Positions 1 through 64,000 of a stretch of 64,000 bases of DNA are shown here, piece by piece. The DNA comes from a bacterium. GTDB taxonomy: Bacteria > Zhuqueibacterota > Zhuqueibacteria > Residuimicrobiales > Krinioviventaceae. The stretch covers positions 2,592,001 through 2,656,000 of the forward strand of contig CAXXMD010000003.1 of the NCBI GenBank assembly GCA_963675755.2, in the 5' to 3' direction. Position 1 is the stretch's first letter; each line of letters opens with the position of its first letter. Under the pieces are notes generated by a model, which was given only the letters and a program-made list of their open reading frames with translations, did not search any database and had not been told where the DNA came from. The position numbers and the translations under genes were made by a program.

Positions 1-1935
1 TTTTACAAGATCACCATGTACAGTAAAAATTCGAATGACAGCTTTTGCGGGAAGCCCTACAAAATAAAGACGGTCTTCAGGGCGGGCACCCAGGCCCGGA
101 TCGATAAGATAATCTTCTTTAAAAGTACCACCATATTCCAGACCACCAGCATGGAAAGGATTGGGTACAACATAGATAGAGTCCATATTGGAATGTGCCG
201 CTTCAAAGGGAACTGCCGCAAATTGATAGTTCCTGTTTGAAAAATGGCTGGATTCTACCGATTTACCAGGAAACAGACTGCTGGTATTTTGTGTTCCATC
301 ATCAAATGCTGTAACGTAATAGTAATAACTTTTACCACGTTCAACATTACGATCGGTATAGGTATTAGTAACAGGATTACCTGTATTTCCACCGCATTCA
401 TAGATGAGATTATAAATGTTATTATAATCACCAACCGCACGATAGAGGCGATAACCCGAAAAATCATATACATCTGTGTCTACATCGTTTTCTGGAAGGT
501 TGTCGCGATGGGATAAATTAGTTTCATCATAATCGCCATAATACCATTCAATGTCAATTTTTCCGGGGCCGGCATCCAATTTTAAATTGGGAGATTCAGG
601 TCCGTCTGGGACAGCTTCATAACCATTCTGCCAGGTCCATTCGGCTCTTGAAACAATCTGATGTAGTGAATCTTTACCGGTAGCGAGAAAAGCGTTTTTA
701 GCCGCGTCTCCAGATAAACCATTAAATTCAAAGTTTCCTTCAATCCATTCTTTTCCATATTGGATGGCGAGTTTTCTTTCTACGGCGCCAACCGCTTCAA
801 AAATCACAATATGAATGTCTTCGCCAAAGGGAATGTTATAGGGCCCAAAAGAGATTAAACATTGGGGTGCCTGAACTTCGGGGTTCCATGGATTTGTATA
901 ATCCAGAACATCTGAACCCTGGCTTTGTTTACCGCTGCTCAAATCGCCATACATGGTTAATTCATCAGAGTTTGCATGTGTATGAACTTTGGATTCAGGA
1001 AAAAAGTTTACGGTGCTTGGTTGAGCAAGATCATCACTGTCATTACTATAATCTGTATCTGCATGTAAAACACCATAAGATACATATTGTGTTGCCAGGA
1101 ATTCTCCACTGGTTTCTGAAGGATCACCCGTATCGTCAAAAGTTTTGCTATTGTTATCACCATCATAAACGTACCAGAAACCACGTAAAGAATCACCGGG
1201 TTGGTTACCATAATAATGACACCAGTCATCACGTTGGCCGCCCATAGCTTCATGGCCTTTATCACCCGACGGTACGAATACTCTCCATAATCCCAGATAT
1301 ACGTCCTCAAGATTTTGACCGTTTAGTTCTATTGTGCTTTCATTGTCGTCTGCATTTCCGGTATTGGTAAAGGTATATTCAGAAATAATATAGCTGTCAT
1401 GTCTGCGGTTTGCAAATGCATAGCTAGTACGTTCAACCTGAATACCAACGTCGGTGTACCATTTGGAGGTAATGATCTCATCCGCTACCAAACTGGCAGA
1501 TCTTGAAGAACTACCACGATTATCTACAATTCGTTCCTCGGCATCACCATTTACAATTACGCGGGGCAATCTTTGTCTTACTCTTTTGCGATTGCTGTTA
1601 GACCTAGTATATAAAACACCGGATGCATCGCCATTTTTATATCCACCTTCGGAAACATATGCTGATTTAAACTCACCCAGTTTATTGGTCCAGTTTTTTA
1701 CGCCAATCCAATGCCCAATGGCTTCCATGTTTTTACCGGTGTGGAGATAAAAATCACCACCCGGGTAATTCATCTGGCTTTGCAGTGGCGCATAAGTGGG
1801 CATGTTTCCGGTTTCGAAACGGGTTACCCACAAACGACCGATTTCATGACTTTTGATTTGTGCCAGTGCGGGTGTTAAAATACCCAGAATCAGTAATAAA
1901 AGGCACAAGGATATATATTTTATTTTTTTATTCAT
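1..1935 (-). CDS. Secreted partner of the TonB-dependent receptor, with a fibronectin-III-like region and an FlgD-Ig/T9SS-CTD-like C-terminus; 3' end runs off the window; absent from the ORF track
   Basis: Manual translation from ATG at 1935 (RBS GGAGG upstream): MNKKIKYISLCLLLILGILTPALAQ signal peptide; no stop found down to base 1; contains DFSGYRLYRA...YTDRNVERGKSYYYYVTAFDDG and IYVVPNPF...LYFVGLPAKAVIRIFTVHGDLVK. Confidence 0.85.
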   Translation of the reverse strand, partial: MNKKIKYISLCLLLLILGILTPALAQIKSHEIGRLWVTRFETGNMPTYAPLQSQMNYPGGDFYLHTGKNMEAIGHWIGVKNWTNKLGEFKSAYVSEGGYKNGDASGVLYTRSNSNRKRVRQRLPRVIVNGDAEERIVDNRGSSSRSASLVADEIITSKWYTDVGIQVERTSYAFANRRHDSYIISEYTFTNTGNADDNESTIELNGQNLEDVYLGLWRVFVPSGDKGHEAMGGQRDDWCHYYGNQPGDSLRGFWYVYDGDNNSKTFDDTGDPSETSGEFLATQYVSYGVLHADTDYSNDSDDLAQPSTVNFFPESKVHTHANSDELTMYGDLSSGKQSQGSDVLDYTNPWNPEVQAPQCLISFGPYNIPFGEDIHIVIFEAVGAVERKLAIQYGKEWIEGNFEFNGLSGDAAKNAFLATGKDSLHQIVSRAEWTWQNGYEAVPDGPESPNLKLDAGPGKIDIEWYYGDYDETNLSHRDNLPENDVDTDVYDFSGYRLYRAVGDYNNIYNLIYECGGNTGNPVTNTYTDRNVERGKSYYYYVTAFDDGTQNTSSLFPGKSVESSHFSNRNYQFAAVPFEAAHSNMDSIYVVPNPFHAGGLEYGGTFKEDYLIDPGLGARPEDRLYFVGLPAKAVIRIFTVHGDLVK

Positions 1936-1954
1936 TATTTCCTCCACGTTCCGT

Positions 1955-4945
1955 TTACCTGTGAATCCGTAAACCAAAGACATAAGATTTATACTCACCC
2001 CAGTATACATTGTCGCTCCAGGTTCTCAGTATTTGGGGATTGGTCAATTCGTCAGTACCCAATTCGTCTAGTCTGCCCGAGTTCCACAAATCATCATAAT
2101 AATCTTCCTGACTGTCTCCACCGGGAATACTACGGAACTTGGAATGATAAATGTTACTTACATCCATATAGAATTCCATATTGGTGTTGAAAAGAGAGAA
2201 CACTCTTGAAAAGCGCATGTTTGCCCAATATTTGTCCAGTTCCTTGAACCAGACATCAGGATGTTCATCATTAAAGCTGTCACGCGGATGTTTTCTTCGT
2301 GTTCCACCTTGATAAAAGATCTGGAAGCTGAGGTTTGAGTTGGAAACCAGCGGGAACTTGCCGATTTTTGGACCCCAGTCTGCCGGTGCAGAGAATGTGA
2401 TTACACCACGTGCATCTGGCTGGATGTAATTGATATTGGAACGAGGAACGCCCCATAAAACACCATTATTACCAATATTGGGATCATCAGTAATAATTGG
2501 GATCTGGCTCAGGTTTGGAATCTCGAGGTTGGCTTCACTTTCTTTAATAAAGTTGTAATTGAACCAACCGGTAACAAAACGACCCATGGGTTTACGTAAT
2601 TCGATTTCAATACCGCGAATTTCTTTATAGTTGTTCTGGTCATACCATTCCAGTACCAGGGTTTGGTCACCATGGGCATAAACCATTCCACTTTCATAAC
2701 CGTCATAATCTTTGTAAAATGCACCAAGGTGTAATTGCAGATCGTATTTGATTCCAAAATCCGCACCCAACTCGTAGGCAATATTGGTTGGAAAGTCAAT
2801 ATCCGCATTACCCATAAATGTAACACGAGGTAGAGACCAGTCAACCATAGTATGGTAAAGCACTTCACTCGCTGCTACCTGAACAAAGTGACCATAGTTG
2901 AAATATATTTTGCTTCGATCAGACAGGGGATGTGAGATACCAACACGCGGACTGAAATAGACTTTGGGTTTGGGTCTGAAAGTGGGGTATTTATTGTTAA
3001 CATAATCATTGAACAGATCTTCATTGGTTGCATAAGAGAGAGCTTGATGTGGATCGGGTCGATCACAGTTTACATCAAAATAATCCATACGTAAACCAAT
3101 GTTGGCAATCATGCCCTGGAATTCCACTTTGTCTTGTACGAATGCTGCCATTTCAAGTGGAAAAACATGGTAATTGTGTGTAAAGAGTTGTGTTGAATCG
3201 CCATCATGCCAGTGAGTACGATCTTCAAGCATATCGTTGTAGTTGAATTCTAAACCAGCTTTTAACTCGTGTGCAGGATGGAACTGGCTGGTTAATTCTG
3301 CTTTTAATGTGGTTGCGTGATGATGGGAATTATCCCATGAATCTCCACCACCAAACATTTTAAATTGTTCACCGGGATCAGGTTCACCATTTGCTCTTGA
3401 AATCCAACCGGATTGCGGATCGTAATACAAGCGTCCGTGAAAATAACGACCATCTTCTGCTTTGGCAGAATCAGGTCTGCCAATGTTCCAGTTAATATTC
3501 AAATGGCTGAGTTTAACTTCGTAAAAAGTGGTTGGTGAAAGTGTGTGTGTAAATGTTGCGCCGGCAACCGTTGTATATCGGTTGAGGATAGGTCTGTGAT
3601 AGGGATAATAAGTATAACCACCGTCAATACCACCGCCATCATATTCTACCCGGTCTTCATGACTCCAGCTACTGTTTGATCTACCTTCTGTAACCGATCT
3701 GACCTCTGAATACATGTTATTCAGGGTCAGTTTCATGTTGGGAGAAAGGGTATTAACTATTTTTAAAGAACCAATCCGTTCATCATAATAGCGGCGTGAT
3801 TGCGGGTATTGGAAAGGTTTGTACTCAAACTTTCCACCCAGTAAAAAGTTTGCTTTCCATGGCAATATGGGAACTCTTCCAGACAAGGTTGCGTCAATAT
3901 TATGCCCGGTTTTATCGCCATAGTCTACAGGGCGATGACGCCATTGCCACAATTCATATGCTTCTTCTGCAGTCAGATCATTGTTGGGATTATCATCAGT
4001 TAACAATTCTTCTGCATAAGCATTCCAACCGATCCAGGTATATTCATCATCGTGAATACCGTCTGGTACCAGAATGGATCCGCCTTCAAAGGCACTCTCA
4101 CCGGCTTTTAACAACCATTCAGTACGATAATTTTTATCATATATATTTCGACCTGCGTGTCCCTGACGGGCTGGAGTCAATTGGTAGTCAACTGAAAAGT
4201 GTAAACGGTCTTCGGGATTTTTAGTAACCACATTGATCACACCTGAACGGGACTGACCATATTCTGCGTTAAAGCCGTTACGCATAAGTTTAATCTCTTC
4301 TACCGCGCCGGGTTGAATAGAGATTACAGGACGGTTAAATTTTTGGTCAAACATGTCCATACCGTCCATTAAAAAACCCACTTCCATAGCGTCACCTTCA
4401 CGGATCTTGATCTCGCCTTCCATAATGTTTCCGCTGACGCCTGACTGCAGGCTGATGATTTCTTCAACACGATTGGCAAACGGAGTGTTTTGATAATCAC
4501 TCTCTGAGATATAGCTTTCCGTACTGGCCACATCCGTTTTGATGATATCTCGTTGGGCTTGTACAACAACTTCGCCGCCTATATCAAGTACTTCCTGGTC
4601 AAGATCAAAATTTATTGTGGTTGTACGATCAACGCTTACATGAACGTTCTGTTTCAGTTGCTTACCGTAACCAATGATAGATGCAGTGACCGAATATGTA
4701 CCCGGAGGTACCTGCAGGATGATAAATTCACCGTCAATGTTGGATGCTGCACCTATTGCTCCATCAAAAGGAATTTCTTTACCTTCCTGCCATACATGAC
4801 TAATAAAGATATTGGCACCTGGCAGCCGTGCACCGTCAGCTACATCTTTGATAGTACCACGAATCTTACCAGTTACACCTCCAAATACTGATAGAGGTAG
4901 AATTATGAATAACAGTACATATTTCTTGATCCACTGATATTTCAT
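1955..4945 (-). CDS. TonB-dependent outer-membrane receptor with N-terminal carboxypeptidase-regulatory-like domain
   Basis: Signal peptide, GKIRGTIKD..LPGANI..GEFIILQVPPGTYSVTAS, plug motif NGFNAEYGQSRSGVINVVTK, SPRVGISHP, barrel-type C-terminus FGLRIH; start moved to ATG 4945 behind GAAGGAG. Confidence 0.9.
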   Translation of the reverse strand: MKYQWIKKYVLLFIILPLSVFGGVTGKIRGTIKDVADGARLPGANIFISHVWQEGKEIPFDGAIGAASNIDGEFIILQVPPGTYSVTASIIGYGKQLKQNVHVSVDRTTTINFDLDQEVLDIGGEVVVQAQRDIIKTDVASTESYISESDYQNTPFANRVEEIISLQSGVSGNIMEGEIKIREGDAMEVGFLMDGMDMFDQKFNRPVISIQPGAVEEIKLMRNGFNAEYGQSRSGVINVVTKNPEDRLHFSVDYQLTPARQGHAGRNIYDKNYRTEWLLKAGESAFEGGSILVPDGIHDDEYTWIGWNAYAEELLTDDNPNNDLTAEEAYELWQWRHRPVDYGDKTGHNIDATLSGRVPILPWKANFLLGGKFEYKPFQYPQSRRYYDERIGSLKIVNTLSPNMKLTLNNMYSEVRSVTEGRSNSSWSHEDRVEYDGGGIDGGYTYYPYHRPILNRYTTVAGATFTHTLSPTTFYEVKLSHLNINWNIGRPDSAKAEDGRYFHGRLYYDPQSGWISRANGEPDPGEQFKMFGGGDSWDNSHHHATTLKAELTSQFHPAHELKAGLEFNYNDMLEDRTHWHDGDSTQLFTHNYHVFPLEMAAFVQDKVEFQGMIANIGLRMDYFDVNCDRPDPHQALSYATNEDLFNDYVNNKYPTFRPKPKVYFSPRVGISHPLSDRSKIYFNYGHFVQVAASEVLYHTMVDWSLPRVTFMGNADIDFPTNIAYELGADFGIKYDLQLHLGAFYKDYDGYESGMVYAHGDQTLVLEWYDQNNYKEIRGIEIELRKPMGRFVTGWFNYNFIKESEANLEIPNLSQIPIITDDPNIGNNGVLWGVPRSNINYIQPDARGVITFSAPADWGPKIGKFPLVSNSNLSFQIFYQGGTRRKHPRDSFNDEHPDVWFKELDKYWANMRFSRVFSLFNTNMEFYMDVSNIYHSKFRSIPGGDSQEDYYDDLWNSGRLDELGTDELTNPQILRTWSDNVYWGEYKSYVFGLRIHR

Positions 4946-5070
4946 AAGGTCTCCTTCCCGAAATATATTGTTTATCAAATTTTTCCAGAGTTAAATTACT
5001 TATTATTCATTAATACGATATTAACGGATTGTTAATTTACAACTGAATCTTATTGTGACCTTTTACTTGG

Positions 5071-5088
5071 TAAGCAAACGTTTGCCTA
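5071..5088. promoter_or_regulatory. LacI/GalR-family operator-like palindrome
   Basis: Perfect GCAAACGTTTGC (5074-5085) inside TAAGCAAACGTTTGCCTA, ~130 bp upstream of the TonB receptor; central CG with A/T flanks is typical of LacI-family sites. Confidence 0.65.
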
Positions 5089-5416
5089 ATTTATGTATAA
5101 ATATGCTATAACTGAGAAAGAACTCTTAATGATTCTTGATACAAATTCTATAGTGTGATATTTTAATAGTTTGGGAACGGTTGATTCTGAATGATGTGAT
5201 GTTTGTTAAAAGAGTGACCATGCTATATATTTTTTTTAACATGTTGATATAATAAATCAGCATTTTTTTGTATAAGCAACTGATCTTGTTTCTTTTTATG
5301 GGTCTGTTAATTGTTGAAATCACTGTTTAATATATATTGAAATTATATAGAATGCAATAATTTTATCTATATTTTTATGATTTTTTTTTGATATTGCGTT
5401 AGGAATGATTTTTAAT

Positions 5417-5450
5417 AAAAAAGGCAACTGATTTACAGTTGCCTTTTTTT
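5417..5450. terminator. Intrinsic terminator, bidirectional shape, ending the catabolic operon
   Basis: AAAAAAGGCAACTG-attta-CAGTTGCCTTTTTT immediately after the MFS stop. Confidence 0.85.
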
Positions 5451-5453
5451 ATA

Positions 5454-6719
5454 TCAGAGATTTGCTGTTCCACGTTTGGATTTAAACCATAAAAGGAAGG
5501 TAAGAGCAGTACCCAATGTGGCTACAATAACCAGCATCATAAATATGGGTACCAGATCGTGATTATAGGTTTCGTAGAGAAAACCAATAATTTCTTCCTG
5601 AAAGATAGGGCCAATTGAGCCAATACCATTAATAATACCTGCGGCAGCAAGTGCGCTTTTTTTGGATGTTACATCAATAGCGCCAACTCCTGACAGAAGC
5701 GAGTCGGGGCCGTAAAGCATGAATCCGGCAAGTCCCATAGAGATTGTAAAATAGAGAACACTGTTTGCGCCAAATGTATACATGATAAAGAATGAAACGG
5801 TCATGAAAAATAACATTAAAAATGCAATCAATGAGCGTTTACCTTTGAATAATTTGTCTGACGCCCATCCCGCAAAGATAACACCTGCAAAACCGGTCAA
5901 ATCAAATATTGTAGACAAGTATCCCGCTTCATCACCCTGTAGTGCAAAGTTTTTATTCAGGAAAAAGGGTGCCCAGCTCCAAAGAGCATATCTCAGGAAT
6001 TTAATACAAAAGTACACCATTCCCATAAGAACGACTGTGAAAATGACGTCTTTTGACCATTTTTCTTCTTTGCCGTCATCAACTGTATCTTCTTCATCTT
6101 CATCTTTCAAGGGTTCAAGGCCAACATCTTCCGGCTTGTTGGGATGAATTAAAAGAACGACTGCCCAAATAACGAGAAGTACAATTGATGCACCAAAAAA
6201 TGACCATCTCCAACCTGCCAGGCCCAAAAGGAATGCGGCAAATGAACTGGCTGCCAGCGAACCGACCTGATAGCAGGTAGACCAAACACCCAATATGGTT
6301 CCACGTTGTTTACGTTTGTACCAAAATGCCAAACTGCCAATGCAGCCCGGCCAGCCTGTTCCCTGGGCAAGACCGTTTAAACTCAGAAACAGCATAATGG
6401 TCCAGTAGCTGTTGGAAATACCAAACATGAAATTGCAGAATAATGAAATTCCCATTCCAACGAGTAGCAGCAACTTGGGGCCTAGTTTTTTCCCGAAAAA
6501 TGCACTTGAGAATTGACCTACCATGTAAAATACCAGGTAAGCGGTACCCAAATGTGCCAGATCAATGGCTGTCATACCCAGATCGCCAGCCATTGCACTT
6601 TTTACTACATAGAAAGCTTTACGACAAAAATAGTACCCGGCATAAGAAAGCCAGGTAGCGGCAAATATTTTAACCTGCCAGGGCCGATAAGCATTTTTAA
6701 TTGATACTTGCTCTTTCAT
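5454..6719 (-). CDS. MFS transporter, organophosphate:Pi antiporter (GlpT/UhpT/SLC37-like) family
   Basis: About 12 hydrophobic segments; N-terminal YAGYYFCRKAF motif and NGLAQGTGWP..GS..WY.RKQRG are OPA-family signatures. Confidence 0.8.
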   Translation of the reverse strand: MKEQVSIKNAYRPWQVKIFAATWLSYAGYYFCRKAFYVVKSAMAGDLGMTAIDLAHLGTAYLVFYMVGQFSSAFFGKKLGPKLLLLVGMGISLFCNFMFGISNSYWTIMLFLSLNGLAQGTGWPGCIGSLAFWYKRKQRGTILGVWSTCYQVGSLAASSFAAFLLGLAGWRWSFFGASIVLLVIWAVVLLIHPNKPEDVGLEPLKDEDEEDTVDDGKEEKWSKDVIFTVVLMGMVYFCIKFLRYALWSWAPFFLNKNFALQGDEAGYLSTIFDLTGFAGVIFAGWASDKLFKGKRSLIAFLMLFFMTVSFFIMYTFGANSVLYFTISMGLAGFMLYGPDSLLSGVGAIDVTSKKSALAAAGIINGIGSIGPIFQEEIIGFLYETYNHDLVPIFMMLVIVATLGTALTFLLWFKSKRGTANL

Positions 6720-6731
6720 AGGCTCTGCCCT

Positions 6732-7580
6732 TTATTTTTTTTGCATTACCTGCTTGGTTAACCAATTTTTAAATTCCAGTTCACGAATATCATCATCTAA
6801 AAGGTCTTCATCGATTGCCAGTTTCCAACGCAGGTCTTTGGTGTCATCAGATTTGACAATCTCGTCATATTGAGCCACCAGTTCTGTCAACGCTTCATGG
6901 CTTTTGAAATAGTTTTCGCGGGTCAGTTTCTCCTCACGAGCTTCAATGAGTCTGGCCATTTCATAAAGATTATACTCGGGATGGTATTGTGTAGCCCAGA
7001 AAGTGCCTTTTTTGTATGTAACACTGACTGCCTGTACATAGGTAAAGCTGTTGCCTGCCAGACGTGTTGCACCCTCTGGTAGTCCGGTAATATGATCATC
7101 ATGACTGATAAATCCGTCAAACGCCATAGGTTTGCCTTCATACATGGGGTGCGTTTTACCTTCGTCTGTAAGGTATACCTTGCGTGCAACGCCCATTTCT
7201 CGACCTTTGGGGTTGGGTTCAACTTTGCCGCCTGCAACATATACTGCTAGCTGTGCAGCCCAGCAGCTGCCAAATTGCGGTATACCGGTTTCGTACGCCA
7301 AGTTTGCAATTTTGATCATGGTTATTACCCGTTCATCATCTGTATGATAAACAGTAAGGTTGCAGCCCGGCCATAAAACGCCATCATAATTATCTAAATT
7401 ATCGGGGATGATTGTTTCTGTGTCGCTGGTATATAAAATATCATATTGGGCATTGGGCATGTATTTCAGCAATAGATTTGCATAGAGCTGCCCTGCCAGT
7501 GTCATTCCTACCTGGTCGAATTGGTCTCTACTTTTTTGGGGATATCCGTCCAGTATTAAAAATCGCATAGTATCTGCCAT
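6732..7580 (-). CDS. Class I glutamine amidotransferase-like protein, possibly a gamma-glutamyl hydrolase
   Basis: Nucleophile elbow FGSCWAAQ and C-terminal TQYHPE give the Cys-His-Glu triad. Confidence 0.8.
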   Translation of the reverse strand: MADTMRFLILDGYPQKSRDQFDQVGMTLAGQLYANLLLKYMPNAQYDILYTSDTETIIPDNLDNYDGVLWPGCNLTVYHTDDERVITMIKIANLAYETGIPQFGSCWAAQLAVYVAGGKVEPNPKGREMGVARKVYLTDEGKTHPMYEGKPMAFDGFISHDDHITGLPEGATRLAGNSFTYVQAVSVTYKKGTFWATQYHPEYNLYEMARLIEAREEKLTRENYFKSHEALTELVAQYDEIVKSDDTKDLRWKLAIDEDLLDDDIRELEFKNWLTKQVMQKK

Positions 7581-7582
7581 TA

Positions 7583-8338
7583 TTATTTCGCCTGTTTTTT
7601 AGAGTTTAATATTTCTGTCAATTTTGAGTAATCATTGAATTTTGCATCTGCCTGGGTGTTATCGCTGCCCCGATCAATTGCGGCGGTACACAGTATAGAA
7701 CCCATTCCTGCTTTTTTCGGTCCCAGAATATCGTTTTGTTCCCGATCACCGATATGAACGATCTCATTCAATTCAACACCCAATCCTTTTGCCGCTGCAT
7801 CAAAGACTGAAGGATGCGGTTTAGAGTGCCCAACTTCATCAGAGAATACAAAAAAAGTAAAATATTGGGCCAAATCTTCGCCTGCCAACAACTCTCGCAA
7901 TGCACGACCGGGACTGAAAATAGCATCTGAAATAACGCCCAATTTAAAATCTTTACTTAGCTGCTTTATTGCATCGTGAACTCCCGGAATAAAATTAGGT
8001 CTAAATTCCAGTTCCATTTCCTCATGTAGTTTTACCAATTCGTCCATTTCATTGGCAGGTAACTCTACACCCAAACCCTTTAAAAGTACGGAAAGACGTT
8101 CATGTACAGGCCAGGTTACATGGGAATCGTGCCAGACTTTTCTAAAAGCAGCATCGGTTGTATTGTAAGCGATGTCAATAATATCCCGCGAAACGGATTT
8201 GTGTTTATTTACAAATTGCTCTACCAGGTTGCGTCGTTCAACAGGTTTTGTGGGGCGATTTGCAGCTTTGCGTTTGGGTTCATCAGAATCATCAATAAAG
8301 ACTGTGTCCCACAAATCAAATGTAATTGCTTTAATCAT
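7583..8338 (-). CDS. HAD-superfamily hydrolase (phosphatase)
   Basis: Motif I FDLWDT, motif II VISD, motif III KPHP, motif IV HIGDREQND. Confidence 0.9.
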   Translation of the reverse strand: MIKAITFDLWDTVFIDDSDEPKRKAANRPTKPVERRNLVEQFVNKHKSVSRDIIDIAYNTTDAAFRKVWHDSHVTWPVHERLSVLLKGLGVELPANEMDELVKLHEEMELEFRPNFIPGVHDAIKQLSKDFKLGVISDAIFSPGRALRELLAGEDLAQYFTFFVFSDEVGHSKPHPSVFDAAAKGLGVELNEIVHIGDREQNDILGPKKAGMGSILCTAAIDRGSDNTQADAKFNDYSKLTEILNSKKQAK

Positions 8339-8351
8339 AACAAACCTTTTT

Positions 8352-9506
8352 CTATTTCAGCATATTGGTTATCAGTTCAACTATATCACCTTTTTCCACT
8401 TTGCGGGGATTTAAAGGACAGCAGGGATCTTTGAGTGCATATTCTTCAATTGCCTGAGCTTTATCCAGTGGTACATTCAGTGGTTTCAGGTCAGTTGGCA
8501 TTTCCAATGAGATCAGCCAATTTTTGATTGCTTCGAGCACGGCATATGCGTCTTTGTCTGTATTTAACATGGTACCCAGAGAAGCGAGTTTTTTATTTAC
8601 TTGCGGATCTGATGCATTGAATTTCATAACCTCAAGTAACACAGCTGCATTAGCAAGTCCGTGGTGCGCATCAAACATCACTCCCAGTGCATGCGCAATA
8701 GAGTGGTTTAATCCCAGTCCTTTTTGAAACGCTGTGGCGCCCATAGCAGAAGCCATCAGCATGTTACCGCGTGCAGCAATGTCATTTCCATCTTTGACTG
8801 CAACGGGCAAGTGATTGATACACATTTCCAAGCCTTCTTTGGCAATACCATCAGCAAAGGGATGATAAACATCCATTATGTATGCTTCAAGGTTGTGCAC
8901 AAATGCATCAACACCCGTAGCGGCAGTAAGCCATGCCGGCATGGATACTGTCAACTCTGGATCCAGTACTGCAATGTCTGGCATGAGGTAAGGGGAAAAG
9001 ATGATTGTTTTGGTATTGTTTTTCAATATGGTGATAACGCTGCTACGGCCCACTTCGCTGCCAGTGCCTGCGGTTGTGGGAACAGCGTAAAATGGAGGCA
9101 TATTGTTTTGGATGTATTTGTCTCCACCTTTCATGTCATCATATTTTTCAAGTGGACCATCATGAGTAGCCATACATTTGATGGTTTTGGCTGCATCGAT
9201 AGGTGAGCCGCCACCCAAGCCTACTATGAATTCAGCACCACAGGATTTATAAACCTCTGCACCTTTGTAAACATTTTCATCAGTGGGATTTGATTTAACA
9301 TCACTGAAAACTTCTATTTCAATGCCGGCAGCTTTGAACAGCTCTACAAGCTTTGCCGGGGTTCCTACTTTTTCAATACCTTTGTCTGTTACCAGTAGTC
9401 CTTTTTTTACGCCAGTAGCCTTTATTGTGTTAACCATATCTTTGACGGCACCCGGGCCGTATTCAATTTTGGTTGGAAAATTATATGTATGTCTTGATGT
9501 TGGCAT
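8352..9506 (-). CDS. Iron-containing alcohol dehydrogenase
   Basis: GGGSPIDAAK, PTTAGTGSE, DAFVHNLE, HSIAH..HHGLANA metal ligands. Confidence 0.92.
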   Translation of the reverse strand: MPTSRHTYNFPTKIEYGPGAVKDMVNTIKATGVKKGLLVTDKGIEKVGTPAKLVELFKAAGIEIEVFSDVKSNPTDENVYKGAEVYKSCGAEFIVGLGGGSPIDAAKTIKCMATHDGPLEKYDDMKGGDKYIQNNMPPFYAVPTTAGTGSEVGRSSVITILKNNTKTIIFSPYLMPDIAVLDPELTVSMPAWLTAATGVDAFVHNLEAYIMDVYHPFADGIAKEGLEMCINHLPVAVKDGNDIAARGNMLMASAMGATAFQKGLGLNHSIAHALGVMFDAHHGLANAAVLLEVMKFNASDPQVNKKLASLGTMLNTDKDAYAVLEAIKNWLISLEMPTDLKPLNVPLDKAQAIEEYALKDPCCPLNPRKVEKGDIVELITNMLK

Positions 9507-9557
9507 TTTTCAACTCCTGTAAAAAAATTATGGTTATATAAAAATAAATAACTAAAA

Positions 9558-10946
9558 TCAGACTTTGACGCGCAGATGAAAAGATTTAGGACGGGTCAAA
9601 TGTTCGTAACCCAGCTGTGACAAGGTGCATCCACGTCCTGTATCTTTAACGCCTACCCATGGAAGATAGGGATCCAGGTAATCGCATCGATTCATAAAAA
9701 ATGTACCGGTATCTACACGGTCTCCAAGTTCAAGGGCTCTGTCTTCATCCTGGGTCCAGATAGATGCAGTTAATCCGTATGGGCTGTCGTTCATCAGTTC
9801 CAAAGCTTCTTTATCGCTCTTTACTTTCATGATGCCAACAACAGGGCCAAAGCTTTCTTCTACCATAACATCCATGGTGTGATTCACATTTACAAGTACC
9901 TGAGGTGCAAGATAGTTGGTACCCAGTTCTGTTTCGGGAAAAAGGGCGGGATCTATTAATGCTTTGGCACCGGCTTTTACGGCTGCGTCAATATGGCTAC
10001 GTACCAGGTCTGCACCGCTTTTTTTAGCAACCGGCCCCAGTGTTGTTTCTGAATCCAGAGGATTACCCAATTTGTATTGTTTGGTTAATTCTGCAAATTG
10101 TTCTATAAAGTCATCGTATAATGTTTCATGAACGTAAATACGTTCAATGCCGCAGCAGGATTGGCCTGAATTGTAAAAAGAACCATCAACCAGATTCTCT
10201 ACGGAAAATTTTAAATTGGCATCTGCAGCAACATAAGCGGGATCTTTACCGCCTAATTCTAATCCTACTCCTACAAAACGTTCAGCAACTACTTTTTGGA
10301 TGTTGTGACCGCCACCAACTGAACCGGTAAACGCAACAAAATCCACTCTTGGGTCACGTATAACCTGTGCGGTAGATTCATGATTCAGGTGCAGGAATTG
10401 GAATAATCCTTCGGGCAAACCGGCTTTTTTGAATGCGTCTGCGAATCGTTCTGCAACCAGTGGAGTTTGTGCAGAATGCTTTAATACAATAGAATTTCCG
10501 GCTAAAAGACCGGGAACAATTGAATTGACAGCAATCAGGTATGGATAGTTCCAGGCAGGAACAACAAAAACGGTTCCCAGTGGTTCATGACGAATAAAAC
10601 GGTTAAAGCCCTCTTTTTCGCCAACAAAGATATCTGCCAGAGATTTTTGGGCCAGATCAAGCATGCCCAATGTGCGTTCTTTGGTGCCGTTCACTTCGTT
10701 GACACCATAGCGTATGGGTCTTCCCATTTGCCATGCAAGTTCTGTACTGATACGTTCGGTATCCTCTACAAAAGCGTTGATAAATTTTTCAATATATGAT
10801 TTTCTTTCAGTCAGTGATAAAAGTTTCCATTCTTTTTGAGCTTTTTTAGCTTTATCCAGCGTTTGGTCAATATCTTGAGGGCCATGTTGTGCACATTCCA
10901 CATACACTTTACCATCAACTGGTGAGATGACTTGAATAGCCTGCAT
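9558..10946 (-). CDS. NAD(P)-dependent aldehyde dehydrogenase
   Basis: PAWNYP, FTGS, LELGGKDP, catalytic NSGQSCC, EESFGP. Confidence 0.95.
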   Translation of the reverse strand: MQAIQVISPVDGKVYVECAQHGPQDIDQTLDKAKKAQKEWKLLSLTERKSYIEKFINAFVEDTERISTELAWQMGRPIRYGVNEVNGTKERTLGMLDLAQKSLADIFVGEKEGFNRFIRHEPLGTVFVVPAWNYPYLIAVNSIVPGLLAGNSIVLKHSAQTPLVAERFADAFKKAGLPEGLFQFLHLNHESTAQVIRDPRVDFVAFTGSVGGGHNIQKVVAERFVGVGLELGGKDPAYVAADANLKFSVENLVDGSFYNSGQSCCGIERIYVHETLYDDFIEQFAELTKQYKLGNPLDSETTLGPVAKKSGADLVRSHIDAAVKAGAKALIDPALFPETELGTNYLAPQVLVNVNHTMDVMVEESFGPVVGIMKVKSDKEALELMNDSPYGLTASIWTQDEDRALELGDRVDTGTFFMNRCDYLDPYLPWVGVKDTGRGCTLSQLGYEHLTRPKSFHLRVKV

Positions 10947-11125
10947 ATTCTTCTCCTTGTAAAAAAAAATAATAAAGATATAAATTACTAATGGCTGAAA
11001 AAATAAATCTTGTTGCTGTACGGGGTCTGGAATAATGAAATTAATTAGATTTCAAGATTTGGTTCCGGAAGTGCTTTTTTCTATTATCCGGAGATATTGT
11101 GCATAATATAATATTTGAATATAAA

Positions 11126-11139
11126 TGACAAGTTTGTCA
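11126..11139. promoter_or_regulatory. Palindromic operator overlapping the promoter of the ALDH operon
   Basis: TGACAA-gt-TTGTCA; its arm forms part of a minus-strand TTGACA hexamer. Confidence 0.5.
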
Positions 11140-11162
11140 ATATCAAGCATTTCTTTATGGTA

Positions 11163-11201
11163 ATAATATTTTCTTAACAATTTTTTAACAATTTCTTAAT
11201 A
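11163..11201. promoter_or_regulatory. 11-bp-period direct repeats, OmpR/PhoB-box-like
   Basis: ATAATA/TTAACA/TTAACA/TTAATA at 11163, 11174, 11185, 11196. Confidence 0.35.
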
Positions 11202-11216
11202 TTGGCTAAATCTTGA

Positions 11217-12953
11217 TTATTCGTTAATCTTTTTTTTATTGTATCCGGGTTTTCGTTTAGCGGAGCCAGATTTGGTTGTAAGAATGTTTTTTTGTCTTTC
11301 TTTATCCCGAATGTCTTTTGTGATTTTTAATTTTTCACCGGTAAAGGGGTTGATTTCTGTATAGTACATAAGCGTGGACCAGGTTGACGGGGTAGGAGTG
11401 AAGACCTGGACCTGCTCTGGTGCAATGGAAAGGGTCTTTGACGCGTAATGTTTCAACTCGTGCATTTCTTTATCTGTACAGCCAGGATGTGCCGCTATAA
11501 AATAATAGGTAAGGAACTGGTTTTTACCTGCTGATTTTGAGTGCTTTTCAAATTCTTTTTTAAAGCTTTCAAGCGTATATGTACCCGGTTTGCCCATGAG
11601 TTTTAACACCCGGTCATTCGTGTGTTCAGGAGCAATTTTTAATTGTCCCGATGTATGATGACAGGCAACTTCGTGCAAGTATTCGCTGCCGTATTTTTCA
11701 TCATCCAATACCAGGTCATATCGAATGCCGGATGCTACAAAAACTTTGTTTACTCCATTGATCTTGCGTAATGATTTTAGCAGATCAATAGCGGGTTTAT
11801 GTGTGGGTTTTAATGTTTTACAAGTTGTGGGGAAAATACAACGTTTGTCTGAGCAAACTCCGGATTTTAGTTTCTTTGCGCATTCAAATCCATACATGTT
11901 GGCCGTGGGGCCACCTGCGTCAGAAATGATGCCTTTGAAACGTGGATGTTGAGTAAAATTTTTTGCTTCGTTGATGATAGATTCCGGACTGCGGCTGATC
12001 ACCGTACGTCCCTGGTGCACGGCAATAGCACAGAAATTACATTCTCCGTAACATCCCCGATGCGTGGGAATTGAAAAACGTATGGTGTCAAGAGCACGGA
12101 TTTTGCCTGATTTCGCTTCTGCGGGGTGAGGTTCGCGTTCATATCCCAGTTCGTGAACCGCATCCAGTTCGGAAGTATTCATGTGCGGTTGGGGAGGATT
12201 CTGGACCAGGTATCTGTCACCGGTTTTCTGGAGCAAACCCTTTGCGGTCAATGGGTCCATGTTTTGATAAAATGTTTGAAACATATTGATGAATGCTGAT
12301 TTGTCATCTTTGCATTGCTCAAAAGCTGGCAGTTGCAGGTATCCTGAAACCGGTTCTTTCGAAATGTAACATAATCCTTTTATGTTATCTGCGGATTGAT
12401 TTTGTTGAAGTGCTTTAGCAAATTCTAACACGGCTTGTTCTGCCATACCATATAATAAATAATCTGCTTTAGCGTCAAACAGGATAGGTCTGCGTATTGA
12501 ATTGGACCAGTAATCGTAATGCGCTATACGACGCAGACTGGCTTCAATTCCACCTAAAACTATGGGAACTGTGTTTTTAAAATAACGGCGCACAAGGTTT
12601 GAATAGGCTATGACTGCCCGGTCTGGTCTTTTGTTGTTGATGCCGCCGGGGGTATAATCATCCTGCTGACGACGTTTTTTTGTTGCTGTATAATTCGCCA
12701 CCATAGAATCTACACTGCCGCCGCTGATTCCCCAAAACAGTTCAGGTTCGCCCAAACGGGTTATATCGTCAGGAGATTGAATGTCCGGTTGCGCAATAAT
12801 GCCCACCCGAAATCCGTGCTTAACCAGCCACTTGCCAATGACGGCAATGCCTATAAAAGGACTGTCGATATAACTGTCACCGCTGATCAGTATCACATCA
12901 AGCTTTTTCCAGCCCAATGCAAGCGCTTCTTTTTTTGTCATAGGTAAAAACAT
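11217..12953 (-). CDS. ygiQ: YgiQ (UPF0313) family radical SAM protein
   Basis: LDVILISGDSYIDSP, GGIEASLRRIAHYDYWS, HRGCYGECNFC (CxxxCxxC), EQVQVFTPTP; start moved to MFLPMT at 12953. Confidence 0.88.
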   Translation of the reverse strand: MFLPMTKKEALALGWKKLDVILISGDSYIDSPFIGIAVIGKWLVKHGFRVGIIAQPDIQSPDDITRLGEPELFWGISGGSVDSMVANYTATKKRRQQDDYTPGGINNKRPDRAVIAYSNLVRRYFKNTVPIVLGGIEASLRRIAHYDYWSNSIRRPILFDAKADYLLYGMAEQAVLEFAKALQQNQSADNIKGLCYISKEPVSGYLQLPAFEQCKDDKSAFINMFQTFYQNMDPLTAKGLLQKTGDRYLVQNPPQPHMNTSELDAVHELGYEREPHPAEAKSGKIRALDTIRFSIPTHRGCYGECNFCAIAVHQGRTVISRSPESIINEAKNFTQHPRFKGIISDAGGPTANMYGFECAKKLKSGVCSDKRCIFPTTCKTLKPTHKPAIDLLKSLRKINGVNKVFVASGIRYDLVLDDEKYGSEYLHEVACHHTSGQLKIAPEHTNDRVLKLMGKPGTYTLESFKKEFEKHSKSAGKNQFLTYYFIAAHPGCTDKEMHELKHYASKTLSIAPEQVQVFTPTPSTWSTLMYYTEINPFTGEKLKITKDIRDKERQKNILTTKSGSAKRKPGYNKKKINE

Positions 12954-13096
12954 GGTATAATATACGCAATTGATGGTTAAAATGGGAATGAAAAACATAT
13001 TGAAAATCTGTTCTGACGTATGAAACAAATGCTGTAAATTGTAATTGATTAATTATCTTTTACTCGATATATTTGAGAAATATTAAGGAGATTTTT

Positions 13097-13597
13097 ATGT
13101 ATTCAAATCTATCAGATTTTATTACCGATTGGAAAGCAGAAGCTTCATTTACTTTGAAAATTTTTGAAGCAATTCCTGACGAGTTAATCTTGACAACTGT
13201 TTCTGATAATGTTCGGAGTTTGGGACGTTTGGCGTGGCACATTACCCAGACATTGACAGAGATGCCACACAAAGCCGGTGTGGTAGATGAAGACAATCTT
13301 GATAACCTGCCTATACCGGAATCTTTTGCCAAGATTTCTGATATTTATGCTCTGTACAGCGAGGCATTAATAAAAAATCTTGAACAAAAATGGTCTGGAA
13401 CAGACCTGACCGAATCAATTGAGATTTATGGACAACAATGGGAAAAACGTAAATTGTTATCTGTTTTAATAACACACCAGATCCATCACCGGGCGCAAAT
13501 GACCATTGTTATGCGTTTATTGGAATTAAATGTACCGGGTATTTACGGTCCCTCAAAAGAAGAGTGGGGTCAATTTGGAATGGAAGCTCAAGACTAG
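13097..13597 (+). CDS. DinB/YfiT family metalloprotein
   Basis: RSLGRLAWHI and HQIHHRAQ His motifs, PGIYGPSKEEW; RBS AAGGAG before ATG 13097. Confidence 0.85.
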   Translation: MYSNLSDFITDWKAEASFTLKIFEAIPDELILTTVSDNVRSLGRLAWHITQTLTEMPHKAGVVDEDNLDNLPIPESFAKISDIYALYSEALIKNLEQKWSGTDLTESIEIYGQQWEKRKLLSVLITHQIHHRAQMTIVMRLLELNVPGIYGPSKEEWGQFGMEAQD

Positions 13598-13626
13598 TTT
13601 TTTATAAAAAATTTTCAGGGTATAAA

Positions 13627-13662
13627 TAAAAAAAACGGCACAAGGCTGAATTTGTGCCGTTT
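13627..13662. terminator. Intrinsic terminator between the convergent dinB-like and yjfB-like genes
   Basis: AAACGGCACAA-ggctgaat-TTGTGCCGTTT with a long A-tract, i.e. a U-tail on the minus strand. Confidence 0.8.
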
Positions 13663-13724
13663 AGGTCATTGTTTTTGGGAAACATGACTATATGTGAGCA
13701 GTTCTTGTTGGTCTTATTTTGATG

Positions 13725-13919
13725 CTATGCGTATGTATCTACATGACCATTGTTAATGACCTCGTTTGTCTGTTCGATCATTTTTACCAAAGAGTTACCT
13801 TGACGTTCACCCTGGTCTTTGATCTCTTTTAATACAGACATTGAGATTTGATCTCTTACATCAGCAGCTTTCAGGTCAGTTGCATAGCTGGCCAAATATG
13901 TAGTATTTGTTACGTTCAT
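13725..13919 (-). CDS. YjfB-like putative motility-associated small protein
   Basis: 64 aa, QISMSVLKEIKDQ...LVKMI...GHVDTYA pattern; sigma28 promoter directly upstream. Confidence 0.65.
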   Translation of the reverse strand: MNVTNTTYLASYATDLKAADVRDQISMSVLKEIKDQGERQGNSLVKMIEQTNEVINNGHVDTYA

Positions 13920-13926
13920 ACCTTAT

Positions 13927-13953
13927 TTATCGGGGAATCATTTCAAAACTTTA
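13927..13953 (-). promoter_or_regulatory. sigma28 (FliA/SigD)-type promoter
   Basis: Minus strand reads TAAA-N15-CCCGATAA versus the consensus TAAA-N15-GCCGATAA, 7 nt upstream of the ATG. Confidence 0.8.
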
Positions 13954-14170
13954 GTTTTTTTTATAAAAAATCAAATTATTTTCACTTTTTTTAATTTTTT
14001 TTATATGATCTCTTTATGTTTTTAATGTGCTGTTTTTTAAGTGAATAAGTGCTATAATTCAGGTTTAAACGGATCGTGGTATTAATATTGCTAATATTTT
14101 TTAAATGCGAATATTAGCAATTGTGTAATATTTGTATTGATGCAGTATAGTAGGAGTTTGTAGTACCGGA

Positions 14171-17100
14171 ATGACAAAAAAAATGAAAAAGAATGCAAAT
14201 AATTTAGATGCAAAGCGTCTTCAACTTGCTCTTGAAGCAGCCAATGGAGCCGCTTTTTATTATGATTTAGTAAATGACATCGTTGAATGGGATGATGCCA
14301 ATTTTGAATTATTTGGTTACGATAAAGATAATTTTACCGGTACACGGGAAGTATGGGTAAAGAGGATCCACCCGGATGATTTGTCTGTTGCTGTGAATGC
14401 GATGGATGAAGCCTTTGCAGATAAAGATAGAGAAAGTTTTAATATCGAATATCGTATTGTTCGTCCTGATGGAGATATACGTTATATCAATGCCAGGGCC
14501 TGGGTTGATAGGGCTGTAAATGGAAAACCCCTTTCTTTTGCAGGAATCCATTTTGATATTACAGAACAAAAACTTGCCGAAATTGAATTAAAAGAATCTG
14601 AAAATAAATATCGTTTGCTCTATGAAGGTTTAAAAGATGCTGTATTATTAATTGATAAAGATGGCTATTTTGATTTTAATTCAGCTGCCTGCGAGATGTT
14701 TGGGTATACAGCTGAAGAAATGAAAAAACTGCACATGCGTGATCTCGCTCCGGAAGGGTATAATGAAATTCCCGAATATCTTTCATTGCAAAGACAAAAT
14801 TATACCAGAACACTTGAGGAGGGGCCGCAACAATTTGAATGGATACATAGACGGAAAAATGGTGAGCTTTTTGAAGTTGAAGTAGTTACCCGAATGGTTG
14901 AATTGAATGGCAGAATGATAATGCAGGGAGTTATTCGGGATGTTTCTAATCATAAGAAATTACAAAGAGACCTATTAAAAAGTCAGGCAGATCATCGTAG
15001 GGCTCAGGAAATTGCCAGGTTCGGACATTGGCTTTTTGATGTTGAGACTGAAATTTTTACAGGTTCGAAAGAGGCTTTGAGGCATTACCAGTTAAAGAAT
15101 AAAAGTGCCTCATTATATGAAATTGCAGAAAAGATTGATCCCGGTTTTCGCATAATGGTATATCGCCAATTTAATGATTGTATTAATTTAGGAAAGCGGT
15201 TCAATCACGATTTTCAAATCATTCTTGAAGATAATAGCAGAATGTGGATCAATTCCGTTGCATATCCGGAACTGGATGCTCAGGGAAATGTTGTGAAAAT
15301 TGTGGGCACCACAATGGATATTACCAAACGCAAGGAGACAGAACTTGCCCTTGAAGAGCATTCCCATTTTGAACGTATCATAAATCGTCTTTCATCCAAT
15401 TTGGTTGAACTGAAAGATCTCGATGAAAAGATCGAGAATATTTTGGGTATTATTGGAGAGTTTGCCAAAGTCGATTGGGCTTATGTTTATTTAATGAGTG
15501 ATGATGGCGTGTATATTGAAAATACTCATGACTGGAGATCTGAGATACTTGAAGGAACCTCAAATGCCTATAAACGCGTAAATCCTGGTAAAGATTTGCC
15601 CTGGTTTTGGTCTCTGATCAAAACGGGGGAAACTGTTCATCTACCTTCATTCGATTCCTTACCTGAAAGAGCACGTCCTGAAAAAGAAATCTGGAGCTCT
15701 CAAAATTTAAAGTCATTATTAGCTATACCTATGTTCAATAACCACAGGTTGGTAGGATTATTGGGCTTTGCTACCGTAAAGAAACAAAAGGCCTGGAACG
15801 ATAATGTGATTTCATTATTGAAAATTACCGGAGAAACCTTTGGCCGAGCTTTGGAGCAAAAGCGTATGTATGATTCTCTCCGCAGAAGTGAAGAACGTTT
15901 CAGAAAATTAATTAAAGATTCTCCGGTGGCAATGGTTGTTAGCGATTCCAATATGTTTGTTATGGATGTAAACAGTCAGTTTGAAGAATTGACAGGTTAT
16001 AACCGCAGAGACTTGTCACATGAAAAGATCTGGTGGGATCTCCTGGTTCCCAATCCGCAATACAGATTCCATATTAAGCAATGGTGGGATAAAATTATCA
16101 ATGATGCCATTGATAACAAAAATTCTGTAACAGAACCTATTGAGGTGGTTTTTACTTGTAAAGATGGTTCTAAAAAAGATATTTTAATAAACATGGCATT
16201 TACGGGTGATCTTAAATTAATTGTACTTCAAGATTATACCAAACAAAGACAGGGCGAAGCACTTTTGCAGGCCCAGCGTGATCTGGCTATTGCGCTTGGG
16301 CAAAGTGTAGGCCTGGAAGAAACGCTTCAAGTTTGTACCGAAGCGGCAATTAATAGTTCGTTTATGGATTGCGGTGGTGTGTATCTTGTTAATCCTGTTA
16401 ACAAGGGGTTGGATTTAAAATACCATATAGGTTTATCAACACTATTTTCTGATAAAACAGTCCACTTTGAAAAAAACTCTTCAAATGTTAGTGTAGTAAT
16501 GAAAGGGGAGCCTGTTTACACAAGTTATGAAAAATTATCAACAGATTTGAACATAAAACTTGATTGTGAAGGTTTAAAAGCAATAGCCAAGTTGCCTATC
16601 AAATACAAGGATCAGGTTATTGGGTGTATGAATGTGGCTTCTCATTTGCTTGAAGATGTGCCGGATTATTCAAAATTAATTCTTGAAACCATTGCAAGTC
16701 AAATGGGTCAGGCGATAATGCGTGAACATGCATTGGATGTACAAAGAGAACGTGAAGAAAATCTTGCAATGTTTTTTGAATCTGTTAATGATTTCTTGTT
16801 TGTATTGGATGAGCGAGCATCTATACTGCAAATAAATCCTGCGGTTACTCAACATTTGGGATATAAAGAACAGGATTTGGTAGGAGAAACTATTTTATCG
16901 CTTCATCCTGAGGAATTAAAAAGTATTGCTTCTGAAATCATTCTGGATATTTTATCAAAAAAACGTTTCTTGTATGACATTCCATTGTTAACAAAAGCCG
17001 GAAAAGAGATACCTGTTGAAACCAAAGTTACTACTGGTCAATGGAATGGGAAAACGGCTTTCTTTTGTATCAGTCGTGATGTTACCGAAAGAAAACGTGC

Positions 17101-18676
17101 AGAACAGGCATTAATGCGTTCCAGTTCTTTTCTACAAACTGTAATAGATGAAGCCCCGTTTGGTATTGAGATTTGTGAAGGAAATAAGGATGATTGGGAA
17201 TTTACAATTATCAATAAAGAAGCCCAGCGCATTCTGGGAACCACCAGCGAACTACATCAAGGTATTGGAAGTAAAAAAGGAGTAATTAAGAAACAAGAGT
17301 GCTTAACCTGGAAATTTTTGTATCTAAACGGAAGTGAATTGAAAATAGAACAAACACCTTTATATCACGCTCTAGAAGAAGGTAAAACTGTAACAAATGA
17401 GGAATTGATTATATACCGCAAAGATAACAGCCAGGTAACCGTATTAATTAACGCATCACCTATTTTAGATGATACTGGTGAGATTATTGGTGGGCTTGTA
17501 ACCTTTGCAGATATCTCGGAACGGAAAAAAGCCGAAGAGGATTTGTTAGATTCTCGTGAACGTCTGGCCAAAGCTGAAGAAATTGGGCATTTGGGAAGCT
17601 GGGAAATTGATCTAGTAACGGGTAATAGTAAATGGTCTGATGAGTTTTTACGTATATGTGGTTTTGAACCCGGTCAGGTTGAAATGACTAAAGAACTAAG
17701 TGCCGAGATAACCCATCCCGAAGACAGATACCTGGTTAATGAAGAATTAAAACGGTTTCTCTTGGAAAAAGATAAATATAATGTTGAAAAACGAATTATT
17801 CGTCAGGATGGAGAGATTCGTTATATTCACTCTATCGGTAGAGTGCTTTTAGATGATATGGAAAAGCCAGTAAAGGTTATCGGTGCATTTTTGGATATAA
17901 CAGATAGAGTGTTGGCAGAACAAGAAACCCTGCGACTTGAAAGACAGATACAAGAAGTGCAAAAGCATGAAAGCCTGGGTGTATTGGCTGGTGGAATAGC
18001 CCATAATTTTAATAACGCATTACTTGCTGTTCTGGGGAATTTGGAATTGACCCGATATAATTTAGATACAGAACACAAGGCGTTTAAAAGTATAGTAAAT
18101 GCCGAGTCTGCTGCAAAAAGAGCTGCAGAATTGAGTAGATTAATGCTTGTATATGTTGGGCAAGGGCAGGAACACTATATTAAAATACCCTTGTCAAATT
18201 TATTGACAGATTTATGTCAACGAATGAAATCAACAGTACCGAATAATATTAACATGCATTGTTCCTATTCCAAAGATAGTGATTATTGGGTATATGGCTC
18301 TACAATGTTGTTGGAAGAATCCTTACAACATCTTGTAACCAATGCAATAGAGTCTATTGAAGATCAAAAAGGTGAGATAAGTATTACTATTGAAGAAAAA
18401 ATACTTGAAGAAGAAACATTGCAAATGAGTAAAGTACTTGAAAAACCTAAAGAAGGGAAATTTGTTTGCCTGACTGTTAAAGACACTGGCTGCGGAATGA
18501 GTAAAGAAACTTTTGAACGCATGTTTGAACCCTACTTTACTACAAAATTTATTGGAAGAGGTCTGGGCCTGGCTGCCGTGCTGGGTATTATCCGTGGTCA
18601 CAGAGGTGCAATTATCGTAAAAAGTAAGGAAGGAGAAGGAACCGAAGTAATGGTTGCTTTACCATCCATCGAATAG
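14171..18676 (+). CDS. Cytoplasmic multi-PAS/GAF sensor histidine kinase with no receiver domain
   Basis: Repeated PAS/PAC ends (DITEQK, DVSNHK, DITKRK, DVTERK, DISERK, DITDR), two GAF-like segments, H-box AGGIAHNFNN, LVTNAIE, DTGCGM, FEPYFTTK, GRGLGL. Confidence 0.92.
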   Translation: MTKKMKKNANNLDAKRLQLALEAANGAAFYYDLVNDIVEWDDANFELFGYDKDNFTGTREVWVKRIHPDDLSVAVNAMDEAFADKDRESFNIEYRIVRPDGDIRYINARAWVDRAVNGKPLSFAGIHFDITEQKLAEIELKESENKYRLLYEGLKDAVLLIDKDGYFDFNSAACEMFGYTAEEMKKLHMRDLAPEGYNEIPEYLSLQRQNYTRTLEEGPQQFEWIHRRKNGELFEVEVVTRMVELNGRMIMQGVIRDVSNHKKLQRDLLKSQADHRRAQEIARFGHWLFDVETEIFTGSKEALRHYQLKNKSASLYEIAEKIDPGFRIMVYRQFNDCINLGKRFNHDFQIILEDNSRMWINSVAYPELDAQGNVVKIVGTTMDITKRKETELALEEHSHFERIINRLSSNLVELKDLDEKIENILGIIGEFAKVDWAYVYLMSDDGVYIENTHDWRSEILEGTSNAYKRVNPGKDLPWFWSLIKTGETVHLPSFDSLPERARPEKEIWSSQNLKSLLAIPMFNNHRLVGLLGFATVKKQKAWNDNVISLLKITGETFGRALEQKRMYDSLRRSEERFRKLIKDSPVAMVVSDSNMFVMDVNSQFEELTGYNRRDLSHEKIWWDLLVPNPQYRFHIKQWWDKIINDAIDNKNSVTEPIEVVFTCKDGSKKDILINMAFTGDLKLIVLQDYTKQRQGEALLQAQRDLAIALGQSVGLEETLQVCTEAAINSSFMDCGGVYLVNPVNKGLDLKYHIGLSTLFSDKTVHFEKNSSNVSVVMKGEPVYTSYEKLSTDLNIKLDCEGLKAIAKLPIKYKDQVIGCMNVASHLLEDVPDYSKLILETIASQMGQAIMREHALDVQREREENLAMFFESVNDFLFVLDERASILQINPAVTQHLGYKEQDLVGETILSLHPEELKSIASEIILDILSKKRFLYDIPLLTKAGKEIPVETKVTTGQWNGKTAFFCISRDVTERKRAEQALMRSSSFLQTVIDEAPFGIEICEGNKDDWEFTIINKEAQRILGTTSELHQGIGSKKGVIKKQECLTWKFLYLNGSELKIEQTPLYHALEEGKTVTNEELIIYRKDNSQVTVLINASPILDDTGEIIGGLVTFADISERKKAEEDLLDSRERLAKAEEIGHLGSWEIDLVTGNSKWSDEFLRICGFEPGQVEMTKELSAEITHPEDRYLVNEELKRFLLEKDKYNVEKRIIRQDGEIRYIHSIGRVLLDDMEKPVKVIGAFLDITDRVLAEQETLRLERQIQEVQKHESLGVLAGGIAHNFNNALLAVLGNLELTRYNLDTEHKAFKSIVNAESAAKRAAELSRLMLVYVGQGQEHYIKIPLSNLLTDLCQRMKSTVPNNINMHCSYSKDSDYWVYGSTMLLEESLQHLVTNAIESIEDQKGEISITIEEKILEEETLQMSKVLEKPKEGKFVCLTVKDTGCGMSKETFERMFEPYFTTKFIGRGLGLAAVLGIIRGHRGAIIVKSKEGEGTEVMVALPSIE

Positions 18677-18863
18677 AACAAAATATAAATTAATTGAAGC
18701 GAATTCGCTTGAAATAAATACTTGTTTTGTTCAAGCTTTTATATTAAATTTATTCAGTAACTCAACCACTCTGCTTTCAAAATGGTACTAGAATAGTAAC
18801 CAACATTTCTTGATTCTCTGCGTTTGAGTATAACGGTTCTGTTAAACAAATTTAAAAAATCTA

Positions 18864-19229
18864 ATGAAAAATAGTTTCCTAGTAGAAGAATACCCTGGGT
18901 ATATTGTATTTCGGGTATCTGGCCAAGATAGCTTACAATTCTCTATGGATTATTGGCAAAAAGTTGGTCAAGTTTGCAACGAAAAAAAAGTCTATAAAGC
19001 TTTGATAGTGGAAGATTTACAAGGTCAAATTTCCATGTCTGAAATGTATGAATTATGTGAGGCATTACCTCATTTTGTTTTGGGATTAGATATTGCTTTT
19101 ATAGATAATGATCCTGAACATTCATATGATAACTTGTTTGGTGAAACGGTTGCAAGAAACCGGGGTGTAAATATTAATGATTTTAGCAACGAAAAAGATG
19201 CTATTGCATGGTTGTTAGAAACAGATTGA
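18864..19229 (+). CDS. Hypothetical STAS/SEC14 (SpoIIAA-like) domain protein
   Basis: 121 aa; ALIVEDLQG..IAFID..FGETVARNRGVNINDFSNEKDAIAWL pattern. Confidence 0.55.
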   Translation: MKNSFLVEEYPGYIVFRVSGQDSLQFSMDYWQKVGQVCNEKKVYKALIVEDLQGQISMSEMYELCEALPHFVLGLDIAFIDNDPEHSYDNLFGETVARNRGVNINDFSNEKDAIAWLLETD

Positions 19230-19252
19230 AATGTATCAATAGAATACTTTAC

Positions 19253-19282
19253 TTGCCATCTTGACACTATCTCAAGTATAAT
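19253..19282 (+). promoter_or_regulatory. sigma70-type promoter for the GH127 gene
   Basis: TTGCCA-N18-TATAAT. Confidence 0.45.
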
Positions 19283-19381
19283 GGTTCCTCTAAAATGGTA
19301 TAACCTTTATAATTTTGTTTGTATCAATCAGTATTTTTGTTATTTTGAAATTGGTCACTTTAATTGCAAGGAAACCATATA

Positions 19382-21394
19382 ATGAATAACAAAGTTGTTT
19401 TGATTGTATTGCTCGTTGTTTGCAGTTCGTTTGCCCAAGGAAATACCACCAACTCTTTTTATATTTCCAACCGATCGCCTCTAATTAAAGCTCCGTTTGT
19501 AGAACTCCCACTTGGATCAATCAAGCCTGAAGGATGGCTGCTGACTATGCTGGAAATCCAGCGAGATGGTCTTACCGGTAATTTGGATTCTGTTTATGCA
19601 TCCGTATGTGGTCCCCGCAATGGTTGGCTGGGTGGGGATGGTGATGGCTGGGAACGCGGTCCTTACTGGTTAGATGGCCTGGTGCCGCTTGCATATATGT
19701 TAGATGACCCTGCTTTAAAAGCAAAAGCTCAAAAGTGGATAGAATGGTCTATCAATAATCAGCAAAAGGATGGTTATTTTGGGCCTGTTCCTTTTAGTGA
19801 AAAGCCCGAGCATGAAACCGGGATTCAAAAAGATAAGCGCCGTGACTGGTGGCCCAAGATGGTAATGCTCAAAGTATTAAAACAGTATTATTTGGCTACC
19901 GGGGATGAACGTGTTCTTGCCTTAATGGATAATTATTTCAGATACATGCTGGAAAATCTACCCAAAACCCCTTTAGGTCACTGGACGTTTTGGGGTGAGC
20001 GGCGGGGTGCAGATAACCTTGCTATTGTACATTGGTTATACAATATTACCGGTGAATCTTATTTGTTAGAGCTTGGAGAGTTGATTCACGAGCAAACACA
20101 CAAGTGGGAAGATTTATTGGGAGATGGAGCGTTTGCGTGTAATAATCCGCCCATTGACCGGCATTGCGTCAATATTGCACAGGGGATGAAAGCACCTGCA
20201 GTTTGGTATCAGCAGAATAGAAAATCAGAATTGTTAGATGATCTAAAACAAGGGATGCTCGATTTGCAGCAGAGTTTTGGCTATGTAAACGGTATGTATG
20301 GCGCAGATGAAGCTTTGCATAGTAATGATCCGGTTCAGGGAGTAGAGTTTTGTTCGGTTGTCGAATTGATGTACTCGCTGGAAACCATATTGCCGATTAG
20401 CGGCGATGTGTTTTATGCAGATTATCTGGAGAAATTGGCGTTTAATGCTTTACCCGCACAGCATACTGATGATTTCAGATACCGGCAATATTTTCAACAA
20501 GCAAATCAAGTACAGGTAACAGATCAGAGACACAATTTTTATAATGATGATGATGCCAGACAGTGCTTTGGTGTTTTAACTGGGTATCCGTGTTGTACTT
20601 GTAACATGCACCAGGGATGGCCCAAGTTTGTTCAAAATTTATTCTATGCGACACCTGAAAATGGAGTTGCAGCTTTGATTTATGGTCCTGCCAACGCAAG
20701 GTTAAAGGTTGGTAATGGAGTTGATCTTGAACTGACCGAGAAAACAACATATCCCTTTGATGATAAAATAATTTTTGATATGCAACTGTCAGCTCGAGCT
20801 GAATTTGGTTTCCATTTGAGAATACCAGCCTGGTGTGATTCGGCTGTTATTTCCATCAATGGAAAAGTTTTTAGATCACCCAAAGCTAACCGTATTGTTG
20901 AAATTAACAGAAAATGGACCGATGGTGATGTAGTAGAATTACAGTTGCCCATGAGACTCACGACAAGTCGATGGTATGAAAGAACAGTTGGGATTGAGAG
21001 AGGCCCACTGGTATATGCTTTGCGCATTGAAGAAGAGTGGCGTAAAGTTGATAAATCTCATTTAGAGCGTTATCTTTATGAACACCCCTTTTGGGAAGTC
21101 TATCCAACCTCTCCATGGAATTATGGTATATTAGAGTCAAGTGTTAAGAATATGGAATTTAATATTATAAAGTCTGATGAATTGGCAGAAATGCCCTGGA
21201 ATCTTGAAAATGCCCCTGTTACTTTATATACAAAAGGTATGAGAATCCCTGAATGGGTTATGTATAACCATTCAGCGGGAACCCCACCAAGAAGTCCGTA
21301 CCGGACTGTTGAAAAACAACCCATTGTTGAACTGCAACTTGTTCCCTATGGATGCACAACCTTACGAATAAGTCAATTTTCAACTTGTCGATAG
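19382..21394 (+). CDS. Glycoside hydrolase family 127/146 (beta-L-arabinofuranosidase-like), secreted
   Basis: Signal peptide; WERGPYWLDG, HCVNIAQ, GVEFCSVVE, YPCCTCNMHQGWPK (Zn-Cys cluster), LRIPAW, ERGPLVY, LVPYGCT. Confidence 0.88.
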   Translation: MNNKVVLIVLLVVCSSFAQGNTTNSFYISNRSPLIKAPFVELPLGSIKPEGWLLTMLEIQRDGLTGNLDSVYASVCGPRNGWLGGDGDGWERGPYWLDGLVPLAYMLDDPALKAKAQKWIEWSINNQQKDGYFGPVPFSEKPEHETGIQKDKRRDWWPKMVMLKVLKQYYLATGDERVLALMDNYFRYMLENLPKTPLGHWTFWGERRGADNLAIVHWLYNITGESYLLELGELIHEQTHKWEDLLGDGAFACNNPPIDRHCVNIAQGMKAPAVWYQQNRKSELLDDLKQGMLDLQQSFGYVNGMYGADEALHSNDPVQGVEFCSVVELMYSLETILPISGDVFYADYLEKLAFNALPAQHTDDFRYRQYFQQANQVQVTDQRHNFYNDDDARQCFGVLTGYPCCTCNMHQGWPKFVQNLFYATPENGVAALIYGPANARLKVGNGVDLELTEKTTYPFDDKIIFDMQLSARAEFGFHLRIPAWCDSAVISINGKVFRSPKANRIVEINRKWTDGDVVELQLPMRLTTSRWYERTVGIERGPLVYALRIEEEWRKVDKSHLERYLYEHPFWEVYPTSPWNYGILESSVKNMEFNIIKSDELAEMPWNLENAPVTLYTKGMRIPEWVMYNHSAGTPPRSPYRTVEKQPIVELQLVPYGCTTLRISQFSTCR

Positions 21395-21551
21395 AAAATG
21401 TAGGTTATTATTTTTACTGAATTAAAGAATGTTTAGTGTAGTAATTTTCTTAAAATTAAAAAATATTTGTATCTTTAATTGTTGCGGCCTGCTTTTTGTT
21501 GTATTTTTTATAGGGTGTAATGATGTTATTTGTGTAGTTTTGAGGTAGTAA

Positions 21552-24500
21552 ATGAAAAGGTTTGAAAAGGAATTTATAGATCTTGTAGATCGATTATTAT
21601 TACATAACGACAAGAATTCTCTTCTCGAAGAATATATAAATAGCATAAATAATATGGCATCAGATTTTAGTGTGTCATATACTAGTTCTCATTGTTGTGA
21701 TGATAATTTATTTATAGTTAAAACTCATAATAACCAATTTGGGTATTTAATTACTAATTGTGATCCTGCATTAATTTCTCCTGGTTTTTCTCAACTTTTT
21801 TTAAAAAGTATTTCTATGCTTGCCCGAATTCTTGATAAATTACCCAATATCGAGTCAGTCCACAAAACATCTCACAAGCAAGATATCTCCGCGGAATTAA
21901 AGAAATTAAAGAAAAGTGAAGCGCTTTACAAGGGTATGGAAAAGGTGAGCAAAGTTGGGGGATGGGAGTATGATGTTAAGAATAATAATGCGTATTGGAC
22001 TCCTGAAACCTATCGGATTTATGGATTCGATTTGAAAGATTTAAATGCTGATACCCCTATTCCATTTGAAGACAGTTTAAAATGTTTTGAAAAATCTGAC
22101 AAAGAAAAATTACTCGAGGTTTTTTTGGAATGTATCAAAACCGGAAAGACCTATGACCTGGAACTGAAAATGACAAATCATAAGGGGAAACAGCTTTGGA
22201 TCAAGACCGGCGCAAAAGCAACCAGGCACAATGGCAAAGTTGTCAAGGCTCAGGGATATATTATTGATATTACAGAGCGTAAAAAAGCTGAACTTGAATT
22301 GCAGGAATCGCATATTGATATTCAGCTTCGACACGAGATTGCAAATATATTGTTATTAAAATCAGATGAAAAAGTTTATTCAGAAATTCTTAAAAAAATA
22401 TTGATCATAGTATCAAGTAATCATGGGTTTTTAGGGTATATTGATGAGCATGGTGATCTGGTTTGTCCTACCATTACTGAAAACCTGTGGAGTAAAAGCC
22501 TTGTTTCTGACAAGTCCATGACATTACCCAAAAACGCATGGGGAGGGTTATGGGGTGATTCTTTATTAAAAAAGAAAACCTTGATAAAAGAAATGGATTT
22601 ATCAACCCCCCAAGGGCATACTCCTTTAACAAGAGCAATGACTGTACCCATTTTGTTGGGAAGAAAATTGGTTGGATTGATTGCTGTTGCGAATAAAGAG
22701 TCTGAATATAATATTCATGATCAAAAAAGGATTGAATCCGTTGCAAAATATATTGCCCCTCTTATTAAAGAACGCCTTGAGAAAACGGACTTTGAAAGAC
22801 AACGCGCTATAGCTTTGACTGAACTGGAAGAAAGTGAAAAGTTGCTACGCAAGATATCAGAAAATTATCCCAATTCATTTGTAGCAATAATTGAAAAAGA
22901 TAATACTATTGGTTTTGTTTCCGGTCAGGAAATGCTCAAACAAATCAATCTTGGGCAAGCTATTGTTGGTAAGACATTTCGTGAAATAATTGGTGATAAG
23001 GCTGCGCCAATTGAAGCAAGTTTAGTAAAAACGTTTCAGGGAAACGAAAACGAATTGAAATTTGAAGCAAATGATGTATTCTACCATATTAAAATGGTTC
23101 CCTTGTTTTATAATGATTCTGTTAACAGAGTACTCATTGTTGCCGAAAATATAACCCAAAAAGTACGTCTTGATACGGTATTACAAATAGATAGAGATTT
23201 GGGTGTAAAATTAACAAAGGTCTCAACGTTATATGATGCCATGCATGAGTGCCTTGAGCATTCTTTAAAAATACCCGGGATTGACAGTGGTGGTATTTAT
23301 AAAGCTAATTATGATACAGAATATTTTGAATTGTTTGTGCATAAAAATGTTTCCCAAAAATTTATCAAGAATGTAGATCGTTTTAGTTTCAAGGATGAAA
23401 AAAGTGCACCGATTTTTGCGGTAAATCCTTTTTATCTTGATTACGAGATGTTGAAAATAATGCCAGACAAGTATTTTATCAAAGAAGGATTTTTATCATC
23501 TGCTATTTTACCGGTGCACCACAAAGGTCATATAGTCGGTTGTATTAATCTTGTTTCTCGTACTGAAACCAGGATGCCGGAATATCTATATCCATTTTTT
23601 GAGAATATGATTTCAATGCTTGGAACCATATTGGTGAATCTGGAAAACCAGGAGATTATTCGTAATAGTGAAGAACGGTATCGTAATTTTATTATGAATG
23701 CCAGCGAAGGAATTTACAGAATAGATTTTATTGAGCCGGTACCAATTAATTCATCTAAAAAACAATTATCTGAAAAAATTAAACAAAATGCAGTTTTTGT
23801 TGAAGTAAATGACGCTCTTGCTCAAATGTATGGATCAAGTGTTGAAGAGCTGACTGGCAAACCCGTTCACCAGGTTATGCCGAATTATGATAAAAAAGTA
23901 TTGAAAGCACTTGCCACAAGAGGCTATATCGTTTCTGAGCTTGAAAGTCTGGTTTTTGATATTCATGAAAAACCTGTCTATGTATCAGAGAGTTTTAGGA
24001 TAATTGTTGATGATAAAACTATGCATAGAATTTGGGGGATGCAAAGGGACATAACCGAACACAAATTTGCAGCTCAAAAGTTAAGCGAAAGCCAACATCA
24101 TATGGCAGAAGCGCAAAGAATAGGTAAAATTGGTAGTTTTATTTTGGATGCGAAAACCAGAGATTCTATCTGGTCTGACCAAATGTATGAAATCTTTGGA
24201 TTTGAAAATACTGACCAAGTGCCGGAACTTAAAAAGGTACGTTCAAGAATTCATCCGGAAGATCTGGATGTTTTTGATAATGCGATAATAATGTCAGAAA
24301 AAAATGAGCTGCCAGAGAATGTACAATATCGCATACTTTTACCGGATAAGACTCTAAAATGGGTTATTAGTCGCATTGAATTGATATATGATGATAATGG
24401 AATTCCGGTTCAATTCAGAGGCACGGTTCAGGATATAACTGAACGCAAGCAAACAGAGTTGGCTCTTGAAAAACGAATGCTTGCATTAACACGCCCTATT

Positions 24501-26042
24501 GATTACTCGGAAAATATTTTGTTTGAAGAGTTGTTTAATGTTGATGATATTCAGAAACTTCAGGATCTGTTTGCAACTGCTACCGGTGTTGCATCTATTA
24601 TTACTCATGTTGATGGTACACCAATTACAACTCCGAGTAACTTTTGTGATTTATGTGAAAATATTATTCGCAAGACAGATAAAGGACGAAAAAACTGTTT
24701 TCATTCCGATGCCATAATAGGGAGACATCAGGAAAAAGCGCCAATAGTACAACCCTGTTTGAGTGGTGGCTTGTGGGATGCAGGAGCAAGTATTTCTGTT
24801 GGTGGAAAACATATTGCAAACTGGTTAATTGGACAGGTTAGAAATGAAGAGCAGACTGAAGAAAAAATGCTAGAGTATGCCCGGGAAATTGGAGCTGATG
24901 AAGATGCTTTCATAAAAGCATTTCGTAAAGTTCCCAAAATGTCTAATAAGCAATTTCAAGAAGTGGCTGATGCATTGTTTGTAATTGCAAAACAATTGTC
25001 TGATACTGCATATCAAAATGTTCAACAGGCGCGCTTTATTTCTGATCGAAAGCAGGCTCAGGAGGCACTGCAAGAGAGTGAAAGCAGATTTAAGAGTTAT
25101 GTTGAAAACGCACCTGATGGAATTCTGGTTACTAATGACAATGGAAACTATGTAGATGTGAATCCTGCTGCATGTGAGATTTTAGGATATACCCGAAGTG
25201 AACTATTAAAGATGAACCTTAAAGATGTTATTGCTCCTGAGGAATTGGAAATTGGTCGTGAGCACTTTAATACTGTGGTAAATACAGGAAGTGCTGCCGG
25301 TGAGATGCAATTTGTCAGGAAAAATGGGATTAAACGATATTGGACAATAGATGCAGTTAAATTAACCAATACAAGATTTCTGGGATTTGTTAAAGATATT
25401 ACTGATCGCAAACTTGTTGAGAAGCAAATCAAGCAAAGTCTTGATGAAAAAAGTGTGTTGCTAAAAGAAATTCACCATAGGGTGAAAAATAATCTTCAGG
25501 TTATGCGTAGTTTGATCAGTCTGCAAACCCGATATGAAAAAAGCCAGGCATTTTGTGATTCTGCAACAGAATTATCAAACCGTATTTTATCTATGGCTTT
25601 GGTGCATGAGCAGTTGTATCAATCAGACAATCTGGCTGATATAAATTTTAAATCATATATCATGACACTTTGTGATGAAATTTTGGCAAGTCTGTTTAGA
25701 AAAGATATTGATATTCAGCTAGATCTTGAAGATATAAAGTTGGATATTGAAAGGTCTGTTCCTTTAGGGCTTATTATAAATGAACTGGTTACCAATGCTG
25801 TCAAACATGCATTCCCGGATGATAAAACAGGCAAAATAAAACTTTTTTTATCAAAAGAAGATAAAAAAGGTGTTTTGTCAATATGTGATAATGGTCAAGG
25901 AATACCAGAGAATGTAAACCTTGATAAACCCAAATCACTAGGACTCGAGTTGGTCAGAATTCTTACCAGGCAATTAGATGGGGAATTAAAGTTCCATCGA
26001 AAAAGTGGTACTAAAGTTACGATATCATTCCCAATAAACTGA
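21552..26042 (+). CDS. Multi-PAS/GAF/PocR sensor histidine kinase (HisKA_2 type)
   Basis: PocR domain IQKLQDLFATATGVASIIT..NFCDLC..NCFHSD..CLSGGLWDAGASISVGGKHIANWLIGQV; H-box LLKEIHHRVKNNLQ; NELVTNAVKHAF, DNGQG, SLGLELV. Confidence 0.92.
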   Translation: MKRFEKEFIDLVDRLLLHNDKNSLLEEYINSINNMASDFSVSYTSSHCCDDNLFIVKTHNNQFGYLITNCDPALISPGFSQLFLKSISMLARILDKLPNIESVHKTSHKQDISAELKKLKKSEALYKGMEKVSKVGGWEYDVKNNNAYWTPETYRIYGFDLKDLNADTPIPFEDSLKCFEKSDKEKLLEVFLECIKTGKTYDLELKMTNHKGKQLWIKTGAKATRHNGKVVKAQGYIIDITERKKAELELQESHIDIQLRHEIANILLLKSDEKVYSEILKKILIIVSSNHGFLGYIDEHGDLVCPTITENLWSKSLVSDKSMTLPKNAWGGLWGDSLLKKKTLIKEMDLSTPQGHTPLTRAMTVPILLGRKLVGLIAVANKESEYNIHDQKRIESVAKYIAPLIKERLEKTDFERQRAIALTELEESEKLLRKISENYPNSFVAIIEKDNTIGFVSGQEMLKQINLGQAIVGKTFREIIGDKAAPIEASLVKTFQGNENELKFEANDVFYHIKMVPLFYNDSVNRVLIVAENITQKVRLDTVLQIDRDLGVKLTKVSTLYDAMHECLEHSLKIPGIDSGGIYKANYDTEYFELFVHKNVSQKFIKNVDRFSFKDEKSAPIFAVNPFYLDYEMLKIMPDKYFIKEGFLSSAILPVHHKGHIVGCINLVSRTETRMPEYLYPFFENMISMLGTILVNLENQEIIRNSEERYRNFIMNASEGIYRIDFIEPVPINSSKKQLSEKIKQNAVFVEVNDALAQMYGSSVEELTGKPVHQVMPNYDKKVLKALATRGYIVSELESLVFDIHEKPVYVSESFRIIVDDKTMHRIWGMQRDITEHKFAAQKLSESQHHMAEAQRIGKIGSFILDAKTRDSIWSDQMYEIFGFENTDQVPELKKVRSRIHPEDLDVFDNAIIMSEKNELPENVQYRILLPDKTLKWVISRIELIYDDNGIPVQFRGTVQDITERKQTELALEKRMLALTRPIDYSENILFEELFNVDDIQKLQDLFATATGVASIITHVDGTPITTPSNFCDLCENIIRKTDKGRKNCFHSDAIIGRHQEKAPIVQPCLSGGLWDAGASISVGGKHIANWLIGQVRNEEQTEEKMLEYAREIGADEDAFIKAFRKVPKMSNKQFQEVADALFVIAKQLSDTAYQNVQQARFISDRKQAQEALQESESRFKSYVENAPDGILVTNDNGNYVDVNPAACEILGYTRSELLKMNLKDVIAPEELEIGREHFNTVVNTGSAAGEMQFVRKNGIKRYWTIDAVKLTNTRFLGFVKDITDRKLVEKQIKQSLDEKSVLLKEIHHRVKNNLQVMRSLISLQTRYEKSQAFCDSATELSNRILSMALVHEQLYQSDNLADINFKSYIMTLCDEILASLFRKDIDIQLDLEDIKLDIERSVPLGLIINELVTNAVKHAFPDDKTGKIKLFLSKEDKKGVLSICDNGQGIPENVNLDKPKSLGLELVRILTRQLDGELKFHRKSGTKVTISFPIN

Positions 26043-26127
26043 TTGTATGATATTATATTTTGTCTTATTTTATATTTGGGCAGTATAAAAATAAAAAAAT
26101 CATCATCAGTTAAATGTAAGGGGTAGT

Positions 26128-27366
26128 ATGACTTCACGCGAACGTTTGTTAGCAGCACTAGACCACAAAGAGCCAGACAAAGTACCTGTCGATTTGGGCT
26201 CTCACCCCAGTTCAGGCATTTCTGTTATTGCCTATAATAATTTAAAAAAATATTTACAATTGTATCCGGGGCAGACCCGTGTTTATGATGTCGTTCAGCA
26301 GCTTGCTGAACCCGAAGATGATATGCTGGACAGATTTGGAATAGACATTATTGATATTGGCAGATTATATAATAGAAACCAGGACTATTGGTATCCTATT
26401 CAGGCTGCTGACGGTTCAGATGCTTTGTATCCCACCGGTATTCGTCCGGTGAAACAAGAGGACGGATCTTTTTTGATTTTAAAAAATGGTAGTGCAATTG
26501 CAAAAATGCCATCTGGTGGTACTTTTTTTGACCAGACATTTTTTCCGTATCTTGAGGGATATCCCCGTGATTTTATGGATCTGAAAACAGATATGGATAT
26601 GGTAATGTGGGGCTCGGTGGCTGTGCCGCCCTGGGACCATACAGACGAGCCGAACTTTTGGAAAGATCTGAGACAAAAGCTGATTGATTTTAGAGAAACC
26701 TCTGACCGGGCGGTGCTCATATCTGTAGGATGTAATCTTTTCGAGTGGGGATCGTTCCTTCGACGTATGGATAATTTTTTAATGGATGTGTTGGCTGATC
26801 CTGATAATGTTGCGGCGCTTTTGGAAGCTTTGATGGAACTACATATGCAGACATTGACCAGGGTATGTGAGTATGTTGGTGACCTGGTAGATGTTATAAA
26901 GTTTGGTGATGATCTGGGAATGATCAATGGTCCTTTTATGCCACCGGTGACGTATCGGGAGCTTTTTAAGCCGCATCACAAATATTTGAATGAATATACC
27001 CATGCACACTCGACTGCAAAAACACTGCTTCATTCCTGTGGGTCAATTTATGCCCTGCTGCCGGATTTGATTGAGGCGGGCTTTGATGCTATCAATCCAG
27101 TGCAGACGAATTGCCTGGATATGGAACCGAAAAAGTTGAAAAGCGAGTTTGGCAAAGATATAACTTTTTGGGGTGGCGGTGTTGATACTGCCACGGTATT
27201 GAACAGAGAGAATCCGGAAAATGTTTATAAACATGTTTTGGAAAGATTAGAGATTTTTGCACCTGGCGGCGGGTATGTATTTAATTCTATCCATAACATT
27301 CTTCCCGAAGTCCCACCTGAAAATATTTTAGCCATGTTTAATGCTGTTAAAGATTTTAACGGATAA
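26128..27366 (+). CDS. Uroporphyrinogen decarboxylase / MtaA-CmuA methyltransferase family protein
   Basis: MTSRERLLAALDHKEPDKVPVDLG, GDDLG, LHSCG (HxC), INPVQ, FWGGGVD, GGGYVFNSIHNI. Confidence 0.85.
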   Translation: MTSRERLLAALDHKEPDKVPVDLGSHPSSGISVIAYNNLKKYLQLYPGQTRVYDVVQQLAEPEDDMLDRFGIDIIDIGRLYNRNQDYWYPIQAADGSDALYPTGIRPVKQEDGSFLILKNGSAIAKMPSGGTFFDQTFFPYLEGYPRDFMDLKTDMDMVMWGSVAVPPWDHTDEPNFWKDLRQKLIDFRETSDRAVLISVGCNLFEWGSFLRRMDNFLMDVLADPDNVAALLEALMELHMQTLTRVCEYVGDLVDVIKFGDDLGMINGPFMPPVTYRELFKPHHKYLNEYTHAHSTAKTLLHSCGSIYALLPDLIEAGFDAINPVQTNCLDMEPKKLKSEFGKDITFWGGGVDTATVLNRENPENVYKHVLERLEIFAPGGGYVFNSIHNILPEVPPENILAMFNAVKDFNG

Positions 27367-27397
27367 AAAAAGGCGGATATTATAACCGCCTTTTTTT
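27365..27397. terminator. Bidirectional intrinsic terminator
   Basis: AAAAAAAGGCGG-atattataa-CCGCCTTTTTTT between convergent genes. Confidence 0.85.
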
Positions 27398-28028
27398 ATC
27401 GGGTTGCTACAAATGGCGCTTTTTGATACCAGGTATCGTGATGGAGTTGCTCGAGCATAAAATCAGCCAGATCGTAACGGTTGACTTTAAAACCCAGCAG
27501 GTCCCAATCCCCGGCCCGGATTCTTCCGGTAGCCGGGTCGTCAGTAATTTTGGGGGTACGGATTGTCGTCCAGTCAAGATGTGATTGTGAAAGGACTTCA
27601 AACTCTTTTTGCTTTGCTTTGATCATGTGTTTTTGAGAACTGTTTGCAAGAGAGATGATCATTCTTCGTTTAAAGCTGATCCGGTCATCGGGTATCCGCA
27701 GGGCGCTGTGTGAAATGGTAATGATTCGTTTTATGTTGTGTTTGTCCATAGATTGAACAAGATGCACCATGGCAACCCTGAACAAGTCTGGTTGGTGGGG
27801 TGCATTTGTAGGACCAGCCGTAGACAATACAGCATCTGCGCCATCAACAACGGTTTCAAAAATGTGATCATCGGCAAGCGAGCCATGTATGGCATTGACA
27901 TTATTCTGAAGGTCGCCTAATTTTTCGGGTGTACGTGCGAGTATGGTAATTTCATGACCGGCGTCTAATGCTTTTCTGACCAAAACTTTGCCAACAAAAC
28001 CAGTTGCCCCCAGTATTGCGAGCTTCAT
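27396..28028 (-). CDS. NAD(P)H-binding oxidoreductase (flavin reductase/BVR-B-like atypical SDR)
   Basis: MKLAILGATGFVG Rossmann motif, LDWTTIRTP, VNRYDLADFML. Confidence 0.85.
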   Translation of the reverse strand: MKLAILGATGFVGKVLVRKALDAGHEITILARTPEKLGDLQNNVNAIHGSLADDHIFETVVDGADAVLSTAGPTNAPHQPDLFRVAMVHLVQSMDKHNIKRIITISHSALRIPDDRISFKRRMIISLANSSQKHMIKAKQKEFEVLSQSHLDWTTIRTPKITDDPATGRIRAGDWDLLGFKVNRYDLADFMLEQLHHDTWYQKAPFVATR

Positions 28029-28183
28029 GTTACACCCTTTCATGTTGTTTTGTATCATTTCAATAACATTTTCAGGTGAACAAGTTATTTCATTTATTGT
28101 AAACTGTCAGTCTTAACAACTGTTGTTTTTTATCCCGGATTCGTTTCAATATCAATGGGTTTCAAAATACCCCCGATCTTGAT

Positions 28184-28816
28184 TTAATGTTTATAATTAA
28201 TAAAAGCTAAACGAATGCCCAGTGCTACCAGAATGCTACCGCTTATACGCTGCATAAGCGTGGATAGCCAGGCCTTTTGATTCAGCCAGGTACCCATGTG
28301 GCCGGAAAAATATCCTACCAGTCCGAGATAGAGCAGGGTCATGCCTGCAAACAAGCCGCCATAGGTCAGCATTTGCAGTGAAGCCGGCCCCCGGTTTGGA
28401 GATACAAATTGGGGCAGAAAGGTCATGAAAAATAAAGCAACTTTGGGATTCAGAACATTTGATAATATCCCCTGAGTAAATATCTTTTTGGTGTTCATGG
28501 CCTTTTGGGGAGCATTCAATGGTATTGAATTTTTATTGATCAGTGCTTTAATACCCAGATAGATCAGGTAAATGGCTCCTGTGAGCTTGACAGCAGTAAA
28601 AGCAATAGAAGAAGTCATTAAAATAACCGCCAGCCCAAATGCCGCAAATGCTGTGTGCACCAGAATACCCAGGGTCACACCAATGGCAGATATTAACCCT
28701 GCCTTGCGGCCCCGCGAAAGTCCTTGCGTCAATACATAGATGCTGTCAGGTCCGGGTGCAAGGATCAAAACAACAGAAGTTACCAAAAACAGTACTATGG
28801 CTGATTGTGAAAACAT
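28184..28816 (-). CDS. LysE/RhtB family translocator
   Basis: LAPGPD..GRKAG and NVLNPKVALFF..FLPQF. Confidence 0.92.
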   Translation of the reverse strand: MFSQSAIVLFLVTSVVLILAPGPDSIYVLTQGLSRGRKAGLISAIGVTLGILVHTAFAAFGLAVILMTSSIAFTAVKLTGAIYLIYLGIKALINKNSIPLNAPQKAMNTKKIFTQGILSNVLNPKVALFFMTFLPQFVSPNRGPASLQMLTYGGLFAGMTLLYLGLVGYFSGHMGTWLNQKAWLSTLMQRISGSILVALGIRLAFINYKH

Positions 28817-29012
28817 TGTTTTCCCCGTTTGTGATTTTCGGTTTCAGGTTATATAACGCAGAATAGAGTTTATTGTTTCAGTTTAACTTGACGGATACAG
28901 GTATATAATGACAGGCAGCCAATATCTTTTTACTTGAAAAAATACATTCGCTTTTCTATATTCTTTTACATATCCTGATAAATCCTCAATTTGTTATACA
29001 CAAGGAAATATT

Positions 29013-30281
29013 ATGAGCAAATCCAACCGTTTTGACCGAAGACATTTCCTCAAAAGCACTGCCGCGGCAGCTGCGTTTACAATTGTTCCCCGAAGGGTGC
29101 TTGGCGGCACCGGTTATACACCTCCCAGTGAAGAGCTGACCAAAGCTGTTATTGGCGTAGGTGGTATGGGGCGCGGACATGTTCGTTATTCAGGCGCCAG
29201 ACTTTTAGCTGTATGTGATGTAGACAAGAACCATTTAAAGCAAGCAATGGAACTTGGCGGCCCCGATGTTAAGGGCTATCATGATTTCAGAGACGTACTG
29301 GCCCGTCCTGATATTGATGTAGTACATATTGCGACTCCACCGCACTGGCACGCACTTATGTCTATTGCCGCAGCCAAAGCAGGCAAGGATGTATGGTGTG
29401 AAAAACCCATGACCCGTACCATAGGTGAGGGGCAAAAAGTTGTAGAAACCATCCAAAAATATGATCGCATGTTTCGTATTAATACCTGGTTTCGATTTGA
29501 CAGTAATTTGTATCGATTCCTTGTTCCCGCAAAACCGGTCAAAAAACTGGTGCAAAGCGGACTTTTGGGCTGGCCCCTAAAGTTTACCGTAAGTGATGCC
29601 ACCGGTTTTGGCTGGAAATTCTACTGGAGCGGTAAAACCCACTATACTCCGCAATGGGTTCCCGAAGAATTGGATTATGATATGTGGCTGGGACCTGCCC
29701 CGTACAAACCGTATCATCCACACCGTGTACATCAAACATTTCGCGGTTATTGGGATTATGACGGCGGCGGCCTGGGCGATATGGCACAGCATTACCTTGA
29801 TCCTGTACAATACTTTTTAGATAAAGATGATACCAGTCCCGTCAAGATTGTTGCAGATGCACCCCAGGCACATCCCGATGCATGCGGAAGCTGGCGCAAG
29901 ATTACCATGACTTATGATGATGGCTGCCAGATTGAACTGGTGGGTGGCGAGCACAAGGCAAATGTTCCTTATATTGAAGGCCCCAACGGCAAAGTCTACC
30001 CCGGATTTAAATCCGATATTCCTGATCTGGAAAAGAAACTGCGAGATTTCCCGGATCCCGCACCACAGGAAACTGATTTTTATCAGGCAGTGCGCGAGCG
30101 CCGTAAATTTGCATTGAACGAGCAGAACGGTCACCGCTCTTGCACCCTTGTGAATCTGGCCAAAATTGCTGTTCGATTGGGACGTCCATTAAATTTTGAT
30201 CCTGATCTTCAACAATTTGTGGATGATGATGAAGCGAACCGGTTGATTAATCAACCCATGCGCGCACCCTGGCACCTGTAG
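29013..30281 (+). CDS. Tat-exported Gfo/Idh/MocA oxidoreductase (3-ketoglycoside-forming dehydrogenase-like)
   Basis: DRRHFLK Tat motif, IGVGGMG, ATPPHWH, CEKP, DMAQHYLD. Confidence 0.9.
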   Translation: MSKSNRFDRRHFLKSTAAAAAFTIVPRRVLGGTGYTPPSEELTKAVIGVGGMGRGHVRYSGARLLAVCDVDKNHLKQAMELGGPDVKGYHDFRDVLARPDIDVVHIATPPHWHALMSIAAAKAGKDVWCEKPMTRTIGEGQKVVETIQKYDRMFRINTWFRFDSNLYRFLVPAKPVKKLVQSGLLGWPLKFTVSDATGFGWKFYWSGKTHYTPQWVPEELDYDMWLGPAPYKPYHPHRVHQTFRGYWDYDGGGLGDMAQHYLDPVQYFLDKDDTSPVKIVADAPQAHPDACGSWRKITMTYDDGCQIELVGGEHKANVPYIEGPNGKVYPGFKSDIPDLEKKLRDFPDPAPQETDFYQAVRERRKFALNEQNGHRSCTLVNLAKIAVRLGRPLNFDPDLQQFVDDDEANRLINQPMRAPWHL

Positions 30282-30296
30282 AATAGAGGACTTGTT

Positions 30297-33200
30297 ATGA
30301 TAAAATTAAAGCATCTTGTAGTATTTTTAATCATTATAACCGCTTTGACCGGTTGTAATAAAGCTGTTATGCAGGGCGGTTCGCAAACTGCGCATGTTCC
30401 CTTGAGGGAATTGCTTGCAACATTACCTGCAGACAATTTGACTGAACAGAATCTGATTATGAATGCAATTCTGGACTATGGAGAGCCCGGCATTCTGGCA
30501 GTATGTGATCAACTGGCATCTGCAGACACGCTGAAAAGTGTTCCGGCCCATTATGCCATTGACGGATTAACCCAGTATGTTTCTCAGAACAGACCTGCGC
30601 AGAACAGCTTGTACGTCCAGGCATTGCACAAAGTGTTAACGAATAGTACCAATCTCCCTGTTGCTGAAAAAGTGTTTATTATAAAACAAATACAATACAC
30701 GGGCGGTCCTGAATCCATCTCTTTGTTAAAAGGATTTCTGGGAGATCCTGAACTGGTGGATGGAGCGGTTCGTGCATTGGTAGCCATTGGCGGCCCCGAA
30801 GCAGGGAATGTATTGTTGTCAGCCATTGAAAATGTAGAAAAGTTCCAGAAACAGTTTATTATTCAAGCCCTGGGTGAACTGGATTATACACCTTCCGCTG
30901 TGCAATTGCTGAAATACGCAGAAGATAAAGATTTGCGTGATGCGTCTTTGAATGCACTTGCTCAAATGGGTGTAAAATTGGCAGCTCCGCAGATCAAGGC
31001 TCTGGTGAAAAAAGAATCCGAATACACGGATCTATATTTGAGGTTGGCCAGCGGATTGGCAGAACACAAAGATGTTGACGGTTGTGTTGCCATATGCCGG
31101 GAGCTTTTGGATGGGGATACTCCCGAACATTATAAAGTTGCCGCATTGGGTCTTTTGGTAGAGTTGGAATGGGAAAAAGCCTTTGATGACGTTTTTGATA
31201 TGGCCGTTAGCGATAGTAATAAAGCCCGTGTTGCAGCCCTGCGATTGGCAGAAGGATTTTTTGATGAAGCCTTGATTGGTAAATGGGTAGCTCAACTGGA
31301 AAAAAGTTCTCCTGCGGTACAGGCTGATATCATTGACATGCTGGGCAGAATGCAGGAACCGTCTGTGGTACCGGTAATGCAGCAAAAATTAAAAGATGGT
31401 CCTACCGAGGTCCGATTGGCTGCTATAAAAGCTCTGGTATCTATTGATGGCGATGATGCTGCTGATGATCTTGCAAAAACGCTGGCAACATCTGCTTCAG
31501 AAAAGATAGAATTTGATTTGTTGAAGCGACAATTGCAGACAATATCTAGCGATATGCTGGTTCCGGCTTTGAACGCAAATCTGAATGTTGCTTCTGCCGA
31601 GGCTAAAGTGATTATGATAGATCTGCTGGTCGAACGGGATGCGGCTGAGAAATCTGCATTAATTGCACAGTTGGGTGACGATCCCAAAGTTAATGCTGCC
31701 GTTATCGGGTCAGTTGCTTCAAAAATGGATTTGAATGATTTTAATACAATTTTTGATATTTATCTGGCTTCAACAGGTTCGGAACAACGTGCGGCCCGTA
31801 ACGCGCTTGCGGAATATACCGCAAACGGCAAAGATCGACGCGATGCGGTAAAGCAGGTACAGGAAGCTTACAAGAATGCACCTGTTGATAAAAAAGCGGA
31901 TTATTTTAATTTATTCCGTGCAATTAGCGGCAAGAGTTTTCTTGCTTTGATAGTTCAGGCAATTGATGAACCGGAATTGAAAGATGCGGCTGTACGCACT
32001 TTGGCGGGATGGAGTAGCCCGGATGCGTTGCAACCTCTTGATGAACTGGTCAAATCTACCCGGGATACAACCCATCAGGTACTGGCTATTCGAGGCGCTT
32101 TGGCGTTACTGCGGGACAATTCGGTTGGCGATATTCGCAATGTGGAATATTGTGACGGATTGATCAAAAATGCCATTCGTCCTGCCGAGAAACGTATGAT
32201 CTTGTCTCATTTGGGCAATGTACGCTCTGAATTTGCTTTGAAATATGTCTCTTCTTTTCTGAGCGATACTACCTTGGGTTACGATGCCGCGCAGGCCGTG
32301 ATGAATATTGCATCTCCGGATAAGGATAGCAATACCAATCTGGAATCCAAAGCAGTTGCGCTTGCCATGATCAAAGGTACATCGGGAGAGGATTTAAAGG
32401 CTAAATTGTATGCGAATCCTCTGATTGAGAAAACAGACAATGTACCGCCGGAAGGGTTTTACGCATTGTTTAATGGCGTGGATTTGAGCGGTTGGAAGGG
32501 ACTGGTTGCTGATCCTCCCAAACGCGCGAAAATGAGTGCAGAGGAACTGGCAAAAGAGCAGGTACATGCAGACAGCCTGATGAACGCTCACTGGCGGGTA
32601 GTTGGTGATGTACTCTATTTTGACGGCAAGGGACACAGCCTCTGTACGGTTAAAGATTACACCAATTTTGAAATGTATGTAGACTGGAAGATTGAAAAAC
32701 ATGGCGACAGTGGTGTTTATCTGCGGGGCGCCCCACAAGTCCAGATCTGGGACACTGCCCAGTGGCCGGAAGGCTCGGGCGCATTGTACAATAACAAGAT
32801 CAATGAAAGTCATCCGCTTGCGGTTGCCGATAATCCCATTGGAGAGTGGAATACTTTTCGTATTATCATGAAAGGTGAGCGGGTTACAGTTTGGTTGAAC
32901 GGTGTACTGGTTGTAGACAATGTAATCATGGAGAATTATTGGGAGCGTGATATTCCCATATATCCCACAGGCCAGATAGAGCTGCAGGCACATACAACAC
33001 CGCTCTATTTTAAAAATGTGTATATCAAAGAACTGCCCGATGAAGAACCGTCATTTACCGGAGAACTTTTCAATGGTAAAGATCTGACTGGTTGGCAGGT
33101 CATGAGTGACAACAAGGACAGCTGGAAGGTAGAAAACGGTGTGCTTTATACCGAAGGTAAAGGCGGCGGCTGGATTGCTACAAATGATCAATTCGATAAT

Positions 33201-33620
33201 TTTAAACTGGAACTGGAATTCCGCGTGCCTGAGGGCGGCAACAGCGGCGTATTTGTCCGTACTCCTTTAGAGGGTGATGGCGCTTATCAAGGCATGGAGA
33301 TACAGGTGCTGGACGATTACGCGGATAAATATAAAGACCTTAAAAAGTGGCAATATACTGCAAGTATTTACGATGTGCAGGCACCATCCAAACGAATGAC
33401 CAAAAAAGCCGGGGAATGGCAAAAAATGGTAATTGTATGTGATGGACCGCATGTAACTGTTGAACTGAACGGAGAATTGATCAATGATGCGAATTTAATT
33501 GATCATATGCATCGCACAGCAAAACATCCGGGACTAACCCGTCGTAAAGGATATATTGGTCTGCAAAATCACAGTACGCGGGTAGAATATAAAAACATAC
33601 GATTAACAGAATTAGAATAG
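30297..33620 (+). CDS. Lipoprotein with HEAT repeats and two DUF1080 (3-keto-disaccharide hydrolase/lyase) domains
   Basis: Lipobox LTGC; HEAT-like helical repeats; twice LFNG.DL.GW..[DN]SGV..E/QIQ..GEW..G.I.LQ.H. Confidence 0.88.
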   Translation: MIKLKHLVVFLIIITALTGCNKAVMQGGSQTAHVPLRELLATLPADNLTEQNLIMNAILDYGEPGILAVCDQLASADTLKSVPAHYAIDGLTQYVSQNRPAQNSLYVQALHKVLTNSTNLPVAEKVFIIKQIQYTGGPESISLLKGFLGDPELVDGAVRALVAIGGPEAGNVLLSAIENVEKFQKQFIIQALGELDYTPSAVQLLKYAEDKDLRDASLNALAQMGVKLAAPQIKALVKKESEYTDLYLRLASGLAEHKDVDGCVAICRELLDGDTPEHYKVAALGLLVELEWEKAFDDVFDMAVSDSNKARVAALRLAEGFFDEALIGKWVAQLEKSSPAVQADIIDMLGRMQEPSVVPVMQQKLKDGPTEVRLAAIKALVSIDGDDAADDLAKTLATSASEKIEFDLLKRQLQTISSDMLVPALNANLNVASAEAKVIMIDLLVERDAAEKSALIAQLGDDPKVNAAVIGSVASKMDLNDFNTIFDIYLASTGSEQRAARNALAEYTANGKDRRDAVKQVQEAYKNAPVDKKADYFNLFRAISGKSFLALIVQAIDEPELKDAAVRTLAGWSSPDALQPLDELVKSTRDTTHQVLAIRGALALLRDNSVGDIRNVEYCDGLIKNAIRPAEKRMILSHLGNVRSEFALKYVSSFLSDTTLGYDAAQAVMNIASPDKDSNTNLESKAVALAMIKGTSGEDLKAKLYANPLIEKTDNVPPEGFYALFNGVDLSGWKGLVADPPKRAKMSAEELAKEQVHADSLMNAHWRVVGDVLYFDGKGHSLCTVKDYTNFEMYVDWKIEKHGDSGVYLRGAPQVQIWDTAQWPEGSGALYNNKINESHPLAVADNPIGEWNTFRIIMKGERVTVWLNGVLVVDNVIMENYWERDIPIYPTGQIELQAHTTPLYFKNVYIKELPDEEPSFTGELFNGKDLTGWQVMSDNKDSWKVENGVLYTEGKGGGWIATNDQFDNFKLELEFRVPEGGNSGVFVRTPLEGDGAYQGMEIQVLDDYADKYKDLKKWQYTASIYDVQAPSKRMTKKAGEWQKMVIVCDGPHVTVELNGELINDANLIDHMHRTAKHPGLTRRKGYIGLQNHSTRVEYKNIRLTELE

Positions 33621-33700
33621 ATTAATTAGGGGGAATTGGGTTAATAATCACCAAACTCCCTGCCGCAATGCATTTGTTTTGCGGTGGGGAAAATTATTGA

Positions 33701-34243
33701 ATGGGGAAAATCATGGTTCGCAAATATTCTGGACTGCAAGTTATTGTTATACTCTTTTTTTATTTTGCAGTACCTGTGAAATCGAGTTGGATGGCAATCG
33801 ATATTGTTGAATTTGCTCAAAGATCGCCCTTAATCATCACAGGTAAAATTGTTAAAGTTGATTATATTGAATCAGACAAGATGCGCGAATATGATTATGC
33901 TTATATCAAAATTGATAAAGTCTTGAAAAATGTTTTCAAAGATTTACCGTTAAAGTATGGCGATACGCTTAAAGTTCTCATGTCACCTGTCCGTGTTTCA
34001 GGATGGTGTACGACTGATATTCGTTATAAGGAAGGAAGAGGGGGACTTTGGATACTGAAAATGTACAATAACCTTGAATTCTCAATTTGCAGCCATCCGG
34101 ACCAGTTGCAACCCCGCTATAAGCAACGCGAACTTTGGCAAGCTGGCGCATTATTTGTGCCCAGGGTTACTGATGAAAATGGTAAACAGGTTCGCAGGTA
34201 TTTTACCCGTAAAGAATGGCTTTTTGAGAAATGGAAAAGATAA
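33701..34243 (+). CDS. Hypothetical secreted protein
   Basis: 180-aa ORF with N-terminal hydrophobic segment. Confidence 0.6.
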   Translation: MGKIMVRKYSGLQVIVILFFYFAVPVKSSWMAIDIVEFAQRSPLIITGKIVKVDYIESDKMREYDYAYIKIDKVLKNVFKDLPLKYGDTLKVLMSPVRVSGWCTTDIRYKEGRGGLWILKMYNNLEFSICSHPDQLQPRYKQRELWQAGALFVPRVTDENGKQVRRYFTRKEWLFEKWKR

Positions 34244-34338
34244 TATTATTTTTTAAAAGATAGTGCTTGAAAATAATTGGATAAAATATACTAATTTATA
34301 GATAAACGCAGACATGCTGAAAAACAGGGGATGTTTGA

Positions 34339-35070
34339 ATGCCTTCGACACCGGATTTTACACATTACACCATTCAACAGCTTGTGGATGCCTACCACAA
34401 TATCAACCGGAATCTGTATCCGGAGAGCTTTGAGAAATTGCTCAAAGAAATTGAATTGCGGGGAATGACAGAAGTTGATGTGGTGAATTATACCCAGCCG
34501 CAAGATACACACCCCAAGCAAAAGTACATCCGGAATTACTGGATGGTATTGCTCTTTGGTGTGCTAACATTTGGGATTTACTGGTATTATTGGTACTATG
34601 CAAACCTGGAAGAAATTGGCAAAGCGTTTAAATTTGAAAAAAGTGAAAAAGAATTAACAATCGCCAAAGTTGCATGTGTTGTTATTATAATACTCCGGTT
34701 CAGTAATTTGGGTGCTTCCGGTGTGACAGGTAATGAAGAGACCCCGGAAGAATTGATCTCTGTATTTTCTGGTCTGCTCATTTACCTGATCATTATGTAT
34801 TTTCTTGAAAATTTTTTCATGTTTATTTATCTGCATGCAATTCAAGTGGGACAGGAAAAAGCAAACGTAAAACTTTTACCCAAATTTGCCATGTTTGCAG
34901 CTTATGTTATATCAACAGGATTGCCATTTTTGTCTATTTTTACAATGAATTCATCGATAATTATTATTAGTGTGCTTGTTTGTATGCTTGTTTTAGTGGG
35001 GTTTTATTATACCCTGCAGGAGCAGATCAACACAATTTGGGAAGCGGTAATTGATAAAGAAATCATATAG
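34339..35070 (+). CDS. DUF4234-like membrane protein, paralog 1
   Basis: VLLFGVLTFGIYWYYWYY and terminal LQEQINTIW; four hydrophobic segments. Confidence 0.7.
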   Translation: MPSTPDFTHYTIQQLVDAYHNINRNLYPESFEKLLKEIELRGMTEVDVVNYTQPQDTHPKQKYIRNYWMVLLFGVLTFGIYWYYWYYANLEEIGKAFKFEKSEKELTIAKVACVVIIILRFSNLGASGVTGNEETPEELISVFSGLLIYLIIMYFLENFFMFIYLHAIQVGQEKANVKLLPKFAMFAAYVISTGLPFLSIFTMNSSIIIISVLVCMLVLVGFYYTLQEQINTIWEAVIDKEII

Positions 35071-35113
35071 ATTAATAACAGCGAGTTTAACCGACTAAGG
35101 AAGGGGAAGTATT

Positions 35114-35860
35114 ATGACAGCACCGGAATTTTCAAAATATTCATTAGAGCAGTTAAAAGATGCTCACGCAAACATTAACCGTAATCTTTATCCCGAAAAT
35201 TACAATCTGCTGGTTGAAGAATTGAAAAAACGGGGGATCTCTGAAGAAGATATGAATAATCCCAGGGTTATGGAACCGGAGGGCCTTTTGCAAGAAAATA
35301 TTCGCAGTTACGGAAAGGTGTTGCTCTTTGGTATAATAACCTTGGGTATTTACTGGCTTTACTGGTATTATGCCAACCTGAAAGAGCTGGATAGACATTT
35401 TGTGTGTGAAAAAGATGAAAAAGATATTAAACTGGCTTTGAATGCATTTGTGATATATATTATTTTACATATTGTAGCAATGTTTGTTGCAATAGCTGTT
35501 GTGATTGCCAGGATTGAAACCATAGCTGATGCTCCGGCGTACCCCACACCCGGATTAGAATCCATGCTGGTTAGCTTTTTCTCTTTGTTGGTAGAGTCTG
35601 TCTTTATTTTTATGTTTTTGAATGCAGTTAAACTGGGCCAGGAAAAAGCAAAGATTGAAGGTTTTACACTTTTTCCCATGTTTGCTTTATATCTGGGTGG
35701 AGTAATATGTCAGTTTATCTATTCTGCGTTTATGCTGCCATTGATCTCGATTCTAAGCGCCGTTTTGCTTATTTTGTTTTATTACAAGCTGCAGGATGGA
35801 ATCAATTCGATTTGGAAGGCTGAGATTGAAGGTGAGGCGGAACATTATATCGTTTCTTGA
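35114..35860 (+). CDS. DUF4234-like membrane protein, paralog 2
   Basis: VLLFGIITLGIYWLYWYY, LQDGINSIW; shares NINRNLYPE and GQEKA with paralog 1. Confidence 0.7.
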   Translation: MTAPEFSKYSLEQLKDAHANINRNLYPENYNLLVEELKKRGISEEDMNNPRVMEPEGLLQENIRSYGKVLLFGIITLGIYWLYWYYANLKELDRHFVCEKDEKDIKLALNAFVIYIILHIVAMFVAIAVVIARIETIADAPAYPTPGLESMLVSFFSLLVESVFIFMFLNAVKLGQEKAKIEGFTLFPMFALYLGGVICQFIYSAFMLPLISILSAVLLILFYYKLQDGINSIWKAEIEGEAEHYIVS

Positions 35861-35946
35861 TATGCGCTATTTACAAAGATAGAATTTGAATCGGTTTGCA
35901 CGAATAGTGATGTTTTACAGGTTTTTTTAGGTTTTGAGAATCTAGA

Positions 35947-36427
35947 TAAAACGCAGAGTCGCAGAGTTCGCAGAGGTAGTGGATGTGTTTTATAATGGGG
36001 GTGATTTATGATGCATGAGAATGAAATATCAGGTAAAATTATTGGAGTGAAGTACATCGGGTTTTAGGTCCTGGTTTGATAGAATCGGTATATGAAAATG
36101 CGCTTTGTCATGAATTGCATTTGTTGGATATTGATTTTAAACGGCAGCAAAATATCCCAATCCCTTACAAAGGAGTAAATTGGGGCTCTGATTTAAGATT
36201 AGACCTGTTGGTTGCTGATAAGGTAATTGTTGAATTAAAGGCAAAGGAAAAATTATCCCCTATTGACAAACCCAAGCTTTTGACATATCTGAGATTATGT
36301 GACAAAAAGCTTGGCCTTTTGATTAATTTTCATGTAAATAGGTTAAGTGATGGTGTGTCACGGGTTGTAAATGGTTTATAAGAATTTTTAAAATTTCTCT
36401 GCGTTCACTGCGCCTCTGCGTTTATTG
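35947..36427 (+). mobile_element. Repeat-bounded element 1: GxxExxY gene between (CGCAGAG)x3 imperfect inverted repeats
   Basis: Left TAAAACGCAGAGTCGCAGAGTTCGCAGAG (35947-35975); right CTCTGCGTTCACTGCGCCTCTGCGTTTA (36397-36424); mobility is inferred. Confidence 0.55.
36008..36381 (+). pseudogene. GxxExxY (PD-(D/E)XK nuclease) protein, frameshifted near the 5' end
   Basis: ATG 36008 gives MMHENEISGKIIG then TAG at 36065; another frame from 36049 gives EVHRVLGPGLIESVYE...RLDLLV..VELKA..LLTYL..GLLINF. Confidence 0.85.
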
Positions 36428-36513
36428 GTTTATTGTTTTGATAATCAATTGTAACTATTTTTACCACCAGCGAACTCGTACTCGAACCGGTTTGATATTT
36501 TTAAGGAGTTTTT

Positions 36514-37182
36514 ATGAATATCAGAATTTTTATGTTTTTAATTGCAATGGTCATGTTTTCCTGTCAGGAGGCCCCATCTATGAAAGAATCCATTCACTGG
36601 AAACTGGATAATCTGCAAAACATAAACGGACATGCGGTCACTGTATTGGGCAATCCCGAGGTTGTCGACATCAATGGAGGGGCGGCTATACAGTTTAACG
36701 GACAAACCGATGCCATTGTTTTGGATAACATCCCGGTCCCGGATTTTGCCGAGTTTACCATAGAGGTGGTTTTTCGGCCCGATTCCAATGGTAACGAGGC
36801 ACAGCGATTTTTCCATATTCAGGAGTCCAATGATCACCGGATTTTGATGGAAACCCGGTTGGTTGAGGGCAATCAATGGTTTCTTGATACATTTATCAAG
36901 TCGGGTGAAAACGAGCATGCTTTATTTGCCAAAGAATTTTTACATCCCACCGATCTATGGTATCATCTGGCCCTGGTTTATGATGGCGAAATGATGAGAC
37001 ATTATGTAAATGGCAGCAAGGAAATGGAAAGCGAGCTAAAGTATGAACCGATTCAACATGGAGAAACGTCCATTGGCTGCCGTTTGAATCGGGTATATTG
37101 GTTCAAGGGAGCGATTCGGGAAATCCATGTGACTCCGTCTGCATTGTCTCCGGATGGTTTTGAATTGCGTGAACTGTTGTAA
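36514..37182 (+). CDS. LamG/concanavalin-A-like domain lipoprotein
   Basis: Lipobox MFSC; FTIEVVF, WYHLALVYDG..HYVNG, IGCR..FKGAIRE. Confidence 0.8.
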   Translation: MNIRIFMFLIAMVMFSCQEAPSMKESIHWKLDNLQNINGHAVTVLGNPEVVDINGGAAIQFNGQTDAIVLDNIPVPDFAEFTIEVVFRPDSNGNEAQRFFHIQESNDHRILMETRLVEGNQWFLDTFIKSGENEHALFAKEFLHPTDLWYHLALVYDGEMMRHYVNGSKEMESELKYEPIQHGETSIGCRLNRVYWFKGAIREIHVTPSALSPDGFELRELL

Positions 37183-37196
37183 ATTGTCTTTTAGTT

Positions 37197-38605
37197 TAAC
37201 GCAGAGTCGCCGGGTTCGCAGAGGATATGAAAGTGTTTTATAGTGGGGATGATTAATGATGTATGGGAATAAAATGTAACTGACCTTATTAAGGAAAATA
37301 ATGAAACAAAAATTGATCATAATTTTTTTCTTTTTCAAGATTGCAATATCTGCTGAAACACCGTGGATGGTTTATATGGAACCCGCGGCAAATGACCAGA
37401 AAAGATTAGTCGTATATGATATTGGTAGCGACTCGTTGATTACAGATTTTTTTGTAAATATACAAGGAACTTTTCTAGGAATGAAGTTTTTTTCAAACAC
37501 CGGAATCATTGGTTACACGTCTGAAGATCATTTATATAAGATTGATATTAAAAACAAAAAAATTGAGGACCTTCCCGAGTTAAATGGGGCGGCATTCAAT
37601 TATAATCAAGATATATGGATTATCTTGTATGGTGATACTTGCAACGTGAATGTGCCTGGAAAATCGTTTTCAATAGATGTGAAAAATGTCATAACCCCAA
37701 AATACCGAGAAATTGTTCGTTTTGAATGGGTATTGAAAAAAGAGGAAGCAATTTATATTGGTGTGTTGACGATTGATGATAAAAATAAGTACCACCGTGT
37801 ATTGATCAAGCAAAACCGTGATGGAATAACATGTCGTAATATTGTAAACAAAACCGGATTATTATTTAAGGTGCAAAACTGTATTGAAGAAAAGAGTAAT
37901 CCTTATAATGATAATATTGGATTAATTTATACGAATTCGAGAATATCAGAACATGAATTGGTCTTTTTTGATTTGCAGAAAAACGAACTTGTCCATGTAG
38001 CCTCTGATGTAGATGATTTTATATGGTTGAATAATGATTCATTGGCATTATTTTCATATAATCACAATACTGATAAATATCAGATTGATCTGTATAATTC
38101 AGTGACAAAAGACAGGGACGAGTTGTTTCAATATGATCATATTGGTTTTAATCAAAATTTGTGTTACTTTAATAAGTCTTTGTATTTCAAACATTTTTCT
38201 AGATTTATTGAGATCTTTACAAAAATTAAATTCAGAAAATATAATTTGTTGACAAAAAAAGTTATAGATGTTCTTGAATTTAATAAAAGTCGAGATTCCT
38301 ATTACGAATATTTTGATTGGGATATTCGAATTGTAAATCTTGAAGATTAGTTTTAATCAACTGGCTTGTTTTCCAAAAGTTGAATAATTGTAATGATACT
38401 AGAATAATGAGTTTGAAGTATTTCTATAATATTTGTCAAATTGTTTAGATTGATATCGGACCTCCGGCTCGACGCTGCGTCAGCCGGTTGGTGAACACGC
38501 TATAAAGGGGCTGCACTTTAACGACAAAACAATATTTTCACACTCTGACATTTGGGGAACAAGGCTTAAAATTTCTCTGCGTTCACTGCGTCTCTGCGTT
38601 TATTG
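37197..38605 (+). mobile_element. Repeat-bounded element 2: same ends as element 1, unrelated cargo gene
   Basis: 37197-37275 aligns with 35949-36027 including the first GxxExxY codons; 38566-38605 equals 36388-36427 at 39/40 nt. Confidence 0.55.
37301..38350 (+). CDS. Hypothetical secreted beta-rich protein, possibly a beta-propeller; cargo of element 2
   Basis: 349 aa, N-terminal hydrophobic stretch, short beta-strand-like repeats (LYKIDIKNKK, LVFFDLQKNE, IDLYNSVTKD); visibly more AT-rich than its neighbours. Confidence 0.7.
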   Translation: MKQKLIIIFFFFKIAISAETPWMVYMEPAANDQKRLVVYDIGSDSLITDFFVNIQGTFLGMKFFSNTGIIGYTSEDHLYKIDIKNKKIEDLPELNGAAFNYNQDIWIILYGDTCNVNVPGKSFSIDVKNVITPKYREIVRFEWVLKKEEAIYIGVLTIDDKNKYHRVLIKQNRDGITCRNIVNKTGLLFKVQNCIEEKSNPYNDNIGLIYTNSRISEHELVFFDLQKNELVHVASDVDDFIWLNNDSLALFSYNHNTDKYQIDLYNSVTKDRDELFQYDHIGFNQNLCYFNKSLYFKHFSRFIEIFTKIKFRKYNLLTKKVIDVLEFNKSRDSYYEYFDWDIRIVNLED

Positions 38606-38631
38606 TGTTGAAGAGTACTCGGAGTGGTATA

Positions 38632-40041
38632 TTAGCTATTTTTTAATGCGAGTTGTTTTAACAGTCCTCGATTGATTTTGAGGCCATTGCCGGTCTGTTC
38701 AGGCCAGGGGTAAAATCGTACCGGGTGTTTGAATTTTTCCAGGTCCTGCTCCAGGTGTAGACGAATGATTGTCTCTTTAACCGGATTATCGCTGTATTGC
38801 AGAAACGCAACCGGGCGTTCTCCGAATTCATCATCCGGGATGGGCACAACAATGCACTGCGTTATCCCCTTGATCTGCTCGATGCATCTTTCAATCTCTT
38901 CCGGTTGGATGTTTTCTCCGCCGGAAATAAACATATTGTCCAACCGTCCCGTTACATTCAGGCAGCCCTTTTCATCCAGATACCCACGGTCCCCGGTGTG
39001 AAACCAGCCATCCTGATCTACTGCGCCGAGTATTCCGTGTTGATCAAAATATCCCTTGAACAGCGTTTTTCCTTTAACGCGTATTTCTCCCTGATCTGAA
39101 AATGACAGTCCCCGGTGGGGCAGCAGTCTGCCGCTGGTGGACAATTCTTTTGCGTCAGCACAGGATTGGGTTGTGGTGATTTGAGACGCCATTTCTGTTG
39201 ATCCGTAACTGGTGTGGATTGGAAGGTTGTATGCTATTGCCTGATCAATCAGCGATGCGGGAATTGCGCTTCCGCCTAACAGGATCGCTTTTAAAGATTG
39301 CAAGGCCGAGACAGCATCGGGATTGGTCAACATGCGCGCCAACTGGGTGCTGACCAGTGAAATGTGTGTAATGCTTTTGTTTTTGATCAGGGATTCCAAA
39401 GGCTCATCACTGTTTGGTAATACTACAGCCGCTCCGGCAAGAAAGCACCGGAAAAGAGGCGCGATTCCACCCACATGATACATGGGCAGGGAGAGCAGCC
39501 AGCGGTCTCCCTGCTGGACCGGGATGTTTGCATTGGAGCCTAATGCGTTATACAAATGGTTCGACAGTGTGTGCATTACCGCTTTGGGATTACCCGTACT
39601 GCCGGATGTAAATATCAATGTGGCGGGGAAATCTGTTTGCAATTTTATGGGATTAGTTGGATCTGCCGCGTTATTCAATGATGTGATGTTGAATGTATGG
39701 ATGCCTGGAAAATGTGCATCATTATTATCGGTAATCAGGGATTTGCATCCAACCTGCTGCATGCGTTGTTGTACTGTAGGCAATGGCAGCCGGGTGCTGA
39801 GGGGCATCATGATTATGCCGGCCATCCATCCACCCAGAAGCGTGGTGATGTATTGAACAGAGGGTTCCGCAAGAATGGCTGCAATAGCGCCTCGATTCAT
39901 GCTTTTTTTGAACATGAATGCCGTGTTGGTGCTTTGTGCAAACAATTGTGTATAGGTCAAAGCATCTTTATTGAAAATGACCGCAAGGCGTTCTGCATGC
40001 CTGGTGGTTTCCGGAAAGGCTATATAGTCCGGGATGTTCAC
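38632..40041 (-). CDS. menE: o-succinylbenzoate-CoA ligase
   Basis: FTSGSTGNPKAV, LPMYHVGG, YGSTE, TGDRG, GRLDNMFISGGENI; next to menC and menA. Confidence 0.9.
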   Translation of the reverse strand: MNIPDYIAFPETTRHAERLAVIFNKDALTYTQLFAQSTNTAFMFKKSMNRGAIAAILAEPSVQYITTLLGGWMAGIIMMPLSTRLPLPTVQQRMQQVGCKSLITDNNDAHFPGIHTFNITSLNNAADPTNPIKLQTDFPATLIFTSGSTGNPKAVMHTLSNHLYNALGSNANIPVQQGDRWLLSLPMYHVGGIAPLFRCFLAGAAVVLPNSDEPLESLIKNKSITHISLVSTQLARMLTNPDAVSALQSLKAILLGGSAIPASLIDQAIAYNLPIHTSYGSTEMASQITTTQSCADAKELSTSGRLLPHRGLSFSDQGEIRVKGKTLFKGYFDQHGILGAVDQDGWFHTGDRGYLDEKGCLNVTGRLDNMFISGGENIQPEEIERCIEQIKGITQCIVVPIPDDEFGERPVAFLQYSDNPVKETIIRLHLEQDLEKFKHPVRFYPWPEQTGNGLKINRGLLKQLALKNS

Positions 40042-41114
40042 AGGGTGATCCTTTGCAGGATGCTGTTATTCAATTCAGGCGCCTTACCGGATAAACTGTA
40101 TTGACCATTCTCCGTTTTAAATGGAGGGGTGATAACATCGTCGTCCAGCCAGCGCCAGGTATCCAGGCCTGCCGCGGTATCGGGTTCCGATAGCGCCGCT
40201 GAAAGTCTGGCATAAAATTGCAATGCCAATCCGTTGTCAAACACGCTGGTGATGACGGTTTTGATCTTTTGTTGTTTTGCTTTGTCAGCCAGTAAGAGTG
40301 TGTTGGAAAGCGGACCCAAAACAGCCGGTTTTAAAATAATGGCACCCACCCAATCCGGTAGAGGGATTTGTGGCTGATTGAACAGAGTTAAGGATTCATC
40401 CAGAGCAATAGGGACAGTTACCTGATCTGCAAATTCATGAAGTTGAAGGGGGTTAGTTAGCGGTTCTTCAATGTATTCAATGTTTTCCGGGTTTATGTTC
40501 TGTATAAAAGTATTCGCATCATTAAATGACCATGCACGGTTTGCATCCAGCCGCAGGACAATATCATTTTTAAATGCTTGCTGGATTTTATGAATCCGAT
40601 CAATCTCCATGTCTACCGGATTTCCACCCACTTTGATCTTGATGGTAGTATAACCCTGTTGTAACCAGGATTTGATCTGTTCTGCATCATTATCCATGTT
40701 GCGGGTGAGCAGCGCATTTATTTTTATTGAATCCGGAGCGCTGTCATTGATTATGTACTGTATGGGTTTACCCTTCACTGCGGATACTAATCCGAGTTTT
40801 GCCATATCCAGGCCAAAAGCGACAGATGGAGGCAGGGAAAGAGGATTCTGATAGTTTGATATGTTTTTCGGGATGGGTGTGTTTTTAATTATAGAGATAT
40901 TATCTTTCAGTATAGCCAGACAGTCGTTAAGGCTTTCTGTATGCAATCCCGGCAGCGGGGAACAGTCTCCATAGCCGGCATTTCCATGCTCATCAGACAA
41001 TTCAATAATGAATCCCGAGCGGTTGAGGATTTTTTGATCGGCTACGACCAGCGGATTTGTTAAAGGCAGGTCGTACCGGTACAGATTGATATTTTTTATG
41101 TTTACAGGTTCCAT
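40038..41114 (-). CDS. menC: o-succinylbenzoate synthase
   Basis: Enolase superfamily: GDCSPLPG, KIKVG, LRLDANRAW, YIEEP, ALDES, LKP. Confidence 0.9.
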   Translation of the reverse strand: MEPVNIKNINLYRYDLPLTNPLVVADQKILNRSGFIIELSDEHGNAGYGDCSPLPGLHTESLNDCLAILKDNISIIKNTPIPKNISNYQNPLSLPPSVAFGLDMAKLGLVSAVKGKPIQYIINDSAPDSIKINALLTRNMDNDAEQIKSWLQQGYTTIKIKVGGNPVDMEIDRIHKIQQAFKNDIVLRLDANRAWSFNDANTFIQNINPENIEYIEEPLTNPLQLHEFADQVTVPIALDESLTLFNQPQIPLPDWVGAIILKPAVLGPLSNTLLLADKAKQQKIKTVITSVFDNGLALQFYARLSAALSEPDTAAGLDTWRWLDDDVITPPFKTENGQYSLSGKAPELNNSILQRITL

Positions 41115-41992
41115 CCTATGGCAAATAACAGGCTGTAAATGAAAAGGATCTGGCCGGTTTGGGCCAGCACTTTGTTAAATATACGTCCCGGTTCTGTATT
41201 GAGTACTGTTTTAAATGCCGGTATAGCCAGCAGTAAAATTAAAAATGTGATGAGCACCCAGTCTTTTCCGGGATTCAATAGAGCAAAAATTGCAGTGATA
41301 ATCATGCCACCGATGATACAAACCAGATATTCAGCTCGTGCAAACGTTTCTCCAAATCGTACAACCAGGGTGCGTTTACCGGACTGCCTGTCCTGATGGA
41401 TGTCACGCAAGTTGTTAATTGTTAGAATAGCGGTGGAAAATAAACCGGGAACGAGTCCCAGTAATATCACTGTGGAATTAATATCAAGTGCCTGAACATA
41501 ATAGGTACCGCCAACTGCAACGGGTCCGAAAAAAATGAGAACAAACAGATCACCCAATCCATTATAACCCAGCGGATAAGGACCACCGGTATAGGCAATG
41601 CCGGACAAAATTGAGAGCGCACCAATTACAATTATCGGCCAGCCACCACGCCAGATAAGATAAATACCAAAAATCGAGGCAAGGCCAAATGTGATAAGGA
41701 ATGCCCATTTCATAGCCTTGGGTGAAACAAGTCCCGCGGCGGTGGCGCGTGTAGGCCCCAGACGATCATCATCGTCTGCTCCTTTTATGTGATCATAATA
41801 GTCATTGGCATAGTTGGTACCAATTTGGATTAACAACGCTCCAATACCGGCTAAAAGGGCTGCAAGGAGGTGAAACGCATGATCAGCAACCGCCAAACCG
41901 GTTCCCATAATGACAGGTGCCAGGGCAGCGGGCAGGGTTTTGGGTCTGCCTGCATCTATCCAGACGGACAGGGACAAGGGTTTGAGTTTCAT
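41102..41992 (-). CDS. menA: 1,4-dihydroxy-2-naphthoate polyprenyltransferase
   Basis: RPKTL, NYANDYYD..GADD..R.GP.R, NNLRDI..D..GKRTL. Confidence 0.93.
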   Translation of the reverse strand: MKLKPLSLSVWIDAGRPKTLPAALAPVIMGTGLAVADHAFHLLAALLAGIGALLIQIGTNYANDYYDHIKGADDDDRLGPTRATAAGLVSPKAMKWAFLITFGLASIFGIYLIWRGGWPIIVIGALSILSGIAYTGGPYPLGYNGLGDLFVLIFFGPVAVGGTYYVQALDINSTVILLGLVPGLFSTAILTINNLRDIHQDRQSGKRTLVVRFGETFARAEYLVCIIGGMIITAIFALLNPGKDWVLITFLILLLAIPAFKTVLNTEPGRIFNKVLAQTGQILFIYSLLFAIGWNL

Positions 41993-42645
41993 ATCAGTTC
42001 CATGGGTTCGGTAAAATGGTGTGGTTCAATGTACCAGATATTTTTGATATCTTCAATCACTATATCTCTGCTGTACGCGAGAATGAACAGGTCACGTTTC
42101 TTTTTGAATCCCTGTATTTCAAGAGGTATTTCGCCTCTTGCTTTGATTTTTAATTTTACTGTTTTCAGGTCAATTTTGCATTTCAAGGTTTTTATGGCGT
42201 CCGAATGAGAGCGATCCAGACCATCTGCCAGCCTCAACAGTGCAGCTAGTTTGAGTACTCTGAGACGGTCCCATGCTATTAACCTGGCATAGTTTATATG
42301 TTTTTTACGAGGAAGCTTTCTACTGTGATATCGTGCAATGTTGCCAATAACCAGTTTTTGTCTGTCATTCCAGCCTTCAAGTGAGCTTTTTTCAATAATA
42401 GATAAAGAGTTTTTATGGTGCTGTTTTTTACCCTGAACGTAACCAATGTCATGCAGTATTGCTGCTGCTTCCAGCATATCACGTTCGGTGTTTCCATATC
42501 CGTGCAGCGGTTTTAATTGATCAAATAACTGGAGCGCCAGATTCTTGACTTGCAGAATATGTGCCGGTTCCTGTTCCAGTTCATACATTATCCGGATTGC
42601 AGAATCGTAGCGTAACCGTGATTTTTTTGATCTTTTTTTATCCAT
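41989..42645 (-). CDS. Stand-alone HD domain equivalent to the Ppx/GppA C-terminal region
   Basis: AHILQV..LALQLFD, ILHDIGY..HHKNS, IARYH, LLRLADGLDRSH. Confidence 0.85.
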   Translation of the reverse strand: MDKKRSKKSRLRYDSAIRIMYELEQEPAHILQVKNLALQLFDQLKPLHGYGNTERDMLEAAAILHDIGYVQGKKQHHKNSLSIIEKSSLEGWNDRQKLVIGNIARYHSRKLPRKKHINYARLIAWDRLRVLKLAALLRLADGLDRSHSDAIKTLKCKIDLKTVKLKIKARGEIPLEIQGFKKKRDLFILAYSRDIVIEDIKNIWYIEPHHFTEPMELI

Positions 42646-43543
42646 TCTCTAACAAAACTCCGAACATCAGGTCACGCAGACTGACATGTGCCAATGATAA
42701 TTGAAAATGCTCTAGTATTGTATCAACCAGAGTTGCACCGGTGAAAATAACATCACTCCGGTCAGGGTGCAAACCAGTTATCTGTTTCCGTTCCTGAATT
42801 GTCTTAACAAATAAATCCGCTAAAATATTTTGCAAATTTACCTTTTCAATAACGGATTTGTGCGATTGTTCTCCATTTCGGATATCGATTTTCTTGTCCA
42901 TCATTGCCAGAGTCGTTGCCGTACCTCCAACAAAAATAACAGCCTCTGCCTGAAAAGGCTCAAGTTGGTTTTTTAGGGTGGCTAAAGTAAAACTGCGCAA
43001 TTGCTCCGCTTCCCCTTGTGTTGGAGGATCATTGTGGATAAAACGAGTTGTAAGACGCCTGCTGCCAATATCGAGACTTTTATAATTCAGAATCTGGGTA
43101 TCTCGGGCAAAAATAAACTCTGTACTTCCACCACCAATATCGCAAACCACATAATTGCCATGCATTTCAAGATCGCTCATTGCACCATTAAAGCTCATTA
43201 ATGCTTCAGTATCCCCGGATAATAACCGGGGTTTAATACCGGTTTTACTCATTATGAGGTCAAAAAACGTGTCCCGGTTTTGGGCGTCACGTGTTGCGCT
43301 GGTTGCAAAAGCTATAACTGTCTCGGCTTTGTACTGATCTATGATAGTTTTATAATCTGCTATTGCAGTAACAACCCGCATCATGGCTTCTTGCGAAAGG
43401 TTGCCCTGTGCGTCAAAGCCTTTACCCAGACGGGTAATGGTATCTATCATTTTCAGCGGGGTAAGGGAACCATCCGGTTTTTTTTCTGCAATTAGCAGTC
43501 TGGTAGAATTGGTTCCAATATCTATGGATGCTACTTTGGACAT
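42638..43543 (-). CDS. ppx: Ppx/GppA exopolyphosphatase, catalytic ASKHA domains only
   Basis: IDIGTNSTRL, TRLG, ATSATRDA.N, E in GDTEA, DIGGGSTE. Confidence 0.9.
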   Translation of the reverse strand: MSKVASIDIGTNSTRLLIAEKKPDGSLTPLKMIDTITRLGKGFDAQGNLSQEAMMRVVTAIADYKTIIDQYKAETVIAFATSATRDAQNRDTFFDLIMSKTGIKPRLLSGDTEALMSFNGAMSDLEMHGNYVVCDIGGGSTEFIFARDTQILNYKSLDIGSRRLTTRFIHNDPPTQGEAEQLRSFTLATLKNQLEPFQAEAVIFVGGTATTLAMMDKKIDIRNGEQSHKSVIEKVNLQNILADLFVKTIQERKQITGLHPDRSDVIFTGATLVDTILEHFQLSLAHVSLRDLMFGVLLENG

Positions 43544-43585
43544 ATAGGGGTATTCGTGTTTAAGGGTGTTGGATTCAGTTATATA

Positions 43586-43903
43586 TTATTCATTACCCAG
43601 TTTTATCAGTATCATTTCAATGGTATCATTGATTTTTTTAATATCTTTGATCCGGCCTTTTTGGGGCTTTAATTTTAATAATTTCAGGCTTTCCAGCATT
43701 TCAGCAAGTTCATCTCTGTCTTGTGCACCTTCAGGCAGGTCCTGCAATTCAGATGCTGTCAGATTGTTAATGCTCCACACCATTTTGGCTTCAAGGTTGG
43801 CCTGGTATCGTTGTACAATATCGCGAAACTGGATACGTAATGCAGTCACTTCAGCGATGATTTCCTGGCGCAGCTTTTCCGGATTTTTCTTTTTGTCTAT
43901 CAT
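43586..43903 (-). CDS. Hypothetical helical protein within the polyphosphate locus
   Basis: 105 aa, charged and helical; start overlaps the upstream stop (ATGA). Confidence 0.7.
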   Translation of the reverse strand: MIDKKKNPEKLRQEIIAEVTALRIQFRDIVQRYQANLEAKMVWSINNLTASELQDLPEGAQDRDELAEMLESLKLLKLKPQKGRIKDIKKINDTIEMILIKLGNE

Positions 43904-44589
43904 TTGGCTTTCTGTAACAAGAGTTCAATTTTCTTTTGCAAATCCGCAGCTATTGTCCGTTGCGTGCGATTGCCGTTAATCATTTCAAAGTCATATTGAT
44001 CGTGCAGGTTGCTGAATTCTGTTTTGATTTTGCGTTGATATTTGATAAAGCTTTCAAATACATCGCGAGACAAACGGATATCCATGCCCGATTCCCAATA
44101 ATCCAGTTGGTTTTTCTTTTGGAAGTTTCGTTCAATTAGAAATCTGGGAGAAACATCGAGATAAAATACCGCATCGGGAACCAATGCGAGATTTTCATAA
44201 ATGTTTTTCAACCAATTGGGATTGGCTCCGCGAACAATATCACGTACCATTAATGTATATATATATCTGTCTGCAAGAACTATAAAACCAGCACGCAATG
44301 CCGGAATAATGGTGTTTTCCATCTGGTCTGCAAAATCGGTAGCATAAAACAGACTCAGGGTAACAGGGCTGAGAATGTTTCCCTGCATTGCCTGTTCCAG
44401 TTCCGCGCTCACCAGATTTGAACGTTTTAAGCCGACATTCACGGTTGCATGACCGCTACCTTCAAGCCAGTTGGTAAGGAGTCGTATTTGAGTTGAACGA
44501 CCTGAACCATCTGCACCTTCAATGACGATCAGTTTTCCCGCCAGTTTATTTACATCACAGCCGGGGATTCCCTTGCCGTAAAATTTCAT
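43900..44589 (-). CDS. Thymidylate-kinase-like protein with variant P-loop (PPK3 subunit-like)
   Basis: EGADGSGRST (K to R), LADRY, YWESGMD; start moved to MKFYG at 44589 behind AAGGA. Confidence 0.8.
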   Translation of the reverse strand: MKFYGKGIPGCDVNKLAGKLIVIEGADGSGRSTQIRLLTNWLEGSGHATVNVGLKRSNLVSAELEQAMQGNILSPVTLSLFYATDFADQMENTIIPALRAGFIVLADRYIYTLMVRDIVRGANPNWLKNIYENLALVPDAVFYLDVSPRFLIERNFQKKNQLDYWESGMDIRLSRDVFESFIKYQRKIKTEFSNLHDQYDFEMINGNRTQRTIAADLQKKIELLLQKAK

Positions 44590-44599
44590 GATAGTATCC

Positions 44600-45280
44600 T
44601 TACTTTTTAAGTTTGAACGATGGTAAATCGAAACGTTCATTCACGAGTTCACGAACAGTTTGTTGCTGCTGATCAACAGGTGCTGTTGCATCTATAATTG
44701 TAAAATTAAATTCTTTTGCCATATTGTCATAAGCATCATTAATGCGTCCCTGAAAAATTCTAAAGCTTTCGTAAGGGTCGGTAGACAAGTTCAGATCCAT
44801 ACCAGCTTCATGATACTTTAATTCCGGGCGTCCTTCAAGGATTCGGTTGATGGCGGTGTTGGGATTGAGTTTGAAATATAGTGTAATATCCGGAACTGAA
44901 GCAAAACTGTAATTGTTTTTTACCCATTCCGGGTCACAACCCCTAACCGTATCACGTGCAAAAGCTGTAAAAAAGTATCTGTCTGCCAATACAATATAAC
45001 CGGCGCGCAACAAGGGCCAGATCTGACGTTCATAACGGTCTGCAAAATCTGTACAATGTATAAGAGAAAATGTTGTGGGTGTAAGTAACTGACGTTTTTT
45101 CCCTTTTTTAGTTGCAGCTTTAACCAGTAATGAAGAATTCCACTCTGTGAAAAATACTTTATACTGTTCTAGCTCCAACCAACGCTTTAACAGGTAAATC
45201 TGTGTGGATTTTCCTGATCCATCTAATCCTTCCACGGCGATCAAGCGGCCGGGTGCGTTGTGCTTTTGTATCTTGACCAT
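44600..45280 (-). CDS. Thymidylate-kinase-like protein with canonical P-loop (PPK3 subunit-like)
   Basis: EGLDGSGKST, TEWNSS, TDFADR, LADRY, YHEAGMD. Confidence 0.8.
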   Translation of the reverse strand: MVKIQKHNAPGRLIAVEGLDGSGKSTQIYLLKRWLELEQYKVFFTEWNSSLLVKAATKKGKKRQLLTPTTFSLIHCTDFADRYERQIWPLLRAGYIVLADRYFFTAFARDTVRGCDPEWVKNNYSFASVPDITLYFKLNPNTAINRILEGRPELKYHEAGMDLNLSTDPYESFRIFQGRINDAYDNMAKEFNFTIIDATAPVDQQQQTVRELVNERFDLPSFKLKK

Positions 45281-45356
45281 AATTTTTCCATTTTTAAAAT
45301 TATAAAAACATAATTTATTATTAATAATTCAAGAAAGCAAGGGAATATGTAAAATA

Positions 45357-46202
45357 TTACTCGGGAAGTTTAAATTTGTCTTTAAATTCTTTAACAAAAT
45401 CCACTGTTTTGCGGATATCTTTAATCTGTTCTTCTCCTGCAATTTCGCGTTCAATGGTAAACGTACCCTTGTAATCCAATTCAAATAATGTCCTAAAGAA
45501 ATCCTGAAACAATACATCCCCGGTTCCTGCAAGTACTTCGGTTCCCCATTCTTTTCCCGGTTCTTTTGCCCACAAGGCATCTTTAATGTGAACACTTTTG
45601 ACATAATTGCCAAGCAGTCGTAGTGCTGAAATGGGTTCTCCCGCGCCATACAAGATCATGTTTGCGGGATCAAAGTTGACCGCGAGGTTTTCACGGTTTA
45701 CAGATTCAATAAAGTTTAACAGTATTTTGGCTTTTTCCTGGCCGGTTTCCAGGTGTACGCGCATATCACGTTCTCCGCAATAATCGCAGAGTTTTTGTGT
45801 AGCATCTACAAGCCGGGTAAATGTTTCGGATTTGATATTTTCAGGTATAAAACCTATATGCATCCCAATAGCAGGTATGTTCATGGATTTGGCAAAGTCT
45901 GCAATTTCAATGCATTCCTGAAAACGGGACTCAAAAGTATCTGCTGGGGCAAGACCTACGGTCTCTTCAACTTTAGGTATGCTTTCATAACTTTCACCTT
46001 CAAAGCCGCAAAACAAGATGGTGATCTCTATGGATGCGTCTTTGAATAGTTGTAAAAGTACTTTTTGTTTTTCCGCTGTTCGCTCACCCTGGGGTGGAGT
46101 CAATACCTGTGCTGTAGGAATATCCAAAGATTTGGCGGCGTTTAGACGAGTGACCAGGTGCTCATCGGGAATAATAAATATACCAAGAGGATTTTTGTCC
46201 AT
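45357..46202 (-). CDS. Sugar phosphate isomerase/epimerase (xylose-isomerase-like TIM barrel)
   Basis: HIGF, LETGQE, NFDPAN, HIKD, G.G.V, IERE. Confidence 0.85.
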   Translation of the reverse strand: MDKNPLGIFIIPDEHLVTRLNAAKSLDIPTAQVLTPPQGERTAEKQKVLLQLFKDASIEITILFCGFEGESYESIPKVEETVGLAPADTFESRFQECIEIADFAKSMNIPAIGMHIGFIPENIKSETFTRLVDATQKLCDYCGERDMRVHLETGQEKAKILLNFIESVNRENLAVNFDPANMILYGAGEPISALRLLGNYVKSVHIKDALWAKEPGKEWGTEVLAGTGDVLFQDFFRTLFELDYKGTFTIEREIAGEEQIKDIRKTVDFVKEFKDKFKLPE

Positions 46203-46258
46203 TTGAAAAACCTGCTTTGTTATAATAGATAATATGTTTAAATTTGATATAATTTTCT

Positions 46259-46287
46259 AATATAGTAAAATTGTTTCCGGTTGTCAA
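46259..46287 (-). promoter_or_regulatory. sigma70-type promoter
   Basis: TTGACA-N17-TATATT upstream of the TIM-barrel gene. Confidence 0.6.
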
Positions 46288-46325
46288 GCTTTTCAGGGTA
46301 GCCGGATGATAATAAAGGAATTGTT

Positions 46326-47345
46326 ATGAGTAAAAAATTTGACTGGAAAATAGTAGCGGGAATTCTTGTCAGCCTGTTTTTTATGTATTTTGCTTTTCGC
46401 AAGGTAGATATATCTCAAATGGGATCGGCATTCGCAAAGGCCAATTATTGGTATTTGCTGCCGGTTGTGGTTATTCTGTTGTTCAGCCATTTACTGCGGG
46501 CCTGGCGATGGAAATTGCTGCTGGCACCGCTTGGAAATATCCGTATGGTCAATGTTTTTTCTGCGCTCATGATTGGTTATATGGCAAATACCTTTGTACC
46601 CGCACACCTGGGTGAAATTTTTAGGGCCTATGTTGTTGGACGAAAGAACGAAATCTCTTCCAGCGCTGTATTTGCCACGGTAGTGGTTGAGCGTGTGCTG
46701 GATATGATAAGCCTTGTGGTTTTGTTGGCGTTGACTTTGGTGATTTATCCATTTCCGGATTGGGTTAAAAAAAGCGGATATATCTCTTTTGTTTTTATTG
46801 CCGTTTTTGTTGCCGTGTTGGTACTCATGAAGATATTCAAAGAACCGGGATTAAAGCTCCTGAAAAAGATGTTGAGTATTTTTCCTGAGAAATTCAGCAA
46901 TACCATCTATGATCTGGTTAAATCCTTTTTGGAAGGCATAATGCCTCTGAAGCACTGGCACCATTATTTTACAATCCTTGTCATAACGGTAATCATGTGG
47001 GCCTGTTATGCTTTTATTTTTAATCTTTCTTTTTATGCTTTTGATTTTGTAAATGCCTATGATGTACCCTGGAAAGCGTCTTTAGCGCTGCTGGTTGTAA
47101 CGACAATCAGTATTGCTGTGCCTTCATCTCCCGGATATGTGGGGACTTATCATTATCTCTGTCAGCAGGGTTTGAGCTGGTTTAATGTACCGGAAAGTGA
47201 AGCGCTTAGCTTTGCATTTGTAGCGCATGGAATGAATTTTATACCTGTATTGATACTCGGATTTTTCTTCTTGTCTTACGAAGGGTTGAGTTTCAGGAAC
47301 CTGCAGAAAAAGCCGGAAATACCTTTAACTGAAGAAGCAGATTAA
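46326..47345 (+). CDS. Lysylphosphatidylglycerol-synthase TM / flippase-like (UPF0104) membrane protein
   Basis: LRAWRW, IGYMAN..PAHLGEI.R, VERVLD, PSSPGYVGTYH. Confidence 0.85.
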   Translation: MSKKFDWKIVAGILVSLFFMYFAFRKVDISQMGSAFAKANYWYLLPVVVILLFSHLLRAWRWKLLLAPLGNIRMVNVFSALMIGYMANTFVPAHLGEIFRAYVVGRKNEISSSAVFATVVVERVLDMISLVVLLALTLVIYPFPDWVKKSGYISFVFIAVFVAVLVLMKIFKEPGLKLLKKMLSIFPEKFSNTIYDLVKSFLEGIMPLKHWHHYFTILVITVIMWACYAFIFNLSFYAFDFVNAYDVPWKASLALLVVTTISIAVPSSPGYVGTYHYLCQQGLSWFNVPESEALSFAFVAHGMNFIPVLILGFFFLSYEGLSFRNLQKKPEIPLTEEAD

Positions 47346-49744
47346 ACCATCAAAGCGCTACTGTATTCATCATTAACCGTATCGACCTGAATGATCACCG
47401 GAAGCATATCTTTGACCGGTTCGATATGGGTAATGATGAATACCTGTCTGAACTGAGTTGAAAGCTGCCCCAAGGCTGTTAAAATCAAATCACGTCGTTC
47501 TGAATCCTGCGAGCCAAAAATCTCATCCAAAACAATAAAGTTTACCGGTGCACCACCACTACGTTCTGCAACAATCTGACTGATTGCTATTCGCAAACAG
47601 AGATTGGCAAGATCCTGTTCTCCGCCGGAAAACCGACCAATGGGGAAGGATTCGCTGCCGTCATAAATACGGATGTTGTAATCATTGTCCAGCTCCATGA
47701 GGTTGTAGCGCGAGTGCGTAGTCAGAGCAAGTAATGCGGATGCCTGATGTGCGATGAGAGGTCGCACCCGGGATGCCAGTTCAGACCGAAAAGTGCCAAA
47801 ATGTTCATCCAGAGCATTGAGATACAGGATCTCTTCTTTGATGGTTTGTATATTGTCCCGAATTTCTTTTTGTGCTTTAATTTCAGACTCTATTGCGTTC
47901 AACTGTGTTTTGAGTTCGGCAAGTTTTTCACGGGAACCGGCAAGCACTTCTTTTGCCTCATCGGCTTCACGTATCTGCAAATCTACCTGATTCTTTGAGG
48001 TATTGTAAGCAGTTGGGTCAAAATGAAGGTTCTTTTGACGATCAAGCAGAGATTTAATATCATTTTCGAGCTGTTTGATGTTTTTATCTGTAATGGATAT
48101 ATCTTTTTCAACCCCGGCTTTACGTTTGACCTGCTCCTCGGCACGTGCGGTTTTGTTTTTGATTTCGAGCAGGGATTCATATTGTGCTTTTACAGCCTCA
48201 TGTTCATCTTTTGAATAGGGAGTGTCTCCCAACTGGTCCAGTTCTTTTTGAACAAGCTCGAGTTGCTGGGTATAGCTTGAAATGGTTTCCTGGATGCGAT
48301 TTTGCACATCAACTGCTTCAAGTGCGCGCTGTTGTTTTTTTAACAACTGTTCGCGTTCACCGCGTATTTTACGAATGGATTGTTCGGTTTCTTTGAGACC
48401 GGCTTCAATTTCTGCTTCCTTGGTCCGAAGTGAAACCAGATCTGCTCGCAGCTTTTTTAAAAGCTGGTCCATTTCTTCAGAAACAGAATGTAGATGGTCT
48501 CCCAGTCGTTGTGAGCACAGGGGACACTTGCCTTCGGGGCCCACCTCTTTGAGCTGATCCAGCTTTTTACGCTCTTTTTGTCCCTGCTCGGTAATAGCAA
48601 GTGTTGAACCTTTGACCTCTGTTAATTGCTGCTGCAATTGTTTCTGTTTTACTTCTGCCTGTTTTTCCTGACCGGCCAACTGTTCAATCTCTTTTTCAAT
48701 TTCTTTCAGGTCCTGAGCTTTTTCCTGGTATTCGGACAACCGTTTCTCTTCGCGGGATATGTTTTCCTGCATGCGCATTTGTTCTTTTAATCGCGATTGG
48801 CGTGCGGTATCATTAAGCTGTTCACGATCCATTTGTTCTTTTTGTGCTTTGATCTCGGCAAAGGGGGCGAGCTGGATTTCCAATTCTTTTAATGCTTTTT
48901 CTGCCTGAAGGATATTTTCAAGATCGGTTTGAGATCGGGACAGCATCTCGTTGCTGCCTTCCAGGCTTGATCGGGTACGACCCAGTTGAGAGTCAAGGTC
49001 GATGAACTGCTCGCGCAATGCTGAAAGTTTTTCAAATTCGGTTTTGCCCTCGGCCAGGGCTTTGGTTTTCTGCTCAACAAGATCGGTTTGGGCTTTAACG
49101 GTTTCGGTTTGTGTTGTGTGAGATTTTTTTATATCCTGAAGCGTTTGTTTTAATTCATCAATGTTTTTTAAGGATGAAACCTGGCCGTTCATGAACTGCT
49201 GTTTGTTATTGCGATCAATACGGACTTGTTTTCGTGCGTAATCGATCTTGTCAATACCAATTAACCGGTTAATGCTTTTACGACGTTCTTCCGGTGAAAG
49301 GGAGGACAGCTTGTCAAGGTCCTTTTGTCTTGCGAAAACCGAAGCGGTAAAAGCGTTATAATCCAGTTGCAGCAGGTTCTGGATAAACTCGTCAACACCA
49401 CGGTCCTGCACGGCGACTGGATTGTCGTTTCCATCCCGATAAACTGCAGCTTCACTGGTAGCGTTTTTCCCCTTGAGCTTGCGGACGATCTTGTATTCAT
49501 GGTCCCCAAAGTTGAATGTCATTTCAACACTGCATTGGGACTTGTCCGGGGCGTTTTGTGAACGGATGTCCTGCTTTTCCGTACGTCCCAGACGGTTGCC
49601 GTATAAAACCCATCCGATTGCTTCTATCAAAGTGGATTTGCCCGAACCATTTCTGCCGATGATGCCGATAAGATTTTCCGGAAATTCCAGTTCAAGAGCG
49701 CTGAAGCGGCGATAGTTTTCCAATTTGAGTGTTTTAATGATCAT
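47342..49744 (-). CDS. sbcC: SbcC/Rad50-like SMC-family ATPase
   Basis: Walker A GRNGSGKS, coiled coil with central zinc hook CPLC, signature FSGGE, Walker B LDE, ITH; start moved to MIIKTLKLENY at 49744. Confidence 0.85.
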   Translation of the reverse strand: MIIKTLKLENYRRFSALELEFPENLIGIIGRNGSGKSTLIEAIGWVLYGNRLGRTEKQDIRSQNAPDKSQCSVEMTFNFGDHEYKIVRKLKGKNATSEAAVYRDGNDNPVAVQDRGVDEFIQNLLQLDYNAFTASVFARQKDLDKLSSLSPEERRKSINRLIGIDKIDYARKQVRIDRNNKQQFMNGQVSSLKNIDELKQTLQDIKKSHTTQTETVKAQTDLVEQKTKALAEGKTEFEKLSALREQFIDLDSQLGRTRSSLEGSNEMLSRSQTDLENILQAEKALKELEIQLAPFAEIKAQKEQMDREQLNDTARQSRLKEQMRMQENISREEKRLSEYQEKAQDLKEIEKEIEQLAGQEKQAEVKQKQLQQQLTEVKGSTLAITEQGQKERKKLDQLKEVGPEGKCPLCSQRLGDHLHSVSEEMDQLLKKLRADLVSLRTKEAEIEAGLKETEQSIRKIRGEREQLLKKQQRALEAVDVQNRIQETISSYTQQLELVQKELDQLGDTPYSKDEHEAVKAQYESLLEIKNKTARAEEQVKRKAGVEKDISITDKNIKQLENDIKSLLDRQKNLHFDPTAYNTSKNQVDLQIREADEAKEVLAGSREKLAELKTQLNAIESEIKAQKEIRDNIQTIKEEILYLNALDEHFGTFRSELASRVRPLIAHQASALLALTTHSRYNLMELDNDYNIRIYDGSESFPIGRFSGGEQDLANLCLRIAISQIVAERSGGAPVNFIVLDEIFGSQDSERRDLILTALGQLSTQFRQVFIITHIEPVKDMLPVIIQVDTVNDEYSSALMV

Positions 49745-49894
49745 GTTGTGGACCCTTTTTGGTGATATATAATATAAAGAAAAATGTGAAAAATTAACAT
49801 GAATTTTTATGAAATACTTGTTTTTTTTGTTATTGTTTATTATATTCAATGCTACAACTGTGTTTACAAGCGAGTTTATATATAGGAGATTCTC

Positions 49895-50095
49895 ATGGCT
49901 AAGAAACAAATGACATTTGAACAAAAGGTGAGCAAAGGCCACGCTCCCAACGACAAATACGTACAGGTTGTATGTGCTTACAAATCAGAAGCAGATACCT
50001 GGAAATACAAACAAAAAAATGTACGTATTCCTGATGGACAAAATGAAGATCAGGTTGTTGACAGTGAAATTAAAAGAATTCAGGCTACTGCATAA
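49895..50095 (+). CDS. Small basic hypothetical protein
   Basis: 66 aa, strong RBS AGGAG, MAKKQ start. Confidence 0.7.
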   Translation: MAKKQMTFEQKVSKGHAPNDKYVQVVCAYKSEADTWKYKQKNVRIPDGQNEDQVVDSEIKRIQATA

Positions 50096-50113
50096 AAATA
50101 AAGGCGAATAGCT

Positions 50114-50380
50114 ATGCCAGTTAGCAAAGAGTTGTTGGAAATTTTATGTTGTCCCAAGTCCCGGGTTTCATTGTTTGAATTGACTGGTGACCAGATCACC
50201 CGTTTGAATGAACAAATTGAATCCCGCGATGTTCAATATGTGGATGGTAAAAAGGTTGACAAACCCTTGCAAGAAGGATTGATCACCGAAGATAAAAAAA
50301 CGATCTATCGGGTAGATGATGAGATACCCATTATGTTGATTGATATGGGTATTCCGGTAGAGCAGTTTGAAGATTTTTAA
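50114..50380 (+). CDS. Trm112 family protein
   Basis: ELLEILCCP...GLITED..IYRVDDEIPIML. Confidence 0.8.
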   Translation: MPVSKELLEILCCPKSRVSLFELTGDQITRLNEQIESRDVQYVDGKKVDKPLQEGLITEDKKTIYRVDDEIPIMLIDMGIPVEQFEDF

Positions 50381-50399
50381 TTGTGATTTTATTGATTTC

Positions 50400-50435
50400 A
50401 AGGGTGTACAAGTGTATTGTGCACCCTTTTTTTTT
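50400..50435 (+). terminator. Intrinsic terminator
   Basis: AAGGGTGTACAA-gtgta-TTGTGCACCCTT plus T-tract. Confidence 0.85.
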
Positions 50436-50454
50436 ATTTTAAACGGGGTATGTT

Positions 50455-50811
50455 ATGAAAATAAAAAATTCCACAATTATACCAGCGGCGGGTGAACCGC
50501 CAAAAATTATTGAAGAGTTTATTGGCCGGGTGAATTCCAATACTGCGGATGTAAGCATTGCGCGTATGAAAAGCCCTTCAGGGTGGAGCGAACCCCCGCA
50601 AACCCCCGAGTTTGATGAATATACCGTTGTGCTGAAAGGCACTTTGCATATAGTAATGAACGATCAGGAATTTGACGTAACTGCGGGAGAATCCTTGATA
50701 GTACCCAGGGGGACGCGGGTGCAGTACAGTACACCGGGCCCTGATGGCGCCGAGTATTTTGCCGTATGTATTCCGGCATTTTCACCGGATACGGTACACC
50801 GGGAAGAATAA
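50455..50811 (+). CDS. Cupin domain protein (EutQ-like)
   Basis: KIIEEFIGRVN, WSEPPQTPEFDEYTVVLKG, PAFSPDTVHR. Confidence 0.8.
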   Translation: MKIKNSTIIPAAGEPPKIIEEFIGRVNSNTADVSIARMKSPSGWSEPPQTPEFDEYTVVLKGTLHIVMNDQEFDVTAGESLIVPRGTRVQYSTPGPDGAEYFAVCIPAFSPDTVHREE

Positions 50812-50854
50812 TCGCTTTTTTATCCGTTTTATTTATCAATTTTATTAATATTTA

Positions 50855-50898
50855 ACACAAACCGCATACTATTGTAGATGCCGGTTTGTGTCTTTTTT
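50855..50898 (+). terminator. Intrinsic terminator after the cupin gene
   Basis: ACACAAACCG...CGGTTTGTGT followed by CTTTTTT. Confidence 0.65.
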
Positions 50899-50919
50899 AT
50901 TTTGGAAAGGGTTTCCTTC

Positions 50920-51507
50920 ATGTGTGATTATTTGAATATTGCTGCACAGGACATGAAACGTGCGCATGAAATTATTAATGAAACCGGAATTTTAGATGCC
51001 TGGCAGGCAATTGGCGCATCCGTGAATCTGGTTGGTTCATTAAAAACAGAACTGTTGATGAATAATCTGGATATTGATTTTCATATCTATTCGGAAGAGA
51101 TTGATGTTGCAGAAAGTTTTAGCGCAATAGCAGCCATAGCACAAAATCCACGTGTCAAAAATGTTCAATTTGTCAATCAAATGGATACGGATGAAAAATG
51201 TTTGGAATGGCATATTGATTATATTGATGCGGATGAACGCAAGTGGAAGATTGATATGATCCACATTCTTAAAGGTTCACAGTATGACGGCTATTTTGAA
51301 AACGTAGCAGAACGGATTGCTGCGGTTTTGACGCCGGAAACACGAAATGCCATCTTGTCCATTAAATATGATATGCCCGATGATGAAAAAGTGATGGGGA
51401 TTTTAATATACCAGGCTGTCATTCGTGACGGGATACGAAATTATGATGAATTCAAGTTGTGGAAAGAACAAAATCCGGTTGACGGTATTATCGAGTGGGT
51501 ACCTTGA
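50920..51507 (+). CDS. Pol-beta-type nucleotidyltransferase-like hypothetical protein
   Basis: LVGS-x10-DIDFHI motif plus a later KIDM aspartate. Confidence 0.55.
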   Translation: MCDYLNIAAQDMKRAHEIINETGILDAWQAIGASVNLVGSLKTELLMNNLDIDFHIYSEEIDVAESFSAIAAIAQNPRVKNVQFVNQMDTDEKCLEWHIDYIDADERKWKIDMIHILKGSQYDGYFENVAERIAAVLTPETRNAILSIKYDMPDDEKVMGILIYQAVIRDGIRNYDEFKLWKEQNPVDGIIEWVP

Positions 51508-51508
51508 T

Positions 51509-51991
51509 CTACAGGTTTGCTTTTTCCAGACGCAGCAGTTCCGCTTTCATGTCCACCCCAAATGCGAATCCTGTTAAACTGCCATTACTGCCAATAACCC
51601 TGTGACAGGGGATAATGAGGGGGATTGGATTCTTGCTGTTTGCCAGACCCACCGCGCGTGAAGCTTTATCATTTCCCAGGGCGCTGGCGATCTCTTTGTA
51701 TGTTTGTGCCTCGCCATAGGGGATGTTTAACAATGCTTGCCATACTTTTATCTGATAGTCTGTACCTTGAGGATTTAGCCGGATGTAGAACTGCATTGGC
51801 TTTTTACAGGAGAAATAGTTGTTGATTTGCTCAATGGTATTGCTGAAAAAGGCATCATTTTCCTCCCAGTCCAGAGATATACTGAATTCTCTTTTGCTCT
51901 TGTTTGAATCGAGATGTAAGTGCTGCAGTCCTTGCTCATCTCCCACCAGTGTGATTCTATATAATGGGGATTGAAATGTTGTATAATACAC
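51509..51991 (-). CDS. ogt: Methylated-DNA-protein-cysteine methyltransferase
   Basis: GTDYQ.KVW..L..IPYG, RAVG.AN..NP, active site IPCHRV. Confidence 0.93.
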   Translation of the reverse strand: MYYTTFQSPLYRITLVGDEQGLQHLHLDSNKSKREFSISLDWEENDAFFSNTIEQINNYFSCKKPMQFYIRLNPQGTDYQIKVWQALLNIPYGEAQTYKEIASALGNDKASRAVGLANSKNPIPLIIPCHRVIGSNGSLTGFAFGVDMKAELLRLEKANL

Positions 51992-52006
51992 GGTTCCTCC
52001 TTTATA

Positions 52007-53443
52007 TCAAGAATTCCATAAACATAGCGCGGCATATGCCCGGTAAGGACGCCATTGTTCCGCAAGAGAGTTGATCTCTTTGATGGATGGTTTTGTACCG
52101 TCAGCAGCCAGTGCTTTTATAACTCCCAAATCGCCTGCCGGAAAGCTGTCAATAATACCCAGACCTCGCATGGCTACATAATTTACCGTCCAGTCGCCTA
52201 TTCCTTTCAATGCTGAGAATTGCTGATGAAAAGTGTCAAAATCCTGATTTGCAGACAATTCAAGCTTTTCATCCAGAATGCTTTGTGTGACGGTTTTGAT
52301 GGTTTGCTGCCGGATTTTGGTGATACCCAATCCGTCAATATCCAATTCAATCAGTTCGGATGGGTTGGGAAAAAAGTAATTTAATCCTTCCGGAAATTCG
52401 GGAGTAGTTTGGATTGCTGCTTTTTCTGCAACTCTGCCGGCTAATGTGGTTGCGGCACGGACAGTAATCTGCTGGCCCAGAATGGCTCTGACTGTAAACT
52501 CGAAAGGATCAAATGCTGCGGGTAATCGGGGGACGTGTCCGTTTTCCATGCCTTTGGACAGTATAGGATCATTAGAAAATTTATCGTTAATATGTGTAAA
52601 ATCCGTGTTCAGGTCAAACATTTTGCGTACACGGTTGCTGATTTCCATAAAGCACCTGATATCTGTGCTGTCTATGTGCAATTCCAATGCGGATTTTTCA
52701 GGATTATTGTTTACAATGAACCAACCGTTTGAGGTTTGCGTCCTGAATGTGCGGCTGTATTTAGAATCTGTAATGGTTTCTACACCTGCAATAGCACGTT
52801 CCCGCATAAAATTTAGAATTTGTTTATAATCAAAGGGCTTTTGATATTTTAACAGCAGGGTTGTCGTTTTGGACGTTTTGGGGGATTCCTGCAATTTTAT
52901 CCTCATTTGTGAAGGTGAAATACCAAAGGTATTTTTAAAGACATCGTTAAACTGACGCAGAGATCTGAATCCTGAGGCAAAGGCAATTTCTGTGATGGAA
53001 TGGTTTGAATACAATAATAGCTTTTTCGCAAACAGTATTTTATGAAAAGTTAATATTTTTACCGGTGGTGCACCCAGGTTATCCATGAAAATTTGGCGTA
53101 AATGGCGGTCCGATATGTTTAATTTCGCAGACAATTCTTTGAGAGAATGGTAATTCAGAAATCCCTCATAAATCATATTCAGCGCGGTATCCAGAATTGA
53201 CGCGCTGGTGGGATTTCCCCAATGGTATTCGATATTGATATCCGGTCTGCACCGTAAACACGGACGGAAATGCTGCTCAAGTGCTTCAAATAACGTGTTG
53301 AAATATACGACGTTCTCTTCTTTGGCTTCTGGAGCGGGACAGGAGGGTCTGCACACAATACCTGTGGATTTGACGCCAAAGAAAAATCGGCCATCAAAAT
53401 TTTTATCCTTGTCGAGTCGTGCCTGTTTAAAAACCGGGTTCAT
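52007..53443 (-). CDS. alkA: AdaA-AlkA fusion (Ada Zn/AraC regulator plus 3-methyladenine glycosylase II)
   Basis: GIVCRPSC..RPCLRCRP, AraC HTH (ITEIAFASGFRSLRQFN), RAILGQQI, HhH GIGDWT..FPAGDL, WRPYRAYA. Confidence 0.9.
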   Translation of the reverse strand: MNPVFKQARLDKDKNFDGRFFFGVKSTGIVCRPSCPAPEAKEENVVYFNTLFEALEQHFRPCLRCRPDINIEYHWGNPTSASILDTALNMIYEGFLNYHSLKELSAKLNISDRHLRQIFMDNLGAPPVKILTFHKILFAKKLLLYSNHSITEIAFASGFRSLRQFNDVFKNTFGISPSQMRIKLQESPKTSKTTTLLLKYQKPFDYKQILNFMRERAIAGVETITDSKYSRTFRTQTSNGWFIVNNNPEKSALELHIDSTDIRCFMEISNRVRKMFDLNTDFTHINDKFSNDPILSKGMENGHVPRLPAAFDPFEFTVRAILGQQITVRAATTLAGRVAEKAAIQTTPEFPEGLNYFFPNPSELIELDIDGLGITKIRQQTIKTVTQSILDEKLELSANQDFDTFHQQFSALKGIGDWTVNYVAMRGLGIIDSFPAGDLGVIKALAADGTKPSIKEINSLAEQWRPYRAYAALCLWNS

Positions 53444-53522
53444 GGTTCCACCAAAAATCAATACTGTCTATGTATAAAAGTATTGATTTTGTGAAAAGAT
53501 TGCTAGCGGTTTTCGGAGATGA

Positions 53523-54215
53523 CTAGAAATTTACCCCAAAAACATGCACCAGTGTAAGATAAATGCCAACCAGTATAAAAATTGTTCCGGTTACAAGGCG
53601 TCCCCATTTTTCAATTATAGTGATGTTGTTATACGCTTTGGATATGTATTGTGTACCCAGGGATATGATTATAGCAAACGCCAGCACCGGCAAGCCTGTT
53701 GCAATACCATAGACCATAGGAAGCCAAACCCCTGAACCCATTTTGACGGCAATAGGGAGCAGACTGCCAAAAAACAAAGCGGCAGATACAGGACAAAAAG
53801 AGAGCGCGAAAAGAATACCCAGAAAAAACGGTGCCCATAATCCCCAACTCCCGATCTTTGCCTGCAATTTCATACTGGTACCGCGAGAAACAAGCCGGAT
53901 GTTTAATAGCTCGAGCAATACCATACCCACCAAAATCAGCAGGGGCCCCAGTGCCATGTTGATATATTTCTGCATAAAATGCGAGAGCCCCGGTGCGTTC
54001 AACAGGCTGGAAACCAGGATGATACCCAGCCACATATAAGCCAGGGTTCTTCCAGCTGTATATAACAATCCGGTTATCAGTACGCGTTTGGGTTTATCCG
54101 CCTGCTTGCCGATAAACGAGATGGCCGCAATATTGGTTGCCATTGGGCATGGGCTAATGGATGTGAGAATGCCCAGCCAGAAAGCTGTGCCCAGCGAAAT
54201 AAAGAGTTCTGTCAT
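53523..54215 (-). CDS. arsG: ArsG family (DsbD/CcdA-like) membrane protein, copy 1
   Basis: GILTSISPCPMATNIAAISFI, LFALSFCP.SAALFFGSL. Confidence 0.75.
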   Translation of the reverse strand: MTELFISLGTAFWLGILTSISPCPMATNIAAISFIGKQADKPKRVLITGLLYTAGRTLAYMWLGIILVSSLLNAPGLSHFMQKYINMALGPLLILVGMVLLELLNIRLVSRGTSMKLQAKIGSWGLWAPFFLGILFALSFCPVSAALFFGSLLPIAVKMGSGVWLPMVYGIATGLPVLAFAIIISLGTQYISKAYNNITIIEKWGRLVTGTIFILVGIYLTLVHVFGVNF

Positions 54216-54670
54216 TAGATGCTTGCCAGTAAACCGCGGGTTTCAGTCTGGATATAGTCCACATATTTTTCTTTTTCGGGCACCAGCTCCCATACCCGTT
54301 CCAGGTTTTTCCAGCTTTTCTGCTCACCTTTGACATATTGTACGACAACGACTGATTTTGTGGTAAGCTGATAATCCTGGATATAGTGTTCATTGCCCGG
54401 AACATCGGTATTGACGGTGCGGAATTCGATTTTGCCCTTGTTCATTTCATTTGCAAAACCGGTTTCAATGGCTTCTTTGGCATAGGCTTCTATGGTTTTG
54501 CAGGTGTTACAGCGCATATTGCCATGGAAATAATAAGCAACCACTTTGGTTTGATTGTCTGTTGCAGTCACATTGGTTGCTGATTTACTGTTCTGGCTCC
54601 ATACCATATACACGATGCTGACAGCTACAAAGGCGAGCAATACAATGCTTAGCAGTTTTTTGGGTTTCAT
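54215..54670 (-). CDS. arsF: ArsF family thioredoxin-like protein, copy 1
   Basis: N-terminal TM, YYFHGNMRCNTCKTIE, WKNL..VW. Confidence 0.75.
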   Translation of the reverse strand: MKPKKLLSIVLLAFVAVSIVYMVWSQNSKSATNVTATDNQTKVVAYYFHGNMRCNTCKTIEAYAKEAIETGFANEMNKGKIEFRTVNTDVPGNEHYIQDYQLTTKSVVVVQYVKGEQKSWKNLERVWELVPEKEKYVDYIQTETRGLLASI

Positions 54671-54684
54671 CTTTTTACCTCTTG

Positions 54685-55008
54685 TCAGGAGTTTAAAATT
54701 TGCATTTGTTCTTCAATACGGGATTTGATCACAATGTCCACACAATCCATAAAACGCAGGACGCAGGGTACTTTTAAGCTATAGAATACATTTTGGCCGC
54801 GTTTTTCATCCTGTACGATGCCTGCGTTTTTCAATACGGAAAGGTGTTTGGAAATGGTTGAGAAATCCGCATCGATTGTTTTCACAAATTCGCAAACGCA
54901 GCATTCTTTAGCGGCCAGTTGTTCTACAATATACAGACGGGTTGGGTGTGCCAGGGCTTTTAAAACATTTGCTTTTGCGACATAACTGGATTTATTTTGA
55001 TCATCCAT
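54685..55008 (-). CDS. arsR: ArsR/SmtB family repressor
   Basis: KALAHPTRL, ECCVCE, STISKHLSVLKNAGIV. Confidence 0.9.
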   Translation of the reverse strand: MDDQNKSSYVAKANVLKALAHPTRLYIVEQLAAKECCVCEFVKTIDADFSTISKHLSVLKNAGIVQDEKRGQNVFYSLKVPCVLRFMDCVDIVIKSRIEEQMQILNS

Positions 55009-55028
55009 ATATTACCTTATTACTTGGA

Positions 55029-55065
55029 TATTTGGCAAATTAACCAAATAATAGTTATTTGTCAA
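55029..55065 (-). promoter_or_regulatory. arsR promoter with overlapping ArsR-type operator
   Basis: TTGACA-N17-TAATTT on the minus strand; palindrome TATTTGG-N8-CCAAATA (55029-55050) over the -10. Confidence 0.75.
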
Positions 55066-55104
55066 TATATAATTTCATCATGTGAGAGTGCATGGAAACC
55101 GGAT

Positions 55105-55800
55105 TCAGAGCAGGGTTATATGAAAAATATGCACCAACGCATTGAACAGGCCAACCAAAATGAAAATAATTCCGGTAATTTGTCTGGCTTTGCGCTCAAA
55201 TAGAGTCAGTTTGTTGAAAAGAATACCCATTTTGTGGATACCTGTGGCAAGCACAATAGAGATGAGCAGTACCGGTAATCCTGTTGCAATGCCATATAAC
55301 GCGGGCAGAATAATGGGGGATTGGTGCTGAACCGCCAGGGGGACCAGACTACCGAAAAACAAGGCAGCGGGTACGGCACAAAACGACAATGCAAAGAGAA
55401 TCCCCAGCAGAAACGCACCCAACAGGGACAATGATGACAGTTTTTTACCGGTCTTTTCGCTGATTGTGAATCCCTGAAATGGCAGGGAGAGCAGATCAAG
55501 CAGCACCATGCCCACGAGTATCAGAACCGGACCAATGAGGATGTTGATGTTTTTTTGCAACAACTGGGATATTAGCGGTGCGGAAAGAAGGCTCTTGACC
55601 AGCATAAAACCCAGCACCGTATAGGCTGCTGTTCTGCCGGCAGTGTACAAGAGTCCGCCCCACAGGGTTTGTTTGGGCGCTGCAAGATTTTTGCTGATAA
55701 AGGAAATAGCTGCAATGGTGTTTGCCATGGGACAGGGACTGAGAGTAGTAAGAATGCCCAGCCAGAAAGCTGTAACTGCTGCGAGTAAATATGCGGTCAT
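55105..55800 (-). CDS. arsG: ArsG family membrane protein, copy 2
   Basis: GILTTLSPCPMANTIAAISFI, LFALSFCA; clear paralog of 53523-54215. Confidence 0.75.
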   Translation of the reverse strand: MTAYLLAAVTAFWLGILTTLSPCPMANTIAAISFISKNLAAPKQTLWGGLLYTAGRTAAYTVLGFMLVKSLLSAPLISQLLQKNINILIGPVLILVGMVLLDLLSLPFQGFTISEKTGKKLSSLSLLGAFLLGILFALSFCAVPAALFFGSLVPLAVQHQSPIILPALYGIATGLPVLLISIVLATGIHKMGILFNKLTLFERKARQITGIIFILVGLFNALVHIFHITLL

Positions 55801-56273
55801 GGCAGCTCTCCATCCATGAATTGCCTGATTTGTTCAATCATAAAGGTTTTGAATGCTTGCGGGTCTTTGTACAGATACCATACATCATCAAGCACCTGCC
55901 AGGTTACGAGGTTACCGTCACTATATTTTGCCAGCACAACCGGACGGGTAGAGAGGTTGAAATCGGTTACGTAATGCTCGTTTGCGGATATGTCGAGATT
56001 GATTTTGAAAAACCGGATTGTGTTGCTGTTCAGTTCATCCCTGAATTGCGTTTGCAGTGTCTCGCGGGTGAGGGATTCGATGCTGTTGCAAGGATCGCAG
56101 CGCATGTAGCCGTGAAAGAAAATGACCGCTATACCGTTGTAACTTTCAGGCAAATCAGTCCGGGCGGACGAGTCCGGCCCCTCTGGCATAAAGATGACAA
56201 CCACCAGACAGGCAATAACAAACAGCAGTAATATGATTTTAATAACGAGTTTCATGGATACCGGTTTATTCAT
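55797..56273 (-). CDS. arsF: ArsF family thioredoxin-like protein, copy 2
   Basis: IFFHGYMRCDPCNSIE, NEHY..DF.L.T, W..L..VW. Confidence 0.7.
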   Translation of the reverse strand: MNKPVSMKLVIKIILLLFVIACLVVVIFMPEGPDSSARTDLPESYNGIAVIFFHGYMRCDPCNSIESLTRETLQTQFRDELNSNTIRFFKINLDISANEHYVTDFNLSTRPVVLAKYSDGNLVTWQVLDDVWYLYKDPQAFKTFMIEQIRQFMDGELP

Positions 56274-56361
56274 TCATTCATATCTATTATAAATAATCCA
56301 TTGTGGGAATGCAAGGGAAAAGAAGGGGTGTGGTATGGGTTCTGTCTCTTGATAAGGGATT

Positions 56362-56562
56362 TTATTTGATCCCATAATCTTTTTTTACATCATGTATGGA
56401 AACTGTGGGTGCATCAGCTTCTTTTTGTTTGGCTTCTCTTAATAGACGCAGATCCTCATAGTCTTCCAATATTTCCTGTAACATTTTATATTCATTATAT
56501 GGCAAAACAGCAAACTCTATTTTGCCGTTTTTTTCTAAAAAATTTGGATGTAATTCAATCAT
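56362..56562 (-). CDS. Putative antitoxin (Phd/YefM-like small protein)
   Basis: MIELHPNFLEKNGKIEFAVLPYNEY..LEDYEDLRLLREAK; acidic, 9 bp downstream of the RelE gene. Confidence 0.65.
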   Translation of the reverse strand: MIELHPNFLEKNGKIEFAVLPYNEYKMLQEILEDYEDLRLLREAKQKEADAPTVSIHDVKKDYGIK

Positions 56563-56571
56563 GATATTCTC

Positions 56572-56820
56572 TTATTTATATGCTTGTTTTCTATGTCTAA
56601 TACGATAAATATATATAATATCTTTTTCAATTTCAAATAATACTCTGTAATTACCCACTCGAAGTCGATATTCCGGAGTAAAATCCGTCAGTCTCTTGAC
56701 ATCTCCATGCAATTCGTCACATAAACCTTCAATCTTTTTAAAAATTTTTTCAAGTTCTGTTTGGGGTATTCTTTTGCAATCTTTTACAGCTTGAGGTTTA
56801 AATTCGATAGAATATTTCAT
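56572..56820 (-). CDS. RelE/ParE family toxin
   Basis: YSIEFKPQAVKD, DVKRL, YRLRVGNYRVLF, IRHRKQAY. Confidence 0.88.
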   Translation of the reverse strand: MKYSIEFKPQAVKDCKRIPQTELEKIFKKIEGLCDELHGDVKRLTDFTPEYRLRVGNYRVLFEIEKDIIYIYRIRHRKQAYK

Positions 56821-56900
56821 GTTTTACATTATTTTAAATGTTATTTGTTATTTTTTGGATTTTGTTAATGTATAATAATTATGTAATCCCATTGACAAAT

Positions 56901-57006
56901 AATTAATTAAAATTTCTTAAATACATCCAAGATTTTTCATTACGAACCCTCTATTCTTTGCAGAGAATCCTGTTATCTTTGAATTTTATAAATCATCATT
57001 CAGATA
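56901..57006. repeat. Leader repeat copy A, upstream of the RelE gene
   Basis: Aligns by eye with 58508-58614 (AATTAAT...CAAGATTTTTC...TTGCAG..AATCCT...TATAAATCAT.ATTCAGA.A). Confidence 0.7.
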
Positions 57007-57077
57007 GTTTTAGTAAACAAGATAAAATCGAGTTTGCTGGGTAACTTTTAGATTGGCTTAGTTAAAAGTTACTAGAT

Positions 57078-57323
57078 TTAGCCTTTTGTCATATCTCTTT
57101 TTCCTAAAAGCAACCCTGCAACACTAATATCTTCGTCCAACTCTTCCCAATGTATGCCTGTACCATTTCCACTAAGCACATAATTTTGCCTTTGTTCTGG
57201 GTTTGCATTTAATAGACGTGGGAAATATTCCAGAGGTACAGACAATTGTCTGCCGTCAGTTAGACTTATCCACATATTATATTCATCAAACCATACTTTG
57301 GTGGCAGATGCTTCAATTACCAA
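57078..57323 (-). CDS. DUF2442 domain protein
   Basis: LTDGRQLSVPLEYFPRL..A..EQR..GIHWEELDEDISVAGLL. Confidence 0.85.
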   Translation of the reverse strand: MVIEASATKVWFDEYNMWISLTDGRQLSVPLEYFPRLLNANPEQRQNYVLSGNGTGIHWEELDEDISVAGLLLGKRDMTKG

Positions 57324-57408
57324 GTACTTGTGCCTTTTATTTTTGATGCATTATAATCCATTATTTGAATGAAAAAAAACAGATATTCACATTATTGCAA
57401 GGACAAGA

Positions 57409-57831
57409 TCATGTTACTTTACTTTTTAAATGAGTTTGTGAAACTTGTAACCCCATAGATAAATAATTAAATACAATTCCTGCCAGTAATATAAAATATG
57501 CAAATATTGTCATCCTTATAATTGTAAACAATAGGGAGAATACTGGAAGGATTGCATCTTTATTATCAAAGTTGTTTGTTTGAATACTATCACACAAGTA
57601 TTTTGTTCTCCAAAACAATCGGATAAAAATAAAAACATGTATCAAAATTTTGCTGATTTTTCTGTAATTCATTTTCTTATTCTGGGATTTTCTGAATATT
57701 TTTATACAGTGAACAAAAAATGCTATACAGAGAATGATCAGCGAAGCGGACAATAAGAAAATATCCACATTGAGGATTTCCTGTGTATTGTCCGGAGGCC
57801 AGGTAAATAGCATTTTTATGATTGCGATCAT
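57409..57831 (-). CDS. Hypothetical membrane protein
   Basis: 140 aa, three hydrophobic segments, very AT-rich. Confidence 0.5.
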   Translation of the reverse strand: MIAIIKMLFTWPPDNTQEILNVDIFLLSASLIILCIAFFVHCIKIFRKSQNKKMNYRKISKILIHVFIFIRLFWRTKYLCDSIQTNNFDNKDAILPVFSLLFTIIRMTIFAYFILLAGIVFNYLSMGLQVSQTHLKSKVT

Positions 57832-57893
57832 TTAATCTTGTATTCGTTATAGGATTTTTTAATTGTGTTTTGTTGATTTTATTTCTGGATATC

Positions 57894-57986
57894 CCTTGTG
57901 TTTTCCCCACTTTTTATAATTAATATAAATTCCTTATAACATGCAAGATTTTTCTCTGTGGCTATTGCGACCTCTGCGTTATCTAG
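57894..57986. repeat. Leader repeat copy C fused to a CGCAGAG-type end repeat
   Basis: 57894-57960 aligns with 58486-58550; 57954-57986 on the minus strand reads CTAGATAACGCAGAGGTCGCAATAGCCACAGAG. Confidence 0.75.
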
Positions 57987-58160
57987 TTTCAACCAGATGG
58001 AAAGGATAGCATCCTTGAATTCAATTAATAATATATTAGAAAGTAATGGCCAATAAAATACAACCTGGTTGGAAGAGATGAACGGGACAAACGTCCCTGT
58101 AAAAATTTAGTCCGGCATCCACCGGTTGGCGGATTGCTGGGCAATCAATGGTATATAGAA

Positions 58161-58391
58161 TTATAAAAATTGATATAGGTATTCTACAATCGAATAAATT
58201 CCAAAAAAAACAAGTATTTTATACGTGTGTCTTATTCTATAAACCTTTGCATCATAAAATCGATCAATTTTAATGAGATGTTCTTTTTTAATAAAATCCG
58301 TTTTATTCATACTTTTTTGATATCTAAAAAATAAAAATCCAAAAAAAACAAAAAAAATCCCAATCTCTAAATGTTTTGTGTCACCAAGCAT
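58161..58391 (-). CDS. Small hypothetical membrane protein, possibly a fragment
   Basis: 76 aa, two hydrophobic segments, no clear RBS. Confidence 0.35.
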   Translation of the reverse strand: MLGDTKHLEIGIFFVFFGFLFFRYQKSMNKTDFIKKEHLIKIDRFYDAKVYRIRHTYKILVFFGIYSIVEYLYQFL

Positions 58392-58485
58392 TATATTTCC
58401 ATAAAGAATTTTATTAAAAGGAAACGATAATTGTTCAATAATATTTGTGCTTTAAAATATTTTCACTTTTGAAATATTTTTATTT

Positions 58486-58614
58486 CCTTGTTTTACCCAC
58501 ATTTTTCAATTAATACAATTTCCTTGTAATATGCAAGATTTTTCTTTGCGTTCCCTTTGTATGCATTGCAGTTAATCCTATCATCCTTGAATCCTATAAA
58601 TCATAATTCAGACA
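58486..58614. repeat. Leader repeat copy B (longest copy)
   Basis: Shares its left part with copy C and most of its length with copy A. Confidence 0.75.
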
Positions 58615-58637
58615 GGGGGGATAGAAAAAAAGGATTA

Positions 58638-59117
58638 TCAATCCTGTTGGAACCGTTGGTCGGCCTGGCCTTTTTGGATGCGTTTGGAATCGACCTGGTC
58701 GAGCCAGCCGTTTCGTTCGGTGGGGTATACGTCGAATTGTGGGACATAGGGTTTAATGTCCAAAAGGGGGGTGCCGTCCAGTATATCCACGTCGGATACA
58801 TGCAGTACCAGTCCGTCAATACGGTCCAGTTTGACGCAGGAAATACCAATGGGATTCGGGCGACTGGGCGCGCGGGTGGCAAATACGCCGTGCGGTGCAT
58901 TATCCATATAAGGGACCACTTGCATCTGCACCGGCTTGGATTTGTGACACCAGAAAATTAGCCAGATACGCTCAAATCCGTCAAGGTCCTGCAATGCGTC
59001 AGCATATTTTTCATCAATTTGCACAATACCGCTGACATTACTTGAGGCGGGTTGAATAGGCGCTCCTTGCGAGCTTTTCAAGCTGGTTTTGATGATTCCG
59101 ATTTGTTCTAGCTGCAT
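58638..59117 (-). CDS. tsaA: TsaA/TrmO family tRNA m6t6A37 methyltransferase-like protein
   Basis: APIQP, GVFATRAPSRPNPIGIS, DILDGTPLLDIKPY. Confidence 0.9.
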   Translation of the reverse strand: MQLEQIGIIKTSLKSSQGAPIQPASSNVSGIVQIDEKYADALQDLDGFERIWLIFWCHKSKPVQMQVVPYMDNAPHGVFATRAPSRPNPIGISCVKLDRIDGLVLHVSDVDILDGTPLLDIKPYVPQFDVYPTERNGWLDQVDSKRIQKGQADQRFQQD

Positions 59118-59127
59118 GACGATCCTT

Positions 59128-59160
59128 AAAAAAAAAGCCCCGAACCGATTGTCCGGGGCT
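59128..59160 (-). terminator. Intrinsic terminator after the DUF1080 gene
   Basis: Minus strand AGCCCCGG...TCGGGGCT followed by a T-tract. Confidence 0.8.
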
Positions 59161-59175
59161 GTATGTAGAGATTCG

Positions 59176-60219
59176 TTATTTAACGATTGGGGTTAAAACA
59201 ATATTGCGGTACGAGACTTTGCCGTGGTCGCCCTGCAGGTAAATGGGACCGGGGACAAACTCGTTGGGTGTCATGGCACCACCGGTGCATCCGTAAACCG
59301 GAGCATTATCGATTATCTTGGTTCCGTTCAAGAGCACTGTCAGGTGGCGGTCACACAGGGTAATGTCAAAAGTCTGCCATTCGCCGGCTGGTTTTTCAGC
59401 AGCCACGGATGGCGTAATGCGACTATAGAGTCCACCCATATTGTGAGAATCCAGGTCTTTACCATAGCTGTCAACAACCTGTACTTCGTAAATACCACGC
59501 AGATAAACACCACTGTTACTGTGCGCGGGCACATTAACCTCGAGTTTCAAATTAAAGTCTTCAAATTCTGCTTCGGTACGCAGGTTTCCGTAACGGATAT
59601 GGGGTTCGCCTTCTTTTTGAACCGGATCGTTTACCAGTGTTCCATCTACAACTTTCCATCCACTGGTCTTTTCTTCTTCCATGAGTTTCCAACCTGAAAG
59701 ATCTTTGCCATTAAACAGGGTAACCGGTTCACCGAATTTCAATGCGCTGAGTTTTGGAGCTTTACCGGGAGCAGGATTACGTTTACCGGTAAACTCGACG
59801 ATGTTGGCTCCAAATCCATTTCTGGAAGATTCGTACATGCGTCCAATGATTTCATCATTACCATTCAGTTTCAGTTCAATACGGTCAATGAGTTTTTGGC
59901 GTACAGTAACATTGCCGTCTTTGTCTTTTTGACGATCTGCATCTCTGGTTCGCCAAACGATACACATATCGTCCATGATTACCGGTTTTTCATCACGTTT
60001 TACCACGCTGCCGCCATACCACAACAGATCGGCTACAGGGTATTCATTACCATCCATGTCGGTTTCAATATGCAAATCTAACCAGCCGGCACCGCCCGGC
60101 AGATAAAGTGCCCATTGTCCAAAGAATTGATTGGTAGATTCCTGTTTGCATCCTGCGGATAAAGAGATGATCAGGGTTACAAGTACCGCAGAGATTGCGT
60201 AAGTCCAGATTTTCTTCAT
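59176..60219 (-). CDS. DUF1080 domain lipoprotein
   Basis: Lipobox SAGC; LFNGKDLSGW, NSGVYLRGIYEVQV, GEWQ, GPIYLQGDH. Confidence 0.88.
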   Translation of the reverse strand: MKKIWTYAISAVLVTLIISLSAGCKQESTNQFFGQWALYLPGGAGWLDLHIETDMDGNEYPVADLLWYGGSVVKRDEKPVIMDDMCIVWRTRDADRQKDKDGNVTVRQKLIDRIELKLNGNDEIIGRMYESSRNGFGANIVEFTGKRNPAPGKAPKLSALKFGEPVTLFNGKDLSGWKLMEEEKTSGWKVVDGTLVNDPVQKEGEPHIRYGNLRTEAEFEDFNLKLEVNVPAHSNSGVYLRGIYEVQVVDSYGKDLDSHNMGGLYSRITPSVAAEKPAGEWQTFDITLCDRHLTVLLNGTKIIDNAPVYGCTGGAMTPNEFVPGPIYLQGDHGKVSYRNIVLTPIVK

Positions 60220-60258
60220 GTTTTACTCCGAATTAAGAATTTATGATTAATACAATTG

Positions 60259-61617
60259 TTACAAGCTCCAGCCTTCCCGATAGGTTTTGTGCAGATATGC
60301 ATTTGCTTCGGGCAGGTTTGAGAATTGCTGTGTAATAGGATCCCATTTCAAGACCTGACGATCCAGCTTTTCGCGCAGATCCATTTGCAGGGCAATGTTA
60401 CCCATCAAGACAACCTCGGTAAGAGGACCAGCCCAATCAAAATTGGAACCGGCGGGTTCTCCACCTTTTAGTGCGTTTATCCATTCCAAATGATGGCCGG
60501 GTGAGCGGGGCAGATATTTTTCAGGGGGTACATATGCATTGCGCAGAGATTCCGGCAGAATCAGATTGTTGAGGATCTTGCCTTTTTCGCCCACATAGAG
60601 GATGCCATTGTCACCCATTTGCAGACCTTCTGCCAGTTCTTCAATTCTATCGGGACGCAGACCGCCGTCGTACCATTTCAGGGTAAGGGGTGGTAAATCA
60701 TCACGAGCAGGGAACTGATATGTTACTATCGATCCTGAGGGATATGTTTCTTTATTTACAAGTGTGGAAACGGCTTGAACGCTTTCCGGGTAGCCCAGTT
60801 TGAGGGCACGGAACGGGGCATCCAGACTGTGGCAGGCAATATCGCCTATTGCGCCGGTACCAAAATCCCACCAGCCGCGCCATTGGTGCGGGTGATACGC
60901 GGGATGATAGGGGCGCATGGGAGCGGGGCCAATCCACAAGTCCCAGTTGATACTATCGGGAACAGCCGGTGTATCTGTGGGGCGCTCAACGCCCTGGGGC
61001 CAGTATGTATCGGTTAATCCTTTGTTGGGGCGGTCGGTCCAGACATGAAGTTCAGTGACTTTACCGATAACGCCATCCCATATAATTTCCTGAATACGTC
61101 GGGTTTCTTCGCTTGCTTGTCCGTGGTTACCCATCTGAGTCGCTACTTTATATTGGCGAGCCGCACGTGCCAATGCACGAGCTTCATATACAGTATGAGT
61201 GAGGGGCTTTTCCGTAAAAACACCTTTACCGCGTCTGATAACTTCCATTGAAGTTATTGCATGGTTGTGATCGGGAGTTGCAACAATAACTCCGTCAATT
61301 TCAGGGTGTTTGTCCAGCATGACACGATAATCCTGATATACTTTGGCATTGGGGTATCTTTCGGATTGCTCTTTAGTCCTTGCAAGGTCAACATCGCAAA
61401 GCCCAACAATGTTGGCATGTTCTTCAACTTTTTTTAAATCATGGAATCCCTGGCCGCCAACACCTATACCTGCGATATTGGGTTTGTCGCTTGGGGATGG
61501 CTGGTCAGTTCCACCCAGTACATGACTGGGTACAATGGTAAATGCGGAAACAATAGCGCTTTTGGCTAAAAAATCACGGCGGGTCAATCTGGTAATGTCT
61601 GAATCCGGATTGCTCAT
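60259..61617 (-). CDS. Tat-exported Gfo/Idh/MocA oxidoreductase
   Basis: TRRDFL, IGVGGQG, ATPDHNH, EKPL, WRGWWDFGTGAIGDIACH. Confidence 0.92.
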   Translation of the reverse strand: MSNPDSDITRLTRRDFLAKSAIVSAFTIVPSHVLGGTDQPSPSDKPNIAGIGVGGQGFHDLKKVEEHANIVGLCDVDLARTKEQSERYPNAKVYQDYRVMLDKHPEIDGVIVATPDHNHAITSMEVIRRGKGVFTEKPLTHTVYEARALARAARQYKVATQMGNHGQASEETRRIQEIIWDGVIGKVTELHVWTDRPNKGLTDTYWPQGVERPTDTPAVPDSINWDLWIGPAPMRPYHPAYHPHQWRGWWDFGTGAIGDIACHSLDAPFRALKLGYPESVQAVSTLVNKETYPSGSIVTYQFPARDDLPPLTLKWYDGGLRPDRIEELAEGLQMGDNGILYVGEKGKILNNLILPESLRNAYVPPEKYLPRSPGHHLEWINALKGGEPAGSNFDWAGPLTEVVLMGNIALQMDLREKLDRQVLKWDPITQQFSNLPEANAYLHKTYREGWSL

Positions 61618-61844
61618 AACATCACTCCCTTGATTAATTTATAATGAAAGTACATGTGGACAGCAGATGCATGTATATAAAATACAGGTATAAAACATAA
61701 ATATCCACTATTTTATTTTAATTTTTTCAGGAATAATAGGATATTTAAGATGGAAAGAGTCAACCAGGTACAAACTGGTTGACCGTGAGAGCGAGTCATA
61801 TATAGATCAAGGTAATCTTTTATATCCTTTAATCAAGGTGATGG

Positions 61845-62216
61845 TTAAATGTGTTGATCAAAAAGGATCGGATTCCCATCCGGATCTATGATGCTAAAGC
61901 TGCCGGGGCCTTCACCGCTTGAATCAACAGGAGATTCGATCTTGATGCCTTTGGATTTTAATTCTTTTTGAATATCTCGAATGTCTGTAAATACACTCAG
62001 GGTGTTGGCACTTTCATCCCATCCCGGATTAAAGGTGAGGATGTTTTTATCAAACATACCCTGAAACAGGCCAATATTGCAGTTTTTATTTTTCATGATG
62101 AGCCAACCCTGGTCTTCATCCCCATGAAATACAATGAAACCCAGCGCTTCGTAAAATTTTTTCGAGACCTTTATATCTTTAACGGTCAGGCTGACTGAGA
62201 ATCCGCCCAGTTCCAT
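61845..62216 (-). CDS. VOC/glyoxalase family protein
   Basis: SLTVKDI..S..FYEALGF, IGLFQGMF, DPDGNPILFDQH; RBS AGGAGGA. Confidence 0.88.
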   Translation of the reverse strand: MELGGFSVSLTVKDIKVSKKFYEALGFIVFHGDEDQGWLIMKNKNCNIGLFQGMFDKNILTFNPGWDESANTLSVFTDIRDIQKELKSKGIKIESPVDSSGEGPGSFSIIDPDGNPILFDQHI

Positions 62217-62261
62217 AACGTCCTCCTTTATTCGTATTGTGTTTGATGTGCAAAATAATAA

Positions 62262-62288
62262 AACGAATAAATGGTGGAAGGTATTCCC
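62262..62288 (-). promoter_or_regulatory. ECF-sigma-type promoter for the VOC gene
   Basis: GGGAAT-N18-GTT. Confidence 0.55.
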
Positions 62289-62334
62289 GCGTGAAAAAAG
62301 GAGATATGAATTATTTATCGAATAAAATTAATTG

Positions 62335-62571
62335 TTAATCGTTTGGCAGCGCTTCAAACGCTCTGCGTTTTGATTCAAACCACTTGTTCATTTCATCCGG
62401 ATTTTGCATCATTGTTTGAATGTTCTGCATGGCCTCAAGATGAGCCGGTTCCTGTTTTTTGAACATTTCCATACCGTGCAGTTTGCTCAATTCTGCCATT
62501 TCTTCAAAGGTCTCTGCCTGGAATGCCTTGTCACATGCACCGCCCAGTTGTTGACAAGTCATGGTTTTCAT
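62335..62571 (-). CDS. DUF1059 domain protein
   Basis: MKTMTCQQLGGACD..F.AETFEE...SK.HG; RBS GGAG. Confidence 0.8.
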   Translation of the reverse strand: MKTMTCQQLGGACDKAFQAETFEEMAELSKLHGMEMFKKQEPAHLEAMQNIQTMMQNPDEMNKWFESKRRAFEALPND

Positions 62572-62601
62572 TTTTTCTCCATTGATCAATTAAATATATT
62601 T

Positions 62602-62629
62602 AACGATCTCATTGGGAGAAGGTATTCCC
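62602..62629 (-). promoter_or_regulatory. ECF-sigma-type promoter for the DUF1059 gene
   Basis: GGGAAT-N19-GTT; first 12 nt identical to the VOC promoter. Confidence 0.55.
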
Positions 62630-62905
62630 AGGAAGTCGGGAGTTTTTGGTTTTAAATGCGCAAAATTCGTGATGTGAATATAAAAAAATCCTGCTTTAAC
62701 TATATGCAGGATTCTATTAATTTTTCTCAATAGCATGGTATCAGAATTTTGCCTTTGATAGGGACAATATTTCCTGTCTTATATTCAGCTCTGCATAGAT
62801 ATACAGAACAAACGGAAAAACTGAGCAGGTGTAGCCGGTAAAAAAGTTAGAGATGAATTGCTATTTTGAGTAATTCTGTTTTGTGATTTTAATATATGTT
62901 TAACC

Positions 62906-63910
62906 TCAGTTATAAAGCGTACAATTGATACATGGAACATCTTGCGGGCTATATTGATCTTTGTTTTTGCTAACCAGAAATTTACGCATTTTAATATATA
63001 ATTCGCTGTTCCATATATCTTCCAGACTGTCTGTCATAATATTGCCATAATAAAATTCTTTTCTTCTCTGTTGATAGAGACAGGGATATACGGTTCCGTC
63101 AGTATCGATAAACATGGTATACCATAGCCAGAAACACTGTGAATACGGTTTTGGGCCCGTATTACAGGGTACGTGTTCTAGATTTGGTTTTATAACATAA
63201 TTGTCAACTTTTGCTTCCAGACAAAAGTTTTTGATTTTATCCATATCTTGTTTGTAATTATCAAATTTTATAGTGTTTACTTTGAGCAAAGGCCATTTTA
63301 AATTGTTTTTCTGTTTGTATTCCATTAAATAGCGGATTGCGTGTTTTACAACATTTATATCTCCACCTACTCGGTATTGCTCATATTGTGATTGCGTCCA
63401 CCCATCCAGCGCTACGGAAACTTCTCCCAGCCCGGCATGTACAAGTTCTTTGATTTTTTCTTCTGTTGCGAGATTAAAGTTGGAGGCGAAATAGGTAAAT
63501 ATATTATCGGAGTATGCTTTTTTTAAAATATCTATAAAATGGGGATTTACCAAAGCTTCTCCAAAGATGTAAAATGAGATTCGTAATGCAGTTTTATGGA
63601 TCTGCTTGTGCATTACAAGGTATTCATCATATGTGATCCATTTTTTATCTGGAATTGGTAATTCCTTTTTGTATTGAACGCAAAGCGGGCATTTTAAATT
63701 ACATATTGCAGCAGCTTCTATTTTGAATATAAAGGGTTTGCACCTGGGTTTTGTTCGTTTTAATTTTTTTTCAACAACTGCTAGAATTACATTGAAAATT
63801 TTGAAAGGTTGTTTTAGTATGGTGAAATGTAATGTTGGAAAGATTACAGATCTCCAGTAATAACTGAATCTGTTGGTGTCGAATTCTTTTTGGTCTAATA
63901 TTTTAGACAT
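62906..63910 (-). CDS. Radical SAM protein with SPASM/twitch domain
   Basis: ICNLKCPLC, GEA, VALDG, CFWLW..DGTVYPC..YGNI..SLEDIWN..CINC. Confidence 0.88.
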   Translation of the reverse strand: MSKILDQKEFDTNRFSYYWRSVIFPTLHFTILKQPFKIFNVILAVVEKKLKRTKPRCKPFIFKIEAAAICNLKCPLCVQYKKELPIPDKKWITYDEYLVMHKQIHKTALRISFYIFGEALVNPHFIDILKKAYSDNIFTYFASNFNLATEEKIKELVHAGLGEVSVALDGWTQSQYEQYRVGGDINVVKHAIRYLMEYKQKNNLKWPLLKVNTIKFDNYKQDMDKIKNFCLEAKVDNYVIKPNLEHVPCNTGPKPYSQCFWLWYTMFIDTDGTVYPCLYQQRRKEFYYGNIMTDSLEDIWNSELYIKMRKFLVSKNKDQYSPQDVPCINCTLYN

Positions 63911-64000
63911 GCTATATTCCCCTCCATTGAGATTGTGATTCCGGATGATAGATTCTATAACGTATACACTTTATTGTAATATAATTTTTATCTTCAAGAG

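Follow-up and report, generated by a model that had tools for sequence, protein, structure and literature searches.

Intervening sequences (IVSs) of the 23S rRNA, known in Leptospira and Coxiella, are similar in many respects to the units analyzed here. Passages of PMC4990558 describe the Coxiella IVS as a 428-444 nt element that hosts an S23p ORF and ends in a 28-bp terminal stem, which RNase III cleaves in vitro, and refer to the origin of 23S IVSs as unclear. Size (about 430-480 nt), terminal inverted repeats of 27-28 nt and an ORF of roughly 120 aa are shared by IVSs, as described in those passages, and by the units found here. In both the ORF is in sense to the host transcript, and genes of the IVS family (PF05635) have been found in this analysis outside rRNA, flanked by tandem-heptad arms. 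IVSs are located in helix 25 or 45, whereas the units here lie between protein-coding genes, carry a GxxExxY ORF of the PD-(D/E)XK type, and feature arms made of three spaced motif heptads. RNase III cuts the stem of the Coxiella element according to PMC4990558; the stem here is a predicted one.

Repeats and genes are associated also in REPIN/RAYT systems. In these, a small nuclease-type gene is found between inverted copies of a repeat; intergenic DNA contains tens to hundreds of further copies of this repeat, arranged as hairpin doublets, and the repeat type follows the gene lineage. RAYTs, however, are HUH Y1 transposases, and the proteins encoded here belong to the PD-(D/E)XK group (PF13366); REPs are single imperfect palindromes, whereas each arm here is a triple direct repeat. 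Gene clade and arm type, moreover, failed to match at the genome level in several of the draft genomes analyzed. Integrons similarly feature promoterless co-oriented ORFs set between variable imperfect palindromes (attC), with a content that differs among close relatives. In contrast to these, no IntI was found beside the array examined, attC core motifs were not seen, and the half-sites bracket the ORF symmetrically. Terminal inverted repeats, gene-less forms in which a short loop joins two arms, and derivatives resulting from internal deletions recall MITEs and TIR transposons, but neither target-site duplications nor a transposase were found here, and in one multi-copy family (G006) the repeated unit has the arms in its interior.

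No description of the arms was found in the open text searched, which takes in neither subscription journals nor supplementary files nor the comment fields of databases, and no family matching them is found in Rfam 15. Passages of a paper on TAACTGA repeats (PMC4679880) describe a different phenomenon. GxxExxY genes (PF13366 / TIGR04256) are abundant in many phyla, and are seldom named in the literature searched; in the part of a 2012 survey that deals with the family (PMC3424549), its function is given as unknown.

Two arm-bounded units in the window

The window, i.e. the whole stretch of 64 kb analyzed, hosts two units, all the features of which are described on the + strand. Unit 1 (35949-36423, ~475 nt arm to arm) is made of heptad arms and a GxxExxY gene. 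In unit 2 (37198-38601) heptad arms surround an unrelated gene encoding 349 aa. The left arm of unit 1 (35949-35975, AAA-CGCAGAG-T-CGCAGAG-TT-CGCAGAG), detected by inverted-repeat and pattern searches, and the right arm (36397-36423, CTCTGCG-TT-CACTGCG-C-CTCTGCG-TTT), detected by inverted-repeat search, are 27 nt long, 85% complementary and spaced by 421 nt. According to the same search, unit 2 arms (left, 37198-37223, with CGCCGGG as middle unit; right, 38575-38601) are complementary at 81% over 26 nt, on the right in the interval 38575-38600, and spaced by 1351 nt. Their orthologues in the sister genome are reduced to remnants, of two heptads at the left and one at the right end.

A previous sequence-only reading of this DNA had noted imperfect inverted repeats, a left end of ~78 bp common to the two units, and right ends alike at 39/40 positions. 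All these are confirmed: intervals 35950-36027 and 37198-37275 are 83% identical over 78 nt, and intervals 36388-36427 and 38566-38605 are identical at 39/40 residues. The ends had been denoted as (CGCAGAG)x3. Arms are indeed inverted and made of three heptads, but the exact triple is found only in the left arm of unit 1, the other arms including variant middle units (CGCCGGG, CGCAGTG). The pattern CGCAGAG-N1-12-CGCAGAG has 5 matches in the window, vs 0 in each of 100 shuffles.

Unit 1 is located between a DUF4234 gene and a gene encoding a Laminin_G_3 / concanavalin-like lipoprotein (36514-37182), which separates it from unit 2. A GGGGG ribosome-binding site is located in the leader (35976-36007) that follows the left arm. 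A sigma-70-like match in the same region, TTCGCA-18-TATAAT, is weak and overlaps the third heptad of the left arm. As consensus matches are weak only, a promoter inside unit 1 was considered and dropped; no terminator was found in the unit. Target-site duplications, a search for which the sequence-only reading had proposed, were not seen by inspection beyond the arms of either unit or of six copies of the same lineage. At the gathering threshold no Rfam match, rRNA included, was found in the window. Ten loci analyzed at E <= 0.1 gave only four sub-threshold matches to miRNA precursors, because they contain hairpins. No joints, circles or alternative forms were found in the contigs of X1-X4.

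Unit 1 is a GxxExxY cassette of a lineage marked by the residues ENEIS...CHELH, and its ORF has a length of roughly 125 aa. The frame starting at the ATG at 36008 is translated as MMHENEISGKIIGVKYIGF*. This 5' piece (36008-36067) stops after 19 codons, and the remainder of the gene (36076-36381) is in a shifted frame, where it retains the D...ELK nuclease motif and matches PF13366 (E 3.3e-28, 98.8 bits, cut-off 22). Alignment to six lineage relatives indicates that the frameshift results from a 7-nt deletion, and the interval 35927-36077 is identical, letter by letter, in a contig from a second sample. In unit 2 the shared left end continues in a leader and an eroded GxxExxY start (37224-37279), and all that is left of the protein is the peptide MMYGNKM* (37256-37279). 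Both local copies are dead, and neither can therefore be the acting enzyme. An intact paralogue matches TIGR04256 (153 bits, cut-off 35), and the D and ELK residues, corresponding to the catalytic D...ExK of PD-(D/E)XK enzymes, are aligned and conserved across GxxExxY proteins. A nuclease fold, weakly resembling Cas4 and lambda exonuclease, is seen in the confident structure model (pLDDT 95). The best Foldseek match has E 3.2e-3 and TM 0.50, with none at E <= 0.001, and a PDB sequence search with the intact protein gave 0 matches.

Arms and GxxExxY genes in this and other genomes

Triple-unit arms are found on both sides of 8/8 GxxExxY genes of this genome, within about 100 nt of each, while about 100 arms are present in all in 6.5 Mb. 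Seven copies of the lineage of unit 1 are found at unrelated loci, and in these similarity starts at the left arm and ends at the right arm. Among 76 loci from relatives and other phyla, 46 have arms scoring above the 95th percentile of a control of 300 mismatched upstream/downstream pairs (medians 30.5 for loci, 17 for the control). Three of the loci are from genome bins labelled Betaproteobacteria, Planctomycetota and Anaerolineae in their records. The repeats are thus the conserved ends of a unit travelling with GxxExxY, as had been supposed from the window, and delimit small gene cassettes of a class that is widespread and apparently undescribed.

Either end of a cassette consists of about three heptads, which fit the consensus C-R-C-N-R-A-K and are separated by spacers of 1-3 nt; the array at one end runs in the opposite orientation to that at the other. 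Positions C1, C3, A6 and K7 are conserved across phyla, a constraint that a plain stem does not explain and that points to sequence-specific recognition. Strict arms range from 2 to 381 per genome, vs 0-9 for the backwards control. One genome (G029) is essentially armless (2 vs 1 in the control), and also has no GxxExxY match. Of 79 strict arms found here, 8 flank GxxExxY genes and 28 belong to hairpins; for the other 43, the nearest 90 nt contain no partner. This last group does not support the sequence-only reading. Several GxxExxY genes lie between complete hairpins on both sides (L025, L033, L055, L056).

Other small repeat families of this genome occur at the same places as the arms. A repeat family of ~410 nt in G006 was analyzed in the expectation that arms were its termini; they turned out to be internal.

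Arm sequence varies with the encoded protein. The seventh base of the heptad is G in 22/22 cases in one protein clade, and T or A in 13/13 in the other. On the protein tree this link amounts to one split only, and hence to one event. In the genome analyzed every arm type has a resident gene; besides the two of the window, no GxxExxY gene has CGCAGAG-type arms. The match of dominant arm type and GxxExxY clade within the same genome is contradicted in three draft genomes. In two, G-type arms dominate (182/194 in G016, 126/130 in G023) though the only gene detected belongs to the other clade; in the third (G017) the dominant arm type is similarly mismatched with the only detected gene. G015 has 44 arms and no detected GxxExxY gene, in an analysis in which draft assemblies may hide genes. 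In G019 and G027 dominant arm type and gene clade are consistent. This genome-level comparison is accordingly given no weight as support.

The sequence-only reading had also considered that the two ends pair in RNA. The predicted fold of unit 1 agrees with this, as the arms are paired both in the minimum-energy and in the centroid structure (z -2.65; 0/100 shuffles as good), and cassettes have a strict orientation. Relying on crude stop-to-stop ORF calls in related genomes, cassettes are co-oriented with both neighbours at 18/21 loci, and antisense at 0/18 of the loci where both neighbours agree. RNA-type covariation, in contrast, was not found in the arms, where wobble-compatible mismatches (49) are about as many as those of the opposite type (46, p 0.84). 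Nor was a register effect detected, units being alike at 5.83/7 positions in register and at 5.73/7 out of register. About 16% of the positions are mismatched in aligned arms, and arms of some cassettes are poorly complementary, as CACGAAT and CACAGAT (L006, L053). Genes encoding four-helix-bundle (S23p) proteins outside rRNA have analogous inverted arms made of tandem heptads, though of very different units; 13/27 of these loci have scores higher than 95% of the control, and one of the cassettes is located inside a MacAB-type operon. Given the precedent of 23S IVSs, the predicted pairing of the arms and the co-orientation of cassettes, pairing of the ends in RNA is at least as well supported as mobility at the DNA level.

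Interior changes and the cargo of unit 2

Unit 2 has kept the leader and the first codons of the GxxExxY ORF, the rest of which is replaced by about 1.3 kb. The replacing DNA includes the AT-rich cargo gene (37301-38350, 349 aa), with a signal-peptide-like N-terminus, and one copy (38449-38517) of a separate family of 69-nt dispersed repeats, which has 5 copies in the genome. As anticipated, the interior is unrelated to GxxExxY. The 349-aa ORF matches no Pfam or NCBIfam family, and a protein atlas search retrieved weak, unnamed neighbours only. Its closest relative in the sister genome, an 83% DNA match (G001:2232661-2233735), is found directly 3' of an ORF matching TIGR03696 (Rhs core, E 2.5e-13), and a match at the DNA level to the Rhs-core portion of L050 is found close to one G000 paralogue. 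No toxin gene adjoins the copy in the window. Because its sister relative directly follows an Rhs-core ORF, the cargo looks like an orphan immunity gene, and is probably Rhs-immunity-like.

Seven regions have been compared between two congeners. At three orthologous sites, the one hosting unit 2, C3:1148923-1150162 and C3:1442676-1443338, the arms are retained and the interiors differ, with breakpoints 0-24 nt from the inner ends of the arms. The presence/absence comparison suggested by the sequence-only reading was therefore positive at these sites. Exactly arm-bounded differences were found in these 3 regions only. Neither of two indels in L114 is arm-bounded, nor are the one examined indel in L135 and the difference in L134; in L133 a cassette array differs. 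The sister genome has no DNA match to unit 1 or to the adjoining Laminin_G_3 lipoprotein gene. Since unit 2 arms are orthologous to the sister remnants, unit 2 is no recent local copy of unit 1, and is placed by this comparison at an older site with arms common to the sister genome. An inversion of the interior of unit 2 between congeners was also considered. The inverted match is a copy of the 69-nt dispersed repeat, and therefore proves nothing.

GxxExxY N-terminal fragments were retrieved from relatives in 20 instances; 4, cut by contig ends, were excluded, and 16 analyzed. Three are internal deletions retaining both arms (L104, L106, L108), three are decayed full-length cassettes, and 10 lack a convincing right arm. 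Foreign cargo between matched arms, as in unit 2, was found clearly in none of the 16, with one borderline case (L092) among the 10, in which two ORFs precede an arm-like match scoring 26. In the explanation preferred here, what looks like capture in unit 2 would result incidentally from the replacement of DNA between lasting arms, and be no dedicated function.

Interpretation and significance

With a probability of roughly one half, units 1 and 2 are best explained as decayed members of a class of IVS-like promoterless cassettes residing in operons, unit 2 being a cassette in which the ORF has been replaced. In this explanation the arms are the cis boundaries of the cassettes. As these are promoterless and co-directional within gene strings, they would be transcribed by read-through. 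As happens in 23S rRNA IVSs, the two arms would then pair over a long range in the transcript, and cleavage of the resulting stem by RNase III may free or insulate the ORF in between. In DNA, where tens to hundreds of arms are present, these may serve as boundaries and short homologies, at which the interior of a cassette could be deleted, replaced or exchanged. Against this explanation are the lack of an RNA-type signal in the arms, their mismatches, the unit positions conserved across phyla, the internal location of arms in the G006 family, and the congener differences that arms do not bound. Nothing found here demonstrates a GxxExxY-driven machinery dedicated to capture: both local nuclease genes are dead, target duplications were not found, RNA-type covariation is missing in the arms, and none of the 16 fragments clearly resembles unit 2.

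It is possible, if on the unlikely side, that GxxExxY is a sequence-specific PD-(D/E)XK nuclease reading the heptad arrays in DNA, and mobilising or homing the units they bound, in the way of RAYTs with REPINs or of homing endonucleases. Gene-less hairpins would be non-autonomous derivatives or targets, and foreign genes would enter by break repair between arms. The heptad consensus conserved in four phyla, the seventh base fixed by protein clade, and the symmetric spectrum of arm mismatches, as expected of DNA sites, all fit this scheme, as do the excess of strict arms over the control, the genome lacking both arms and gene, the deletion derivatives with both arms, the congener differences ending at arms, and the conserved catalytic residues in a well-modelled nuclease fold. 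Yet the clade-to-base link counts as one evolutionary event, G-type arms dominate where only a gene of the other clade was detected, and one genome has arms and no detected gene. The local genes are dead, no other GxxExxY gene here has arms of their type, and target duplications were not found. Four-helix-bundle cassettes share the layout and have no nuclease, and to our knowledge a nuclease of 125 aa cannot by itself join strands. It is similarly possible, though unlikely, that the large GxxExxY family consists of heptad-specific nucleases forming, with their triple-heptad arms, a new self-propagating cassette system. Its mechanism would parallel that of RAYT/REPIN or of homing endonuclease genes; it would seed hundreds of hairpins per genome and exchange enclosed genes, with four-helix-bundle IVSs as a sister type. 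If true, this would explain both the origin of 23S IVSs and the acquisition of the unit 2 cargo.

Rather improbable is a one-off event, in which the arms are generic REP/BIME-like hairpin repeats, unit 2 is a GxxExxY cassette, duplicated locally or long ago, that suffered an unrelated insertion and a deletion, and arm-bounded congener differences reflect indels ending in the intergenic DNA where repeats live. Strict arms without a close partner are many, cargo cases like unit 2 are at best one borderline among the fragments, several congener indels end away from arms, and several other small repeat families are found at the same places; the association of arms with GxxExxY, however, is far beyond chance in this genome and holds across phyla, the breakpoints at three loci are next to inner arm ends, and unit 2 arms have orthologues in the sister genome. 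Finally, arm-loop-arm hairpins might be attC-like sites, recognised by their structure, at which a recombinase encoded elsewhere inserts and excises promoterless cassettes, GxxExxY and four-helix-bundle genes being frequent passengers. This seems very improbable, although fixed cassette orientation, GxxExxY genes between complete hairpins, and diverse units sharing mainly symmetry all recall integrons. At C3:38255-42830, moreover, three co-oriented ORFs are each followed by a conserved 3' module with a junction hairpin at its end, whereas a single hairpin and a single, different ORF are found at this site in the sister genome. No integrase or other recombinase was nevertheless found in the 14 kb preceding this array, the one examined, which encode MacAB-type transporters, a sigma-54 regulator and a histidine kinase; GTTRRRY-type core sites were not seen by inspection, and passengers would not be expected to show so tight and lineage-specific a link of arms with GxxExxY.

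Returning to IVS-like cassettes, GxxExxY genes come with clade-specific inverted heptad arrays, which are therefore a candidate substrate for biochemistry. S23p genes with the same layout suggest that 23S IVSs may belong to a broader class of cassettes, as those of its representatives that reside in rRNA. Many of these genes are found at contig ends, and arms thus matter for assembly breaks. The arms, whose copies run into the hundreds per genome, coincide with gene-content differences between congeners, and may matter for local plasticity.

Two decayed cassettes in the window

Unit 1 (35949-36423) and unit 2 (37198-38601) are neighbouring gene cassettes ended by inverted arms, each an array of about three spaced CGCAGAG-like heptads. 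In unit 1 the arms (35949-35975 and 36397-36423) each span 27 nt, with 85% complementarity; in unit 2 (37198-37223 and 38575-38600) each spans 26 nt, with 81%. Left ends common to both units span 78 nt (83% identical), and common right ends span 40 nt (39/40 identical). Paired CGCAGAG heptads at most 12 nt apart occur 5 times in the window and 0 times in each of 100 shuffles. The unit 1 ORF is a GxxExxY protein (PF13366 profile match, E 3.3e-28); the 349-aa ORF of unit 2, here called the cargo, matches no Pfam or NCBIfam family. The region as described by the sequence-only reading, with paired inverted ends, shared left and right ends and an unrelated 349-aa interior, was borne out on re-reading. 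The GxxExxY gene that it had placed in unit 1 is recognizable as such, but its frame is broken: 19 codons from the ATG at 36008 are followed by a stop, because of a 7-nt deletion established by alignment against six relatives of the same lineage. A contig from a second sample has identical letters across the break. All that is left of GxxExxY in unit 2 is MMYGNKM and a stop. Target duplications, which the same reading had proposed to look for, are visible neither at the two units nor at the lineage copies compared. Both units have decayed, and both belong to a class of arm-bounded GxxExxY cassettes found across phyla.

The only close relative of the cargo is an 83% DNA match in G001, a complete sister genome of the same genus, where it directly follows an ORF ending an Rhs core (TIGR03696, E 2.5e-13). 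The genome hosting the window (G000) has two distant paralogues, 40% and 36% identical at the protein level; close to one of the two is DNA matching the Rhs-core portion of the G001 locus. In polymorphic toxin systems immunity genes follow Rhs toxin domains as a rule. By position, the cargo is a putative immunity-type gene, orphan in G000.

The 3' non-coding part of unit 2 includes a 69-nt GC-richer dispersed repeat (38449-38517), found in 5 copies in G000 and, inverted, once in the orthologous spacer of the sister genome. Directly upstream of unit 1 are two tandem paralogous membrane-protein genes (34339-35070 and 35114-35860) with weak DUF4234 matches, 93% conserved in the sister genome.

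Heptad arms in this and other genomes

G000 (6.48 Mb, three contigs) has eight GxxExxY genes by tblastn. Each of the eight is preceded by about three spaced heptads and followed by their reverse complement. Heptad sequence varies among copies, being CGCAGAG, CACGAAG, CACAGAG, CACGGAT, CACGAAT or CACAGAT. Scanning without bias for triple 7-mers of any sequence at period 8-10 gave 60 loci, vs 8 once the genome was shuffled; of those 60, about 39 were judged by reading to be of the C-R-C type. Strict-pattern arms number 79, of which 8 flank GxxExxY genes and 43 stand alone, lacking a partner arm within 90 nt. Another 28 of the 79 lie in arm-loop-arm hairpins (20 facing outward, 8 inward), which fold much better than their shuffled versions do (z -3.9 to -9.1).

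Some arms enclose or separate other sequences. L009 (G000 C3:1071900-1072700) and four similar loci carry non-coding stretches of about 300 nt between heptad arms, sharing short conserved hairpins such as GTTCCAGGGCAGAGCCACTGGAAC and lacking Rfam matches. Rhs-type loci at G000 C3:637-642 kb and C2:1962-1970 kb hold orphan toxin and immunity modules, separated from one another by near-identical CACGGAT-arm junction hairpins.

PF13366 is present in 29 of the 31 genomes searched, G000 included. In 76 of the 80 gene-bearing loci tested, flanks were usable, and the upstream flank was compared with the reverse complement of the downstream one; in 46/76 the match exceeded 95% of 300 mismatched control pairs. 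Three loci, from genome bins labelled Betaproteobacteria, Planctomycetota and Anaerolineae, have the arm architecture seen in G000. Strict arms range from 2 to 381 per genome, vs 0-9 for the backwards control. For seven copies of the unit 1 protein lineage, drawn from six genomes and unrelated surroundings, the alignment runs from left arm to right arm and stops there, as expected from the earlier view of the repeats as unit ends. Judging from these alignments, the conserved unit ends at the arms, which travel with the GxxExxY gene.

Among the 46 cassettes above threshold, 35 could be assigned a class by protein motif as well as by unit. Units end in G in all 22 GxGLLE cassettes, in T or A in all 13 GxGFLE cassettes; both clades conserve positions C1, C3 and A6. 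The association corresponds to a single well-supported split on the protein tree, and therefore shows that arms and gene were long inherited together and retained, rather than adapted to each other repeatedly.

At L085 (G006:C138:5182-5880) 14 consecutive CACNAAT units precede a GxxExxY gene, which suggests that unit number changes by slippage; it also differs between orthologous arms of G000 and G001. At L060 (G022:C414:6748-7798) the topology is inverse: the GxxExxY gene has a right-type arm immediately before it and a left-type arm immediately after it, as if placed inside the loop of a junction hairpin. A repeat of about 410 nt, found in at least 7 copies on seven contigs of G006 (L180-L186), carries its heptad arms internally: they are set in from the conserved ends by about 75 and 85 nt and enclose a non-coding core, likewise conserved, of about 190 nt.

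Arms persist while interiors change

Seven regions were compared with G001. The genes flanking the window locus have 93% and 88% matches in G001, where the spacer between them is about 420 nt vs 2746 nt in G000. G001 retains 2-unit left and 1-unit right remnants of the unit 2 arms around an unrelated interior; neither unit 1 nor the Laminin_G_3 gene between the two units has a DNA match there. The unit 2 arms are thus older than the G000/G001 split. At C3:1148923-1150162, a GxxExxY cassette and a second arm-bounded ORF of 226 aa in G000 correspond to about 190 nt between the same arms in G001. At C3:1442676-1443338, G000 has a GxxExxY cassette and G001 a 118-aa lipoprotein-like ORF, without relatives in G000, between the same outer arms. 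Identity breaks 0-24 nt from the inner arm ends at all three loci, the kind of arm-bounded difference that the sequence-only reading had suggested seeking. At such sites the interior changes and the arms persist. A fourth region differs by a cassette array: where G000 has three ORF modules, each closed by a junction hairpin, G001 has one module of another kind; in the remaining regions indels do not end at arms.

The L133 array (G000 C3:36000-46000, about 2256-6830) has co-oriented ORFs encoding a 293-aa DUF5677-like protein, a 223-aa protein and a 626-aa S9 peptidase; at the end of each come a terminator-like hairpin, a CTGAATCAGGAATCAACTAT box, which is conserved, and a CACGAAG-arm junction hairpin. 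In the sister genome a single, different ORF and a single hairpin stand in its place. At L135 (about 11980-12010 and 14510-14540; G000 C3:113-115.6 kb) a second palindromic repeat, CTCCGTCCCAAATTCGATTTGGGACGGAAC, adjoins junction hairpins and bounds a 2.9-kb segment missing from the sister genome.

Intervening-sequence parallels and competing readings

Heptad arms are described neither in Rfam nor in the literature searched, which excluded supplements, subscription journals and database comments. GxxExxY cassettes resemble 23S rRNA intervening sequences (IVS), and the arms resemble REPs with an associated gene, but arm-bounded cassettes are not members of any known kind compared, because they lack a defining feature of each. 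In Coxiella the 23S IVS measures 428-444 nt, and its 28-bp terminal stem encloses an S23p ORF; the IVS is cut by RNase III in vitro, and its origin is described as unclear (PMC4990558). Genes of the S23p (four-helix-bundle, PF05635) family in G000 and relatives similarly have inverted tandem-heptad arms, of period 7 and very diverse units, 13/27 loci exceeding the 95th percentile of the control. One such gene (L188 9504-9863; G000 C3:33503-33862), with AGCTATC-type arms, lies co-directionally between the membrane-fusion and ATPase genes of a MacAB-type transporter operon.

Folding prediction pairs the arms of unit 1. By crude ORF calls in related genomes, GxxExxY cassettes are co-directional with both neighbouring ORFs in 18/21 loci, and in 18/18 where the neighbours agree, which fits promoterless cassettes read through from host promoters.

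That GxxExxY recognizes the arms in DNA and drives their spread or exchange is rather unlikely, though favoured by the conserved heptad motif and by symmetric arm mismatches (49 wobble-compatible vs 46 of the opposite type). Same-register units are no more alike than out-of-register ones; arms therefore share unit type without base-pair-level covariation. In draft genomes with many GxxExxY genes at contig ends, the genes detected do not predict the dominant arm type (G016, G023 and G017 are contrary, G019 and G027 fit). An ordinary one-off event involving generic hairpin repeats is more doubtful still. The swappable cargo proposed earlier holds in that interiors differ at three G000/G001 loci, but the unit 2 pattern clearly recurs in 0/16 analysable N-terminal GxxExxY fragments of relatives, with one borderline; several of the 16 are internal deletions retaining both arms. 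An integron-like system with an unseen recombinase is the most improbable; no integrase was found near the L133 array.

We give a probability of about 0.5 to a joint reading in which the arms would act mainly as a long-range RNA stem in read-through transcripts, as in IVS. At the DNA level they would be persistent boundaries where interiors get replaced, and the unit 2 cargo may be a by-product of such replacement.
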